A stretch of DNA of 63,853 nucleotides, counting the filler, from Octopus bimaculoides (lineage: Eukaryota): the NCBI RefSeq assembly GCF_001194135.2. It is 8 parts of 6 records of this genome, joined end to end, with 100 filler letters (N's around TTAATTAATTAA, not from the genome) between each part and the next. Parts side by side here need not be neighbours in the genome. Positions count along the whole stretch, not along the records: positions 16,422 to 26,858 come from NC_068990.1; 7 more parts are not named here. One strand, 5' to 3'. The position numbers were made by a program, and so were the translations under genes. How positions within the stretch are numbered: position 1 is the stretch's first letter; the number at the start of each line of letters is the position of its first letter. Below are positions 1 to 63,853 of this stretch, one piece after another. The notes under the pieces are model-generated. The model ran no database searches and was not told the origin of the DNA. It was given only the letters and a program-made list of their open reading frames with translations.

Positions 1-714
1 TATATATATATACATATACATACGTATAAATGCGTACTTAGATATTCATACAACTCCCATACATGTATGTGTTTGTGCGTGTATGTATTTCGATCTATAT
101 TTTTACTTAGAAATTTTTGTGTAGCTGGGCGTTGTATGTATTTATCTTGTCTATCATCTTATCTTTCTCTCCCTCTCTCTATCTATCTATCTGTTTATCT
201 CTCTATGTGTCTGCGTGCCTCTCTCTATGTCTCTCTCCGTTTCTATATCTCCAGATCTTTATCGATGACTCGATTAATTACATCGATCTTACTCCGTTTC
301 TTTCCCTCTTTATCTTCTTCCTGTCTCCCTTTCTCTCACTATGTCTCCCCCCTCTCTCTCTCCCTCTCTCCCCCTCTCTCTGTTTCAATCTATCTATCTT
401 AATTCTTTCTAATTCATAATTAACACGCAGTCAAACACAATATTCACCAAATATAATCCCCCTCTTCATTCTATCTCTCTCTCTCTTTCCCCGTCTCCTT
501 GTCTCTCTGTCTACCCCACCCCCTCTCTCTCTCTCTCTCTCTTTCCTTTTCTATCTGTACCGCCCTATTCTGTCAATATCCATGGTAGGCGTTTCACCCG
601 ACTGCCACCCGCTTGCCATCCGATACCCACCCGATTGTCTCATTACCAACAATTACGTTGGCTAATCAGACAGATGCTAATCACAGCTATTTCAACCAAC
701 TCCATGCTACTTAG

Positions 715-1900
715 ATGCATTTGTCGTCCACAATTCTCAATTTAATATTCATTGTCTCTCTCTCTCTCTCTCACTCTCTCTCTCTCTCTCTCACACACTC
801 TCTCTCTCTCTCCCACTCTCTCTCTCTCTCACTCTCTCTCTTTCAGTCTCTCTTTCAGTCTCTCACTCTCTCTCTTTCAGTCTCTCACTCTCTCTCTTTC
901 AGTCTCTCACTCTCTCTCTTTCAGTCTCTCACTCTCTCTCTTTCAGTCTCTCACTCTTTCAGTCTCTCACTCTCTCTCTCTCTCACTCTTTCACTCTCTC
1001 TCTTTCAGTCTCTATCTATTACTTTCTGTCTGTCTCTCACCTTCTCAGTCCCATTCTATCTCTTCCTATCTTTTATTCTCTCTCTCTCTCATGCTCTCTT
1101 TCTCTCTATTCCTTTCTCTCTATTCCTTTCTCTCTCTTTCTCAGTCATTCTCTGTCTCTGTCTTTCTTTCTCACTCTCATTCTCAGTCTCTCCCTCTGTC
1201 CCTCTGTGTCTCTCTCCTTCTTCCTCTGTCCTTCTCCGTCTGTCTGTGTTTTTCTTTCTTTCTCTACTTTGTCTTTCTCTGTCTCTCTTTCTCCCTCTTC
1301 TTCTCCCTCTATCCCTCTGTGTCTTTCTCAGTCCATCTTTGTCTGTCTTTATTCTTCTCTGTCTCCACTCCCTCTCTCCCTCTGTGCCTCTCTCCTTCTT
1401 TCTCTCTCCCTCTGTGTCTGTCTGTATCTTTCGCTTTCTTTCTCTAGTTTCCCTGTCTTTCTTTGTCACTCTTTCTCTCTCTCTCTCTCTCGTTTCTTTC
1501 CCTCACCCTCTTCCTCTATCCCTCTGTCTCTTTCTCAGGCCATCTCTGTCTCTCTGTCGTTCTTTCTCTGTCTCTCTGTCTCTCTGTCTCTCTGTCGTTC
1601 TTTCTCTCTCACTCTCTCTCTCTCTGTCCCTCTCTCTCTCGCCTTTCTCTGCCCCTCTATCTCTGTCTGTCTGTCTCTCTCCCACACACTCTCTCTCTCA
1701 CGCCTTTCTCTGTCCCTCTGTGTCTGTCTCTCTGAATAACTCTCTCTTTCTGTCTGTCTGTCTGTCCGTCCGTCTGTCTCTCTGTCTGTCTGTCTGTTTG
1801 TCTGTCTTCCTCTCTCCCTTTCTGTCTCTGTCTATCTCTCTATGTCCATCTCTGTCTCTCTACTTCTCTCTCATTATATACATCACCAGATGTCTTTTTC
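715..1900. repeat. (CT)n/CTGT-rich low-complexity tract including a ~22-24 bp minisatellite (ctctctctctttcagtctctca) at ~832-1010
   Basis: Directly visible; explains the S/L-rich ORFs of the track. Confidence 0.95.
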
Positions 1901-2143
1901 TGTTTGTATATCTTTATGTTTTCAGTGAATGCGTATGTGTGTATATGTGTGTATGTAACTCTGTTTCTTAGTGTGTCTCTCTCACACTTCCCTGTCGGTG
2001 TTACATACATACACAGAGAGACACACAGACACACACAGACACACACACGCACAAATACACAGAAACAAACGCCTGCCTAAATTCACAAAGCATATTTGAT
2101 ACATAAATACATACACACGGGCATACTTCTATAAACAGATACA

Positions 2144-2185
<42 letters not shown>

Positions 2186-2429
2186 TGTACACACAACATA
2201 CTCACATACAGACACACATGCACGCACACAAGCATGCATACATGCATCGTAAATGTACATAGACTGTTTTAAGACATATAACGTACACATGATAATATAC
2301 AGATACACTAATATACACACATACACATATAGACAAACTTACACTAAACCTGAACTCGCACACAAACATACATATGTGAATATATATGTACACACACACA
2401 CATATATATGTATATATATACACACACAC

Positions 2430-2467
<38 letters not shown>

Positions 2468-3016
2468 GTATATATGTATCTCTGTGTATATATATAATTA
2501 TTTATATATCCATTATTTATTATATTTGTAATATCCATACCTATCTACATATCAATCTANNNNNNNNNNTATATATAAATATAAGTATATATATATATGT
2601 ATATATATAAATATAACTATATATAGATATGCATGTATACATGTATATATAAATGTATTTCATATATATATTTATACACACACACACTCACACACTCAAA
2701 CAAACACACAAATACACTCACACACACACACACTCACACACACGCACACACACAGACACACGCACTGGCATGTCTAATACACTATGTCAAATGTTGTTAT
2801 TACCTCTACAGACTTATCTCTCATTTCTCTATCTTATTGTCTTCATCTCTTACTCTATCTCTCTCGCCCTACAACATTTACCTGTCTCTCTCTCTCTCTC
2901 TCTCTCAATCTTCAGACCTACCTATGTTTCAGTTAATATCTTACAATACCATCTTCATATTTCTTTTAGTTATTCTTATGTTCTGTAAGCTCTCCATTTC
3001 TCTCTCTCTGTGTCTG

Positions 3017-3079
<63 letters not shown>

Positions 3080-3194
3080 GTCTGTCTGTCTGTCTGTCTT
3101 TCTGTCTGTCTTGACTGTGTGTTTGTCTTCTAATCTATAAATCTGCGTGCGTAAATGTATATATTTATATAATATAATATAAAAAATATATAAA

Positions 3195-3335
3195 TATATG
3201 CATATATCCATACATATATGTACATACCTACATCTATCTGTATACATACATACATATATGGGTACAGGACATCACAAAAAACGTTAAACAAAAAACCCCC
3301 AGAGAAACAAGACATGCAACAGAAAGAGTACAACC
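3195..3335 (+). repeat. Unclassified interspersed repeat (inverted copy at ~60084-60290, partial at ~5830-5960)
   Basis: gggtacaggacatcacaaaaacgttaaac...gacatgcaacagaaagagtacaaccc matches the reverse complement of 60084-60290. Confidence 0.7.
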
Positions 3336-3344
3336 CTTCAACAG

Positions 3345-3378
<34 letters not shown>

Positions 3379-3575
3379 GTATAAGAAGGGATGACCACTA
3401 GGTGGACATCCGATATGCTAGAAAGAGGTCATCAACGACCCAACCACAAAGAAAAATAATGTTCTCCAGAAAAAATTCAGTAAACACCAGAACATAAGCG
3501 GGCAAGACAAAATGAAAAATATACAAAATAAAGAATTAATTGTATACCGGTTCCCCCATCAACTTTTTTACTTAC

Positions 3576-3734
3576 GTAAAAACGTCCGTGGTTCATCGGT
3601 ACAATCGTTCTAAATTCAATATAATTTGCAGAAATATACACAAAGTGGCGACGAGGATTTCGTAGCTCACACAGCCATTGTGTAGTATTGCGATATAACA
3701 GTGCTTCCTTAGCACTGTGCTGCGCAATGGCCAT
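3576..3734 (-). CDS. Candidate first coding exon of an unidentified gene running off to the left
   Basis: gccATGG start context, 53 open codons (MAIAQHSAKE...MNHGRFY), then a perfect GTAAGT donor at 3575-3570. No homology recognised. Confidence 0.25.
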
Positions 3735-4722
3735 GGCTTTTATAATGTATTATTTCTCTTCGGGTGGAATTCTGAAGAATTTAGGCAGTTTGTTCAGTAA
3801 AGCTTTACCACCTTGTTCCATTTTAATGTGTTGTGTAGTGTAGTTCAGTGTAATTATATCTTATTGCAAGTGGATGATGATCTGCGAAAGCTGATGTACT
3901 TTCATGTCCGAAATTATAGTTAGAGTCGTGAAGTTTGCAACTACAAAAAATATACAATTTATAATGGAAGGATTATTCATAGCATAACCTTATGTTAAAA
4001 TATATATAAAAGAAAAACGACAATATACATTTAGAAAGAAAATATATGATTTATGACGTGAAAAAGAAACTGTCAAAATTCAAATTACTGTGATATGTTC
4101 ACTAATCCCTTTGGCCGTGAAGACAATGGTGAAGCAACGACACAAGCCAGTAACCATTCAACCTGAAGGGATAACCTGATGATAGAAATATAGACTTTAC
4201 TACTCGAGTGGAATACAATAAGAAGAAAACTTATTAAAACTACTAGAAAAAGAAACTTTGATAAAACTCTCATAACCCAACATAGTAATATTTGTAATAA
4301 AATGCACACACATACACACGCACAGCCACATAAAGACCCCCCCTACACACACACAGACTTATACATTAACTAGCGTATTCATATAGTTTTCTCTCTATCT
4401 CTCTATGCTTACAGTCACACACGTACGAAAGTATAATGACAGTCAGAATGGGCATAATGTGCAACATAATTCTATATACTAGACATCTGTGAAAATCTAA
4501 TACGAAACCGGTAAAGTGTATTCGTATATCTTAAAACATAATGAAATTCTGATTAATTTTAATTAATTCTAATAAATTCTCTGCAGATTTTGAACTTCAT
4601 TTCTACTATTCCTCTTGTTCGGATTAATAACAATATTCATTATATAAACATCCATACACACACACACACACACACATACATACATACATACATACAAACA
4701 TACATACATGCATGGATATACA

Positions 4723-4766
<44 letters not shown>

Positions 4767-5343
4767 NNNNNNNNNNNNNNNNNNNNNNNNNNNNNNNNNN
4801 NNNNNNNNNNNNNNNNNNNNNNNNNNNNNNNNNNNNNNNNNNNNNNNNNNNNNNNNNNNNNNNNNNNNNNNNNNNNNNNNNNNNNNNNNNNNNNNNNNNN
4901 NNNNNNNNNNNNNNNNNNNNNNNNNNNNNNNNNNNNNNNNNNNNNNNNNNNNNNNNNNNNNNNNNNNNNNNNNNNNNNNNNNNNNNNNNNNNNNNNNNNN
5001 NNNNNNNNNNNNNNNNNNNNNNNNNNNNNNNNNNNNNNNNNNNNNNNNNNNNNNNNNNNNNNNNNNNNNNNNNNNNNNNNNNNNNNNNNNNNNNNNNNNN
5101 NNNNNNNNNNNNNNNNNNNNNNNNNNNNNNNNNNNNNNNNNNNNNNNNNNNNNNNNNNNNNNNNNNNNNNNNNNNNNNNNNNNNNNNNNNNNNNNNNNNN
5201 NNNNNNNNNNNNNNNNNNNNNNNNNNNNNNNNNNNNNNNNNNNNNNNNNNNNNNNNNNNNNNNNNNNNNNNNNNNNNNNNNNNNNNNNNNNNNNNNNNNN
5301 NNNNNNNNNNNNNNNNNNNNNNNNNNNNNNNNNNNNNNNNNNN

Positions 5344-5417
<74 letters not shown>

Positions 5418-5647
5418 AAACACACCAACACACAGAGCACGCAGTCATGTTGTGCCTAAATATACAACAACATCAATTTTAGAAACTATAGTGAAACAAA
5501 CAAACTCCGCTTTGTTCTCTGTTTAATTCTTCAGACTGAGAAATGGAATTGGATTAAGACAATCATAAGCTGCCTCCACTTTCATCTGTAAATCTTAGAC
5601 ACATTCTGATGTATGTATGTACGTATGTATGTATGTATATATGTATG

Positions 5648-5681
<34 letters not shown>

Positions 5682-6030
5682 TGTATGTATGTATGTATTT
5701 ATGTGTCTAAGCGTGTAACGTATGTATGTATGTGTGCATGTATATATGTATGTGTGTATATATGTGTGTATGTATGAATATGTGTATTGATGATGTATAT
5801 ACATATATGTATATATTAATTTATATATAGATTGTCATGTTTGAGTATGTGTATGTTTGTATATATGATGATGCATTTATGTATGTATATACGTACATAT
5901 ATGTATGTATATATGCATATATTTATATATTATTTATATTGTATGTATATATCAATTTATGTATCAATTGTCATGTAGGTATGTATAAGTATGTATGTAT
6001 GTATATATATGTGTGTGCGTGTATTTATAT

Positions 6031-6086
<56 letters not shown>

Positions 6087-6179
6087 AATGCACAGGTATG
6101 AGTAATTATATGTGCGTGCGCGTGTGTGTACGTATATAGTCACACACATACATTTACACGTGCATACGTGGATGTTTGT

Positions 6180-7060
6180 CCGCCGTATGGACGTGAAATC
6201 TTCTCCGAATATCTTTATAATATCAATTCAGTGTTTAACAATAAGTTGTTTATCCATTTTACGAGGTAATAACAAGTATATGATTGGCCGTATTATAGCG
6301 ATGCTATGTTTGATAGCCAGAATAGTAGCGCCTGGTCATACATGCACAGCTAATATCGTGTCCAGTCTACTTTGAATTTGACGACGAGTGTACTTGTGCT
6401 TTCAGGTTCGGCTTTTAAAACTGCTCTCGTTCATCCCATATCTGCAAGTTTATTTCTCTCTCTACTTAAGGTCACCACAGCATTTGATATTACTGGTTTT
6501 AGTAAGGCGCTAAAATGAAAATACCGTAGGAGATGTTCTTTGATCTATGGTATTTTGGTTACTGGCATCTTCCCGATTAGTGTTTTAAACATAGCACATA
6601 CTGCATCCGAAATATTCGGTGTAAAATAGACTATTTTAAGTGAAATCTGTTAAATATTTTTCTATATGTATGAGCAGGTGGGAAATGCTTCTTTACAATC
6701 TGTATGAATATTTTGTTTATTGTCCGCAGTGCATTGAAGAACTAAACCATAAAGAAATTTTCCTTCATAATTCCTGCTTGCAGATTTAACTTGTCTTTGT
6801 ACTCAGCTGATTCTTTGTAGTCACTAGCTTCTAGTGCATTGTTTTGTGCACTTGCGGTCCAATTGATAGATATCTCGTTAGAATATTTTACTGAATTCTG
6901 TCTTCTAAAATTCTTAGGTACACTTTTGAGAGTACTCGACGGGTGCTTTGACGCATAACGTATGTACAGTATGATTTCTTTAAGCTTTTAATAAGTTATA
7001 CAGAGAAAATCATTAGATTTGTATTTAACTTAAATCGAAACAGATTTGGATCGATTCTCC
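6180..7060 (-). mobile_element. Degenerate Penelope-like retroelement (RT thumb/linker and GIY-YIG endonuclease)
   Basis: Minus-strand translation with stops and frameshifts gives YIRYASKHPSSTLKSVPK, KISLWFS, IVKKHFPPAHTYRKIFNR and YGMNESSFKSR..KHKYT, matching PLE motifs SNHP, IWFNPP, KHFP..KIFNR and YIG.TE..FK.R...H. Confidence 0.75.
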
Positions 7061-7607
7061 GGCTACGTACTGCCTTATTTACTAACCATCGACTCTGTAA
7101 GTTTCACCATATAGTGACTTCAGTTTATGTTGCATTAGAAAATAAAGTCAAATATTTGAAATTTCTGCAAAATTTGTAGCACCCATTCATACATCGAATA
7201 CATTTGCTGTAATTGTTTTTTATTCAAATACTACCATCACGAACAATAACAGATTTCCAAGTATGCATATTCGAAATTTTGCAAAATTGAAGATGTTCAG
7301 TAAAAGTTACTTTGTTGTAGATATGTACAATTTACAGAGTAAAGGAAGGAGAGAGAGAAAGAGAGAGCAAGAGAGAAAGATTATCATTTGACAGGGAGGG
7401 TGAATATTCTCCTTAAGAGGAGAGAATACCTCCAGGGCTTGTATCATTGTATTTTTCCCTTATGTAATTGTAACGCTTTCACGTGATTTGTGGAAGGGGA
7501 AAAGAGGAGAAAGAAAAAGAGGATAAGGTGAAGACTGAGACAGAAAGCGGGAGAAAGAAAAGAGGGAGAAAAAAGAACAGAGAAAAAGAGGGAGAAGGAA
7601 GCGTCCA

Positions 7608-7653
7608 TGACGTCAGGTGGGGGAACTTGATATTTATTACGTGGTTATAAAAG
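7608..7653 (+). promoter_or_regulatory. Full CRE palindrome followed by consensus TATA box
   Basis: TGACGTCA 7608-7615, TACGTG 7638-7643, TATAAAAG 7646-7653; TCACGTGA upstream at 7479-7486. Confidence 0.4.
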
Positions 7654-8352
7654 TTAGTTGAATATAGTGATGATATGGAGGAAGAAAATTAAAAGATATA
7701 ATTTTAGCGGAGGGGTGATGTTCTGACGGTGAGGCAAAAGAAAGGCAGAGAGAGGGAGGAGACAGAGAAGGTAGAGAGAGAGGAAAAGATAGAGAGAGGG
7801 AAAGAGAAATGATGATGTTGGAGGTGGTAGTGGTGGTGGAGGTGATGGTGGTGATTGGATAGTGAAAAGAGTATTTTTTAAAAAATTGAACTAAGTTTTT
7901 ATATAATCCCTCACTTAACGCATGCATATAAGTGTAATTCTGTCAAATATTCACACTTATTTTCGAGGCAGGTCTATGCGATTTAACTAAAGGTTGTATC
8001 ATATGTACGGGATATTTTATTTTCTTTATGGGGAAAATGGAAAAATAAGAGTGAATATGTATTTTATGAGTGATGTATAATAAGTCTATAAAGTTGTGCA
8101 TAAAGTATATAAAGTGTATATATAAAATGTATATATAAAGTGCAATGAGCAATCATCGTATTCCAATTCCTTTCACTTAATAAGTAGCAAATGAGTGACT
8201 ACTTTTTAATACAGGCTACAATTTCAAGTTTTTTTTGGATAAAACTTTCAGAATTAAACCAAAAGGTTTACCATTAATTCCGATCAGCCATTTTGTCTGA
8301 TCGTTAGTAATGAAAGACACACAAAAACACAAATAAGAAAGAAGAAAGCAAA

Positions 8353-8401
8353 GGACCACTGATGAGGTCACAGACGTGTGACGAAAGAACTCTGGCCGAA
8401 A
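8353..8401 (+). ncRNA. Hammerhead-ribozyme-like core (minimal type I, probably PLE-associated, imperfect)
   Basis: CTGATGA 8359-8365, hairpin gtcaca/tgtgac, GAAA 8383-8386, then TC 8391-8392 and tgg pairing with upstream cca; one extra G in the core. Confidence 0.3.
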
Positions 8402-8630
8402 TACGATTAATGTAAGATAAAGCTGAAGCAAATTAACACCAAATATATAGTACGTGCGTTGCTTTTATTGGCTAAACTGGCAACATAAGCATCCCCAAAT
8501 ACAACAATATATATATATATAAACTTACTGTTAACAAAAGCCAGGATACGTGGCGTTCAGTTAACAGTTAATAAATGTTTGTGTATATATAGGTGTGTGT
8601 GTGTATGTATGTATATATATATGTGTATAT

Positions 8631-8700
8631 ATGGGACACAGCTGGATGTAAGTTTTGAGTGTTGCATATTTCAAATAATGAATAACTCAATCATCTTTAC

Positions 8701-8796
<96 letters not shown>

Positions 8797-9010
8797 GCAT
8801 ATATATATGCATATATGTATATGCATATATTAGATAGAATGACTTGCTTTGATTCTGTGGAATATATTCCTGTTGTCTTAGCCAACAACCTAAGTTACGT
8901 CGGTTGTAAACGCTTCGTCTGAACAACGTGTGACGAAGATGGGACACAGCTGGATGTAAGTTTTGAGTGTTGCATATTTCAAATAATGAATAACTCAATC
9001 ATCTTTACGT
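8631..9010. repeat. 72-bp perfect direct repeat (8631-8702 and 8939-9010) enclosing a (TA)n tract
   Basis: atgggacacagctggatgtaag...caatcatctttacgt occurs twice. Confidence 0.9.
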
Positions 9011-10079
9011 TTTTCTGCCTGCTTGGTTTATAGGTGAATGAAGAGATATTAATTTTGCGATGATGTGTCTAGGAATAGGGTGGTGAACGTTTAAACTCCA
9101 AATTGGATTATAGAATAGAATATTCGTCGGTCTGTTTCAACGTTTGAGAATAGATTTATGAGTTATTTAATATAGTTTCCTTTGAAGCTACTATCACGAA
9201 CCAGTAGTTCTTTTGACACTCTGCTCTCAGGGATCAAATCCCGCAGAGGACAATTTTGCCTATTATTCTTTCAAAGTCAATAAATGTAAGTAAGAATTTT
9301 GGGTAGTGGATTCTTTGAATCGTAAGAATATCAGTGATTAAGTTATTCAGTATTTAAAATCTTCAAGACTTGAAACTTGCATACAGCTGTGTCTCATCTC
9401 TGTCACACATGCTACAGATGAATTGTTTGGAATCGCCGAAACTTACAGTGTTAGCTAAAAACATATAGATACATTCTACAGAATATATTCATATGCTGCA
9501 AGAATTTGTTGCGGCTCTTTACGTTTCGGTGTCACATTCTGTTTACGTGTTTAAAACGCACCCTTGTCATTCCGCGAATCGAGCATGATGAATCCTCTAA
9601 GTAAATACCATCAACGAAAAGATGGTATCGGGTCAAGTTGAAACTATGAGGTACTTTCCCAGTGAGCACGGTATGTACTCTGGTGAGCATCACCTGTAAT
9701 TCTTCAACGTATTTCCTTGAATGATTGAACAAACAATTTTCCAAATCTACTTCTTTTCCATTATTATGGTTGTCTAAAAGACCATCGATCTTGAATGAAC
9801 CTCCCTGCAAGACAAGGAATCTTTCGTGTAATTTATTTTATCCTTATCATTCTTTCTTGAAACAAATCTTACTCGGTTATCTCGTATTCATTTGTTATTT
9901 GTTGTCAGGTGAATATTTTTACTGGACTTATGTTATGTACCAAATGTTATGAATTCCTTTCGTAATCGTCTGCAGGAAATCCGAGAAACCATTTTCAAAG
10001 ACGAGTTTCCAATTTATAGTACGATTCCGCTCTCACGTTTTTCACCGTTTACCTTTAAGTTATTTATGTGTTTACACCT

Positions 10080-10290
10080 ACCCACCAGCCAACCTACCTA
10101 CCTACCTACCTACCTACCTACCTACCTACCTACCTACCTATCTAGCTTCCTATGTACCTATCTACCTATCTACCTATCTACCTACTCACCTACCTACCTA
10201 CCTACCAACCTACCTACCTACCTACCTACCTACCTACCTACCTACCTACCTACCTACCTACCTACCCACCTACCCACCCAGCCACCCACA
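10080..10290. repeat. (CCTA)n tetranucleotide microsatellite
   Basis: Directly visible. Confidence 0.95.
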
Positions 10291-10465
10291 CAGTGACAGA
10301 AAACGAATTGTTCTTGATCGAATTTTAAACCACAACGATGTCACGTGGATAATTCTTACTTTGCAAATAGTTTGCCTGACATGTCGTTCAATACGTAAAC
10401 ATATAAATAAATAAATAATATNNNNNNNNNNNNNNNNNNNNNNNNNNNNNNNNNNNNNNNNNNNN

Positions 10466-10477
10466 TTAATTAATTAA
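10466..10477. other. Assembly gap placeholder: 44 N + TTAATTAATTAA + 44 N (also 16366, 26903, 32600, 54101, 59087, 62735)
   Basis: Identical 12-mer with stops in all six frames sits at the centre of 100-nt gaps; not biological. Confidence 0.95.
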
Positions 10478-10574
10478 NNNNNNNNNNNNNNNNNNNNNNN
10501 NNNNNNNNNNNNNNNNNNNNNATATATATATGTATATATATATACAAGCGCGCACGCACACGCTCAGAAACATA

Positions 10575-10732
10575 TGCAATGCGTTTCCACACAGTTTCTG
10601 TCTACTGAATTCACTTCTATTGCATTGGTCAGCCATAGTGGAAGACACTTGTCTAAGGTGGCGTGCAGGGGGAAAATTGAGATTGAACCCATAACCACAT
10701 GTTTCCAAAGCGAGCAACCCAACCACACAGCG
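10575..10732 (-). mobile_element. SINE family A (tRNA-derived octopus-type SINE), head fragment
   Basis: gaagacacttgtctaaggtgg...ccacacagc, diverged copy of the head seen at 23223 and 50160. Confidence 0.75.
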
Positions 10733-12199
10733 GAAGGTATAACGAAAACAGTCAGAAACACATTGTGGAGTGAATAATGATTATGAGTGATTAATGTGAA
10801 ATAAAGAGTATTGTAATAGGGAAAACTAAAGATTGATTGTCTACAAAGAATTACATAAGAGATAAAGAAATTTTACGTGCGACAAGGAGGTAAAAGAACG
10901 AAATTTGAATCTAGTTTCCATAGATAAAACGTATATATTGCAGGTATAAGTTAATTCTGAGGCTTAAAAATTTGGGTCTTAACTCAACATTTGTCTGAAA
11001 CCTTATATTTTTATTGAATGTTCTGTATCCTCACATTACAACACACCCTATTTATATAATTTTGACTAAACCTACTCGTCGTATGGGAGTCCATCATTAG
11101 CCTTCTTAAATTCTACTACTTGAGCTTCTTATCTTGCGTCTGCGTTCCTAAAAAATGTTAGGTTGTAGGAGTTATAATATATCGAGAGCCACGAAACGTG
11201 ACACATATACAAGAGAAATACCTTTTGGTCCTCTACGAACCATTAAGGTTTTAGCTTTTTGCTTTAATTATCTGTAGGGCCAGATTAAGATCCATAGAGT
11301 CGTTAAGCACTTAAAAGATTTTTGTGCCCCCATATATATGTAATTTAAAATATAAACAATAATAAGCCATTAAAATATATTTGCTCCTTTTCTCTACTGT
11401 TAAGAGAGTATGAATGAGAAACAAAGAAAAAAAAAACAGAAGGAAAGAAAATCGATCATATATAGTTTCTAAATAGTTTAAATGAAGATAGACCAACTGG
11501 TTTCTTGATCCTAAGTTACATTGTATTGATAAGCTCGAAAAAGAGCGAAATAACGTTATCTGCTTCTACTAAGACACTCAAAATGAAGAAACAAATATGA
11601 ACTATATGGAAATAAAATTTCATATGTTTGTTTTTATGTCTGATTTTCAAGATTCAAATTTCATATGTATTCTCACCCTTAAGAAAATGTTCTTTGGCAA
11701 GGTACAAGATTTCACGTTGTCACAGTCTACTCAGTTGGAAATGAGGATCAAGTAAGTGCTGATACAGCCCCATTCTCTTTCCTCCAGTTGTCACATCATC
11801 GATGCTCTATTGGACCAACTTTGGAAGGGCCGATAAGATATCTCTATGACTGTTTGAAGCTACATAAGCACCGAAAGGAACTTGCGAAAGCGAGGTGCAA
11901 GCTCCCAAGTCTAAAATTTAAGCTACGTCCCTCTAAAATTCGACATATTTTTCAATAACAATTCTACATAATATCAATAGCTAATTCAAATTTTGTTTTT
12001 TTGTCTGATTTTCAAGATTCTTTATGTGGATTCGTGTGTTGAAGCATATTGGTATAATGACTCTTCCTAGACATAACTTATTCAAACTTCTACTGAAATG
12101 TGGATTCGTGTTTCAGTTACCATTAAGAAGACTGCAGCCAGTCTATGCAAGTTATAACAAAGTAACCAGGGCGATCAGAAATACGGCAGTATCTTTTAG

Positions 12200-12400
12200 C
12201 TTTCACTAGTTTAGTCATTTGAATAGTGGCCATGCTGGGGCACAGTCATAGAGGATTTGGTTGAACAAATCACCCCCGATAGTAATGGTACTTAATTTAT
12301 TGATTATTTTGGTGAACCACTTGGTTATGGAGACGTGAACTAATCAACTCCGGTGTGAAGGGACAAGCACAAAGACACATACATAAACATGACATATGTA

Positions 12401-12437
<37 letters not shown>

Positions 12438-12582
12438 TGTATGTGTTTGTGTGTGTATGTGCATGTGAGTGTGTGTATGTATGTGTGGTTTACCTCTGGT
12501 GGTTAACCATTATAAATTTCTTCAATATATATGTGTGTGTGTGTATGCATATATGTATATAAATACGCACATGCATACACAC

Positions 12583-12638
<56 letters not shown>

Positions 12639-12792
12639 TAAGCAACGAGCTTCTACACAGTTTCCGTCCACCAATTACTTTCACTCGGCATTGCTCAAAC
12701 CAGGGCTATAGTGGAAGACACTTGCCCAAAGGGCTGTGTAGTGGGATAGAACCCGGAACCGCTTGGCTGCAAAGCTAACTTCTTTATCACAC
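12200..12792 (-). mobile_element. SINE family A, near full length with internal (TG)/(TA) microsatellites
   Basis: Tail gtcatttgaatagtggccatgctgg and head agtggaagacacttgcccaa...gaacccggaacc. Confidence 0.8.
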
Positions 12793-13244
12793 ATTTTTCT
12801 CTGTCAAATCACCATCACCTTTCGACTACCGGATATAATACGGAATCATGGATTTAAATGTCTTGAGCATATTCTACAAGCCTACGGTACATATTTGGTT
12901 GTGGATCTCTGCTGCATCTCTTACTCAATCTCTTGTCTATAACAGCATGGGTTCTATTGTACCAAACTTAAGTGGAAGTCAAACGTTTGGAATCTGAATT
13001 CCAGCCTATCCTAACCTATCGCTGCAGGAATCGACTCCTCTCTTACTCTCACTTACTCTTACGCTCATATTTGTTTCTGTTTTCTGTTTAACTTTCGTTT
13101 TTGGTGAGAACAAAGTGATAAAAGTGAGTGGGGGAATGACTCTGCACTGGAATACCTTTCATCGCTCCACTGTTGAGAGTGGAATGTTTTTTTTTAATTA
13201 GATATTGCAATTTAACTCTTATAAAGACGCTCACTAATAAACAA

Positions 13245-13565
13245 GAAAAAGAAGAAGAAGAAGAAGAAGAAGAAGAAGAAGAAGAAGAAGAAAAAGAAGA
13301 AGAAGAAGAAGAAGAAGAAGAAGAAGAAGAAGAGGAGGAGGAGGAGGCAGAAGGAAAATAAGAAGAGGAAGAAGAGGGAGACGAAGAGGAGGAAGAAGTG
13401 GAATAAGAAGAGGAAGTAAGAGAAAGAAGAAGAGGAGGAGGAAGGAGTATAAAAAGAGGAAGAAGAAGAAGAAGAAGAAGACGAAGAAGAAGAAGAAGAA
13501 GAAGAAGAAGAAGAAGAAGAAGAAGAAGAAGAAGAAGAAGAAGAAGAAGAACAAGAAGAACAAGA
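13245..13565. repeat. (GAA)n trinucleotide tract abutting the 3' end of a Tx1/L1-like element
   Basis: Directly visible; source of poly-E/L/S/F ORFs. Confidence 0.95.
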
Positions 13566-13569
13566 AGTA

Positions 13570-14265
13570 CCCTCTCCAATTCCTTCTCTCCTACTCACAG
13601 GTCAACGCTTAGAGAAGTAACATCCATTCTTGCCATGTTCGCAACTTTCACCCACCTTTCAATAAACTCACTCGAAGACAGAACTTCCCTCTTTACACTC
13701 AAATTCCTTTTCAAGTGAAACTTGAAGAACTCAATGAGAGCTCTATCAAAGAGGAATGTATCTGTCCTCATGCCCTTCGGCCTTGCCCACCAAACAACCT
13801 CTTTCATCACCGCCATTAGGAGAAGGAAAATTGCCTTGCTTGTCCGATTGACACTACAGACTCGGTCGATAGACAGATCCGTCCCACACGTGACAACAGT
13901 TGTTCAATGCAGCCTCACAAGTCAACAGTTCGGCATAACCTCACAAGTCAACAAGACAACAATTGTTCGACATAACCTCTCAAGTCAACAATACCTGGTC
14001 ATTGAACGAGTGCGTGCAGAACGGTTTCGTCACTCAAGGTGCATCTCGGCCAAACCCCTCAGACAGCACATCCGTGCCTGTAGTGTTTAACTCGAACCGG
14101 TAGTGACCCCCGGTAGTGCCACCAGACCAACGACATCTGGAAATTATTCATGGTAATCTCCGACCGGAAAGTCCTCCGGAACAGACTAGCCAGTTCATTT
14201 TCGTCGGCACACACAGTCTCTCTGAGAACATCATCGCACTTCCCCACCACTAATCCTCTAAAAAA
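13570..14265 (-). mobile_element. 5'-truncated Tx1/L1-clade non-LTR retrotransposon (C-terminal zinc-binding region)
   Basis: NNFQMSLVWWHYRGSLPVR...WPRCTLSDETVLHALVQ*P is a decayed CxxC...H...C motif; the C-terminal FFKFHLKR...KREVLS...WVKVA is shared with the 62.4 kb copy. Confidence 0.75.
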
Positions 14266-14710
14266 TTCTGAAGCGGAACATCAACCAATCCCGTTGCCCC
14301 ACTGGTAGAGGGCAATATTATTATTATTATTATTATTATTAATAATAATAATAATGATAGCGCCTACAGAATATCTCAGTGGGATTGAACTCGGAACGAA
14401 AGAGCCGAAAGAAATGCCGCAATGCATTAACACTTGAACGAATCTGGCGATCCTCCATCATTACAACAACTGTAATATATTAATAATTTTCAGACTGAAA
14501 TCAGAAATATTCGTTAGAAGAGGAGATAATGGATTGTTAAAACATGTGAGATTAGCTTAAAATATTATTTTCATGTGTGTGGGATCGAAAGATGGAAATA
14601 AGTGCCAGGAGACCAACAAAGATGAACTGATGTATAGAAATGGCGCCTACGACTACATGGTGTGGTGAGATCAAATGTAAAGGGAGACGTGTGTGCTGGA
14701 CCGCGCTTCA

Positions 14711-14745
<35 letters not shown>

Positions 14746-14842
14746 ATGCACACACATGCACACACATATACACATTTACACGCATACATGTATGTATATA
14801 CGTGTACGTATGCATGGATAGATAGATGGATGGACGGGTGGT

Positions 14843-15068
14843 GGAGGTGTATGGGTTAGTGCTTATCATAGGATAGTGGTTTCGATTCCTGGGCCGGGTG
14901 ATGCATCGCGTCCTTGAGCAAAACACTTCATTTCACGTTGCTCCACTTCACTGAGTTAACGAAAATCAGTAATGCTATGATGGGCCGACGTCCCATCCAG
15001 GATGTGTAGGGGTATTTATGCTACAGAAACCGGGAAACCGGACCTTATGAGTTTATCCGACTCGAGAA
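14843..15068 (+). mobile_element. SINE family B (tRNA-derived); partial second copy at ~28728-28826
   Basis: ggtttcgattcc B-box, cttgagcaaaacacttcatttcacgttgct shared by both copies, tail atgctacagaaaccgggaaaccgg. Confidence 0.75.
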
Positions 15069-15122
15069 GGAGCTTTATATCCTAAATGGATGGATGGATG
15101 GACTAGTGAATGCATAAGCGTA

Positions 15123-15282
15123 TATATGGTTGTGTGGTCTAGAAGCCTGCTTTGCAACTATGCGGTTTGGCCTTCAGTTTCACTGCGCGACGCCTTGAGC
15201 AAAGGTTTTCTCCTATAGGCCTGAGTCGACTAATGCCTTGTAAGTGAATTTGGTATACGGAAACTGCGTGGATGCCCGTCGT
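15123..15282 (+). mobile_element. SINE family A head
   Basis: ggttgtgtggtctagaagcc...gtgaatttggtatacggaaactg. Confidence 0.75.
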
Positions 15283-16085
15283 ATATACATTACAAACACA
15301 CACACACACACAGGCACGTACATATATATAAGCCCAACCGTCACTTGCGAATGATTATGGCTTTATAACATGTACCATGCTTTCGTTAACTTTTAGGTGC
15401 CTGTGTAGTCACGAATAGAAGACGTAACACCCTCTCGATTCTCTTGTCTTTTTTTCGTCCAGTACTTTATCTAAGATGTCGAAGTACAGCAGATTGATGC
15501 ACTAGGATAGCACTCATAGCAAAGCAAACTGAAGCAACATAAAATAATGCCTTATTGAATGCCTCAACTCAGCTTCGTCATGAATGGTAACTTATTTTCC
15601 GTTTACACACAGCTCGTCAGCTAGTTTTAATAATTGATTTGCTTTCCTTTAATACTCATTGCTTGTACATTCTCACTTTCCACACCACCTAACTTCTCTG
15701 TCCATACAGCAAGACACACTTCATCTACCTTCACTACATTCAAACACCCACGCTATGATGCCTTACACAACACATACTAACATCATCCATTACTCACGAG
15801 ACATTTGCACAATCTCTCAAAACCCTGGTGACGCACCTAACTCCCATTTTCTCTCTCGCGCGCACACACGTAAATATACTTCCCACCTACGTCATTTCAC
15901 GTCACCACATTCTCTCTTACCTATCACACATGCATAAACCTATTTCACACGTTATTAACTTCATTTCGTTTCGTCCTCCTACACTTGTCAGACTTTCATT
16001 ACACCACGCTTACACTTTCCTCATTGCACTACTTCCTCTCTGCCATTCGAGCATTTTTGAGCCATGTTTGAAATTTCTTATTCTT

Positions 16086-16143
16086 TTTATTTTCTTTTAC
16101 CTTGAACATTGCCCGAGACTTCGATTTATCTTGTTTTTTTATT
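16086..16143 (-). terminator. Candidate SRF polyadenylation signals (AATAAA on minus at 16143-16138 and 16091-16086)
   Basis: First AATAAA hexamers I found downstream of the SRF stop, but they lie beyond the gap 16322-16421. Confidence 0.3.
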
Positions 16144-16716
16144 TACATTATTGCACAAATACGTTGAATTTTATCTGTGTCGTTTGCTTGCAATTTTTGC
16201 TCCTGACTTCATAACTACTAGAGGCTCACCTACAGTATCACTTAAAATTATTAGCATTCATTTCTCTTGTTATGTATATGTATATATCTATATCTATATG
16301 TTTATATATACGTTTATATATNNNNNNNNNNNNNNNNNNNNNNNNNNNNNNNNNNNNNNNNNNNNTTAATTAATTAANNNNNNNNNNNNNNNNNNNNNNN
16401 NNNNNNNNNNNNNNNNNNNNNTATATATATATATATATATATATAATGGAAGTAAAAAAGGCACGCATAAAATTAAATCGTTAAATTATAAAACTTTTCA
16501 AAAGAATAAAAACAAAAATAACAAACATGAGACTAATAAATGATGGTCGGCAAAAAACATAGTGCAGCAGGCTTTCATCAATTACTCCAAAAGGTGACGA
16601 CTGCATCTTCGCTCCCCAATAAGTTCATCAGGTTCAACGGTGTTGTTGGATCGATATCTTCAATCACCAAACACTTCAACACTCAACGCAGAGTGAAATA
16701 ATTTTATATATAAATT

Positions 16717-16747
<31 letters not shown>

Positions 16748-16821
16748 CTGTATATACACCATGTAATTGCGAGTGTATATATTTAAATATATGTGTATGC
16801 CTGAGATGTGATGTTTAAATT

Positions 16822-18423
16822 TCATTTTCTTGCTTTCTTTGGTTGGGAAAGTTCTGCGATTGCATTCGTAGTCTCTGTCGTAGCAAACTGCAGGACTGGA
16901 GAGCTTAGGGGCATTGGAAGGGTTATTATTTGTTGGGTTCCATTGTTTTGATCCGTAGATTGGAGGGCAGCTGATTGCTGAAAGTTTAGAAGAGAACCGT
17001 CTGGCAGTGTAGGAGCGGCATACACGACTCCTTGAGGGGTCTGATACATCACAAATCCAGGGGTCATAGTTGTGGCCGATGTCGTACCATGCTGACCCGT
17101 GGCAGGGACAGACATAAGGTTTACAGTCTGGTTTTGGGTGTTATTTGTACTTGTCGAAACCGACGTCGCTGATGTCGTGGATGCTGAAGCTGTTAGTTGC
17201 AAGGCTTCTCCACTTACTGAAGTCACCGTCGTTGGGCTACTCATGTTTGTATTATTATTGGTGTTGCCAGATATATTGGCTATGGACACTACTTGTGTAT
17301 TAGGTAGTCGGTACACAGGTGCGGCTGCCGCCTGGGCGATTTGTTGGGTCCCCTGTTGAAAGGGGATTGTAAATTGCGTCCCTGGCTGCAAAATAGCCGT
17401 CAGACTAGGCGATACCTGCATGGAGATATTAGTGTTCGTGTTGCCATTGCTGGTGGTAGAATGGGTTGAGGCGGTGGTAGCATGAGCAGCAGTAACAGAA
17501 ACCGGCTTTGTCGTGGTTGCAGAGCTAGATGGTATCGTTGATAGAGTGGAAGGCACCAGCGCGGCCATGGGTAACTGATTCTGACCGACACCAGTTGAAG
17601 TAACGTACAGTGACGTTGATTGCGGTGGCGGAGGCGACGACGTCATGGCGTTACCTATAAGTTGAGATCTGTTTAGCACCTGGTCCCCTGGCATCTGGGC
17701 CAAAAGGGGTTTCAAATCCGCTTTATTTTCATCCTCCACTGAATACGTTAGTTCAGTTTCTTCGAATCCGGTAGGGTTCATACGTTGTTGATGGGAAGGA
17801 CCATCGGCAGAAGTGTCCGGGGAATTTAAACAGGTTTGGATAAGGGCTTTTCCGCTGTCACTCGTTATCATGGGTTGAAGCTTGCGAGTGGCGAATGTAT
17901 ATACATGTCCCGTTTCACTCGCTACAAGCAGCATTACCTGAGTACCAGTTAATGTAGATAATTCATAAGCTTTTTTCATGATCCCAGTTTTTCTTTTACT
18001 GAACGTTGTATACCTGCGGAGTTTATTTTGAATAAATTCCATTTTGATTTTGACACGACCTTTTGTCTTTTTGCCAGGTTTTAGTCCATCGGGCGGTCGT
18101 CTAACCTGATGTTGGCCTTGGTTTTGTTGATGTGACTGTGATTGTAAATGTAAATCGTTTCCAATACAATCACTTTCTGAATCTGAATCCGAATTATCGT
18201 CACCAAGTTCGTTATTGGAATGTGTTGAAGCCATGGTTGTCTGCATCCTGCTGCCTGGAGCCAAACTCAAGTGTTTCGAGTCAGCCCCACTCGGAGCGGT
18301 CGATGCAATTCCCGAAGTTTTGAATACGCTTTGATCCACTAGTAGTCTACTACCATTTGTTATGTTATCTGAATGGACGTACTGCGATACTGTTAACGTT
18401 TCACAGTGATTAGAATTCTGCAT
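16822..18423 (-). CDS. SRF: Serum response factor (SRF-type MADS-box transcription factor), single-exon ORF, 533 aa from the first ATG
   Basis: KPGKKTKGRVKIKMEFIQNKLRRYTTFSKRKTGIMKKAYELSTLTGTQVMLLVASETGHVYTFATRKLQPMITSDSGKALIQTCLNSPD (about 18081-17815) is nearly identical to the animal SRF MADS+SAM core; downstream QRMNPTGFEETELTYSV and GFVMYQTPQGVVYAAPTLPDGSLLNF match SRF motifs; uninterrupted frame to TGA. The track's start at 18429 is a TTG; the ATG is at 18423. Confidence 0.97.
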   Translation of the reverse strand: MQNSNHCETLTVSQYVHSDNITNGSRLLVDQSVFKTSGIASTAPSGADSKHLSLAPGSRMQTTMASTHSNNELGDDNSDSDSESDCIGNDLHLQSQSHQQNQGQHQVRRPPDGLKPGKKTKGRVKIKMEFIQNKLRRYTTFSKRKTGIMKKAYELSTLTGTQVMLLVASETGHVYTFATRKLQPMITSDSGKALIQTCLNSPDTSADGPSHQQRMNPTGFEETELTYSVEDENKADLKPLLAQMPGDQVLNRSQLIGNAMTSSPPPPQSTSLYVTSTGVGQNQLPMAALVPSTLSTIPSSSATTTKPVSVTAAHATTASTHSTTSNGNTNTNISMQVSPSLTAILQPGTQFTIPFQQGTQQIAQAAAAPVYRLPNTQVVSIANISGNTNNNTNMSSPTTVTSVSGEALQLTASASTTSATSVSTSTNNTQNQTVNLMSVPATGQHGTTSATTMTPGFVMYQTPQGVVYAAPTLPDGSLLNFQQSAALQSTDQNNGTQQIITLPMPLSSPVLQFATTETTNAIAELSQPKKARK

Positions 18424-18539
18424 TGTCAACGAGAAAGGAATAATTTACCAAATTAAACGAACTGCCGTCAATAGGAAAGCCATAACGGGAAAGTGAGGAA
18501 CAAATTACAGCCAAGCATTCAATAACTACACAAATATAT

Positions 18540-18574
18540 ACTTCCGCCAAAAAAGTCCATTACGATTCGCCATT
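18540..18574 (-). promoter_or_regulatory. ETS-type (CGGAAGT) and YY1-type (AATGGCG) motifs in the probable SRF 5' leader/proximal promoter
   Basis: acttccg 18540-18546 and cgccatt 18568-18574 on the plus strand. Confidence 0.35.
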
Positions 18575-18778
18575 GTCAAATATAAAGAAAACTAATAAAT
18601 AACTACGACACAAGCACTAATGATTGTTTAAGGGAAACTACTATATTGTCAGGCATTCGCAATATAACTGTCTGCAAAATAACTGTGTATTTGCGTGTAT
18701 GCAATGAAACTAGCGCGGAAGAATATGTGAGGTTGGCCGTGTTGTGTTACCCGTATCAAGTTTGGAAGTACGGGGTTC

Positions 18779-18840
18779 CCATATATGGATGGCACGGCCA
18801 AATATGGCGCACGTGGAATGTGTGTGTGATTGACCCGCCC
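18779..18840 (-). promoter_or_regulatory. SRF promoter: tandem CArG boxes, E-box, GC box
   Basis: CCATATATGG 18779-18788, CCAAATATGG 18798-18807, CACGTG 18810-18815, CCCGCCC 18834-18840, in a CpG-retaining island upstream of the ATG. Confidence 0.85.
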
Positions 18841-20139
18841 CTCGCTTCACTCATTCTCTCTCTCTTCGTTTAATATTCTTCTTATCACTAACTCTTTCCC
18901 CTCCTTCTCTCCACTCGTCTATCTTTTATTCTTTCTCTAAAAAAAAAAAAAAAACCTTTCTCCTTTTACCCTCTCTTATTCTCTATGCAACAGTAACATA
19001 CCGCTCCCACTTCGACTATTTGGTGGTTCTGACGATAAGCTTTCAATAAACTATGGTAGCCACTAAATGTCACTTTTCTTAATTAAAGTTTGTCCATTCA
19101 TAATTTTTCTTAATATTAAAATAATTCATGAAAATAGAGATAAGAGTATGTTAACAAAAAATATCTTCGAACCATACGTTTAATTTTTTGATTAAAAAAA
19201 AAATACCTGTTATACGCAGAACTACCCAACTTTACCCAATTTTTTGTTCACTATCAAAATAATTCATTGTGCGTCTAATTATAATTTTTCTTTCATCAAA
19301 GTAAGTTTCAAATTAAAGAATAGTAATTGTAGATTACTCCTTATAAAAAACACAAGAGATAAATCTCTAATTATTAAATATTCATTTTATTTTAAACTTA
19401 TCAACATAAAAGCAGAATCGAAATTCTGTTGCAGGCGAGTAAGTGCTTCTGTAATAAAGAAAGGGCAACTGTCGCATGTGGCGTGCTTTTTTTACTACTA
19501 ACTTTCACAAAAGCGTGTTTGTTCGTGTGAGAGGCTCTGACAACTCGAGGTTTTATTTAGAACGTCTTCTCTCTCTCACTGCATCTCTCTATCTTTCTCT
19601 TTATATCCTCTCTCTCTTTCTACCTTATATTCTCTTACTGTTTTCTCTCACTTTTTAACACTCATTTTTCTCTGTCTATCTATTTATCTGTCTGTCCATC
19701 TTTCTGTCAGTCAGTCTGTCTGTCTATGCCTTTCTCTATCTTTTCTGCCTTTCTCTCTCTCTCTCTAAATTAATTTTTCTTTCCTCATCTAATCTTCTAT
19801 CTTTTCTTCTCTTTTCTTCCATTATGCTTCACTTTTTCTCGTTCTCTTTATAACTTTTAATCTCTCATATTTTCATTTATGTCGTTATTTCTCATATTCT
19901 TTTAATCTCTTCTTATACTTTCCTTCTATTTTACTCATTTCTCTCCCTCTACATACCTCCTCCTCCGTGTTTCTTGTATCCACCCACTCTTCTCTGTTTT
20001 CCCTCTTCTTTTTCTCACATTCCTATTTTCGTTTTCATTTCTGTTTCTCTTGATCTTTCTGTCTCGCCTTTTTCTTTTCTCCATTATATCTCCTTACTCC
20101 ACTTTCTCCATCTTTCACCCCCTCCCCCTCCTCCTCTTC

Positions 20140-20236
20140 TTCTTCTTCTTCTTCTTCTTCTTCTTCTTCTTCTTCTTCTTCTTCTTCTTCTTCTTCTTCT
20201 TCTTCTTCTTCTTCTTCTTCTTCTTCTTCTTCTTCT
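20140..20236. repeat. (TTC)n microsatellite
   Basis: Directly visible. Confidence 0.95.
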
Positions 20237-20271
20237 TTATTCACTCATATTCTTACCATTATCTTTTTTTC

Positions 20272-20460
20272 TGCGTTTCAGTCATTAGACTGCGGCCATA
20301 CTGGGGCACTGCCTTGAAGAGTTTTAGTCGAAGGAATTGAGGCCAGTACTTAGTTATTCTTAAAATCTGGTACTGTTGGTCTTTTATGTCGAACAGGTAA
20401 ATTACAAGGATGTTAACAAACCAACTCTGGTTGTCAAACGGTGATGGGTGACAAACACAC
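20272..20460 (-). mobile_element. SINE family A 3' half
   Basis: tttcagtcattagactgcggccatactggggcac...ggttgtcaaacggtg. Confidence 0.8.
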
Positions 20461-20527
20461 GCACATACATATATATACATACACTCATACATACATACAT
20501 ACATACATACATACATACATACATACA

Positions 20528-21145
20528 TGGACCAACAACCAGATTACTACCTCCCACTTTGAAGGGTATGTATTTGCAATCCAGGAACAGGAAATATCAA
20601 CCAAATACCCAATGCACAAAAGGGACAGAGATGCAGAAAAAGCAGTAAAATGTGACAACCGATGCAGACTTTGTGGAGTTTACACTGAAGATATCACCCA
20701 CATCAGAAGCAGTTGTCCGAAAATGTCATCACGGTATTATCTGCAGTTACTCTATCCAGATTACAAGTTCAGGCTTATACCTGTAATTATTGGGACCCTG
20801 GGATATGTAACACACTGCTTAAATGCCAATCTTCAGAAATTAGGCTTCCGCAAAGCCAGAAAGGAGAAAGCTAATTCAAAGACTACAGATTCAATCCATC
20901 GCTAGAATTGTAAAAATCGGTAAAACTTTCCAGAAGTTTGTCATTTAAGTATATATGAGCATGTCTAGATCTGCAAGCATATGCATGAGAATACATACAT
21001 AAAACAAACATACAAATCAGTAAATATATATACATACATACATGCATGCATGCATACCTTGTTGTTGCTGTTGAAATTCCAATGAAAGACCGTTGGAGCT
21101 AGGTTAGAAACTGGTTCTTTCTCAAGTGGCAAGAAATCTTGAAAT
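20528..21145 (+). mobile_element. 5'-truncated, internally deleted R4-clade (RLE-type) non-LTR element: CCHC knuckle, nuclease tail, 3' UTR
   Basis: EGYVFAIQEQEISTKY...CRLCGVYTEDITHIRSSCPKMSSRYY...IPVIIGTLGYV; flanked by (CATA)n on both sides. Confidence 0.8.
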
Positions 21146-21649
21146 AAAACTGAATAATGATATGTATGTACATACAGACAAACATGCATACATGTATACA
21201 TCCATACATATATGCATGCATGCATGCATCCATCCATACATACATACAATATTAAGCTTAGAAGCTATGCACATTAACAGAATTTCCGACGAAAGTAGAA
21301 TAAAACAAACCGCACATATATACATATACATAAAAACATGAACAGAAATCTTCGAGCGAAGAATTTTGAACGAATCTGAATAAATCACAAGTTTGCTTCT
21401 AACCCACAGACATTATATAAAGAGACGAGGAAGGAAAAAATTACTGTTAAGAGATCCCCCCCCCCCCAGAAAATCTTGTATTATTCTGGCTGAAAATCTG
21501 GAACGAAAAGAGAAATCTCAAGCTCAGTGCATCGTGACTAAATGCAGTAAAGAGAGAGAGAGTAGTGTACTAGCATAAGACAGCAAAACATATGCAGTTG
21601 ACTCGGAAGCTTTCACCATAGCTGTAGGCAAACTGTATAATGGAAGGCA

Positions 21650-22340
21650 TCGGGAAGGGCCCTAATAGTTGGATATTGGTATAACAAGCTGACATTTTAC
21701 AGGAAACCACTAATAAGTTTATTCAAAAGTACTATGGAAGGTCAGATTGACATACGAAATTGATTTGCTATAGCACGGACGAATCTCGTGGCCAAGAACG
21801 AAACCACTGAGTTGCCTGAAAAGTATAGGCTCGTTGCTTGCCTAAACATTATGTACAATCTATCTCAACCAATTCCTCCAGGATCATTGCGAGTCCAGCA
21901 ACATAGCGACTGATGAGCAGGTTTGAAGTTGGAAAAAAAAACAAAAAAAAAAAACATCGTCGGAGCCTTACAACAGTATGGGCTTGATTGGAGGAAAGCA
22001 TTTGGCTCTTTCCCCCACTCATGGCTACTGAAGTGTCTCCATTTGGTAAAAGAATCTGCTATCTTAATTACTGCCATTGAGAGGCTAACAAAGACCTGGA
22101 AAACAATTCTCGCTCTCAGAACGGAGAATGGAACGGTCATCTCAAATGCCATAAACACTTCAAAGGGCATATTTCAAAGAGAGAGTCTCTGTAAGTTTGT
22201 CCATGTTGGCGTTAGATTCATTGTCATTCCTGCTACAAAAATCAAATGGCTACATCCTAGGGTCTGCAACTGTTAGAAATATTAATGTAACCCATAATTT
22301 TGTGGATGACCTCAAGATTTGTGTTTAAAATGTTAACAAT

Positions 22341-22374
<34 letters not shown>

Positions 22375-23220
22375 AAAAGAAAAAACCCAGCTGGAATTAA
22401 TAATATTTTCAGCCAACATAGGAATGGAATTTGGCCAAAAGAAATGTTTATATTTGATTGTTGAACGGGGAAAATCTATTCCCCGGACCCCAAACTTGTG
22501 CAGCAATGCTCTCACTATCTCTCCTGTCCCACACAAAGAATGCTACGAGTACCTAGGCATTGATGAAAATATATTATACGAAGGTACTTTGAATAAAGAT
22601 AGAGTGACCCAAGAATATTATAGCAGACTTAGAAAAATAAGGCAGCCGGAACTCTTCTCTTGCGGTACTCCCACAATGCATTCGCAGTACCAGTGCTGAT
22701 TCCAACATTTGAGACATTTTTGTGGTCTATAGAAGAAATCCACTCCATAGACATTAAAACCCGCAAGATTCTGACTTCAACTGAAATCTCCACAGAAAAA
22801 GTGATATCGACAGGCTCTACCTTCGAAGAGATAGAGGAGGTAGAGGCTTGAAATTAGTAGGCAGCCTCAGATAGCACTTGCTAATCAACAACAGCAAAAA
22901 TAATTTCATTAACTTAGTGCTGAAAAGTGAAGGAAACAATATTCTAAGTGTCGGAAGCGAACTCTTCAAGAAGCATTCTCTTCCTGATGACCTCCCATAC
23001 AATCCCAAAACAGTTGCATTAACATACTTCAAAAAAGACCTGGAAGTGAAACGCTCAGTATACCAAAACGAAAAAAAAAAAAAAAAGACCATGTAGGGGT
23101 ATGTTTCCTGAAGGCTTGAAGAAGACAATAACATTGAGATGAAGTGAAGTCTCTCTTGGACTCGTGACTAATCCAAAACAATCTAAAAACAGGAGATTGC
23201 TACTAAATACCTAATAAACA
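21650..23220 (+). mobile_element. Degenerate R4-clade reverse transcriptase region
   Basis: KYRLVACLNIMY, LDWRKAFGSFPHSWL, KGIFQRESL, HNFVDDLKI, GMEFGQKKC, YEYLGI, FHRKSDIDRLYLRRDRGGRGL across frameshifts. Confidence 0.85.
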
Positions 23221-23222
23221 AA

Positions 23223-23328
23223 GCTATAGTAGAAGACACTTGCCCAAGGTACCACGCAGTGGGATTGAACCCGGAACCATGTGATTGGTAAGCAAGCTAC
23301 TTACCACACAGCCACAACTGCACCTACA
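23223..23328 (-). mobile_element. SINE family A head
   Basis: agtagaagacacttgcccaaggtaccacgcagtgggattgaacccggaacc...taccacacagcc. Confidence 0.85.
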
Positions 23329-24084
23329 ATTACATATATGTTTANNNNNNNNNNNNNNNNNNNNNNNNNNNNNNNNNNNNNNNNNNNNNNNNNNNNNNNN
23401 NNNNNNNNNNNNNNNNNNNNNNNNNNNNNNNNNNNNNNNNNNNNNNNNNNNNNNNNNNNNNNNNNNNNNNNNNNNNNNNNNNNNNNNNNNNNNNNNNNNN
23501 NNNNNNNNNNNNNNNNNNNNNNNNNNNNNNNNNNNNNNNNNNNNNNNNNNNNNNNNNNNNNNNNNNNNNNNNNNNNNNNNNNNNNNNNNNNNNNNNNNNN
23601 NNNNNNNNNNNNNNNNNNNNNNNNNNNNNNNNNNNNNNNNNNNNNNNNNNNNNNNNNNNNNNNNNNNNNNNNNNNNNNNNNNNNNNNNNNNNNNNNNNNN
23701 NNNNNNNNNNNNNNNNNNNNNNNNNNNNNNNNNNNNNNNNNNNNNNNNNNNNNNNNNNNNNNNNNNNNNNNNNNNNNNNNNNNNNNNNNNNNNNNNNNNN
23801 NNNNNNNNNNNNNNNNNNNNNNNNNNNNNTATATATATATATATATATATGATATGTGTGTGCGTGTGTGTTAACTCTGATGTTTACCTTAATAAGTTCA
23901 TCTACGGGTGCAGGCTATGAACCAAAATAAAATGCCAAGTAGTGTTTGTTTATTGCATCAAGCACATGTCCTAAAATCAATAAATATCCGTTGAGTTTTA
24001 CGATTAGAAACGACAAGAATAGAGTGAGCGAGTGATTTCATTACATCAATTTCCAATTATTTCGTTTGAATTCAAAATGGTGAA

Positions 24085-24960
24085 TTTGTATGGGCAAGGA
24101 GCTCATTTTGCAATCACGTGGTTTCGGCTTCATATTGTAAAAATTTATATATTTATTAGGTGTAGGCACAGTTGTATTGTTAGGGAGCTTGATTTGCAAT
24201 GACGTAGTTTCGAGTTCACGTCGTTTCGGGTTCATGCCGTTTCCAGTTCACGTGGTTCATAATTTAAAACTTTATATATTTATTAGGCGTAGGCAAAACT
24301 GTACGGCTAAGGGGTTCGTTTTGCAATCACGTGGTTTCGGGTACAAATTTTAAAACTCTGTATAGTTATTAAGCGTAGGTACAGCTGTATGGTTAAGGTG
24401 TTCCTTTTGCAATGACGTGGTTTCGGGTTCACGTGGCTTCTGGTTCACGCGGTTTCGGGGTCACGTGGTTTCGGGGTCACGTGGTTTCGGGTTCATATTG
24501 TAAAATTTTATATTTCTTAGGTGTAGGCACTACTGTATGGTTAAGGAGTTCGTTTTGCAATCACATGGTTTGGGGTTTCAGGTTCATCTTTCAAAATTTT
24601 ATACATTTATTAGTTGTACGGTTAAGGAGCTCATTTTGCAATCAATCATATGGTTTCAGGTCCATATGTAAAAACTTGATGTATTTATTAGGAGTGGTTA
24701 TAACTGCATGGTCAAGGCACTACTGTATGGTTAAGGGGTTCGTTTTACAATCACGTGGTTTTGGGTTCAGGTGGTTTCGGGTTCATATTTTAAAACTTTA
24801 TATATTTATTAGACGTGGGCACAGCTGTATGGATAAAGAGCTCATTTTGCAATCACGTGGTTTCGAATTCAGTGAAACTGCGCTGCAATTTGGGTGAGTA
24901 TCTTTTACTATAACCAATGCCTTGGGAAGGAATTTGGTTGACGAAAACCGTGTGGAAGAC
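24085..24960 (+). repeat. Tandem array of ~8 SINE-head units (75-150 bp) ending in a SINE body
   Basis: Unit ggtgtaggcacagctgtatggttaaggagctcattttgcaatcacgtggtttcgggttca + AT-rich spacer, with a nested ~15-16 bp cacgtggtttcggg(g/t)t repeat; the last unit continues into family A body sequence. Confidence 0.9.
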
Positions 24961-25539
24961 TGTCTATGCGAGTTTGTGTCTGCATTGACAACAGAGTTTC
25001 AGTTCGTTTACACATGCGTAACTTAGCGGTTAATAAGGAACTTAGCATGAGAAGACTGAGTGTCAGTATGTTTTATCTATGACCATAAGTCCGACAAAAT
25101 ATATTTTATTCTGCCTGAAGGCTTGTGAAGAGCAATCTTCAGGCGAAACAAGATACAGTATGTAAGACTCATGATTATGGATTAAATGTGTGTGTGTGTA
25201 TATATACATACATACATGCATAGATACATAAGAACATACACACCATCTTCGAACATCTTTCCTTTAACATCTTAAATGTAGGATTTCTTCCTTGAAGACG
25301 GAGGCTCGACTCATCCTATGATGGAATCAATCTACAAACACTATTATGGACCATCGAGTCCCCAGAAACAGCTGTTGGATTTGCAATACTGTTCTTCAAC
25401 CCCTTTAATTCTGTATATCATTTCTAATCTAATCTGTGTAAGGTGGATCTTTTTATATGTAAACATATAAACATACATACATATGTAGTGAAACTAACAC
25501 TTCTATCGCCATTATATACAAACAAACCATCTTCCCCAC

Positions 25540-26566
25540 TGTTATAAATATATTCAAGTTCGGGCGTAGTAGAGAGCAGCCTGCTGTATCCATCACATGA
25601 CTGACTATTCTTTGCGCGGGTAAATTATCTCGTACCGTTCCTGCCAGAACGCAAACTGACCAATCACAGCCCCTAATAAGGTCACGTGATAGTGTTTTTC
25701 TAATGCTTCTCTGTAGCCTACCTTCAGCTATAAATAGACTAAATTATACCCGGCAAATTGGTCGCGCCTCAAATCTCCTTTGAGATCTGGTGTTGACCAC
25801 ACACGCGTAACACAGCAGCAACCAGTTTCCAGCGACGACATCAACACCATCGTACAACTACGAACTACAAGCATCGCCACCGATGTCGCCAGCAGCAACA
25901 CGACTCTGCGTACTACCAGCATCGCCGCCAGCGTCAACATGACTCTACACGTACACTAGCTATCAACAGCTAACCAAACTACCGCAGAACTTCTGTCTTC
26001 GATCCTGTTTGTGTGATTCGCCTCACCACGAAATAACAGCCAAGAACCCAGCCTGCGAAGAACATCTGTATTCAAGAACCCGGCTTGGCATAGTAGCCCT
26101 AACATCACAACTAATGATCGCTCTGCCCCACACGCCTTAACTTCTTATATACAGACACTTACCACTGTGTACTCTAAGAACTGGTATCTTAAATTCTTAT
26201 ACGCGTTACTGACTCTTTTCTATACTATGTATCTCTTGCATACNNNNNNNNNNNNNNNNNNNNNNNNNNNNNNNNNNNNNNNNNNNNNNNNNNNNNNNNN
26301 NNNNNNNNNNNNNNNNNNNNNNNNNNNNNNNNNNNNNNNNNNNNNNNNNNCCAGTCTTATATTGTGTTTTATTATGTCGCATTCACACTCACACACAGAC
26401 ATACATTTTAATACTACAATAAATCTTACTGTTATTCATCTCATACGGTTGTGTTCCTATCGTCTTCCTTACTGGCATTTACGAATTGTCTATGTTATCG
26501 AAGTATAACATATAACTATATCATTTGATATATTTTTGTGTTCGACCGTGTGACGCGTTTAATAAA
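25540..26566 (+). mobile_element. Probable solo LTR (or orphan Pol II transcription unit); right end lost in gaps
   Basis: Begins TGTT, CpG-rich, promoter boxes at 25660-25736, short internal repeats, no long ATG ORF, AATAAA at 26561-26566. No TSD confirmed. Confidence 0.55.
25660..25736 (+). promoter_or_regulatory. CCAAT box, CArG box, E-box, TATA box
   Basis: gaCCAATca 25660-25664, CCTAATAAGG 25672-25681, gtCACGTGa 25683-25688, TATAAATA 25729-25736. Confidence 0.7.
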
Positions 26567-26958
26567 NNNNNNNNNNGACACTTACCACTGTGTACTCTAA
26601 GAACTGGTATCTTAAATTCTTATACGCGTTACTGACTCTTTTCTATACTATGTATCTCTTGCATACACATACATGTATTACTCACACACACACTTTTGTT
26701 TACATGACGACCAGTCTTATATTGTGTTTTATTATGTCGCATTCACACTCACACACAGACATACATTTTAATACTACAATAAATCTTACTGTTATTCATC
26801 TCATACGGTTGTGTTCCTATCGTCTTCCTTACTGGCATTTACGAATTGTCTATGTTATNNNNNNNNNNNNNNNNNNNNNNNNNNNNNNNNNNNNNNNNNN
26901 NNTTAATTAATTAANNNNNNNNNNNNNNNNNNNNNNNNNNNNNNNNNNNNNNNNNNNN

Positions 26959-26989
<31 letters not shown>

Positions 26990-27019
26990 GCTGAACGAAA
27001 CTCATTGTATGTGTGTATG

Positions 27020-27165
27020 TATGTGTGTTTGCGTGTGTGTTTCTTCCCCACCACCGTTTGGCAACCGGTGTTGATGTGTTTACGCCCACATAACATAGCG
27101 ATTCTGCAAGAGAGACCGATAGAATAAATACTAGGCATTAAAAAATAAGTACCGTGGTCGATCTG
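27020..27165 (+). mobile_element. SINE family A 3' half
   Basis: caaccggtgttgatgtgtttacg...gaccgatagaataaatactagg. Confidence 0.75.
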
Positions 27166-28278
27166 GTCTCGTCTTTGCTACTCATGACTAAGTAGTTAGT
27201 AACAATGCTATAATTTCATGCTCTCATAATAAGTTTTCATTCCGTGTCTATAGGAGGAAATTAGAAAGAAGGATCAAAGCAGAAAGACTAGAAGGCGTTG
27301 TCCCAGAGGAACGAATGTCACTTTTTCTCCAACAATGGGAAATACTCAAGGAATATATTTAAGTATCAAGGCAGGAACTCGATACACGTAATTATATCTC
27401 ATACGCTTAGACAGAAAAAATAACCTTTAACAATTCAAACATAATTAGTAACACTAGCAATCTGCACCAATGTAATTACACTAAATGTTTTTTTAGACTC
27501 AGAGACAGACGTTGGAACAACACTTACAGGAGAAATCCAAAGCAATAAATTTATCAAAGAAAACTTTTTCAGTGGCAAAAATTAACATACAAAGCGAATA
27601 AAATTTACCCGAAACCCACAAAGATTTAACCAGAATTTTGCGAAAAGCTGTGACTTATAGAAGCACTACTTAATTGTGATAGCGACAATAATTCACTTGT
27701 CAGAAACAAAAACATTATCTTCCACCTAAAGGTAGGAATAAAACACTCAACGACTTTTAGACCTCATTCTGAAGTTCCCTCTATTACTTTTCACAATCTA
27801 ATCACAGAACTACTGAATGGAAAAAAATTGAATTGGTAAAGGATAAAGAATAAAAAAAAAAGACATCGCAGGGGCAGATAAATTTTTCGCAAATTATTTT
27901 CACGAATACATTAAAATACAAGTTGGCAAAGGAATCTGAATGTTATTTTAGGAGGTTTGGAACTTAAATTAAGACAGAATAACATAAAATGAANNNNNNN
28001 NNNNNNNNNNNNNNNNNNNNNNNNNNNNNNNNNNNNNNNNNNNNNNNNNNNNNNNNNNNNNNNNNNNNNNNNNNNNNNNNNNNNNNNNNNNNNNNNNNNN
28101 NNNNNNNNNNNNNNNNNNNNNNNNNNNNNNNNNNNNNNNNNNNNNNNNNNNNNNNNNNNNNNNNNNNNNNNNNNNNNNNNNNNNNNNNNNNNNNNNNNNN
28201 NNNNNNNNNNNNNNNNNNNNNNNNNNNNNNNNNNNNNNNNNNNNNNNNNNNNNNNNNNNNNNNNNNNNNNNNNNNNNN

Positions 28279-28337
<59 letters not shown>

Positions 28338-31300
28338 TATATCTTAGTATTTATGCAAGAGTCTATTATATGCGACTGTATTAGCAAGTATAAATGGTCA
28401 ATTTATATTTATGTATCTCTGGTTATTAGTCGTATGGGAAAGCATTGTGATTGATTTAATTTTGATTGCAATGCCTAAGAATAGAAATCACTTGTTTAGA
28501 ATATCATTATTGTTAACGATGGTATTGCGGACCTAGCAACTGGTAACTAGATATAAAACTATCAAGATGATTGGGTTTTCTTGTCTGTGAATTTTGATTG
28601 TCTGATGAATAAAATATAAATCCTGCTCAACTGATACGCTTTTATCTAAAACTCATTCATACAGTTTAAACTTTTTCATACTAAACTTACGTTTAGGTTC
28701 GGATACACTGAAGGTGTGTAACCTAGTGATTAGGATGTTACATTCAAGACTGAAAAATTGTTATTTCGATTCCCGGACCGGTTGATGCGTTGTGTTCTTG
28801 AGCAAAACACTTCATTTCACGTTGCTGTTATCACTTCGACATCTGGTGTGGCACCAGGCGCAATTTCTATTTGATCGAGAGCATGAGCTAATGTATAGTA
28901 AAACATTTGATCACTAGAAACATCATCTGTGCAAGCTATTCAGCAAAATGAAGCAGTGTTCTCATCTCTCGTTTAAGTTAGATGAGTCCACTATATACTG
29001 AAATGTGCCACTCCTACCTTTTCTGGACAAATGGTGTGTTTATAACGTGCTGCTGAAATTGTTTGCAAATCAAGGTATTTGATTACAGCCAATTGAAGGA
29101 TCTCGATTAAAATTACATGTATTTTTGTAGGAAACCTGTGTCTTGTCGATGACAGAATGTGTATAATCTATTCTTGGTTTGGAAGTTATAAATTCTATCA
29201 GTACAAACATCCATATTTCTATTTTCATACTAACAAATTAATGACACCGGTAAAGTATTTCCTTTGTTCGAACTATCACAATAAATAGATTTTCGTTAAC
29301 GAAAGATCGATTCAATGCAGTCGTTTGCCTTTCGAGATATAGTAACCAAATCTCTCTGAAAGCGGATCCTACTCTTTTAATAAAGAAAAGACAAGATGGG
29401 TAACTTCCTCGGTAAAAATAAGGGATAGCTACGGTTGGAACATTTTTGATTGTGGTCTACTTGATCAGAATTAACCTATATCTAGGCAGTAGAAGCAGTA
29501 GTAGCAACCAGCAGAAAATAAAATCAATTTGTTTAATTTTTTGTGATCAGAAACATCGATCACCCTTATTGATTTCAGGGTAAGAAACTAGGACTTGAAT
29601 AGTTTTGTATATTTCCGTTATATCTACAGTCGAATGAAGAACAAAAGTAACTATTCTTTTAAAATATAAAAATGAACATCTTTTATATTCAACGCGGAGA
29701 CCAGAGGCTGCAGATATAATCATGTAACTTCAGCTTGCTTTAATGATACTTCAGATTCAATTAAATTCATTCTCTTTGTTGATTATAATGAGAAAGCAAA
29801 TAGTACAGTGTTGAAAGCAAAACTGATCGAATAATGGAATTTGTTATATGAAAATATAATTATTGTTCTCTACAAATTTATTTAACTAACGTTATCCATT
29901 ATATTATACCTCAAATAGAACATTTTTCTTTGTTATTGTCTTTACCACTGTCTGTGTGTCTTTGTATGTTTAAACTCTCTTTCTTAGATGTCCTCTGTTC
30001 GTAAACATTTAATATTATTAGGTGGGTATTTTTGTTATTTTTGTTCAATAACCAAGTCATTTCTGCTCAAGTAGATCTATAATCAAGCGTGTTCAAGCCT
30101 CGATCATCTTACCATTTTTTTGAGGCAAAATGTAGCTAGAACTACATTATTTGACCTTAATTTTCCTAAAAGAGTAGACTAGGATTTGGGATTTGTAGAG
30201 ACTCCCTTGATGGCATGTTTTATTATAATTAGTTTGAGTGTGAGAGACAGCAGAGTTCTTGCCATATTTTGCTCTTGTCTTTCCATGTTCTGAATTTAAA
30301 ACTAACAAGAGTTGAGTTTATATTCAATCACATTAATGTCGATAGAAGTAGGTACCAGTGGTATACTGGTGTCAATTCACCTATCGTCTATAAACCTGTG
30401 GCCTGCTGCTAATGTAAAACACCAAAGATGATAACTTAAATGATGAAAGACTTATTTCAAGAGACGATGACAACAGAATGCTGACCAAATAAACCTGGAC
30501 GTATGTAGAACTCTGTTGAGCCTAGAATACCAATGTGACTAGAAGCTTATTGACTTCGAGACTAGAAGGAATGTCTTAATACCCAATATCGACCGCTTTT
30601 TCTTGAAACATTAATACATGGCTCTTTGTAGACATTACAGCAATCTCTGTCCCCACAAAATTCCAACAGTGGTTGTGTGATTAAGAGAGATGAGTTGCTT
30701 ATGTTGTCATCATTGCGTAGCCTCAGACCGACCCAAACATGCTACTTATATGCCGAAGCATTTGTCGTGAATCAGACATCTGTTGCCGCAGGTATACTGA
30801 ATCTATACCTTTAGGAGGATCAAACAGCGTATTTCCACATGCAGAGATAAATCGATTGTGGTAAAATATGGCTTTCTTCTGCCTCTTGCTGTTGCCTGTT
30901 GCCACTGTATAAAAATATAATTACGTTCACTCGTTAATGCTATAGTTCTACTTCTTGTTGCAGTTATCTCCTCCCATGTGAATTCTGGTTGACCATATTC
31001 ATCTAATAGATGTGGTAAACAGATTATTTATGTAAGCTAAATAGGAAAGACTAATGTAGACAGTGTTCTTATAAACAGTGTCGTAAGCAAACCCATATTC
31101 ATGCACATAAAACATACACACTAAAAGCATAGACACGCAAACACAAACACACACACATACGCACACAGACACAGACACACAGACACAGATCTGGACGCAA
31201 ATACATAGACAGATAGGGACACACGTCACGGGAAGACACACACAGGAAGTGTGACGAAAGAACTTTAACAAAAAATATAAAACAACAATGATAATAAAGA

Positions 31301-31754
31301 TCGAGTGAAGACCAAATATACAGTGCGTGTGTTTAATTGGAAAAATATGACCATCCTCAAGTATAACAATACTAATATAGATATGAGTTCAAATACTCAT
31401 TGTGACATATATCTTTAAACGTGGTTCAGCTTCAAATACACAACAATATTACAGGTACATATAACAGGTCCTTATATCTAAAATGGCCCAGCATACCTTT
31501 GTATGAATGAATACCAATATTTTGTAAGTCCTGGGCATTCTACGAATCAAGAAACTTGTATTTTACATACCAAATCTTACCAACTCAACACAATATAAAC
31601 TTATTCCTCATACATGAACGCACAAGGCGATGTGTGAGTATATATGCGAGCGTATGTGTTGGAGTGCATCCGTAGATGCGTGTATATATTCATGTACATA
31701 CATTTATACAGTATGAACATACATGCATGTACATACATATTATCTATGTATATA

Positions 31755-31839
<85 letters not shown>

Positions 31840-32053
31840 GTACACACACATACACACACGCACATATATATGTACACACACACACCTATAGAGAGAGTGA
31901 GTGAATGAAAGACACGTGATTTGATGCGTATGAGTAAACGCGAATGTATGCGTTATTCTTCCGGTTGAATAATCAATACTGTAGCGAACTTTAAATACCA
32001 TTTGTACATTAAAGAAGAAATATACAGAATGTATACTATTGAGACCAAATTTA

Positions 32054-32067
32054 GTTACCTTAGCAAC
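32054..32067. promoter_or_regulatory. RFX X-box
   Basis: GTTACC-TT-AGCAAC fits GTNRCC(N0-3)RGYAAC, within a CpG-retaining patch (about 32040-32340). Confidence 0.55.
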
Positions 32068-32655
32068 AGCGAGTCGTCTTCGACACGCGAGTAAATCAGC
32101 TGCCTATGTATAATGACCTCGTAATTTTTATTGAGAAGTATTTTCTCTACTTCGAAGCCGAACAATTACTAAATTATCTTATAGTACTATCAAACTGTTC
32201 TCTAACAAAAGCAAACTACCACAGTGAAGTTCTACAAGATAGCATTTGGATTGTCCATGCACAGGGGCCATCCGGACTCCCGTTTGCGCCGTGAACAGGG
32301 ATTAATCTTCTATCTTCGCTCCTTTGCGCCACATGGGCTCAACTCCCCTCCACTCTTCATCTAACCCCCTCCTCCTGTCTCTCTCCGCCACCCTCCCTCC
32401 TACCACCCATCTCTCCCCTCCCCCACCTCCTGCTCCGATTCCTACTTCTTTGTACGTCTCTTCACCACTCTTCATACTTCTCTCTACTCCCACTTCTCTT
32501 CACCCCTACTCTTTCTCTCCTCTCTCTTACTCTCTCTCACTCTCTTCTCTCGTACNNNNNNNNNNNNNNNNNNNNNNNNNNNNNNNNNNNNNNNNNNNNT
32601 TAATTAATTAANNNNNNNNNNNNNNNNNNNNNNNNNNNNNNNNNNNNNNNNNNNN

Positions 32656-32709
<54 letters not shown>

Positions 32710-32890
32710 ATGTGGTTGTTTCAGCTAGAGGAATAACGTGTACATGTACATCTATATGTGTGCATATGCATCTCTCTCTCTCTCTCTCTCTGAAAGTATC
32801 TGTCATTACAGTATCGGTGTGGAATAGTTTCATTTTTAAAGTGAAAGTATCTGTCATGAGTGTTTTTGTTTCACTTTTGTCACGTAATAC

Positions 32891-33087
32891 TTAAATAGTG
32901 GAGGAGATATTATGTTGCCGTGGGCTCGAACTCTGCAAGAAGTTAAAAAAAAATTTTTGACTAAAACACAACTGGAACCCTAAGTAAGGCATCTGTAAAA
33001 TTTGAATGTTATTGGTTGCGTAGTTCTCGAGTTTTAGGGATTCACACAGACAGACAGACACACATTCTCATTTTTATATATATAGAT
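32891..33087 (+). mobile_element. Short non-autonomous element resembling Helitron/Helentron-associated (DINE-1/HINE-like) repeats
   Basis: Ends cacagacagacagacacacattctcatttttatatatatagat, a (CAGA)n + ttttatatatagat terminus typical of such elements. Confidence 0.4.
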
Positions 33088-33764
33088 ATTGTTAAGTTCT
33101 AGAACTTGAAAAGTCTGATGCATTTCGTTGGTGAAAAGTTAATTCAGTAAAATAGATATTTTAATGTTTCTGTTAAGATTTTTTATTCACAGTGGTTTAA
33201 TAGCTTAATTAAATGAGAAAATTAATAGTTTATATTCAAGATAATATATGCTGAAGTATGCAGTTCAACCTAGAAAATACTGGTACTTATTTTTGTGACC
33301 CTTGAGAGAAAAATGAGAAAAGCAAACTCAGTGAGATTTAATTGTACTTGAATTAATTCAAAGAGCAATTTTTGAATACCTTAAAACTAATATTTCATGC
33401 TTGATATTTTCTTCACTTTTTCAGCATTAACTGTTGAAGTTTTGTTTTATAGGGCATCATGGTTCAGCATTGATGTAAGGCTAATTTATTTCCTGTCTAT
33501 TTGATAACTGGGAATATTTCTTTGTACAGTTAATGTTAATTATATGGAGATAAAGTATTTACGACATTTGATTATCTGTTAATAACGTTTCCCGGTAATT
33601 TGACTTGAGGGCACTATAATTTGAGAAGAAATTAAGTTTACTACTGTTTAATTATGATATTCTTGAGTTCAAACAAAACTAGTTAAGCTGTGTATTAATG
33701 GTAGAACTTTATACATTCCAGTGTAATTACAATTAGCATTAGATGCATGGTGCTGTAATTAGAA

Positions 33765-33812
<48 letters not shown>

Positions 33813-33853
33813 GCTAATAAACATCTTTGAGGTTTAGAAAAGTGGTATTTCAG

Positions 33854-33929
33854 TTGTTGTCCAAGCCAGGCAGAAGAATTGATGAAACTAGCACAAGGCA
33901 TCCCAATGATATGGATTCATACTATGGAG
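33854..33929 (+). CDS. Candidate exon A of an unidentified gene
   Basis: tttcag acceptor, GAG|gtaact donor; two frames open (LLSKPGRRIDETSTRHPNDMDSYYG or CCPSQAEELMKLAQGIPMIWIHTME). Confidence 0.35.
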
Positions 33930-34099
33930 GTAACTATCTCGCGTTCATGTTAATGTGCATTCTGCCACAGGTGGAGATAGTGGGAAATGATTGATGTTTT
34001 CAGTTTTATCTATAAACTGGAAAAAATAAAGCACCAGCTTGAGTCAGAAGTTTTTTTTCATATTTCAAGCTTTAATTAATAGTTCAAACAAATTACATA

Positions 34100-35130
34100 T
34101 AAAAGCATTTATTCATCAAAATATATCCCAACATATTGTCTGTCGCTATCATTGTGCCAGAATCTCAGTGCCATGCTTTTACCATTGAGCTTCCTGCATT
34201 CATTTTCAACCTCATCCACATTGCTGAACCTCACGTTTATGCAGGGAATGAGGCTTGGCTCCTAAAAGATAGTAATCTGTTGGTGCAAAATCTGGACTGT
34301 AGGCAGAGTGAAGCAGCACTTCCAGCCTCTCAAGTTTGCATTTGGTAGCATTGACAGTGTGTGCTGGGGCATGTTGTGCTGTAAGAGTAGGCATCTTTAA
34401 TTGACCAATGGGTAGCAGGCTTTCAAAGCATCATATACTCACTGCAGTTGTTGATTATAAAGGTTAGTGTTCACAGCATGACCATCTGAGACAAGCTCCA
34501 AGTACAACATGCTCTTGAAATTTCACCAAACACACAGCATGACCTTCTGTTCAAACTGCCCTTGTTTGACAACAAGTTCTGAAACCTGGCTGGAATGAAG
34601 TCACTGATTTCTCTCACTAGGACTACAAGAATAGATTTTTTTTTTTTTCGTCCCCAGTTATAATTTCATGCTAAAAACTAGCTTCTCAAGGATTTGCCAG
34701 CAGGTTTTTTGCAAATGTTCACATGTTGTTGAGCTTGGTCATTGGTCAGTTCATGTGGAGCTTCTTGACAGCATCTGTTTACAAGGCCAGCTTATGAAGG
34801 TGCCATCTGATGATGCTTTGTGAAGGACCAAGTTCTGCTAACAATGTATGAGTGCTTGTGCTTGACTGTTGGTCTACCATTCCAAGCAAGGCCTCGTCTT
34901 CCACAGCAGATGTCCCTAGCTTTAGTCTTTGAGACTGATGTCACCTTGCTTGAAACTTCATGTGGCTTGTGCCACATGTTCATTGACAGTTCCTGGGCCT
35001 TCCACATCATTAATTTCTTTTGCTGTTGCCCTTGCACCCAGTGCTTTCCCCTTAGGTAGTGTATAATGATTCTAATTGCAATTTTTGCTCCACTCATTAT
35101 CACAGCTGTAAAATGAAGAATAACCAATTA
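34100..35130 (-). mobile_element. Degenerate mariner (DD34D) transposase
   Basis: MSGAKIAIRIIIHY start at 35097, APHELT, ITGDEK (frameshifted), LEVLLHSAYSPDFAPTDYYL; TIRs not securely found. Confidence 0.85.
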
Positions 35131-36734
35131 ATGTTTATATGTTACATATGAAAATATAGGATAAAACAATTGAGCAATGACTGGACAACAAGTTGTATCA
35201 AACTAATGATAAAACCTGGATACACAAGTTGCCAAAAATCATCAGTGAAAATCTGAAAAAAAAAAACTTTTAACTCAACCTTGATACACAGTATAAGATT
35301 TTATGATAAAAGTAAATATCTATGTGTTTCATACGTCCTCTCTTTAATTTGACAAGCTTACATCCTGAGATGTACCTAAGTCTATGAATTCTTGTTATAA
35401 AAAAGAAACCTAATACTAATATCTTATGAATGTTGCTATCTAAATCTTCTTAGGTTTTGTAGTTGCTTAGATACAGTCTTGAAAATGTGTTATTTAAAGC
35501 TCAAAACAATTATGTGTGAAAACTTATAAAAAAACAATTGGTTGAATAAAACCAGCAAAGTATCGGTTGAAATACTAGAAAGATAACAGAAACTAATTAT
35601 GAACTGTTCAGTATGATTTTTCTCAATAGAATGTGAATTAAATTGATTTAACAGGATATGTCAAAGGAATACAAGTGCAGGCAGTTGAGAAAGTGTTTCC
35701 TACAGCAATTGATTGTATAAGATGAAAGCTGGCACTGTCCAAATTCACAAAATCTAAAGAAGTTTCCAATTTTTTCAGAATGAGCAATGGTCTTTTATTT
35801 ATCTATTTATTTTTTACCTGGAAGTTTTCTCTAAGACTCAAAGAAACCGTAATTGTCTCTATTGAACTCGGGTTTCAAACCATATTTCTTGGAGTATATT
35901 TTCATGGGATTCTCCTATCTTTTATTTTGTCAAAACAAAATTCCATATTTCTTTGTTTTAACAATCAAAGATTTTGTTGTTTTCTGTTTTTACATATTTA
36001 ACAAAAAATTTATATTTCATATACAAGCTTGAACATATTGTCTATTCCTGCTATATTTAATATAGTTAGTTAGTGCCTTGGCTCTGTGGTTAAGAAATTC
36101 ATCTTATGACTACCTTTTAGGCTTGATCCTCCTACATGACACTTCAGGCAAGTGTCTTCTACTACACATTTCAGTTGGCCAGTGCCTTGTATTTTGAAGA
36201 TGATACCATTTTAATGATATTTGGGTTGATCCTGAGTTTTAATGTACTAAATGTTAGCTTGCAAAATGACATTTGTAGCACAGAAAATTTTTAAACTCCC
36301 CCGATATATCCATGAAATATGGTGAAGAGATTTTTGACACCTACATTACATTATGACAATAATGTAATATAGGTGTCAGAGTATATTTCTTGAGTTGAAT
36401 GGCAACTATTTGTTGTCTTTGGAATTCTAGTAGTAGGTAGTGATAGAATATTGTGCTGAAACTTTACCTAAAATAGAAGATTTCTGAAAACTTGGATTTA
36501 AAAGTATTTTGAAATAACAAAGATGTCTATGACATTAAGTTGACTATCTTATTTTTTGTTTTATATTTATTTCCTTTACGTCCTGTAACTTTGTGGTCTA
36601 AGAAAAATCAATAAAATAAGCACCAAGATGAATATGTAGTGGTGTCCAATGTGGCTGCTGTCAAATTTCTAAAACCAATAAAAGAATAAAAGAAATATAT
36701 GCCCAAAAGATATATCTGATTTTTATAACATTAA

Positions 36735-36930
36735 CCCTTTGCCTCTGGTTCTACATAAGAAACTTGCTATTTTAAAGTGATCTAAATTAAAACTCCCATT
36801 AGTATTTCATGTTCAGTTATGTTCCAGATACAAACTTAATAAAAAAGTTATTTCAATAAGCTCTCCATTATTTTCAAAATTAACTGAAATAAAGGTAATG
36901 TATTTCAACAAGAATATTATAACAAAAAGG
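36735..36930. mobile_element. piggyBac-type MITE
   Basis: TTAA|ccctttg ... caaaaagg|TTAA; the interior is the reverse complement of the 51463 element. Confidence 0.7.
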
Positions 36931-36994
36931 TTAAGGTTTTCTCACTAAGAAATAGAACTTGGTACTGCAATCTAACTGCTTCTGTCTTCTGCAG

Positions 36995-37041
36995 GGAATT
37001 ATATCACCCACTATTTGGAGCTTAGTGCACTTTGCTATTAA
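36995..37041 (+). CDS. Candidate exon B
   Basis: cttctgtcttctgcag acceptor, AA|gtatga donor, GIISPTIWSLVHFAI; phase-compatible with exon A frame ...HTME. Confidence 0.25.
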
Positions 37042-38327
37042 GTATGAATCTGTAACAAGACCTGATCCACCAACTTCTTGTACCATATTATTTTAAATAC
37101 CTACATTCTTTTCTATTAGATAGAAGGAAGTGAATTCACTATAACAGTTCAAATATATTACATGTACTATATTTTACAGACATTCTCTCTCCTATTACAA
37201 TATAAATTGAACTTGGAATTAGATACTTAGCCAAAGATTCTGTAAAACATACTGCTTGTTTTTTTGTGTTTATGCTATTTCCACAGCTCTATTTTTGTAA
37301 CAATGTTATTTAGATATTATGAGGGCTAAATCTACATTTGTTTCTTAATTTTAGCTTAAAAGCTATTTTTATGCAATTTTTATTGCTTGTTAAAACAAAT
37401 TGGTTTATTTCTCCCATATGTATGACACAAATAAGATTGCCCATATTTCCATCCATTCATTTTCACACATATGTATATTTTTATGTGTATATTGTACCTC
37501 TATTTTTGTGCTTAAATTTTTTCTCCATAAAACTGGAGCAGCATTCTCAGTAAAAGAAAAAAGTAAATCGCTGTTGTTGAAACTTAGAATACCATGTAGA
37601 CACATTCTCTTGATTTGAAAAATATTTTGAATATTTTAATGTTCTCATTGCAGAATGAATTTTTCTAAAAACATTTGTTGTTGTCTATCCCTGGTCAGCA
37701 TTGATTTAGCAGTCTTACTATTAAAAGCATTCTAGCCGTGACATTTTGTTTTTATATTCTGACATAGTGTATCTAGAACTACATTATCCAATGTTCTACA
37801 CTTTCTAAGAAGAATATTTAGCTTCTATTTCTATAAGGCTGAATGACCACAAAGAGGATTACTCATTGGTTTGATATAGCTAAAGTGTAAACATGTAACA
37901 TTACTAAGTGCACCATAGATTTATAGATACAATGTCAGCTTAAAATCAATATGTAGTCATTGTAATCTCTAATTTGTGTGTGTGCATGTCAGTGTGAGTG
38001 TCTATGGGGCTACTGAAAACATTGGTACATTGTCATAATTCTCCATCAAGATTATTTGTTTTACCAACATATGTTATGTATAAATATTCTTCAATGTTAT
38101 TTTTAAAAATTGGCATATTGAAAGGGCGTTATTCCTTTTTAGAATTTTTCATTTTATGTTTAGCATTTCATTAATATCATTGTGATAAGTGATTGTTTGT
38201 TGATTGGGCTTTGTTTAAGTGGCATCATAGTTCAGCATTATGTATGAGGCTACTGTAACTTGCTTGTTTCTTTGCTATTGATATCTATGTTAGGTTATGT
38301 AAAATACTTTGTATTTCGACAGTGAAA

Positions 38328-38388
38328 CCTAGCTCTTTTGTTGATGCCTCAGTGTAATTACTGAGATATCAACAAAAGGAGATGTAGG
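38328..38388. ncRNA. Pre-miRNA-like hairpin candidate
   Basis: cttttgttgat-gc-ctcagt / actgag-at-atcaacaaaag: 19-20 pairs with one mismatch, 6-nt loop, basal ccta/tagg. Confidence 0.3.
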
Positions 38389-39108
38389 TCTGATTTTCAC
38401 AAGATTCACTTTTCATTTGCTTTCATCTTAGCTTTATATGCACAATTTTCTGTTGGGTTATTGTGTTGTTGTGTTAGTGGCTAGCAGAGATTAGCATAGC
38501 TTTCAGCTTCAGTAGTCACATCATTATTGTTTATTCTAAGAGAATAATTTTTTAATTTCATGCATAAAGGTGATTTCAATATTAAGATTTTGGTGTTGAG
38601 TGAAAGATCAGTAAACAGAATATTATAGCGTGTTGGTACTTCATGTTGTGTTGTGTTGTGAGTGGTGGTGGAAGTGAGAAATATGGTGATTAGATGTTTG
38701 ATTAAAGTACTGACTGTATGTGAATGCATCATTGTGGTTGGAATTGAGTGTGTCTGTTGTTACTTGTGTTTACTTGTATGTATTTTATACATGTTTATAT
38801 TGTGCAGTGTCTCTGAAGAATTGTTCTGGTTTTGACGGAAACGTGTTTGTAATTATTGCATTGGAATGTTTTTGACAAGCAATGATTGAGTGATAATATT
38901 GTGACTTTTGGTTTGTGTGAAGTGAGATTTTTATGGCTCTATTGTTTTAAGTGCATGGTTATATTGAAACATAAAATGTGTTGCTTATGTAGAAATTGTT
39001 ATGGGATTTGGTGAATTATGGTGTTTGGAGACACTGGAAAGAGGGGTTCCTCAGGTCTGGTAACTGGAGACTAGTTTATCTTGAGGTCTTTGATTTTTGT
39101 TTTAACAG

Positions 39109-39169
39109 TGAACAATTAAAGAACATTGTGTCTTCAGGACTGCAGAAATCTCAGCTCTTAAAAATCTAA
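39109..39169 (+). CDS. Candidate exon C (to stop)
   Basis: tttttgttttaacag acceptor; T|GAA...ATC TAA gives (N)EQLKNIVSSGLQKSQLLKI*, phase-compatible with exon B. Confidence 0.2.
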
Positions 39170-40100
39170 CACAGTCTCCATGTACATTTAGTGAATTAGC
39201 TGTTAGAAAATATGGGCAACTCAACATTAGAATCAATTAGCAGATCCTGAGTTATGCACTTTATTTTATATTTCAACTGTAACATCCTCTAAAAAATTGT
39301 CTGCTTTTTATTCTGGTATGGACTATATGGATCTGCAACACAGCAAACCATGAAATGTTACAATAACACTGAAAAAATATTTTTTGTACCCTGCAAATTA
39401 GACTTGTAAAGTTTTCCAAAATTGAAATTTACCATCAAAAGCTCAATCACTTCAATTTAAAATTTTTGCAATGAGTATTTTATGTATAATGCTATTAAGT
39501 ATGAATCTATTAAGTATGAATCTTACAAATTATATATTTTTTAACTTTGCTAATGTTGAGTTTGGTAACTGATCCTAGGATCTCTGTTCTTGCTTGGAAA
39601 TTGGGTTGTATTATTTGAATATACCTGTGTATGTGCCAGTGAATGCTGGTAGTATTTAAATCCTGGACAGAACATTCCAAAGTTACATAATTTTCTTTTT
39701 TTATCAGACCCCCCAAAAAAGGGGTAGTGTTCTTAATCCTTTCAAGCACATGCATTTGATTAGGTCAATGCAGTTGATGTTCAGTTTGGATATTTTATAG
39801 ATTTTTGAGAGGATAACATGGGGAGGGGAGAAGAGAGAGAGTTTTCAATTGTTGAAAGGACGGAGTTGGAGAATGTATCAGTGTAGAACCAAAACATTAT
39901 ATGGGTGATAGCAGGTGGGAAGACAGCTTCATTGAGTAGGTTTAGGCATGTAGTGCACTATTCAGAGCAGAGTAACAGAGAACATTGTAATTTTGCTGCC
40001 TTCCTGTCTTTTGAACTAACACAGTAGACTAGTAGTAGAAACATTTTGGTAGATAATGGGTTAGTGCCCCCTCCCTCTCTCTTGTGTTTAAACACCTAAA

Positions 40101-40171
<71 letters not shown>

Positions 40172-40199
40172 GTAAACACACATACATATTTTGAACATT

Positions 40200-40814
40200 G
40201 GGCCTCACCAAGGCGATGACAAGTGACTGAGACCTTTGGAGATCTGCTGTACTTGAGAAGACCCGGCAAACCAAGTGAGACTGTAACTGGCCTATGCCAG
40301 TGCAGCATAACCAGCCCATTTAAGAGCACCCTTCAATCATTGGGCAATAAACTGCGCTTGTGAAGACCTGTTGAGGCAAGGCAAATGAAATCATTGTCAT
40401 GGCCTATGACAGTACCACCTGATTGGCACCCATGCCAATGGCATGTAAAAAGCATCATTCGAGTGTGGTCGATGCCAGTGCTGCCTCATTGGTCCTGTGT
40501 CGGTGACATGTTACAAGCACCATTTGAGTGGGATTTGTTGCCAGTGCCGCCTGACTGGCTCCCGTGCTGGTGATATGTAAAAAGCACCATTTAAGCATGG
40601 TTGATGCCAGTACCGCCTGACTGGCCCTCATGCTGGTGGCATGTAAAAAGCACCCACTACATTCTCGGAGTGGATGGCATTAGGAAGGGCATCCAGCTTT
40701 AGAAAATTTGCGAGATTGTATTGGAGCCTGGCACAGCCTTCTGGCTTGCCAACCCTCAGTCAAACTGTCCAACCCATGCTAGCATAGAAAGCGGACTTTA
40801 AACAACAATGATGA

Positions 40815-40817
<3 letters not shown>
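40200..40817 (+). mobile_element. SINE family C (RTE-type 3' tail, internal ~60 bp tandem repeats)
   Basis: gccagtaccgcctgactggc...gtaaaaagcacc units; tail ccaacccatgctagcatagaaagcggac...(gat)n. Confidence 0.8.
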
Positions 40818-40860
<43 letters not shown>

Positions 40861-41145
40861 CAATATCTATGCTGGCATGGTTTTGATGATAATTGTATAA
40901 AATTTAAGATACTCAGATATGCATACATACATTGACATATATACATTTACATGTGTGTGGGTATACAGGGAGAGAAAAGGATGTGTAATTTTTTTTTTTT
41001 TTTTTGATAACTGCTTTAGCTGTTTTACACTGAGAGGAACGTTTAAAATGTTAGTATTTAGCAACTTTATCATTCCAGATTTGTAAACTGTGCATTAATG
41101 TAATATGCACTTGTTCCTTGTAGGGGGCTCAACAACCTTTCAGAG

Positions 41146-43575
41146 TGCAATGTTACTGTTATTTAATGTACATGCATTTGAATTTCCATACTTACTACTG
41201 GAACTGAATGGCACAACCAGAAGTAGTGTAAATAACTGTACAGATAACACATACAACTGTAACTGAATTGAAAAAGGCTTGGAAAACAACCAAATTTTTT
41301 ATAGGATGCTATTTAGAGTTGCAAATGGGAGAGCTGCTTTTCAATGAGCTGAGCTATGGCTATTGTAGTGAGAAAGGAAAAGTTGCATTGTGCATTCCCT
41401 TATTTTAACACTATGATTATTACTGGACAGGTGAAGCATGACCAAAATGTAAAGGAATTTCTAAAAGTCATCAATCAGAGACATCTGACACTTAACTAAA
41501 AAAGAATCATGAATTCCATTAATGTCACAGTTCTAGTACTACAGACATGTGATTAGAATATTACTGGAAAGAATTGCTAAAACAGATTCTTCAGATTGAG
41601 CCAACCGGTAGGAGATCTAGGGGTAGATCAAGAGTGAGTTTGTTGGATAATATCCATAGCCTCAGCTAGATGCACTTGGGAATCCAGCCAAGAAATCTAA
41701 TGGTGGTTGCTTCCTATAGAACCTTATGGAGGAATAGTGGCAGAAAAGATGGATGGATGGATACTTTGGGGAATGACATCATTAGGCCACATCTGTAGAG
41801 GTTCCATCCACTAAAAGAACTTCCAACTCCAGAAAATTCACAATCCTTAAGAAGGGCACTCAAGATGTATTGATATTATGCTGAGTGGATTCATGGGTTC
41901 TCTGCTAAAATCAACTGTTGACAAACACAAAAATGTTCCTATTAGGAAAGTAGGTTCTGAGAGCCTTTAACTTGCTAAAGAGAGAATTGGAAGTAACCAC
42001 CCTGCATTTAGTGGATGAAAGCTTACTCTTTGAGATAAAGTGTGATGCATCTGATATGACTGTTTTTACTGTCCTAAACCTAGGAGGATGGCCTGTAGCG
42101 TTTATGTCAAGGGTGCTGTAAGGAAATGATTTGTACTTCCACATTGTAGAGACAGAAACAACAGTGCAAATATCGAGCCATTATCTGGTATGATGCCACT
42201 TTGCCACAGTTACTGACAAAAAGTCAGTGGCCTTTATGTTTGATAATAGAAGGTTTACAAAGATAAAGAAGGCTAAAATTCAGGAATGGGGACTAGAACT
42301 TGCAGAATTTAGATACACAATGTAATATTGCCCTGCTAGTGAGAATATGGCTCCTGACACATTTACTTGAGTATACATCTATTAATTTTTTACGATCTCC
42401 ATGTTTGCTGACATCCACGATGGAGTATATCATCTATAGATATGTTGGTTACTACATTTTGTAACAGCAATGAATCTCCTCTTCTCTGTAGATGTGAGGA
42501 AGTCTTGGTCTGTGCTGAAGTAAGACCTCTGTTCATCCTCCTCCAGTACTCTTATCAAAGCAACAAAACCTGTGGAAAAGCTTAGATTGGACTTCAAAAG
42601 ATCTTGCCCTACTATTTCATATAATTCATATTTACTTATGATAGTTGATGAATACTTGCATTTCCCATTTGCTTATTTTTGTCCCAACATGCATGCAACA
42701 AAAGTGTTCAGATGTTCAGGTCTCTTGTTCAACTTTTGTGGAATGCCAAATTAAATACACTCTGATCAAGGCACTTTCTTCATGTCTAAGGATTTACAGG
42801 ATTATCTCTTCCAGAGGGGATTTGCATCAATTCATACTATTCTGTATCACTCTATTGGAAATGGACAAGCAAAAAGATTCAAAAGTACTATATGGAGGTA
42901 CCTGTAGAGAAGTATTGGGAATTAGTGCTTTTTCAGGTACTACTCTTCTAAAGATCACTATTGTCTCTAGCAACAGTTGCTACACTCCATGAATTTTTCT
43001 TTGCATTTCAATGCCATTCTTCTCTGGAAATTCAGTGCCCTCTTGGCTAATGACTAGTACTCCTCTGAAAATTCATGTGGAGCAATAAAAATGAACCATT
43101 AGTAAATCAAGTTGAACTACTTGACCGTAATCCAACTTACACAAGAATCGGGTGTCTAGATGGGCAGGCATCTACTGTTTCTGTTCATGATTTGTTATCT
43201 TGTCATGAACACCCTACAATCTCTACCTCTCTTTTGTGGAGCAAAATATAAACCTGATGGTATAAGACCCAAGTGATAAAGACGGTATAACATGCAATCA
43301 TGTGGAGTGGGGTGAAACAGCAACTCCACAAGAACTAAGGAGATCCAGTTTTGTATCCAAATCTCCTAATCATGGGTGGGAGTATCCCATAAAATTGTTC
43401 CTAAGCGGAAAGAGTGTAATATTACTATTATTTAATGTATGTATGTATGTGTGAGTTTCCATATTTAACAAGCGGAAGTAGTCTAGGTAACCATATAGAT
43501 AACACAATCACCTGTAACTAAACAATTGAGTTGAATAAACCTTGGAAAACAGCCATTAAGTTTTTCGTTATTACA
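41146..43575 (+). mobile_element. Internally deleted Ty3/Gypsy LTR retrotransposon with both LTRs, PPT and 5-bp TSD
   Basis: 5' LTR 41146-~41300 aligns with 3' LTR 43415-43575 (TGTAATA...TATTACA); CAGAG at 41141-41145 and 43576-43580; PPT aagcggaaagag 43403-43414; RT end (SLRRALKMY..YAEWI), RNase H (CDASD, PVAFMSR), integrase (LDFK, IVDEY, IHSDQG, GNGQAKRF). Confidence 0.9.
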
Positions 43576-44544
43576 CAGAGCTTAAATATTCAAGAGAAAT
43601 AAGCAGGTAGATGGTAGGCAGAATGCTAGTTGAAGATGTGGTGCGTGTTTCCATACTTGAAATATATACTGTTAAAGAGAGAGATGCTATTGTGTTTTAG
43701 AGCATTCAATTTGAAGGTGATAATAAGAATACTGATAATAAAAATAGTGTTATTTGTGGGCTTAAGTAATCAATATTCAGAATGGCCATGGCACTTGGAC
43801 TCACCATAGCCTATTGTTAAAAGCAATCTGCATTTCCTGTAAATCTGAAAGCTCAACAAGAATGTTTTTGAAAGCATCAGGCCTGGCTGACTACCTAGTG
43901 TTGAACAATCTCTTCATATCTGTTAGATGAGAGTTCCCATTGGATAATGCAGTTGAAAGGAAACCCTACTGATATGTAGAAGCAGACAGATTGTGCAGAC
44001 TTCGAATAAAACCAAAGTAAAATGCTACTTCTTTAAAAATCCTACAGCACATTGTCTGCCTAAAGTCAGTGAAAGGGCAACATGTGATGCATTCTAAAAG
44101 CTGATTCAGTTATTTAAGCCTTTCTTGCAGATCTTTGTGCATCTTGTTCCTTGTTGTTAGAATTCCCTTTACTTTGTATAGTAAAAATTAGAAGCAATAT
44201 CTTGATGCATAATATGATTTACATTTCTTAATATTTTTTTAATACAGATAATAGATTACATACTTGAATAATATATCATTTTCCAAAAATTCTTTGCTCA
44301 TAAAGTGGGAGCAAGTCTTAGAAATGTTGGGTTCGTCGCATATACTACATTTTACTACTATACTAAACTGTCATGGGATATGATGTATGTCTGATTTTTT
44401 TTTCACTCACTGTAGTACATATATTTACATTACTATTTTCAATTTTATTTAATTTTAATAATAAAATATTTTGGATGATTTTTACATTATTATGCTGAAT
44501 GAAAATAATTGTACACTGGGGAAAAAAAATTTCTCTTGATTATT

Positions 44545-44772
44545 CTTTTATTCTTTTACTTGTTCCAGTCATTTGACTGTGGGCCATGCTGGAGCACTGC
44601 TTTTAGTAGAAGAAATCAACCCCAGGTCTTATTCTTTGTAAGCCTCGTACTTATTCTATTGGTCTCTTTTGCTGAACTGCTAAGTTACAGGGATGTAAAC
44701 ACACCAACATCAGTTGTCAAGCAATGGTAGGGGGACAAACACAGACATACAAATATACATGCACACACACAA

Positions 44773-44806
<34 letters not shown>

Positions 44807-44958
44807 CCAACAGGCTTCTTTCAGTTTCTGTCTACCAAATTCACTCACAAGGCTTTGGTCTGCCCAAAGTTATAGAAGACACTCGCCCAAAGTGCCATGC
44901 AGTGTGACTGAACCCAGAACCATGTGGTTGGGAAGCAAACTTCTTACCACACAGCCAC
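44545..44958 (-). mobile_element. SINE family A, full length, CpG-decayed
   Basis: Complete tail-to-head match to the 50160 and 56543 copies. Confidence 0.9.
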
Positions 44959-45250
44959 AATTTTTCAAAGAATATAAATACAGTTATATATTACGTCATT
45001 GTATTCTATCAGCACTGATTTATAAAAAGGAAATTTAATATCTTAGATACAATTCAGGCTCAAGGTACCAGCAGCTTGAGCATTATTCTCATCTACAAAT
45101 TGTGAAGTGCATATAAAGATAAAAGTCGGAAATTTTGTATATTTGTGTATGTGTGTGTGTGGGTGTACATATATATAAATCAAGAGAAAGATAAATGATA
45201 GAAAATAGAATCAACTATATTCTTTATTTAAAATCACTACATTTGTTTCA

Positions 45251-45524
45251 GCACTTTTTACACTTGTATATTGGTGTGATGTTGTGTAATCATTACCATC
45301 CATCCAAGGTGCAAAATGTGCTTCCTGAGATGATTATTTAAATAAGTCCTTTGTAAAATCCTTTCACTCAGTGTAAGACTGCCATTCTCACTTTGAGTGA
45401 AATGATAGTAGGATTTACAAAGGACTTATTTAAACAATTACATGAGGAAGTGCATTTTATGCCTTAGCTCGATGATAATGATTACATAACATCTCACCAA
45501 TGTACTACATGTGCAAAAATGTGC
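45251..45524. repeat. Long imperfect palindrome (fold-back/MITE-like), arms ~110 bp
   Basis: 45251-45362 is the reverse complement of 45410-45524 (tttaaataagtcctttgtaaa(a)tcct / aggatttacaaaggacttatttaaa); inner stem ttcactca/tgagtgaa. Confidence 0.9.
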
Positions 45525-45715
45525 CATAACAAATGTAATTTTAAACAAAGTATATCATCTGTCATTTATCATTTATCTATTTATGGATACTGTGAAATTT
45601 CTGATGTATATCAAGTTGCAAGAACATTTTCATTTTATGATGACATCAGGTAGCCAATAACTGCGATTTAGCTTTGCATAGCATACTACAAGGCTTTTAC
45701 TCAAAACTTATTTAA

Positions 45716-45750
<35 letters not shown>

Positions 45751-46161
45751 NNNNNNNNNNNNNNNNNNNNNNNNNNNNNNNNNNNNNNNNNNNNNNNNNN
45801 NNNNNNNNNNNNNNNNNNNNNNNNNNNNNNNNNNNNNNNNNNNNNNNNNNNNNNNNNNNNNNNNNNNNNNNNNNNNNNNNNNNNNNNNNNNNNNNNNNNN
45901 NNNNNNNNNNNNNNNNNNNNNNNNNNNNNNNNNNNNNNNNNNNNNNNNNNNNNNNNNNNNNNNNNNNNNNNNNNNNNNNNNNNNNNNNNNNNNNNNNNNN
46001 NNNNNNNNNNNNNNNNNNNNNNNNNNNNNNNNNNNNNNNNNNNNNNNNNNNNNNNNNNNNNNNNNNNNNNNNNNNNNNNNNNNNNNNNNNNNNNNNNNNN
46101 NNNNNNNNNNNNNNNNNNNNNNNNNNNNNNNNNNNNNNNNNNNNNNNTATATATATATATT

Positions 46162-46680
46162 CTTTTACTACTTTACTTGTTTCAATCATTTAACTGCATC
46201 CATACTGGAGCACAGCCTGAAAGGGTTTTAGTCAAAGAAATCAACCCCAGGACTTATTCTTTGTAAGACTAGTGCTTATTCTGTCTCTGTTGTCAAACCA
46301 CTAAGTTATGGGGACGTAAACCCACCAACATATCGTCATTTAACATCCGTTTTCCATGCTGGCATGGGTTGGCTGGTTAGACTGAGGGCTGGCAAGCCAG
46401 AAGGCTGCACTAGGCTCCAATTTGATCTGGCAAAGCTTCTACAGTTGGATGCCCTTCCTAATGACAACCACTCCAAAAGTGTAGTTGGTGCTTTTTATGT
46501 GCCAACAGCACATATATGACGAGCTTCTTTCAGTTTCTGTCTACCAGATCCACGTACAAGGCTTTGGTTGGCCTGAGTCTACACTAGAAGACTTTTGCCG
46601 AAGGTGCCACACAGTGGGACTGAACCTAGAACCATATGCTTGGGAAGCAAGCTTCTTACCACACAGTCATGCCTTCACCT
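46162..46680 (-). mobile_element. SINE family A interrupted by a family C copy (46334-46511, minus)
   Basis: A tail 46162-46330, C insert, A head 46515-46680. Confidence 0.85.
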
Positions 46681-46805
46681 ATATAGCAATTGTTTCCTCA
46701 TCATAGATTTTTGACTGAGCCAGTGTTAGAAGTCATTATTATTATTATTATTCTGAATTAAAATCCTATCAGGGTCAACTTTGCCTTTCATCCCCCCCCC
46801 CCCCG

Positions 46806-47075
46806 CTGGACTGGCTCTTGTGCGGGTGACACAAGGTTTTTCGAGCAAGATGAGCGTGGCCGTTGCCAGTACCGCCTGACTGGCCTTCGTGCGGGTGACA
46901 CGTAAAAGCACCCACTACACTCTCTGAGTGGTTGGCATTAGGAAGGGCATCCAGCTGTAGAAACTCTGCCAAATCAGATTGGAGCCTGGTGTAGCCATCT
47001 GGGTTACCAGTCCTCAGTCAAATCGTCCAACCCATGCTAGCATGGAAAGCGGACGTTAAACGACGACGACGACGA
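46806..47075 (+). mobile_element. SINE family C, CpG-retaining (young) 3' part
   Basis: Ends catggaaagcggacgttaaacgacgacgacgac. Confidence 0.85.
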
Positions 47076-47893
47076 GGGATTGATAAAATAAAATACCAAT
47101 CAAATGTTAAGATTTATTTAATCAACTAACCTCCTCCTCTCAAGAATCACTGTCCTTATGTCCAAATTAGAAACATTGTTATTTTTTTGTTCATATTTGC
47201 TACAAGTAGTGAATCTTAATACACATATCTTCTATTCTTTTTTTTATCTCTTTCTGTTATTCATTATGATTGTAAAAGTCCTAAATGACTCTGTATACTC
47301 TATATACTCTATACTCTATATACTCTATAATGACTCATTCAATATCACTATTTTGCCAATTGTTGTTTTATTCTTCGACTTTTCACATGTTTACTTCTTA
47401 ATCATTAGATTAAGCATAGTTTAGAAGACCAGATACCTTGTTTATATCTTCAGAAGCGATAAAGGTAGACTTTTGTTTTTCATCAAAGCCTTATAATAGT
47501 TAAATGATAGTTAAATGAACACAGAGTTAAGTTTATAATCAGTTCCAGCTTATAAATAATTGATAACAGAATTAAGACAATAATATAAAAAGTGAAGAAA
47601 ATGAGTCTGCCTGAAATATTCATTTCTTAAATACTACAGATCTAAGACTTGACATTTGCATACAAACTGCTTCTCCATCTCAACATACTTGATAATGTCA
47701 GTTGAGCAAAATCATTGCCATAACCAATCATCTTAAATGTTTTGATATTTCAAGTATGAAGCTGTGAAATCATATGTGAAATCAACCTGTCATGCAAATA
47801 TTTTTAGTTATTTATACAATTTCTTATGTCATAATTGTTAATTAGTTCATAGTATTAAGTACTTAGTTTTTTTCTTTTCTCTCTACTGACACT

Positions 47894-48042
47894 GGCATGG
47901 CTATGTGCTAAGAAGTTTGCTTTCTAGCCATGTGGGTCCAGTCTCACGGCATTGTAGCTTGGGTAAGTGTCTTCCATTATAACCCTGGGCCACTCAAAGC
48001 CTTGTGAGTGAATTTGGTGGGCAGAAACTGAAAGATGCCTGA
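47894..48042 (+). mobile_element. SINE family A head, decayed
   Basis: ggctatgtgctaagaagtttgc...gccttgtgagtgaatttggtgggcagaaactgaaag. Confidence 0.75.
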
Positions 48043-48064
48043 CATATGGATAAAGGCTGGCAAG

Positions 48065-48965
48065 GAAACATTTTGTTTTATCACCATAATATCTTGATAA
48101 GTATATTATAGGTTTATTAAGTCAACACTGTGTCCTACATTTTTCAGGTGACGTTTCTAGATTTTCTATAGAATTCAGAGCTAGTATGTAAGTTAGGATG
48201 TTTCATAAACAAATATACCCAAGTAAACAATGCAATCAAAGACAGAAAAATAGGTAATGGGTGTATATTCTTATTTCAAGGATTCTTGTGCTCATTCATC
48301 TTAATAGTGTTTTAGGGGTAATCAAATGAAATATTGTTTGCCTTACAAGCAATTAGATATATGTACCAGTTGCCAGAAATGTGTTTAATATGCAAATTGG
48401 CTTATCCAATTATGTTACACCATTAAGCTTAATGGATATTTAAAGAATGTGTTCATGGATAGTTGGAAGGTTGAATGAGGTGCTGATGAGAGGACAGTAG
48501 TCATTGAGATGTGCATATACATCCATTACCTATTTTTTTATCTTTGATAACATTTTTTACATAAATGTATTTGATAATGAAGCATTGCAACTTACAGTGC
48601 TGACTCTGAATTCTATAGAAAATCTATAGAGATTTCCTTAAAAATGAAATAAAAGCACCATTAACACATAGTAGGACACAGTATTGACTTAATAAACCTA
48701 TAGTATACTTACTAGTGTATTATGGCAACAAAATGATTTACTGTTGCCTTGCAAACCATTAAATACATGTACCAGTTGTCAGGAGTGTGTTTAATATGCA
48801 AAATGGTCTATCCGGTTATGTTACACCATTAAGCCTAATGAGTATTTAAACAGTGTTTGTGGATAGTTGGTAGGTTGGATAAAGTGCTGATGAGAGGACA
48901 ATCATCCTCAAAATATGCATATACACCCATTACCTATTTTCCTAATTTTTAATCTTTGATTGCAT
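48065..48965. repeat. Composite direct + inverted repeat (B' ... A B A)
   Basis: A ~48334-48555 and ~48740-48965 direct; B ~48590-48740 is inverted relative to ~48065-48200. Confidence 0.8.
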
Positions 48966-48989
48966 TGTTAACCTAAAAAATGTGTGTGA

Positions 48990-49186
48990 GAGTGTGTCTT
49001 TGTGATTGTGTTTGTCCCTCACCACTTCTTGACAACCAGTGTTTATGTTCCCATAATATAGCAGTTCAGCAAAAGCGACTGTTAGAATAAGTACCAAGTT
49101 TTAAAATAATAAGCACTGAGGTTGAGTCATTTAGCTAAAACCTTTCAAGGTGGTGCCCCATTATGACAGAAACAAGTGAAAGATAA
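48990..49186 (+). mobile_element. SINE family A 3' half, decayed
   Basis: tttgtccctcaccacttcttgacaaccagtg...tagaataagtacc. Confidence 0.7.
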
Positions 49187-49384
49187 GGTTATTATAGGCT
49201 TGTAATTCTAAAAAGACTGATGCTTTTTGTCTTGGTCATTTATCTGGGTAATTGTTTCTCCTAACATTCTGTTACATACTTGATTTGAAGTGATGCAATG
49301 TAAAATGCTTTAACCAGAGTCCATGTATATAGGTGCAAGAGCTTTCTCTTTAGGAAAAATTTTCACTTGGAATTTCATATCTGT

Positions 49385-50008
49385 GATGTAAAAGCACTCA
49401 TTACTCTCTCGGAGTGGTTGATGTTAGGAAGGCCATCCAGCTGTAGAAACCATGCCAAAACAGACTGGAGTTCCGTTCAACCCATGCCAGCACGGATAAT
49501 GGATGTTAAATGATGATGATGATTACATTATCTAATATGTTTTTTACCCGTTTTTGAGACTGTAGGATTTGAGGGAGATTTGATTACTGTTTATAGCAGG
49601 TCAGTGATTACATAGAAACTCCCACATTATTGTTTATGCTCCTAACTTTGAAGTGACAAACTTTTAAATGTGTAAAATATACTTAGTTAAACCGTTGGCA
49701 AAACTAAAAGGTTTCTCAACACCACTCAATCATGGTAAAATACTTGTACCATCAGTGATTTTCCAAATTTGGTGAAGAACCTGAATGAAACAATATCAGA
49801 AGAGATTTTTTCCTCTATAATGCATTTAGAAGAATTGCAACAACCTTTTCAGAAATAAAGTGGTTGGCATTAGGAAGAGCATCCAGCTTTATAAACCTTG
49901 CCAAAACAAACACTGAAGACTAACACAGTTCTCAGGTTAGACACATCCTATTGAACTACCCAACCCATGCCAGTATAGAACACAAATGTTAAATGATGAT
50001 GATGATGA
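49385..50008 (+). mobile_element. Two short family C 3' fragments (~49385-49524 and ~49858-50008)
   Basis: gttaggaagg/agcatccagct...caacccatgccag...(gat)n tails. Confidence 0.75.
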
Positions 50009-50159
50009 CTAACAAAGAATTAAGTTGTGGGAACAAATACTGCACAGGATATTTTATTGGATAGCACTGGTTTAGGAGTTTCTTTGCTTATTGTTGCATC
50101 TTCTTCCAGTATTTAGTGACAAAATATGTGTGCATGCGCACACTCTTGTGTAGTTTCCA

Positions 50160-50560
50160 TTTACTCTTACTCTCTCTTTTACTTGTTTCAGTCATTTGAC
50201 TATGGCCATGCTGGAGCACCACCTTTAGTTGAGCAAGTCGACCCCAGGACTTATTCTTTGTAAGCCTGGTACTTATTTTATTGGTTACTTTTGCTGAACC
50301 GCTAAGTTACGGGGACGTAAACACACCAGCATTGGTTGTCAAGTGATGTTGAGGGACAAACACAGACACACAAACATAGACACATACTTATACATATATA
50401 TACATATATACCACAGGCTTCTTTCAGTTTCCGTCTACCAAATCCACTCACAAGGCTTTGGTCGGCCCAAGGCTATAGTAGAAGACACTTGCCCAAGGTG
50501 CCACGCAGTGGAACTGAATCCGGAACCATGCAGTTCGTAAGCAAGCTACTTACCACACAC
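50160..50560 (-). mobile_element. SINE family A, full length
   Basis: Complete head and tail; a further head fragment follows at ~50600-50690. Confidence 0.9.
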
Positions 50561-51462
50561 TAAATTTTATTCTGAAAGCATTAGTTGATCTCAGGATACA
50601 GCAGAGACATATGTCCATTATGCAATGCACTGGATTAAACTCAGAAACACTTGGTTGCAAAGCAAACTTCTTAACTACACAGCCATGCCTCCATGCATAA
50701 AGATAATCAACATTCATTTTCTTTTTTGAACCAATCAAGACTGAGATTTATCCACATTGTTGTAAGATCTTTTCATTATAACATTCTTAAGAATGTTTTG
50801 CATTAACTCAATATAATAACTATGGAATCTTTCTCTATTTATTTAATCTCTGTTGCATTTTTCTATCAACTCAAGAAAATAGGACAGAATTATCCATTTT
50901 TAGAATTTTTTTCTATTTAGACATCAGTAGCCAAGTAGAATCTCTGTATGATTCACACATAATTATCCAGCAGTTTGGTTATTATTCTATAATTAGGTTG
51001 TATAAAATTTGTCAGCTGTAGTTTTGGACTGAGGCATTATACATCCATCCCGTCAATGAAACAGTAATTTCATTTCATGTATGATCTAAAGATTCTAAAA
51101 CTTTTATTCTTTACAAAATTTATTTCTAGAATTCATTCATATTATACATTATATTACTGGTTTCTTGGTTTCCTAACATCTTTATATTAGAGAATGCATA
51201 GATTTCAGTCTCAAGTTTTTATTTTTAAAACTTGAAAGTAATCCTGTTCATAGTATTAAGAGATTAAATTAAAATATTTACTATTTTGCATTGGTGTAAA
51301 TGAGCTGCCTAATATTTTTATTTTGTTTTTATTATTATTGAAATTCCTGTATTTATACAGTACACACTTCTGCTTTTTTATGCATGAAGTGTTTACTCTG
51401 TTTGTTCATATTCATTATCATTTCTATAATTATACATTTTGAAGACAAATTTGAGCAGTTAG

Positions 51463-51682
51463 CCCTTTCGTTACTGTATTCATTTTGAGATGCTCTGTGT
51501 TTATTTCAATTACTTCAAATATAACAAAGAATTTAGTAAAATAACTTAGTTATTATTCAGTTAGTGTTAGGAACATAAATTGTAACTAAGGTTTGGTGGA
51601 AGATTTTAATTCAGAACTTATGAAAACAAGACATTTATACTCAGAGCCAGAGCCCATTTCAGCCGGGTTGGTAATGAAAGGG
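51463..51682. mobile_element. piggyBac-type MITE
   Basis: ttag|ccctttcgttac ... gtaatgaaaggg|TTAA; TIR starting CCCT, TTAA-type target. Confidence 0.75.
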
Positions 51683-52410
51683 TTAAGGAACTGTCATCTC
51701 TTCTACTGAGCTTAATTTCATACAAGTTAGTCAAAACTAACCTATAGATATTATCTCAGTTACAATTTTCAGTATAGATTTTGTTTTGCAATTTAATGTA
51801 AGAAACTGAGTCTAAAGCTCAAATTTTAGAGATTTTTTTTTCCTAGTTATAAGAACAAATTATAAAGCTTACCTTATTAATAGCTTTTATTATTAACATT
51901 GTCATCTTTGCCACTATCAGTACTCGTTTCATCATCATCAGTAACTTAACTTAATTATAGACTAAGTTAGTTTAAAACAAAATTGTATTATAGACTATGT
52001 GAAATTAAACTTCGTAGTATGAGAAACTATATGATAAGGTATGCAAATTGATATTTACTCATACCAGTCTTTCCAACTAAATAATTCATTTTTTCTAATT
52101 CTTAGCTGTTACAAATGATTTTCCTTTATAAGTAGATTACAGTATAAAATAAGATTTAGCTATGAACATAAAATACTTTTCTTGACCTAAAATTATATCT
52201 TTATCAGTTTAAATAAAATTTAATATATTGAAAGGTTTTCATTTTTGATCAAATATTAAATATTATAAAAGTGTATTCTATTCTCTTCCAGTGTATCAGT
52301 GTTTTGATTCTGTTGTCAAAAGGTTTTATTAGAAACTGAGTAACCTATTGTTACTAGGTAATTTTTACAGTAGAATGTCTTCATGTAAATTTTTTTTTAT
52401 TCCATGTTAG

Positions 52411-52484
52411 ACCATGCCTTCCCCAATGGATGCACCTCTCGATCAGGATGGATTTGTGCAATTAATCACAAAATATTTCATTGA
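52411..52484 (+). CDS. Candidate terminal exon D
   Basis: ttttttttattccatgttag acceptor; AC|CAT... gives (D)HAFPNGCTSRSGWICAINHKIFH*; AATAAA 52616-52621 followed by a T-rich tract. Confidence 0.3.
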
Positions 52485-53127
52485 GGATTTTTTTCTTTTT
52501 AAAATTATTTACATGCCTATTCAACCATTTCACATGACTTTATTCATTAAACTTACCAAAATTTCAGAACTTCTTATAACTTTCATCATTATATTGTTTT
52601 GTTTTCAGTTTGTTTAATAAAAATTCATCATAATGCTTTTTTTTTTTTTTTTTTTTTTTGATGATAATGCCAGCTTCCAAATCCTGTTTTCTAATTAGGT
52701 AAAAATGATCAAAATTTAAACCTCTGTAGCATTTTTCTTCTGAAACAAATAACAAAATCAGATTCAGCATGAAAAATTACATTAATATACCAAATTTGAA
52801 AATTTTCACTTGATTTTTAAAATTTCAAAATCTGTGGTGGCAACAGAAGACCTAAGAGAGGTAGATAGGCAATTATAAGATGTGACACATGCATATACAA
52901 ACACACACACACTCAGGTAATCATGAGTTGAAGACAGTGTCTTCTAAAGACATTCTGGAAGTTGGGTTATTTCTCACAGCAAATTATATTTTTTGATTAC
53001 TAATAATCTTGGGACACAGATTTTGAAAATCAAATCCCTTTTTCTCTAGGGTGCACTGCTTTGGAACCTTTCCATGATACACACACACATACTCATTTAT
53101 ATAGTAGACATGAGTGTGTGTGTGTGT

Positions 53128-53517
53128 GGAGGCACAATGGCCCAGTGGTTAGGGCAGCGGACTCGCGGTCATAGGATCGCGGTTTCGATTCCCAGACCTG
53201 GCGTTGTGAGTGTTTATTGAGTGAAAACACCTAAAGCTCCACGAGGCTCCGGCAGGGGATGGTGGCGAACCCTGCTGTACTCTTCCACCACAACTTTCTT
53301 TCACTCTTACTTCCTATTTCTGTTGTGCCTGTAATTCAAAGGGTCAGCCTTGTCACATTGTATCACGCTGAATATCCCCGAGAACTACGTTAAGGGTACA
53401 CATGTCTGTGGAGTGCTCAGCCACTTGCATGCATGCTAATTTCACGAGCAAGCTGTTCCGTTGATCGGATCAACTAGAACCCTCGACGTCGTAAGCGACG
53501 GAGTGCCAACACACACA
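53128..53517 (+). mobile_element. Young tRNA(Arg)-like SINE (family D; resembles the octopus OR-type SINEs) with 16-bp TSD
   Basis: Head tggcccagtggttagggcagcggactcgcggtc...ggtttcgattccc; TSD atgagtgtgtgtgtgt at 53110-53125 and 53518-53533; CpG-rich. Confidence 0.85.
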
Positions 53518-56500
53518 ATGAGTGTGTGTGTGTTTCTTTGTGATGGACAGAAGAAACATGGCATGTGAACAGCTGTTGTTAACTTACCAACCCCCTCTCT
53601 CCTTAAAGCTACGTATTCCTTACACCAACCTTCCTTTCCCTTCCTCAGCATTTTAAAAGTTACTTATGTGTATTGGTGCACACATGCATGTGTGTGTATG
53701 TATACATGTATCTGTATTTATATATTGATTTATTTATGTATGTATGTACACAGCATCTATCATAATATATTATGATGTATTTAGATTCTTTTACTTAACT
53801 CCTACCTTATCTCTCTTATTCAAGATCGATGCAACTCAGCCTGCACCTCACACTTTCCATATAACGACAGAATAAATAGCCAAACTATTGTCAAGAGTTT
53901 TACAAGTTGTAGGATTTAGTCAGCATAATGTTTTCTAATTCCTAAAATGCATGTTATACAGACTTGGAGTAAACTACTTTAACAATTATTGTTATTAGTG
54001 TTTGCCTATCAAAATTATCCTTTACTAAATATTTGGTCTTTTGGAAATTCAATTTTNNNNNNNNNNNNNNNNNNNNNNNNNNNNNNNNNNNNNNNNNNNN
54101 TTAATTAATTAANNNNNNNNNNNNNNNNNNNNNNNNNNNNNNNNNNNNNNNNNNNNATATATACATATACACATACATGTATATTTAGGAGGTGAACGAA
54201 AGTGCTTATAATAGCAGACGATTTAGAAGACTACCAAGTGGTATCTGATGGCACATAACACGGAAGTACGCTATTATATGGATAAAGACGTGATAGTTAA
54301 AAACTGACTTCAAATAAATTTTGTCAGTTAAATATTTTTGTGGAAAAAAATCCTGCAGTCTTTAGAAATTGTCTACGATTTCAGTCGTTTTAAATAGCAT
54401 TAAAAACTTTATAACCCTTTATAAGCCAGAAAAACTAGCGTTGTAATATTGCTATATTTCATGCAAAATACTGTAGAATAGTAAAACTTTTGGATTACAA
54501 AACATCTGCAACCGAGTTTTTAAAAAATCAAATGAAACATACATGCTAGAGGTTACCAAAGGATATATACAGATGAAATCTCTGGCACATCAAAGGTTGG
54601 TGATGCGAAGAAAAAAGTATACAAACTACTTTCTTTGCACGTGACGAAGAAAAAATGGGAGTAAACTACTGCGCAAATTAGCCGATATAGAGAAAGAAAA
54701 AAATATAATTATGACTTGTATTTGTGGAATGCGCCAATACTACATATACCGATGCAAAATATTAAAAAGGCAGCGGTATTCAATTGTCGGTGAGTGTGTT
54801 TATTTTGACAGGCATCACCTAATAATCTGAACGAACACAAATGTCAAATCCAGACGGCGTCATGCTCTAATAATGTTTCAACAGAAATGAAAGACAAAAG
54901 AATGCTGTTCATTATCATTCTAGAGTAAATTAGGTGTTTGAATGTAATGAAATGCAAGAGGAATAGCAATCGTAATATCCTTAAAAATCTCTCGTATTTT
55001 AAGACCAAAAATTATTCTTACCGAATAATTTTGTGGTTGTTGCTATGCTCCATTATATGATGAAAAAGAAAAACCTTGATATTTTAGTGATATCCATATC
55101 GATCAGCTGCAAATGTCTTCTTGATTTACACGTCATATTCTAAGCAGGGCAACTGAAGCTTTTACATACACTATTTTTTAGAATGATGTGAGTTCTTACA
55201 AGGAGTATGTGCCCGATGTTTACCAGAAATTCAGTTAAGTTTGAAAGACCACTTTCTTGAAATGTATAGTGCGAGTTTGTGTTTGTTAGTATGTCGCAGA
55301 GTAAAATAGCAACAAGACCACCTGCGGTAAACAAATTACCAGTGTATGTATAACAACAGAACATACACAGGTACTCCTTTTTTTCTCTATGAAACTTTAA
55401 ATGTTAAATTATTGTAGATAGGTATGTCGACCGCTCGTTGGTTTTAGCCAACACTTTTGAAAGTTAATAGAACCAGCGTAGGGGATAATATTGTAAATCA
55501 AACGATATCAGATTACTGAAAACGAGAGGGCAGCTACTTAAATCACGCACATACAAATATGGACATATTCATACATATTTACGTAAGAACGTTTGTAACG
55601 TGTGCAAAGAAATGTATGCAAATACATAATGCTAGGTAAAACTTTTGCAAGTATGTAATTTGTTTCAAATCAATAATACTCTCCCAAATCAAGAAAATCT
55701 TTAATAAACGTTTTTCTTAAACGAAAACAAAATATTATGACTATGTGCCAAACATAGAGTTGGATTCTCTTTAATATTCCACATCAACATACAGTTTCTG
55801 AATTATGAACAGATCGTGTAGTGATCCCTTTGAATAAATTTATTTGTTTCTTCAAATATTTTTTTCTGTAGAGCTTCTGTTATTTGTGTCTGTTTCATCG
55901 ACGCTATTATACATTACAAAACAGTGTCACAGCACTTCGTTGTGAGATTTCTATATTCAGTGAAATTGATGAGGTGCTTGCATTTCGTAATTGATTTTTA
56001 CTTTGTTGCCTGTTTAATGATTCATTGAAAACAAGAATTCAATCATCTCCAGAGTGAGGTCGCCTAGTTGAGTGAATTTTATGAAGACATATTGTTCCTT
56101 CAAAATATTTAATTAGACATGCGATGGCACTTCAGCTTAAAGACAGATATTATGAAGGCAAAGGTGCTTTTTATCGGCTGGCAGTGCGGTTCTGACACTG
56201 TCACTATTATATTTAATTAAGCATCCGTCAGTTTTCAATTGAAAACTACATTAAACACGGTCGAAAGACGGTTTCGTTCCTAATCATACACACATACACA
56301 TTAAAGACACATAAAGAATTACAGATTACAATGACATAGCGATACAAAATATGGAATAACATATACAAACTGTCGTCTCTAAAGAATACAAGCATGCATA
56401 TATATGTAGCAAATGTATGCACATATGTATATGTGTGTGTGTATGTGTGTGTATTTATATGATTATAAACCTTAACTAGAAGATGTGAAGAATATAAGAA

Positions 56501-56542
56501 TATTTGACGCAAGTCCTATGCAGTATTACCACAGCACAATAT

Positions 56543-56701
56543 ATAGGAGTGGGTGTGTTGTAAGTAGCTTGCTTGCCAACCACATAGTTCCGGGTTCAAT
56601 CCCACTGCGAGTCACATTGGACAAGTGTCTTTTACTCTAGCCTCGAGCTGACCAGAACCTTGTGAATTAATTCAGTAGACGAAAACTGAAAGAAGACCGT
56701 C

Positions 56702-56793
<92 letters not shown>

Positions 56794-57005
56794 GCGTTTG
56801 TCTGTGTTTGTCCCACACCATCGCTTGATAACCGGTGTTGGTGTGCTTACGCCCCCGCAATCTAGTGGTTCGGCAAAACACAGAGATAAAATAAGTACTA
56901 GGCTTACAAAGAATAAGCCCTGGGGTCCATGTGTTCGAATAAAGGCGGTAGTCCAGCAGGGCCGCAGTCAAATTTCTGAAACGAATGAAAGAATAAAAGA
57001 ATAAA
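56543..57005 (+). mobile_element. SINE family A, full length
   Basis: Head, (TA)(TG) middle, tail ending gaataaaagaataaa. Confidence 0.9.
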
Positions 57006-57070
57006 TATATATACATATGTATTATATATGTCTATATACATATATATATATATATATATACAGAGAGAGA

Positions 57071-57132
<62 letters not shown>

Positions 57133-57810
57133 CATAATGGTGTTGTCGTATGAGGTCAGGAGTGAAACATGTAAAAAAGCCACTTGTAAGTTTAGTCTAA
57201 CTATACCAATTCTCGAAGTATCGGATGGTATGAGATTACCCCATGAAATGTATGTGAATGAATAATGCGGTGCTCATACTTTAGTCGCGTTGAAAAGCAT
57301 TAGATTGGCAAGAGGTTTTGGATGTGCATTAAAAAATTGCTTTAATATTTGGAGAAATACTTATCATTGAATGTGTCTATTATAACTATAGTAGTAAGAA
57401 AGTTCTAGGTATTTTAGTTAGTAACACCTTTTAATGTAAACACAGCGAGAATTAAGTAATTAGAAAGTCAATATAATGTCCGAAGTAACTATAAAAACTG
57501 TTTCTCCTTTATCTTTTCTACTCTCCACATTCTGTAGTGGTTTGAACGTAGTTTATGAGTTCGAGCAATAGACGTGTAAAATGGAAGTTTGGCAGACGAA
57601 AGGCATCAATAAACTGCGAGGTATTTAAGAAAAAAATATAGTCGAAAGAAGTGGATATGTAGTCTTACTCGATGGATGTAATTTAAGTTGATTACTAAGA
57701 AATAATATTGCTAGCAACGTGATGTAAACTCATGATAACATCTAACTCACATATTGACACTAACACAGACATGCATATATATGCCTCGAATCACACGTAT
57801 AACACGTATA

Positions 57811-57866
<56 letters not shown>

Positions 57867-58182
57867 NNNNNNNNNNNNNNNNNNNNNNNNNNNNNNNNNN
57901 NNNNNNNNNNNNNNNNNNNNNNNNNNNNNNNNNNNNNNNNNNNNNNNNNNNNNNNNNNNNNNNNNNNNNNNNNNNNNNNNNNNNNNNNNNNNNNNNNNNN
58001 NNNNNNNNNNNNNNNNNNNNNNNNNNNNNNNNNNNNNNNNNNNNNNNNNNNNNNNNNNNNNNNNNNNNNNNNNNNNNNNNNNNNNNNNNNNNNNNNNNNN
58101 NNNNNNNNNNNNNNNNNNNNNNNNNNNNNNNNNNNNNNNNNNNNNNNNNNNNNNNNNNNNNNNNNNNNNNNNNNNNNNNNNC

Positions 58183-58470
58183 AAAGCCTTGTGAGTGGAT
58201 TTGGTAGACGGAAACTGAAAGAAGCCCGTCGTATATATGTATATATATATATATGTATGTATGTGTTTGTGTGTCTGTGTTTGTCCCCCCAACATCGCTT
58301 GACAACCGATGCTGGTGTGTTTATGTCCCCGTAACTTAGCGGTTCGGCAAAAGAGAACGATAGAATAAGTACTTGGCTTCTAAAGAATAAGTCCTGGGGT
58401 CGATTTGCTCGACTGGAGGCGGTGCTCCAGCATGGCCGCAGTTAAAAGACTGAAACAAGTAAAAGAGTAT
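58183..58470 (+). mobile_element. SINE family A, young, head lost in gap
   Basis: CpG-intact body aacatcgcttgacaaccgatgctgg...catggccgcag. Confidence 0.9.
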
Positions 58471-59142
58471 ATGTATATGTATATGTTTATATAAATAATA
58501 CAGAATAGGACAAGAACGCAGACATCAAGACAGTTAGGTGATAGAAGAAAGGGACAAAACATCCAAATAGACGATACAAAGAAAACACAGACAGGTTATT
58601 CGGAGTCTTCTCTCTTCAGTCGTGATCCAGATTATCCATGCAATTTCGGCTGGTTATTCTCGATATTGATCCAATCTAGCCAGATCCAAGGAAAATTTAA
58701 GCTAAGAGCATTAGATTCCTTGGAAGAAAGCAGCGAATGTATACAAAAACAAGGACGGAAAAAACGAACAATGTTACAAAAATACACCAGGAATAACAAC
58801 AGGACAAAACAACAGGTGTTTCGACTAAGGACGAATAAAATTAAGGTGGCATGTATGGATATATGTATATATATAACATATGTAACAAAAACGCAATACA
58901 GGACAATAAAACATTGGAACAGATAGACGACACATAGGCGGACAAGAGAAACAACAGTTCAGGAAGAAAGACGGGTCATACGTGGCCTTCGATATATATA
59001 TATATATATATGTGTGTGTATGTATATATATATATATATATANNNNNNNNNNNNNNNNNNNNNNNNNNNNNNNNNNNNNNNNNNNNTTAATTAATTAANN
59101 NNNNNNNNNNNNNNNNNNNNNNNNNNNNNNNNNNNNNNNNNN

Positions 59143-59187
<45 letters not shown>

Positions 59188-59447
59188 TGTATATGTGTAT
59201 ATACGTAGGCTGACGAGAGATAATTCTTCTGAATTGTGATTATTGGTTATGCCTCAGTTATGACTAACCTTGAGCATAAACAAGAACAAGAACAACAACA
59301 GCAGCAGCAGCAACAACAACGACAACAACAGCGGCAGCAGCAGCAACAACAACAACAACAAAAGCAAAGTGTTAAACCCTCAGTCTGTTGTCCCTCAATA
59401 AGCTGATAGTTTCAACCTCTCCTGTATAAGTTTGTGTTTTACTGAAT

Positions 59448-59973
59448 TATTGGGTTGTAAGATAAACTGGTTTCCTTCTGAATAAACACAAAAATGCACT
59501 GGAGAATTGGTCCAGCAGATGAAATACTTTCATGACACCGTCGCCCGTCGATCGTTATGAGTTCAACACGAACTGAACGAAAGAGACAATCACCATCCTC
59601 AATGTCGCTAATTTAACCAAAATTGCTAGTCTAGAGATCGGTTGAGAGTCTACCACACCCACTGTATCCTCATGATGTAGCACCTTCAGAATATCCCCAT
59701 TTCCACTCGCCCCCCAACAATCTGTGAGGTGTTTCGTTCAATAAAAGATGAGGAGCTGAAGACATGGCTTGATGAATTTTTCGCGTCTAGATCTGATGGT
59801 TTCTCCTGCCAAGGCATTGACAAGTTAGTGAATCATTCGCAAGAAATTGTGAACAGTGAAGGAGAATATATCAATCTGATATGTCAAAACTGTTAGGGGA
59901 AAATAATGACTAAAATAAAATAGAAGCAAAAAACAAAAACAAAAAATGAACGAATTTATCTCACAACATAATA
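59448..59973 (+). mobile_element. Internally deleted mariner with both TIRs
   Basis: TAttgggttgtaagataaactg vs reverse complement TAttatgttgtgagataaattc (17/22); interior LPHPLYPHDVAPSEY and EELKTWLDEFFASRSDGFSCQGIDKLV...NSEGEYI. Confidence 0.85.
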
Positions 59974-60305
59974 GTTTGTTGCATAACACGGAATATGTCA
60001 ACTCATTTGTCACGACCTTCCAACGCCAGGTGAGCATTACGGCTTGCCTTCGAAACGCGGAGCAGATGGGACTGGGACAACTGAAGAAGGGTTATACTCT
60101 TTATGTCGCATGTCTCGTTTCTCTGTTTGTTATTTTCGTTGTTCAAAAAATGTTCGTTTCCGGTTTTCGTCTTTATGCTTTCGTTTCTCATTGTGTTTAA
60201 CGTTTTTTGATGTCCTGTACCCATATATGCATGTATGTATACATATAGATGTAGGTATGTACATATATGTATGGATATATGCATATGTTTATATATTATT
60301 TATAT

Positions 60306-60357
<52 letters not shown>

Positions 60358-60938
60358 TACGTATATATATTCACACACTATGCTGGTGCACACGGCAGAG
60401 CAAGGGGAAAAGAATAAGATTGTTGGTAATATACTCTATCCATGATCGGTAAAAAGAAAAAAAATTAGCAATAGCATACTGAAATCAATGAAATGATTAT
60501 TATTGACAATTCAGAGTGGTACCTACCTTGTATATCATAAATGTACATATTGATAAACTTGAGCAGCCAAGGGCGAAACTCAGAGTAGACTGTCAATATA
60601 TGTATTTATTCTACCGTATGTTTTAAGTTTTATACTCGAGAAGAGGGCACCGAATTTTTAGGCCATCGACCCCTTCATGCAATCCTTGACCAATTATTGC
60701 CAGGAACGTACAAGAAAATAAATAATAGTAACAATAATGCAGTATATGCATATACATCTATATATATACATTTCTATATATACATATACATCTATACATA
60801 TAAATCTATAAATATATATCTATAAATATATATCTATATATATACACATGTATATACATACATATATATGTACACACACATATATATATATACACACATA
60901 TATACATGCAACACATATATACATAAATATATATATAA

Positions 60939-60981
<43 letters not shown>

Positions 60982-61000
60982 AATACAAATATATATACAT

Positions 61001-61032
<32 letters not shown>

Positions 61033-61414
61033 TCAATATTATACACACCCTTTTATCTCATTACGAAAAGTAAATCCTTAAATATATATATATATAGATA
61101 CATAAATATATATACACATATATATATCTATAAATATATATCTATATATATACACATGTATATACATACNNNNNNNNNNNNNNNNNNNNNNNNNNNNNNN
61201 NNNNNNNNNNNNNNNNNNNNNNNNNNNNNNNNNNNNNNNNNNNNNNNNNNNNNNNNNNNNNNNNNNNNNATGTATTTGTATCTATGTATGCATTAATGTA
61301 TGTTCATTGTTTCTTTTTTGTTGTCGTTAGAAGCTTGAGAGTTTCACAAGCAACCTTCCTGTTGCTCTTCTTTGAGCAGAAAAGCAGAATTAGGGTGGCT
61401 TTTACCAGTACCAG

Positions 61415-61960
61415 GAGCATACGGGATAGATGTTAGCCCAGGAAAGAGCAAGATCCTGTTTAATAGTAACAGCCAAAACACAAGAACCGATATCATGCTA
61501 AACTGATAGAGACCTAATGAAGAAGACACCTTCAAGTACCTAGGATCCACTTTGACCAAGGACAGCAGATCTCAAAAGGAGATAACAAGACTCGGTTTAG
61601 CCTCTACTGTCGTGACGAAGCTGAATAACATATGGAAAAGCAATTCCATTAGCTTTTCCAACAAGACCCTGGTGACTTCGATCTTTCTGTATGGGTGTGA
61701 GAGCTGGACTATTACAGCTGACATGGAGTGAAGAATTCAGGAATTTGAGAACAGGTGCTTCAGAAGCTGTCATTCATCCTGTACACAGAGCACAAAGCTA
61801 GCAGAGCACAAACCGAACAGATACGCTGGTAGGTATGAATCACTCCTTGTGCAGGTAAAAAGACGAAAGCTCGCCTGGTCGGTCATATATCCCGCTACAA
61901 CTCCTTGTCCAAGCCCATTCTTCAAGTCACAGATGAGGGAAGGTAAAAGAGAAGCAGACA
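61415..61960 (+). mobile_element. RTE-clade LINE fragment (RT thumb and C-terminus)
   Basis: YGIDVSPGKSKIL, FKYLGSTLT, IFLYGCESWTIT, RIQEFENRCFR, VKRRKLAW. Confidence 0.85.
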
Positions 61961-62195
61961 GAGTTTTATTCACCCTTTGTGTTCTCATTCCACTTAGTGC
62001 ATCAACCGCCTCGTATTTTCTCCGAGTCTTCCCATAGACCAGCAGCCTGGGTTTTAAATAGGACTAACCATGAGCACCGAGTCTGAAAGGTTGCTTGCAG
62101 ACGCAAAGCACGTTATTTGAAAAAATCGAATTATCGTATTTCCACGGAGTGAAACTATTAGTAGCACTTCCATAAATACTGTGCATAATAAACGG

Positions 62196-62320
<125 letters not shown>

Positions 62321-62394
62321 CTGTCGAGTCTATCGTGAATATTGTTCCTATCTATTTATCAGCCGAGTCTATCGTGAATATTGTTCCGCCACCT

Positions 62395-62690
62395 TCCTTT
62401 AAACGGGAAGGAAAACGGTTTTTGTAACACTGATAGCTACGGCAAAAGAATGCGTGTGGTGGACGCGTTTGAAAGGTCTACAAACAAACACTTTCCTCTC
62501 TGGTCAATCCCTCGTCAACTTTTTCAAGTACCACTTGAAAAGGAGGATGAGGATAGAGAGGAAGGTGTTGTCGAATGAAAGTTTCAATAAAAAATGGGTA
62601 AATGTGGCAAGAATGGTAAGAATGAAAGACGACACCATTTTAAGCATAGACTTGTAACAAAAAGAGACAAAAAGAGAGAAGGTACTTACT
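62395..62690 (+). mobile_element. 3' end of the same Tx1/L1-like family as 13570-14265
   Basis: WWTRLKGLQTNTFLSGQSLVNFFKYHLKRRMRIERKVLS...WVNVARM; ends gagagaaggtactt like the 13.6 kb copy (gagagggtactt). Confidence 0.75.
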
Positions 62691-62894
62691 NNNNNNNNNN
62701 NNNNNNNNNNNNNNNNNNNNNNNNNNNNNNNNNNTTAATTAATTAANNNNNNNNNNNNNNNNNNNNNNNNNNNNNNNNNNNNNNNNNNNNTATATATATA
62801 TATATATATATATATATTAAGTTTCAGTCCAAAGACTGTGGTCATATGTTTGTATGCATGTAAGTATGTATTATATAAGTATGTATGTATGTGT

Positions 62895-63130
62895 ATACCT
62901 ATGTGTATGCGTCTTTGTGTCTATGTTTGTCCCCCACCACTGCTTGACAACCGGAGCTGGTGCGTTTACGTCCACATAACTTAGCGGTTCGGCAAAAGAG
63001 AACGATAGGATGAGTACCAAACTTCAAAAAGAAAATAAGTACTTGGGTCCATACATTCAACTAAAAATTCCTCAAGGCGGTGCCCCAGTATGGCCGCGGT
63101 CTAATGACTGAAACAAGTATAAGATGAAAG
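62895..63130 (+). mobile_element. SINE family A 3' half
   Basis: cttgacaaccggagctgg...aacttagcggttcggcaaaagag...tggccgcggtctaatgactgaaac. Confidence 0.85.
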
Positions 63131-63698
63131 ATCTAAGTATATGTACTCGGTTTATTAATGACAGTATACTTGGAACCGTATGAAATGCATTATTAAAAAG
63201 GTTTATATGAGGTTATATGCTGTCCACATACAGACCCGTCGAACCATTTGTCAAATCTTCTATATCTACTCTGAAATATTTCGTAATTTAATTATACGTA
63301 CAAGTAAGTATCCTAATATTTTAATGTTGTCTAATAAAACGTGTGTGCTTGCATAAAGTGGTTAAAATTACATATCCATTTAATTATTCGAGAGCCTTTT
63401 TTTATGATGTAAAACTGTCCTGTCATTTTACTCAGGTACGAATATTTGTTTAAGATAAAGCGTTTGTACACATGACGTATTGACGTGTATAAAGCAAGGT
63501 GTTTATATGGCAATATATGTAAGTTTTAATATGATATTCAATTCACTATATTTAACTACAAGCGTACCTATTCTGTGCAGCGGCAGACGTGAAGTAATTA
63601 AATTCGAAGTTTGTATTAGTCGTTTGTTATATGTGTGTGCGGTATGTGTGTGTGTTAATATGTATACGAACATGTATGCATGAAACAAATTTATACAT

Positions 63699-63754
<56 letters not shown>

Positions 63755-63757
<3 letters not shown>

Positions 63758-63830
63758 CGATGGGCTTCTTTCAGTTTCCGTCTGCCAAATCCACTCACAA
63801 GGTGCCAGGCGGTGGGACTGAACCTGGAAC
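63755..63830 (-). mobile_element. SINE family A head fragment
   Basis: gggcttctttcagtttccgtctgccaaatccactcacaagg...gggactgaacc. Confidence 0.75.
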
Positions 63831-63853
63831 TCCTACGCCTATGTGTATATATA

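What the first reader, a model, noticed from the sequence alone, without database searches (positions are those of the whole stretch)
16822..18423. Intronless SRF gene that still has an SRF-type promoter
The whole 533-aa frame, including the MADS box, has no intron, whereas vertebrate SRF and Drosophila blistered are multi-exon. I see no stops, poly(A) scar or TSD, and the tandem-CArG promoter sits directly upstream. This fits in-situ intron loss (cDNA recombination) at the ancestral locus better than a dispersed retrocopy. An intronless form would allow faster immediate-early induction (inference).
Basis: partly seen in the sequence, partly recalled or inferred. Interest (0 to 1): 0.75.

Follow-up and report, generated by a model that had tools for sequence, protein, structure and literature searches.

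The report
Intronless octopus SRF gene, ancestral promoter
This is the octopus's only detectable copy of the transcription factor SRF: seven ancient introns have been cleanly removed from its coding sequence, in all coleoid cephalopods sampled, while the old self-regulating promoter remains, making it a tidy but not revolutionary case of intron loss in place.

Summary
On the minus strand, 18423..16822 is one uninterrupted 533-codon frame encoding a full-length SRF. It has a Pfam SRF-TF domain, is about 90% identical to the human SRF core, and has a conserved C-terminal domain. Two consensus CArG boxes 19 bp apart lie 365 and 384 bp upstream of the ATG.

The coding sequence is also a single exon in Octopus sinensis, Argonauta hians and a cuttlefish. 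Limpet, abalone and scallop each have 8 coding exons, with 7 introns at shared positions and phases. The first intron, inside the MADS box, sits at the identical position in a sea urchin. Introns are therefore ancestral, and all seven were lost before octopods and decapodiforms split. This is not specific to octopus.

The promoter is homologous to the scallop's (42/52 identical, z about 21), and the 5' leader motifs are shared with gastropods. dN/dS is about 0.09-0.11. No second cephalopod SRF appeared in a protein search made without the MADS box.

This favours intron loss at the ancestral locus, probably through a cDNA, over a dispersed retrocopy. Synteny, Nautilus, the transcription start site and the "faster induction" idea remain untested.

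The parts
16822..18423 (-). Single-exon SRF coding sequence, 533 codons plus a TGA stop. The MADS/SAM core is about aa 113-206.
   Evidence: It is 98% identical to O. sinensis SRF-like P0001.
17970..17971 (-). Site of lost ancestral intron 1 (phase 0, K151|A152, inside the MADS box). The other six lost introns map to about 17722/17721, 17382/17381, 17277/17276, about 17160, 16941/16940 and 16897/16896.
   Evidence: Exact splice maps of Patella, Pecten, Haliotis and Diadema, projected through a protein alignment.
18798..18807 (-). Distal consensus CArG box, CCATATTTGG (-384).
   Evidence: Identical in O. sinensis, Argonauta, cuttlefish and Pecten.
18779..18788 (-). Proximal consensus CArG box, CCATATATGG (-365), 19 bp from the distal box.
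   Evidence: Conserved in all molluscs examined.
18713..18853 (-). Conserved promoter block. It holds a GC box (18841-18834), an E-box (18815-18810), the two CArG boxes, an Ets-like ACTTCC (18769-18764), a CArG-like CCAAACTTGA (18765-18756) and ATTCTTCCGCGC (18724-18713).
   Evidence: Octopus versus cuttlefish is 90% identical over 120 bp (18848-18730), higher than the coding sequence at 72%. Octopus-Argonauta homology starts at 18853. The motifs are located. Pecten shares 42/52 bases.
18424..18712 (-). Presumed 5' UTR (about 290 nt if transcription starts near 18713-18740). It contains a conserved 12-codon uORF (18483-18445) and the leader motif AAATTATTCCTTT (18446-18434).
   Evidence: The start-site position is inferred from the conservation pattern and from vertebrate SRF, where two CArG boxes lie within 60 nt of the start (PMC7203814).
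16422..16821 (-). Start of the 3' UTR. It contains a (TA)n repeat and no A-rich scar. The piece ends before any recognisable transcript end.

Best explanation
This is the octopus orthologue of serum response factor, and apparently its only copy. SRF is a MADS-box transcription factor that binds CArG boxes as a dimer.

Its coding sequence is a single exon because all seven introns present in the ancestral molluscan (and bilaterian) SRF gene were precisely removed. This happened before octopods and decapodiforms diverged.

The removal took place at the ancestral locus. The non-transcribed promoter, with its double CArG box, and the 5' leader are still homologous to those of intron-containing molluscan SRF genes.

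The most likely mechanism is replacement of the exon-intron body by a reverse-transcribed, fully spliced SRF cDNA through homologous recombination or gene conversion. The crossovers would lie in exon 1 or the 5' UTR and in the last exon or 3' UTR (inferred).

Functionally, the gene is presumably still driven by SRF itself through the two CArG boxes, as in vertebrates (inferred from motif conservation). It now yields a short primary transcript whose coding region needs no splicing, so it can make no coding splice isoforms.
For: Shown:
- The 533-codon frame is uninterrupted, with an SRF-TF domain and an SRF core about 90% identical to human.
- The coding sequence is a single exon in O. sinensis, Argonauta hians and Acanthosepion pharaonis, plus two independent Logan genomic contigs.
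- Patella, Pecten and Haliotis each have 8 coding exons over about 14 kb, with 7 introns of phases 0,0,1,1,1,1,0 at homologous positions.
- Diadema has 9 coding exons. Its intron 1 is identical in position and phase. Its introns near octopus aa 234, 494 and 509 match in phase and lie within 1-4 residues.
- dN/dS is 0.085 against O. sinensis and 0.106 against Argonauta.
- The promoter block is more conserved between octopus and cuttlefish (90%) than the coding sequence is.
- Octopus and Pecten promoters are 42/52 identical, z=20.9. Haliotis gives z=6.9 and Patella z=6.7 (alignments).
- The 5' leader uATG and the AAATTATTCCTT motif are shared with Haliotis and Patella.
- A search without the MADS box finds only one SRF cluster per cephalopod lineage.
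- Squid-type contigs that look like RNA-seq transcripts carry the same unspliced coding sequence.
- Human SRF has seven exons, with two CArG boxes within 60 nt upstream of the transcription start (PMC7203814).
Against: - Losing every intron at once is also the hallmark of retroposition.
- Synteny with the ancestral neighbourhood was not tested.
- The transcription start is not mapped. That the CArG boxes lie outside the transcript is inferred from the conservation pattern and the vertebrate precedent.
- The long stem branch allows several successive losses rather than one event.
- Nautilus was not available.
- The copy-number check used predicted proteins, not a genome-wide tblastn.
- Introns within the UTRs are not excluded.
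Confidence: 0.7

Rival explanations
1. It is a retrogene. A processed SRF mRNA was inserted elsewhere in the genome, became functional, and the intron-containing parent was later lost. The CArG promoter was either carried along on an aberrant transcript started upstream, or was rebuilt by convergence.
For: All seven introns are gone and only one copy exists. Retroelement debris is present nearby in the window. Synteny was not tested.
Against: A 52-bp block with the same order, spacing and flanks as the scallop promoter (42/52 identical, z=20.9) is hard to obtain by convergence. It sits at a similar distance from the ATG. Ordinary retrocopies lack sequence from upstream of the transcription start. 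No poly(A) remnant is present in any lineage, though this is weak evidence given the age.
Confidence: 0.13
2. The loss happened in place but stepwise. Several independent events on the long cephalopod stem lineage (partial cDNA conversions or genomic deletions) removed the introns a few at a time.
For: The interval between the split from other molluscs and the coleoid crown is very long. No intermediate taxon such as Nautilus was examined. Nothing in the sequence records the number of events.
Against: Seven precise, in-frame removals with none left over are most economically explained by one full-length cDNA. All sampled coleoids are already at zero introns.
Confidence: 0.2
3. It is an artefact. 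cDNA contamination or a mis-assembly gives a false intronless locus.
For: The window has N gaps and a probable assembly duplication further upstream.
Against: The same single-exon structure, with genomic flanks and promoter, is present in four species' independent assemblies and in two Logan contigs of about 6 kb. The gaps are more than 4.9 kb away from the gene.
Confidence: 0.01

Closest known systems
Vertebrate SRF gene (human SRF, 6p21.1)
   Same: The MADS/SAM core is about 90% identical, and acidic Ser-rich N-terminal and C-terminal activation-domain motifs are shared. In vertebrates the promoter carries two CArG boxes close to the transcription start, through which SRF regulates its own gene (PMC7203814, citing earlier promoter work). 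The octopus also has a GC box next to its CArG boxes.
   Different: The human gene has seven exons and produces splice isoforms (my knowledge). The octopus coding sequence is one exon. I could not align the vertebrate promoter here because no sequence was available.
SRF genes of other molluscs (Pecten maximus, Patella vulgata, Haliotis rubra)
   Same: They are orthologous proteins. The promoter module is homologous (CArG-CCGTG-N4/5-CArG-GGGAACCCC...). The 5' leader motifs and the uATG near -60 are homologous.
   Different: They have 8 coding exons spread over about 14 kb. Several non-cephalopod relatives are annotated with multiple isoforms. The cephalopods have no coding introns and no isoform labels.
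Reverse-transcriptase-mediated intron loss (recombination of a genomic gene with its own cDNA; a general model known from yeast and animals)
   Same: The removal is precise and in frame, adjacent introns were lost together, and the flanking non-transcribed DNA is retained.
   Different: Textbook cases usually lose a few introns, biased towards the 3' end. Here every coding intron is gone, including one at codon 151, which implies a full-length cDNA.
Functional retrogenes (processed gene copies)
   Same: They are intronless copies of a multi-exon gene and can remain under purifying selection.
   Different: Retrogenes normally sit at a new site, lack the parental promoter and coexist with the parent. 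Here the promoter is the parental one and no parent copy is seen.

Membership tests
SRF subfamily of MADS-box transcription factors | MADS box (Pfam SRF-TF) | tested here: met
   PF00319 matches aa 130-177, E=7.8e-21, 73.7 bits against a cut-off of 26.
SRF subfamily of MADS-box transcription factors | SRF-type core (MADS plus SAM extension) rather than the MEF2 or MCM1 type | tested here: met
   Human SRF core chains score 3e-51, against MCM1 at 2e-30 and MEF2 at about 1e-8.
SRF subfamily of MADS-box transcription factors | Full-length collinearity with SRF orthologues, including the C-terminal activation region | tested here: met
   It aligns end to end with mollusc and sea urchin SRF. Shared motifs include MYQTPQGVVYA, QQIIT.P.P and the terminal KKARK.
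SRF subfamily of MADS-box transcription factors | Binds CArG boxes as a dimer and recruits TCF/MRTF cofactors | not testable with these tools
   Inferred only from the near-identity of the DNA-binding core.
In-situ intron loss through a cDNA | Introns are ancestral and their sites are now seamless and in frame | tested here: met
   Seven shared intron positions in three molluscs, polarised by the sea urchin. All seven are continuous in the window ORF.
In-situ intron loss through a cDNA | Non-transcribed flank (promoter) remains orthologous to that of intron-containing relatives | tested here: met
   Octopus-Pecten 42/52 identical, z=20.9. Haliotis and Patella z about 7. The caveat is that the transcription start is not mapped.
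In-situ intron loss through a cDNA | Conserved gene neighbourhood | not tested
   No neighbour lies within 10 kb in the cephalopod loci. Pecten has a Peptidase_M28 neighbour and Diadema has BBS1. The look-ups were exhausted before their octopus orthologues could be placed.
Dispersed processed retrogene | Lacks all parental introns | tested here: met
Dispersed processed retrogene | Lacks the parental promoter and sits at a new site | tested here: not met
   The promoter is homologous to the parental type. The site itself was not tested.
Dispersed processed retrogene | Poly(A) remnant and target-site duplications | tested here: inconclusive
   None is seen within 4 kb downstream in three cephalopod lineages, but such marks would not survive this long.
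Dispersed processed retrogene | An intron-containing parent copy elsewhere in the genome | tested here: inconclusive
   No second cephalopod SRF appears among predicted proteins. A genome-wide tblastn was not possible.
SRF-autoregulated (SRE-type) promoter | Two consensus CArG boxes close to the transcription start | tested here: inconclusive
   The boxes are present and deeply conserved. The distance to the start is unknown, because the transcript contigs reach only -150.
SRF-autoregulated (SRE-type) promoter | SRF binding and stimulus-dependent induction | not testable with these tools
   This needs EMSA or ChIP and reporter or time-course experiments.

The most novel reading that the evidence does not exclude
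Removing all the introns may have been adaptive in a lineage whose genes carry very long introns. It would turn SRF into a short, splice-free unit that can be induced quickly, and it would abolish splice-isoform regulation. The gene would still sit behind a promoter-plus-uORF control module unchanged since before cephalopods, gastropods and bivalves diverged, and possibly older, since the sea urchin also has paired CArG boxes at about -400. That would make the SRF promoter one of the few cis-regulatory sequences traceable across phyla.
Probability: 0.15. Interest if true: 0.6.

Novelty: new member of a known kind. Interest (0 to 1): 0.35.

Why it matters
SRF is a central regulator of immediate-early and cytoskeletal genes, and in vertebrates its splice isoforms modulate its activity. 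A lineage in which the gene has been rebuilt without introns but kept behind its original promoter offers two things.

It is a clean natural example of cDNA-mediated gene replacement. It is also a natural experiment on whether introns, through transcription delay and isoforms, matter for SRF regulation.

As a by-product, the promoter and leader comparison gives an experimentally usable, deeply conserved control module: double CArG, flanking motifs and a uORF. Functional work on cephalopod or other molluscan SRF could start from it.

The gene itself is already annotated in public genomes as a single-exon SRF-like gene. What is new is the evolutionary reading, not the existence of the gene.

Tried and rejected
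- **Failed look-ups.** Encoding contigs for Ostrea, Liolophura (chiton) and Lingula SRF were not on record under those isoform sequences. There is therefore no chiton or brachiopod gene structure, and a sea urchin was used to polarise the introns instead.
- **Synteny.** A 10-kb flank of the Pecten locus gave only the last exon (about 55 aa) of a glutaminyl-cyclase-like gene. Synteny was abandoned.
- **Cuttlefish Logan contigs L004 and L005.** I hoped these were transcripts. They contain the promoter and 1.5-1.8 kb of upstream DNA, so they are genomic.
- **Squid-type contigs L009-L011.** These look like transcripts, but their 5' ends (-43 to -150) are too short to locate the transcription start.
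- **O. vulgaris P0005 (430 aa).** It looked like a possible alternative structure. It is a chimeric gene model: the SRF N-terminus joined to unrelated sequence.
- **Literature.** Searches for an intronless SRF, cephalopod intron loss, and octopus plus SRF found nothing on this gene. The survey of bilaterian-conserved regulatory DNA (PMC10735318) does not discuss the SRF promoter in its main text.
- **Sea urchin promoter.** It does not align significantly with the octopus promoter as a block (z=2.2). Only the paired CArG arrangement is shared.
- **Nautilus.** No Nautilus sequence could be identified among the hits.

Full report
**What is there**

In the piece 16422-26858, the longest frame lies on the minus strand. 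It runs from the ATG at 18423 to the TGA at 16824-16822: 533 codons with no internal stop. An in-frame stop lies eight codons upstream of the ATG.

The product carries the Pfam SRF-TF domain at aa 130-177 (E=7.8e-21). Residues 113-206 match the crystallised human SRF core (1k6o, 1srs) at 3e-51, roughly 90% identical. This is far better than MCM1 (2e-30) or the MEF2 proteins (about 1e-8).

The protein is 98% identical to "serum response factor-like" of Octopus sinensis and 82% identical to that of Argonauta hians. It is about 59% identical to SRF of the cuttlefish Acanthosepion pharaonis. It aligns end to end with mollusc and sea urchin SRF, including the C-terminal motifs.

The exact protein is on record on a 94.6-Mb NCBI contig. 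The window is therefore from an octopus close to O. sinensis, probably O. bimaculoides (inference).

**Is it really intronless, and is that derived?**

In the genome records the coding sequence is one block in three species. It is 1602 bp in O. sinensis, 1641 bp in Argonauta and 1620 bp in the cuttlefish. For the cuttlefish this also holds on two independent Logan contigs of about 6 kb.

In contrast, the limpet Patella vulgata, the scallop Pecten maximus and the abalone Haliotis rubra spread the coding sequence over about 14 kb. I solved every splice junction exactly, with GT-AG borders and translations identical to the annotated proteins. All three have 8 coding exons and 7 introns of phases 0,0,1,1,1,1,0 at homologous positions.

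Gastropods and bivalves might form a clade that excludes cephalopods, so I polarised the character with a deuterostome. The sea urchin Diadema antillarum has 9 coding exons over 35 kb. Its first intron is at exactly the same place and phase, TGIMKK|AYELST, inside the MADS box. Three of its other introns match in phase and lie within 1-4 residues, next to octopus residues 234, 494 and 509.

Human SRF has seven exons (PMC7203814). Introns are thus ancestral.

Projected on the window, the seven lost introns would lie at these positions:
- 17971|17970
- 17722|17721
- 17382|17381
- 17277|17276
- about 17160
- 16941|16940
- 16897|16896

The frame runs seamlessly through all of them. The loss is shared by the octopods and decapodiforms sampled, so it predates their split. 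It is not an octopus peculiarity. Nautilus could not be examined.

**Is the gene functional and single?**

Nei-Gojobori dN/dS is 0.085 against O. sinensis (dS 0.12) and 0.106 against Argonauta (dS 0.69). Against the cuttlefish, synonymous sites are saturated while dN is only 0.22.

I ran a second protein search with the MADS box cut out, so that it would not be swamped by every animal SRF. It returned 23 proteins in all. The cephalopod ones were a single cluster per lineage: the Octopus cluster, Argonauta, two sepiids and one squid-like sequence. The sixth was the O. vulgaris model P0005, which the alignment shows to be a chimeric prediction.

The squid-like protein sits on three contigs of 1.9-2.7 kb from three runs of one series. 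Two of them end in A14-A17, so they look like assembled transcripts and indicate expression.

The copy-number check rests on predicted proteins, not on a whole-genome tblastn.

**The promoter**

On the gene's strand there are two consensus CArG boxes. CCATATTTGG lies at 18807-18798 and CCATATATGG at 18788-18779, which is -384 and -365 from the ATG and 19 bp apart. Around them, in order, are:
- a GC box, 18841-18834
- an E-box, 18815-18810
- the two CArG boxes
- an Ets-like ACTTCC, 18769-18764
- a degenerate third CArG-like box, 18765-18756
- the motif ATTCTTCCGCGC, 18724-18713

Shuffling predicts about 0.7 CArG matches in this piece and three are seen. Conservation is much stronger evidence than that count:
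- The same pair, with the same spacing, is at -384/-365 in O. sinensis, -387/-368 in Argonauta and -373/-354 in the cuttlefish.
- It is also at -259/-240 in the scallop.
- Abalone and limpet keep the proximal box and a slightly degenerate distal one.
- Between octopus and cuttlefish the promoter block 18848-18730 is 90% identical over 120 bp, against 72% for the coding sequence.
- Octopus-Argonauta similarity starts abruptly at 18853.
- Octopus and scallop share an ungapped 52-bp stretch with 42 identities, GCCATATTTGGCCGTG....CCATAT.TGGGAACCCC......CCAAAC.TG. It scores z=20.9 against shuffled queries. Abalone gives z=6.9 and limpet z=6.7.
- The sea urchin has two CArG boxes at -420 and -388, but no block alignment that beats chance.

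In vertebrates two CArG boxes lie within 60 nt upstream of the SRF transcription start and mediate regulation by SRF itself (PMC7203814). By analogy, and from the drop in conservation after 18713, I place the octopus start near 18713-18740. This is an inference. The transcript contigs reach only -150.

The 5' leader is also homologous across molluscs. There is a uATG near -60 in the context CC(C/G)TT(T)ATGGC. The motif AAATTATTCCTT lies about 25 nt before the main ATG in octopus, Argonauta and cuttlefish (as AAATTCTTCCTT in the squid-type transcript), and also in abalone and limpet.

**Interpretation**

An mRNA-derived copy inserted elsewhere would bring the leader but not the DNA upstream of the transcription start. 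Here the upstream control block is recognisably the same sequence as in an intron-containing relative. It has the same internal order and spacing and lies at a similar distance from the ATG.

The most economical reading is that the exon-intron body of the resident gene was replaced by a fully spliced cDNA through homologous recombination or gene conversion. That would leave the promoter in place and probably the distal 3' end too.

I put about 0.7 on loss at the ancestral locus. Within that, a single full-length cDNA event is more likely than several successive ones, but the long stem branch means stepwise loss cannot be excluded.

The main rival is a retrogene that carried or rebuilt the promoter and outlived its parent. 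It remains possible at perhaps 0.13, because synteny was not tested. No neighbouring gene lies within 10 kb in any cephalopod locus.

The absence of a poly(A) scar or target-site duplications says little at this age. An assembly artefact is excluded by four independent assemblies.

**Consequences**

These are inferred, not shown.
- The primary transcript is a few kb instead of 14 kb or more.
- The coding region needs no splicing.
- Coding splice isoforms are impossible. Several non-cephalopod relatives are annotated with multiple isoforms.

**Comparison with what is known, and novelty**

The protein is an ordinary SRF, and the gene is already annotated as such in public octopus genomes. cDNA-mediated intron loss and functional intronless gene copies are established phenomena.

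I found no paper that describes the intronless state of cephalopod SRF or the conservation of its promoter. I therefore rate it a new member of a known kind. It has moderate interest, mainly as a clean example and because of the deeply conserved promoter and uORF module.

Noticed in passing
window 18483-18445 (minus strand), and 18446-18434: A 12-codon upstream ORF (MAFLLTAVRLIW*) lies in the SRF leader. Its start context (CCCGTTATGGC) and its end (ATTTGGTAA) are conserved in Argonauta, the cuttlefish and a squid-type transcript. A uATG at -54 to -63 also exists in abalone, limpet and scallop. The motif AAATTATTCCTT just before the main ATG is shared with abalone and limpet. This suggests conserved translational control, or a DNA element in the leader.
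   Followed up: partly
window 18713-18853 (minus strand); L012/L007 about -260 to -175; L008; L006: The SRF promoter module is conserved across cephalopods, a bivalve and gastropods. It comprises two CArG boxes 19 bp apart, a CCGTG spacer, GGGAACCCC, a third CArG-like box and ATTCTTCCGC. The sea urchin also has paired CArG boxes near -400. A survey of bilaterian-conserved regulatory DNA (PMC10735318) does not mention this promoter in its main text.
   Followed up: partly
window 20135-20237: A perfect (TCT)34 microsatellite, (GAA)n on the gene's strand, lies about 1.7 kb upstream of the SRF ATG. It sits inside a long purine-rich, low-complexity tract (about 19560-20290).
   Followed up: no
window 20441-20905, 21923-22699, 22343-22385: These look like decayed pieces of non-LTR retroelements. 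There is a weak zf-RVT match (E=0.003, below the Pfam cut-off). Two ORFs at 21923-22699 look reverse-transcriptase-like by eye but gave no Pfam match, with an A43 tract on the plus strand between them. Part of this region is shared with O. sinensis at about 86% identity.
   Followed up: partly
window 23345-23829, 26244-26350, 26567-26576, and 26167 versus 26590: There are three runs of N (assembly gaps). A segment starting at 26167 is repeated at 26590 across the gaps. This is probably an assembly duplication rather than biology.
   Followed up: no
window 24202-24495: There are tandem arrays of a 16-bp unit (ACGTGGTTTCGGGTTC) and an 86-bp unit, each unit carrying a CACGTG. Their origin is unknown.
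   Followed up: no
P0005 (Octopus vulgaris, 430 aa): The public O. vulgaris 'SRF-like' protein is a chimeric gene model. Its first 260 or so residues are SRF and the rest is unrelated, transposon-like sequence.
   Followed up: partly
L009 1857+167; L010 and L011 3' ends: In the squid-type transcript contigs an A14-A17 run lies 167 nt after the stop codon. Two contigs end there and one reads through it. It could be a genomic A-run used for internal priming, or an alternative poly(A) site. No equivalent exists in the cuttlefish or the octopods.
   Followed up: no

Follow-up and report, generated by a model that had tools for sequence, protein, structure and literature searches.

The window analysed here, a stretch of 63,853 nucleotides of Octopus bimaculoides DNA with filler included, holds at 16422-26858 a piece of chromosome CM046610.1 in which SRF is encoded on the minus strand:

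16822..18423, minus strand: SRF coding sequence, an uninterrupted open reading frame in a single exon, with its ATG at 18423 and its stop at 16822 (533 aa plus stop).

The encoded protein has an exact match in the O. bimaculoides assembly GCA_001194135.2 (CM046610.1), is 98% identical to the O. sinensis 'serum response factor-like' protein, and carries the Pfam PF00319 SRF-TF MADS domain (E = 7.8e-21). Its residues 113-206 align with the crystallised human SRF core (1K6O, 1SRS/1HBX) at E = 3e-51. This DNA-binding core is ~94% identical between octopus and human, with about 6 differences, and specificity for CArG boxes is therefore expected to be retained in the octopus protein.

The octopus locus was compared with SRF loci and flanks from O. 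sinensis (L001), Argonauta hians (L002), Sepia (Acanthosepion) pharaonis (L003) and a second decapodiform taken from ENA (L007), which bring the cephalopod loci to five, and with further SRF loci from the abalone Haliotis rubra (L008), the scallop Pecten maximus (L010), the annelid Capitella teleta (L011) and the tawny owl (Strix, L012). The SRF coding sequence is one exon in each of the five cephalopod loci. The MADS box is split by an intron at one common place (about octopus aa 150-152) in abalone, scallop, Capitella and owl, and all four genes have additional introns too. Because the ancestral SRF promoter and 5'UTR are still present, the loss of all coding introns in cephalopod SRF seems to have happened in place, cDNA-mediated conversion being one example of a route, and not through retroposition elsewhere.

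Upstream of the start codon lie two perfect CArG boxes and a third, degenerate one:

18798..18807, minus strand: CArG box A (distal), a perfect CC(A/T)6GG, CCATATTTGG on the gene strand and CCAAATATGG on the plus strand.
18779..18788, minus strand: CArG box B (proximal), a perfect CC(A/T)6GG, the palindrome CCATATATGG.
18756..18765, minus strand: degenerate box C, CCAAACTTGA, 23 bp after the start of box B.

At least two consensus CC(A/T)6GG boxes thus stand directly 5' of the SRF gene itself. On the gene strand, box B begins 19 bp after box A, and the pair occupies the interval 356-384 bp 5' of the SRF ATG, its nearer edge (18779) being 356 bp from the A of that codon; this confirms the positions given by an earlier sequence-only reading, which had described two perfect boxes beginning 19 bp from each other at a distance of 356 bp upstream of the ATG. 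Box C occupies the position of the third CArG or CArG-like box in other phyla. The same reading had considered the pair unlikely to be random, on an estimate of ~4 chance CArGs per window. That figure proved an overestimate, 0.84 being expected in the whole window, and the judgement itself stands: first-order Markov simulation of the piece (9,835 non-N bases) yields 0.76 CArG per piece, and a pair no more than 30 bp apart appeared in 19 of 20,000 such simulations. The sole other perfect CArG within the piece is at 25672.

Among cephalopods, both boxes are found with the same sequence and the same 19-bp offset in all five loci, with box A starting 373-387 bp 5' of the SRF ATG; the prospect, raised by the sequence-only reading, that related species might lack the boxes is not borne out. 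They are embedded in a larger conserved element:

18730..18848, minus strand: conserved non-coding block, presumed to be the proximal and core promoter, in which the CArG boxes and box C are accompanied by a GC box, an E-box and an M-CAT-like site (L009 5576-5694 in octopus locus coordinates).

In the alignment of the five cephalopods this block is essentially invariant over the stretch that spans GGGGCGGGTC, both boxes and ACACGGCC, and on the gene strand it reads GGGGCGGGTC ...(12 variable)... ACATTCCA-NN-TGCG-CCATATTTGG-CCGTGCCAT-CCATATATGG-GAACCCCGTACTT-CCAAACTTGA-TACGGGTAACACAACACGGCC. By blastn, octopus and Sepia share 90% identity over 120 bp of the block, compared with 72% in the coding sequence, and octopus and the second decapodiform share 85.5% over 138 bp. 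Across the 13.6-kb locus, the octopus-Sepia blastn comparison returned two non-coding matches, namely the block and ~70 bp just before the ATG, and nothing alignable upstream of the block. Octopodiforms and decapodiforms split roughly 250-300 Myr ago. Because it is conserved across this split, 18730-18848 is, as judged by alignment, a strongly constrained non-coding element, and since the spacers are also invariant across cephalopods, factors besides SRF must constrain it too. The cephalopod CCAAACTTGA is evidently a decayed third CArG box. A 75-aa open reading frame (18646-18873, plus strand) overlaps the block; a coding role is ruled out by invariance at all positions and unalignable flanks, unlike the 72%-identical coding sequence. 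No known structured RNA was matched in the block in Rfam at E ≤1.

This conservation also settles whether the pair could be a product of base composition. Two A/T-rich decamers might turn up by accident in an A/T-rich genome, the piece having a GC content of 38%, but such pairs are scarce in the simulations and the boxes are perfectly conserved between lineages hundreds of millions of years apart. A chance origin has a practically negligible probability and is excluded by the conservation.

The block contains the following further motifs:

18832..18841, minus strand: GC box of Sp1/KLF type, GGGGCGGGTC on the gene strand and GACCCGCCCC on the plus strand, invariant in five of five cephalopods.
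18814..18821, minus strand: M-CAT-like motif ACATTCCA, directly 5' of the E-box, invariant in five of five cephalopods.
18810..18815, no strand assigned: E-box CACGTG, 2 bp past the second box (box A).
18804..18809, plus-strand reading: ATGGCG, overlapping box A.

All motifs listed by the sequence-only reading are present, including the GC box near the CArG pair and the ATGGCG, a YY1-like core overlapping the second box, although box C and ACATTCCA, which we take to be M-CAT-like with the TEAD-type consensus CATTCC, had been missed. With its start 33 bp ahead of box A, the GC box qualifies as an adjacent box of Sp1 type. GC boxes adjoin the cluster in Capitella as well, on the side opposite to the cephalopod one, and likewise in Strix, where they lie on both sides of the CArGs as against 5' of them in cephalopods. 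Not every motif proved equally durable. The CACGTG indeed follows 2 bp after the second box, but it is kept only as a member of the CANNTG class (CATGTG in Argonauta, CAGCTG in the two decapodiforms) and only in cephalopods, none being found outside them. The ETS core proposed to recruit a TCF-type partner is likewise there, as ACTTCCG at 18540-18546, 233 bp from the nearest box (box B), but the position reads GTAAAT in Argonauta and AGAACT in Sepia, which leaves a TCF partner at that site unsupported. No conserved canonical TCF-type ETS site beside the boxes is evident in the cephalopod alignment: the sole GGAA beside box B sits in GGGAAC, and TTCCGC (about 18716-18721) is lost in decapodiforms. 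The arrangement of a c-fos-type, TCF-dependent SRE, with a conserved ETS core in good TCF context beside a CArG, was not found. Another candidate, TATTCTTCCGC, common to Octopus and Pecten downstream of the boxes, was set aside as unreliable because its TTCC is lost in decapodiforms.

Box A is preceded by GCG on the gene strand, which creates a YY1-like GCCATATTT that fits the YY1 consensus. In vertebrates, YY1 and SRF compete at CArG boxes, and because box A is overlapped by GCCATATTT in Pecten and Capitella as well, YY1-SRF competition at box A is plausible here. A separate motif, GGGAACCCC (18770-18780, minus strand; L010 about 9769-9778), directly adjoins box B and runs into its 3' end in the scallop as in every cephalopod, and matches the kappaB-type consensus GGGRNYYYCC at 9/10 positions. 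Such motifs raise the question of whether SRF is the main occupant. The boxes might be bound mainly by other factors (YY1 on GCCAT-containing boxes, TEAD on ACATTCCA, a Rel-like factor on GGGAACCCC) and the module be mainly repressive or SRF-independent; the recurrent YY1-fitting overlap, the invariant spacers, which imply extra binding proteins, and the vertebrate precedent for YY1-SRF competition all lean that way. We nevertheless hold this to be quite improbable, given that the CC(A/T)6GG pattern and the spacing are retained across phyla while flanks vary, that the G of GCCAT is missing at cephalopod box B and at Strix boxes A and B, and that we know of no animal MADS factor other than SRF with CArG specificity, MEF2 preferring CTA(A/T)4TAG. 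SRF thus remains the favoured ligand of the boxes.

The position of the transcription start site (TSS) can be projected from mouse Srf, in which a pair of CArG boxes in the first 60 nt before the TSS mediates regulation by SRF (PMC7203814, citing Spencer & Misra 1996, Belaguli et al. 1997). The leader would then comprise:

about 18700..18745, minus strand: predicted TSS zone, by analogy with mouse Srf, at the end of the cephalopod conserved block.
18445..18483, minus strand: upstream open reading frame (uORF) of 12 codons (MAFLLTAVRLIW, then stop) in the presumed 5'UTR, its start 60 nt 5' of the main ATG.

A TSS at about 18700-18745 would give a 5'UTR of about 300 nt, and this placement fits with cephalopod conservation stopping there, with the stable distance between boxes and ATG, and with the conserved leader features downstream. 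The uORF has the same length, and the same LIW before its stop, in Argonauta and both decapodiforms. Short uORFs starting with ATGGCG or ATGGGG precede the ATG by 63 nt in Haliotis, 55 nt in Pecten, 51 nt in owl and 119 nt in Capitella. Alternatively, the ATGGCG of the uORF may represent a YY1 core located 3' of the TSS. Cephalopods and abalone (L008 9973-9985) have in common an identical 13-mer, AAATTATTCCTTT (about 18434-18446, minus strand), situated 10-13 nt ahead of the SRF ATG; it may be a leader element. Sepia Logan contigs (L004-L006) were considered as TSS-defining transcripts and rejected, being collinear with the genome for 1.5-1.8 kb 5' of the ATG.

With its boxes 356-384 bp from the ATG and no canonical TATA box 3' of box B in Octopus, the block could also be an upstream enhancer, or lie inside the transcribed 5' leader or an intron of an SRF transcript starting further upstream. 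This is improbable in our view: Octopus-Sepia conservation is nil upstream of the block, the homologous-looking mouse boxes are within 60 nt of the TSS (PMC7203814), the spiralian boxes keep a steady 259-387 bp from the ATG, in agreement with a 5'UTR of fixed length, and a conserved uORF and leader motifs downstream are expected if the 5'UTR begins just after the block. A position in the proximal promoter is therefore preferred. Service of the boxes to a divergent upstream gene was ruled out, none being visible within 8 kb upstream, where only repeats, reverse-transcriptase fragments and gaps are seen.

This upstream DNA (18840-23300 and 24200-24800) is repeat-rich, with CT/GA-rich low complexity at 18840-20300, a perfect (TCT)34 array at 20135-20237, ACAT/TACA microsatellites, and 16-bp and 86-bp tandem repeats at 24202-24785. 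Open reading frames at 20441-20905, 21923-22276 and 22424-22699 (plus strand) are reverse-transcriptase/zinc-knuckle fragments of non-LTR retrotransposons, and assembly gaps (N) extend over about 23340-23870 and 26240-26430. In abalone (L008 1-1498) and Capitella (L011 6519-8566), the gene next upstream of SRF, on the same strand, belongs to the FAM177 family, which points to conserved microsynteny; no FAM177-family gene is visible in the 8 kb upstream within the octopus piece.

Outside the cephalopods, boxes with the same arrangement precede SRF in each of the four further loci (offsets are from the start of the preceding box):

Haliotis rubra: box A CCGTATTTGG; box B CCATATTTGG, +19; box C CCATACATGG, +23; start of box A 333 bp to the ATG.
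Pecten maximus: box A CCATATTTGG; box B CCATATTTGG, +19; box C CCAAACATGG, +23; start of box A 259 bp to the ATG.
Capitella teleta: box A CCATATTTGG; box B CCTTATTTGG, +19; box C CCATAAATGG, +23; start of box A 368 bp to the ATG.
Strix: box A CCATATAAGG; box B CCATAAAAGG, +20; box C CTTTATATGG, +23; 170 bp 5' of the ATG.

The sequence of box A is identical in the five cephalopods, Pecten and Capitella. A spacing of about 20 bp between boxes A and B is found throughout, at 19 bp in five cephalopods, one gastropod, one bivalve and one annelid, and at 20 bp in the owl. The 19 + 23 pattern had been set down from the spiralian loci before the owl locus was examined. When nine loci of 13-35 kb were searched for three CC(A/T)6GG boxes with at most 2 mismatches in total and spacings of 19-20 and then 23 bp, precisely one match was obtained in each of the nine, always on the gene strand and always 5' of the ATG, with the qualification that the 19-20 tolerance was widened after the owl had been seen and that the pattern derives partly from the same loci. 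Simulated sequences contained no such triple (0 in 300 sequences per locus).

Likeness beyond the boxes themselves fades with phylogenetic distance. Over the 52-bp module, Octopus matches Pecten at 42/52 positions (spacers 15/22), Haliotis at 37/52 (spacers 12/22) and Capitella at 29/52, with spacers at 5/22, that is, at chance level; between Strix and Octopus, an unscored in-register comparison revealed no spacer resemblance. As the spacers too are alike and the sequence is alignable within Mollusca, the straightforward reading of the molluscan module is descent rather than convergence. The likeness of the annelid and the bird, as far as these sequences go, is one of layout (box identity, order, spacing, orientation and position), not of alignment. 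Between octopus and Strix, position, orientation, box order and spacing are kept, in a layout comparison that covers the eight spiralian loci and, as its one vertebrate, Strix.

A metagenome scan for invertebrate SRF promoters with the pattern TATTTGGCC-N7-CCWTATWTGG was abandoned as a source of further loci, none of its 33 matches having a nearby MADS box. These matches (L013-L045) are mostly 19-bp tandem direct repeats in prokaryote-like, GC-rich contigs; CTTATTTGGCCATCTTGCC arrays occur in three of them (L020, L027, L039), and an element 'CTTATTTGGCCCCGGA(C/G)CCCTTATTTGGCCCCACTC' recurs in about 8 GC-rich contigs. The metagenome repeats with the TATTTGGCC pattern look like iteron- or repeat-type sequences unrelated to SRF.

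Several known systems offer points of comparison, the closest being the vertebrate SRF promoter itself. The likeness to it that had been suggested for octopus is apt: mouse Srf has the two CArG boxes described above (PMC7203814), and Dieterich et al. 2005 (PMC555765) had remarked on the conservation of this feedback loop among human, rodents, zebrafish and fugu. In the mouse and human SRF promoter (Spencer & Misra 1996, 1999; Belaguli et al. 1997; as cited in PMC7203814 and PMC555765), two consensus CArGs about 20 bp apart lie directly 5' of SRF and GC boxes of Sp1 type are adjacent, as in octopus, and the arrangement is conserved among orthologues. In the owl the boxes lie at 0, +20 and +43 bp, and in Octopus at 0, +19 and +42 bp. 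The first two read CCATATAAGG and CCATAAAAGG in the owl, as opposed to CCATATTTGG and CCATATATGG in octopus. The owl also has two CCAAT boxes, whereas Octopus has none; the third element is decayed in cephalopods, unlike that of the owl; and the 5' leader is predicted at about 300 nt in octopus compared with about 100 nt to the annotated ATG in the owl. Function has been demonstrated solely in the mouse SRF promoter. No description of a CArG-autoregulated SRF promoter in any invertebrate was found in the literature searched. Such a promoter is known in vertebrates, and what is new is that its predicted counterpart is now seen in cephalopods and other spiralians.

More distant parallels can be drawn with other CArG-containing promoters. 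The c-fos SRE and the CArG clusters of Egr1 resemble the octopus promoter in having consensus CArGs that are often clustered; they integrate signalling via SRF cofactors, and a YY1-like GCCAT overlaps at some of them. Octopus differs from the c-fos SRE type in having no evident canonical TCF-type ETS site beside the boxes. Plant floral MADS genes and yeast MCM1 autoregulate through CArG/P boxes and, as proposed for octopus, place a MADS factor on CArG-type sites of its own promoter; these proteins belong to other subfamilies and kingdoms, and the parallel is one of recurring circuit logic only, without evidence for homology of the cis-elements.

Regulatory DNA is almost never recognisable across phyla, and a genome-wide search found just 25 segments conserved between vertebrates and non-deuterostomes (Frith 2023, PMC10735318). 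These segments resemble the SRF module in being promoter-proximal and in keeping their position and orientation by an orthologous transcription-factor gene. They differ in being alignable, whereas the SRF module shares with the vertebrate one only motif identity, order and spacing; moreover, nearly all of Frith's genes were kept as multiple copies, whereas SRF is single-copy in most vertebrates. In the part of that report consulted here, the sole CArG discussed is that of the Nr2f promoter, and SRF is not named among the segments.

How old, then, is the SRF circuit? Because the layout is common to cephalopods, abalone, scallop, Capitella and owl, the loop most likely predates the protostome-deuterostome split, and SRF self-regulation is probably far older than vertebrates. 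We give somewhat better than even chances to the stronger proposition that the three-CArG module (A, 19-20, B, 23, C) is a single cis-element from the last common bilaterian ancestor, situated just before the first coding exon, in which case autoregulation would be more than 550 Myr old and would have been kept in the form of the order, spacing and orientation of its binding sites. Homology with the vertebrate SRF promoter is not proven, because Capitella and Strix share only the identity, order, spacing and orientation of the boxes. The spiralian module might thus be real and SRF-bound while its likeness to vertebrates arose independently, the loop being old in Spiralia and not a bilaterian inheritance; two SRF dimers about two helical turns apart and an A/T-rich element at the TATA position could have been selected more than once. 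Several differences are compatible with such convergence, which we regard as a real but lesser possibility. Strix and spiralian spacers show no visible resemblance in register, the A-B spacing in Strix is 20 rather than 19 bp, its boxes are CCATATAAGG and CCATAAAAGG rather than CCATATTTGG and CCATATWTGG, its third element, CTTTATATGG, might be nothing more than a TATA box, and SRF goes unnamed in the text consulted of Frith's vertebrate-protostome search (PMC10735318). Convergence would, however, have to account for the joint occurrence of one box order, one orientation with respect to the gene, a B-C offset of 23 bp throughout and an A-B spacing that is almost the same, at the same location 5' of the first coding exon, when simulations gave no such triple. 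Nor is the spacer difference decisive: Capitella also lacks spacer likeness to molluscs and yet clearly has the same layout, so that loss of the spacers with the layout kept is the expected pattern of decay. Inheritance from a bilaterian ancestor is therefore the reading we retain.

Overall, 18730-18848 on the minus strand is likely to be the proximal promoter of SRF, with boxes A and B, autoregulated as in mouse and with an inherited three-box layout. The suggestion made by the sequence-only reading, of a candidate autoregulatory loop, is supported through the conservation of boxes and spacing, the loop itself being a prediction. We infer SRF occupancy, the position of the TSS, the sign of the feedback and the identity of the cofactor. 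SRF dimers, the product of the adjacent downstream gene, would bind boxes A and B and, together with cofactors, most plausibly of MRTF type, and Sp/KLF on the GC box, would drive SRF transcription; the GC box would probably bind Sp/KLF-type factors and ACATTCCA TEAD-type factors. The SRF produced would feed back on its own promoter, making the gene signal-responsive, as has been shown experimentally for mouse Srf. Since box A begins 19 bp before box B and 42 bp, or about four helical turns, before box C, the boxes would be held in a fixed rotational register, and this might explain why the spacing is kept while the spacer sequence is not. The preference for an MRTF-type over a TCF-type cofactor mode is a guess, made because no convincing conserved TCF-type ETS site is seen. 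In a human reporter study, overexpressed SRF represses an SRF promoter reporter (PMC7203814), and the sign of the feedback is therefore uncertain.

If the bilaterian reading is true, the SRF module would join a very small number of promoter 'grammars' that can be followed from protostomes to deuterostomes. Were SRF binding confirmed, it would also be a compact and experimentally testable module of ~50 bp, which could serve to ask why the spacing of sites stays fixed for more than half a billion years, and could help to dissect MRTF- versus TCF-type control of SRF in invertebrates. For cephalopod neurobiology, SRF is likely an activity- or actin-responsive gene, and its promoter, thus defined, could be used in reporters.

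What the first reader, a model, noticed from the sequence alone, without database searches (positions are those of the whole stretch)
25540..26566. LTR-like unit with a complete SRF-responsive promoter, divergent from SRF itself
Within 77 bp there is an NF-Y-consensus CCAAT, a perfect CArG (CCTAATAAGG), a CACGTG 1 bp later and a TATA box. The CArG-then-E-box juxtaposition mirrors the SRF promoter (18798-18815). Downstream are about 800 nt without a long ATG ORF, ending at AATAAA. Either an LTR family wired to the SRF pathway has landed 7 kb from the SRF gene, where it could act as an extra autoregulatory enhancer, or this is an SRF-inducible lncRNA gene. With the tandem CArGs and the E-box array, this is the best candidate for an undescribed system in the window: a TE-assisted SRF feedback module.
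Basis: partly seen in the sequence, partly recalled or inferred. Interest (0 to 1): 0.75.

Follow-up and report, generated by a model that had tools for sequence, protein, structure and literature searches.

The report
Promoter-like motif cluster, not an LTR
About 7 kb from the octopus SRF gene lies a real, statistically unusual cluster of promoter motifs ahead of roughly 0.6 kb of non-coding DNA, but nothing tested marks it as a retrotransposon LTR or ties it to SRF, so it is at most an ordinary candidate promoter.

Summary
The piece is Octopus bimaculoides chromosome CM046610.1. Only 1 of 3000 dinucleotide shuffles gave such a cluster.

The gap at 26244-26350 is bridged. Both flanks recur at 100% identity at 26577-26858 with 44 nt between them, most likely an unmerged contig. 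The "terminal AATAAA" (26561-26566) is simply the last six bases before the next run of N.

The LTR reading failed every hallmark I could test:
- no second copy
- no TG..CA pair with both a terminal inverted repeat and a target-site duplication
- no primer-binding site or polypurine tract
- no gag/pol, no Pfam domain, no protein relative

The unit is missing from the 10 kb upstream of SRF in O. sinensis, O. vulgaris and Argonauta hians. SRF's own two CArG boxes are invariant in all of them and in cuttlefish. Adjacency to SRF rests on a scaffold join across 484 N.

Copy number in the octopus genome could not be measured here.

Best reading, at modest confidence: a lineage-specific TATA-type Pol II promoter with a short non-coding transcription unit. 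TE origin is possible but unshown, and an SRF feedback role is unsupported. Interest is low.

The parts
25660..25664 (+). CCAAT box, in the context ctgaCCAATcacag, about 95 nt upstream of the predicted start site
   Evidence: Read directly; one of the four motifs in the shuffle test
25672..25681 (.). CArG-consensus decamer CCTAATAAGG, fitting CC(A/T)6GG
   Evidence: Pattern search. It is one of three in the piece; the other two lie in the conserved element upstream of SRF
25682..25689 (.). Palindromic E-box TCACGTGA (core CACGTG at 25683-25688), one base after the CArG
   Evidence: CArG and E-box adjacency occurred in 3 of 3000 shuffles
25729..25736 (+). TATA box TATAAATA
   Evidence: Read directly
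25754..25760 (+). Inr-like CAAATTG. This is the predicted transcription start, 26-31 nt after the first T of the TATA box
   Evidence: Inferred from spacing only; no transcript data were available
25756..26243 (+). First part of the non-coding body: C/A-rich, not CpG-depleted, with an imperfect ~45-nt internal duplication at about 25870-25959
   Evidence: GC 0.48-0.50 and CpG o/e 1.15-1.18. GC skew runs from -0.24 to -0.36. No ORF or Pfam domain, no Rfam family, and fold z-scores are not significant
26244..26350 (.). Assembly gap of 107 N. It is bridged by 44 nt at 26667-26710 in the redundant copy
   Evidence: D11, D13
26351..26566 (+). Second part of the non-coding body, ending at a contig end. 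The AATAAA at 26561-26566 is the last six bases before N
26418..26423 (+). Internal AATAAA, followed by the G/T-rich stretch GGTTGTGTT at 26447-26455. This is a candidate polyadenylation signal, giving a predicted unspliced RNA of about 620 nt once the gap is corrected
   Evidence: Read directly. Inference only, since AATAAA is common in AT-rich DNA
26577..26858 (+). Redundant copy of 26154-26498, 100% identical over 90 + 148 nt. It is most likely an unmerged contig or haplotype overlap placed after a nominal 10-N gap
   Evidence: D11, D13. About 1388 N follow in the assembly

Best explanation
The stretch is a lineage-specific, non-coding, TATA-type RNA polymerase II promoter unit.

Anatomy (shown):
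- A CCAAT box, a CArG box, a palindromic E-box and a TATA box sit within 77 bp.
- They lie just upstream of an Inr-like CA.
- About 0.6 kb of C/A-rich, CpG-undepleted DNA follows, with no ORF.
- That DNA reaches an AATAAA followed by a G/T-rich element.

Mechanism (inferred): NF-Y-type, MADS (SRF-type) and bHLH-Zip factors would bind upstream of TBP and drive a short unspliced non-coding transcript on the + strand, pointing away from SRF.

It is not demonstrably an LTR. Its position near SRF is best read as coincidental: it lies in a TE-rich, gap-ridden stretch that is not shared with sister species. That the cluster exceeds chance and that the unit is non-coding and absent from orthologous loci are also shown. 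Transcription, factor binding and any SRF responsiveness are inferred and untested.
For: - Motifs are at the stated places.
- The four-motif cluster appeared in 1 of 3000 shuffles, and CArG/E-box adjacency in 3 of 3000.
- The TATA-to-CA spacing of 26 nt fits a core promoter.
- GC is 0.48-0.50 and CpG o/e 1.15-1.18 across 25622-26121, against 0.26-0.6 in the decayed retroelement remnants at 20422-23321.
- Strand asymmetry is marked, with GC skew down to -0.36.
- There is no coding signal: stop counts per frame are ordinary and Pfam gave nothing. The minus-frame search found no protein relative. The exhaustive search with the 73-aa plus-frame segment returned one hit (E = 4e-4), which I judge spurious because it is a repetitive, low-complexity protein.
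- AATAAA at 26418 is followed by a G/T-rich element 24-32 nt later.
Against: - There is no transcript, CAGE or binding evidence of any kind.
- The shuffle test is post hoc.
- The unit is not found within 10 kb upstream of SRF in O. sinensis, O. vulgaris or A. hians. So there is no sign of purifying selection, and a young insertion or plain neutral DNA fits equally well.
- No strong 5' splice site lies on the + strand, and no gene is called in the 21.6-kb locus other than SRF.
- Genome copy number is unknown, so TE origin is not excluded.
Confidence: 0.4

Rival explanations
1. It is the LTR, or another promoter-bearing part, of a mobile element. Either it is a solo LTR, or it is a 5' LTR whose interior lies in the unsequenced ~1.4 kb and beyond.
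For: - The layout resembles U3-R-U5: promoter motifs, then a transcribed stretch, then AATAAA.
- 25540 and 26510 give TGTTATA...TATAACA, a 7-nt terminal inverted repeat.
- The unit is absent at the orthologous position in sister species, as an insertion would be.
- CpG is not depleted, as in a young insertion.
- The sense strand is strongly skewed in composition.
- Retroviral LTRs with CCAAT/enhancer elements and CArG boxes are documented (PMC7601775).
Against: - There is no second copy in the 10.4-kb piece or the 21.6-kb locus, other than the 100%-identical assembly redundancy.
- No TG..CA pair has both a TIR of at least 5 and a TSD of at least 4. A 7-nt TIR is near chance in AT-rich DNA.
- No TGG-type primer-binding site follows 26510, and no purine tract precedes 25540.
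- There are no gag/pol or other Pfam domains.
- No copy turned up in about 115 kb of other octopod DNA.
- LTR retrotransposons make up less than 1% of the O. bimaculoides genome (PMC6238403).
Confidence: 0.25
2. It is a non-functional coincidence: neutral intergenic DNA, possibly a decayed fragment of something unrecognisable, that happens to carry four short motifs.
For: - Each motif is short, and a lone CArG is expected about 0.8 times per piece.
- Stray CArGs occur upstream of SRF in every other species' locus.
- There is no conservation, no called gene, and no RNA family or structure.
Against: - The order and spacing match a real core promoter, not merely co-occurrence.
- The cluster sits exactly at the edge of a GC- and CpG-rich block that stands out from its surroundings.
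Confidence: 0.22
3. It is the promoter and non-coding first exon of a protein-coding gene whose coding exons lie to the right, in the ~1.4-kb gap or beyond.
For: - The promoter-like architecture.
- The right side is unassembled.
Against: - There is no good GTRAGT splice donor on the + strand between 25756 and 26858.
- No protein-coding gene is called within 10 kb.
- Only about 27 kb of the chromosome record remains beyond the locus.
Confidence: 0.1
4. One reading: a TE-borne, SRF-responsive promoter or enhancer that landed next to SRF and forms an extra autoregulatory loop.
For: - A consensus CArG lies next to an E-box, as in the SRF upstream element.
- The unit is divergent from SRF, at a nominal 7.3 kb.
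Against: - TE status is unsupported.
- The unit is not at this position in three other octopods, whereas the SRF-proximal CArG pair is invariant from octopus to cuttlefish.
- Adjacency depends on a 484-N scaffold join.
- Apart from the motifs, the two CArG/E-box sites share no sequence.
- The E-box in the SRF element is itself not conserved in Argonauta, where it reads CACATG.
- The 'E-box array' is SINE-derived.
Confidence: 0.03

Closest known systems
TATA-type Pol II promoters that combine a CCAAT box and a CArG box upstream of TATA, as in cytoskeletal and muscle actin genes and in immediate-early genes (from my own knowledge of the literature; no comparator sequence was used)
   Same: It has the same motif set and order (CCAAT, CArG, TATA) within about 100 bp of the predicted start, plus an adjacent E-box.
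   Different: No coding gene follows. There is no evidence of transcription or SRF binding, no Ets/TCF site abutting the CArG, and no conservation in sister species.
The SRF gene's own upstream element in this same window (two CArG boxes at 18779 and 18798, an E-box at 18810, and a GC-rich box)
   Same: A CArG is followed within 1-2 nt by CACGTG when read on the + strand.
   Different: - The SRF element has two CArGs and no TATA.
- It is invariant across four octopods and about 90% identical to cuttlefish over 120 nt.
- The finding has one CArG, is not conserved, shares no flanking sequence, and sits in the mirrored order relative to its own predicted direction of transcription.
U3 regions of alpharetroviral LTRs, which carry CCAAT/enhancer elements, CArG boxes and Y boxes (PMC7601775)
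   Same: CCAAT and CArG elements lie upstream of a TATA box, with a polyadenylation signal downstream.
   Different: None of the structural hallmarks was found here: paired copies, TG..CA termini with a TSD, PBS, PPT, or adjacent gag/pol.
Gypsy-type LTR retrotransposons of molluscs. These were the only superfamily found intact in O. bimaculoides, with 275 copies, and LTR elements make up less than 1% of the genome (PMC6238403)
   Same: A length near 0.9 kb would be a plausible LTR size.
   Different: No internal region, no family members and no hallmarks were found. The prior for an LTR at a random site is low.

Membership tests
LTR of an LTR retrotransposon or endogenous retrovirus | Two direct copies flanking an internal region, or a solo copy flanked by a 4-6 bp target-site duplication | tested here: not met
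   The only repeat is the 100%-identical redundancy across a 10-N gap. No TG..CA pair combines a TIR of at least 5 with a TSD of at least 4. Gaps to the right limit the test.
LTR of an LTR retrotransposon or endogenous retrovirus | TG...CA termini with a short terminal inverted repeat | tested here: inconclusive
   25540/26510 give TGTTATA...TATAACA (7 nt) but have no TSD. That is near chance expectation in AT-rich DNA.
LTR of an LTR retrotransposon or endogenous retrovirus | A primer-binding site (TGG...) just after a 5' LTR, or a polypurine tract just before a 3' LTR | tested here: not met
   No TGG lies within the 50 nt after 26510. The sequence before 25540 is C/A-rich, not purine-rich. 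No tRNA set was available for a formal complementarity test.
LTR of an LTR retrotransposon or endogenous retrovirus | Adjacent gag/pol coding sequence | tested here: not met
   Open segments across 25252-26243 have no Pfam domain, and there are no protein relatives. The ~1.4 kb to the right is unsequenced.
LTR of an LTR retrotransposon or endogenous retrovirus | Membership of a dispersed multi-copy family in the genome | not testable with these tools
   No octopus genome can be searched at nucleotide level here. There were 0 copies in about 115 kb of octopod loci and 0 exact matches in the metagenome and viral collections.
SRF target element (serum response element / CArG promoter) | CC(A/T)6GG consensus | tested here: met
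   CCTAATAAGG at 25672-25681.
SRF target element (serum response element / CArG promoter) | Conservation of the CArG in orthologous loci | tested here: not met
   No orthologous sequence lies within 10 kb upstream of SRF in O. sinensis, O. vulgaris or A. hians. By contrast, the SRF-proximal CArGs are invariant.
SRF target element (serum response element / CArG promoter) | SRF occupancy and stimulus-dependent activity | not testable with these tools
   No binding or expression data were available.
TATA-type Pol II core promoter | A TATA box 25-31 nt upstream of an initiator-like start | tested here: met
   TATAAATA at 25729-25736 and CA at 25754-25755. This rests on sequence only.
TATA-type Pol II core promoter | Mapped transcript 5' ends | not testable with these tools
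   No transcript data. The ORFs of the region are not in the protein collection.
Known structured RNA or miRNA precursor | A match to an Rfam family, or a fold more stable than shuffles | tested here: not met
   No Rfam match inside 25500-26858. Fold z-scores ran from -1.25 to +0.69.

The most novel reading that the evidence does not exclude
An O. bimaculoides-specific promoter unit carrying CArG, E-box and TATA was brought next to the SRF gene by a mobile element. It is transcribed in response to SRF as a divergent non-coding RNA or enhancer, adding a species-specific loop to an otherwise deeply conserved autoregulatory gene.
Probability: 0.03. Interest if true: 0.55.

Novelty: new member of a known kind. 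Interest (0 to 1): 0.15.

Why it matters
If it were transcribed, this would be one more lineage-specific non-coding transcription unit in a cephalopod genome already known to be rich in TEs and lncRNAs. That would be useful for annotation but not surprising.

The more solid by-product concerns SRF itself. Its proximal CArG pair is conserved from octopus to cuttlefish, and that element, not this unit, is the place to look for SRF autoregulation in cephalopods.

The case is also a warning. Scaffold gaps, unmerged contigs and SINE-derived arrays in the 2015-era assembly can look like regulatory architecture.

Tried and rejected
1. Protein-level searches for relatives or copies.
- Ten exact ORFs of the region are not in the 15-billion-protein collection.
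- A 233-aa minus-frame translation, with X marking stops, found nothing at E <= 10.
- The 73-aa plus-frame open segment, run against 1.84 billion representatives, gave one borderline hit to a repetitive low-complexity protein, which I judged spurious.
- For eukaryotic assemblies these collections appear to hold only annotated proteins, so they cannot measure the copy number of non-coding DNA. For that reason I did not spend the third large protein search.

2. An exact 29-mer spanning CCAAT, CArG and the E-box gave 0 matches in the metagenome and viral contig collections.

3. miRNA or hairpin idea. Low folding energies on the minus strand at 25860-25955 come from composition, with a z-score of -0.25.

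4. PBS candidates at 25759 (TGGTCGCGCC...) and 26181 (TGGTATC...). I rejected both by position. The first lies only about 23 nt after the TATA box, and neither follows a plausible LTR end.

5. A 15-nt inverted match between 25361-25375 and the sequence beyond the big gap (E = 0.005) is too short to support terminal inverted repeats.

6. A perfect splice-donor-like GGTAAGT on the minus strand at 26157-26163 is a single 7-mer at chance level. Cuttlefish SRF contigs are collinear with the genome, so they give no support for distant upstream SRF exons.

7. A shared 10-mer, ACCAATCACA, between the SINE head and the CCAAT region is at chance level.

Full report
**Source and layout.** The 533-aa SRF ORF of the piece (16822-18423, minus strand) is encoded exactly once in the collection. 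It lies on Octopus bimaculoides GCA_001194135.2, chromosome record CM046610.1. The fetched locus L001 reproduces the window base for base, gaps included.

The piece consists of four contigs of 6923, 2414, 216 and 282 nt, separated by runs of N. The finding lies on the second, third and fourth contigs. It is separated from the SRF contig by 484 N at 23346-23829.

**The gap.** Both flanks of the gap at 26244-26350 recur after the 10-N run at 26567-26576. The stretch 26154-26243 equals 26577-26666, and 26351-26498 equals 26711-26858. Both matches are 100% identical, in the same order and orientation, and 44 nt of CA-rich sequence lies between them. The flanks are therefore continuous, and the gap is probably about 44 nt.

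The second copy is most simply an unmerged contig or haplotype overlap. A true tandem duplication cannot be excluded. About 1388 N follow 26858.

| Motif | Position |
|---|---|
| CCAAT | 25660-25664 |
| CArG CCTAATAAGG | 25672-25681 |
| CACGTG (within palindromic TCACGTGA) | 25683-25688 |
| TATAAATA | 25729-25736 |

An Inr-like CA follows at 25754-25755, 26 nt after the first T of the TATA box.

In 3000 dinucleotide-preserving shuffles of the contigs, all four motifs fell within 80 nt once. A CArG within 0-3 nt of CACGTG occurred in three shuffles, whereas the real sequence has two such pairs, at 18798 and 25672. The cluster therefore exceeds chance, with the caveat that the motif set was chosen after looking.

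A single CArG is unremarkable. About 0.8 are expected per piece, and stray ones occur upstream of SRF in the other species' loci.

**What follows the promoter-like cluster.**
- From 25622 to 26121, GC is 0.48-0.50 and CpG o/e is 1.15-1.18. The decayed retroelement remnants at 20422-23321 show CpG o/e of 0.26-0.6.
- The + strand is C- and A-rich, with GC skew down to -0.36.
- Stop-codon counts in the six frames are ordinary for this composition.
- No open segment hits Pfam.
- No Rfam family matches, and local folds are no more stable than shuffles.
- An internal AATAAA at 26418-26423 is followed 24-32 nt later by GGTTGTGTT.

Taken at face value, this predicts an unspliced non-coding RNA of about 620 nt. 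That is inference only.

**Test of the LTR reading.**
- The only long repeat is the assembly redundancy described above.
- I scanned every TG in 25252-25759 against every CA in 25800-26567. No pair had both a terminal inverted repeat of at least 5 nt and a target-site duplication of at least 4 nt.
- The best inverted repeat, TGTTATA...TATAACA at 25540/26510, has no duplication.
- Nothing resembling a TGG primer-binding site follows 26510, and no purine tract precedes 25540.
- There are no retroelement domains.
- Protein-level searches for relatives of either strand's longest open frames found nothing real.
- The core (25490-26243) has no match elsewhere in L001 or in about 93 kb from O. sinensis, O. 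vulgaris and A. hians.
- LTR retrotransposons make up less than 1% of the O. bimaculoides genome (PMC6238403).

The genome-wide copy number, which is the decisive figure, cannot be obtained with the collections available here.

**Test of the link to SRF.** I fetched the SRF loci of O. sinensis (L002), O. vulgaris (L003) and Argonauta hians (L004) with 10-kb flanks. The two Octopus species align to O. bimaculoides at 86-91% identity from downstream of SRF to window position 23222, except for 21333-22027. The alignment stops at a SINE fragment and the 484-N gap. The A. hians locus aligns only across the SRF gene and its proximal upstream region (16822-18853, 82%). Nothing from 23830-26858 is found in any of them.

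Upstream of the break, the O. sinensis locus carries different sequence, including retroelement-like ORFs. This is a region of TE turnover.

The SRF-proximal element behaves quite differently. It is essentially invariant in all four octopods, including both CArG boxes. Over 120 nt it is 90% identical to the cuttlefish Acanthosepion pharaonis. Its E-box reads CACATG in Argonauta, so even the CArG/E-box pairing that the finding is said to mirror is not a conserved feature.

Apart from the motifs, the two sites share no sequence.

The 'E-box array' at about 24030-24870 is a tandem array of tRNA-like SINE heads, each of which contains CACGTGG.

**Verdict.** The motif cluster is real and resembles a promoter. 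The LTR label and the SRF-feedback idea are not supported. I weigh the readings as follows:

| Reading | Confidence |
|---|---|
| Lineage-specific Pol II promoter unit producing a short non-coding RNA | 0.40 |
| TE or LTR-derived fragment | 0.25 |
| Non-functional coincidence | 0.22 |
| First exon of an unassembled gene | 0.10 |

CCAAT-CArG-TATA promoters are textbook (my own knowledge), and LTRs that carry CCAAT and CArG elements are documented (PMC7601775). Under any of these readings this is a member of a known kind, and interest is low.

Noticed in passing
window 18730-18848; L007 9587-9705: A 120-nt non-coding element about 350 nt upstream of the SRF start codon holds two CArG boxes and a GC-rich box. 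It is invariant in four octopods and 90% identical to cuttlefish. It is a strong candidate for a deeply conserved SRF autoregulatory element.
   Followed up: partly
window 16822-18423 (-); L002, L004, L007: The SRF coding sequence is one uninterrupted ORF in O. bimaculoides, O. sinensis, A. hians and A. pharaonis: 533-546 aa, with gene range equal to ORF length. The O. vulgaris model, by contrast, spans 29.7 kb and encodes 430 aa.
   Followed up: partly
L008-L013 versus L007 8182-14444: Six cuttlefish Logan contigs of about 6 kb carry SRF. All are collinear with the genome; the two that were aligned share one end, and all start 1.5-1.8 kb upstream of the ATG.
   Followed up: partly
window 24030-24870: The 'E-box array' is a tandem array (86-nt and 16-nt periods) of a tRNA-like SINE head related to the SINE fragment at 23223-23330. 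CACGTG is part of each unit.
   Followed up: yes
window 24870-25250: By eye, a SINE-body-like sequence ends in a mixed TG/TA/ACAT microsatellite tail. It has no match in the other loci.
   Followed up: no
window 25242-25250 and 25526-25534: A 9-nt direct repeat, ACCATCTTC, flanks a 275-nt block that ends in an A/C-rich tail. It may be a small retroposon with a target-site duplication, inserted just left of the promoter-like cluster. Taken alone it is near chance level.
   Followed up: no
window 20441-23222: Decayed, CpG-depleted retroelement remnants lie here, with a weak zf-RVT hit at E = 0.0034 and poly-A runs. The stretch 22028-23222 is shared with O. sinensis and O. vulgaris at 86-87% identity, so that part is old.
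   Followed up: partly
L002 3815-5010 (O. sinensis); matching region of L003: ORFs that look retroelement-like by eye sit upstream of SRF in O. sinensis and have no counterpart in O. bimaculoides. Pfam gave no significant family.
   Followed up: partly
window 20129-20240; L004 3078-3212: A long (CTT)n microsatellite lies upstream of SRF. A similar run is present upstream of SRF in A. hians.
   Followed up: no
L001, record coordinates 94549375-94570976 of 94598374: In this assembly the SRF locus lies only about 27 kb from the end of the chromosome record. In O. sinensis it is about 15 Mb from the end. The end of the O. bimaculoides record may be a scaffolding artefact.
   Followed up: no
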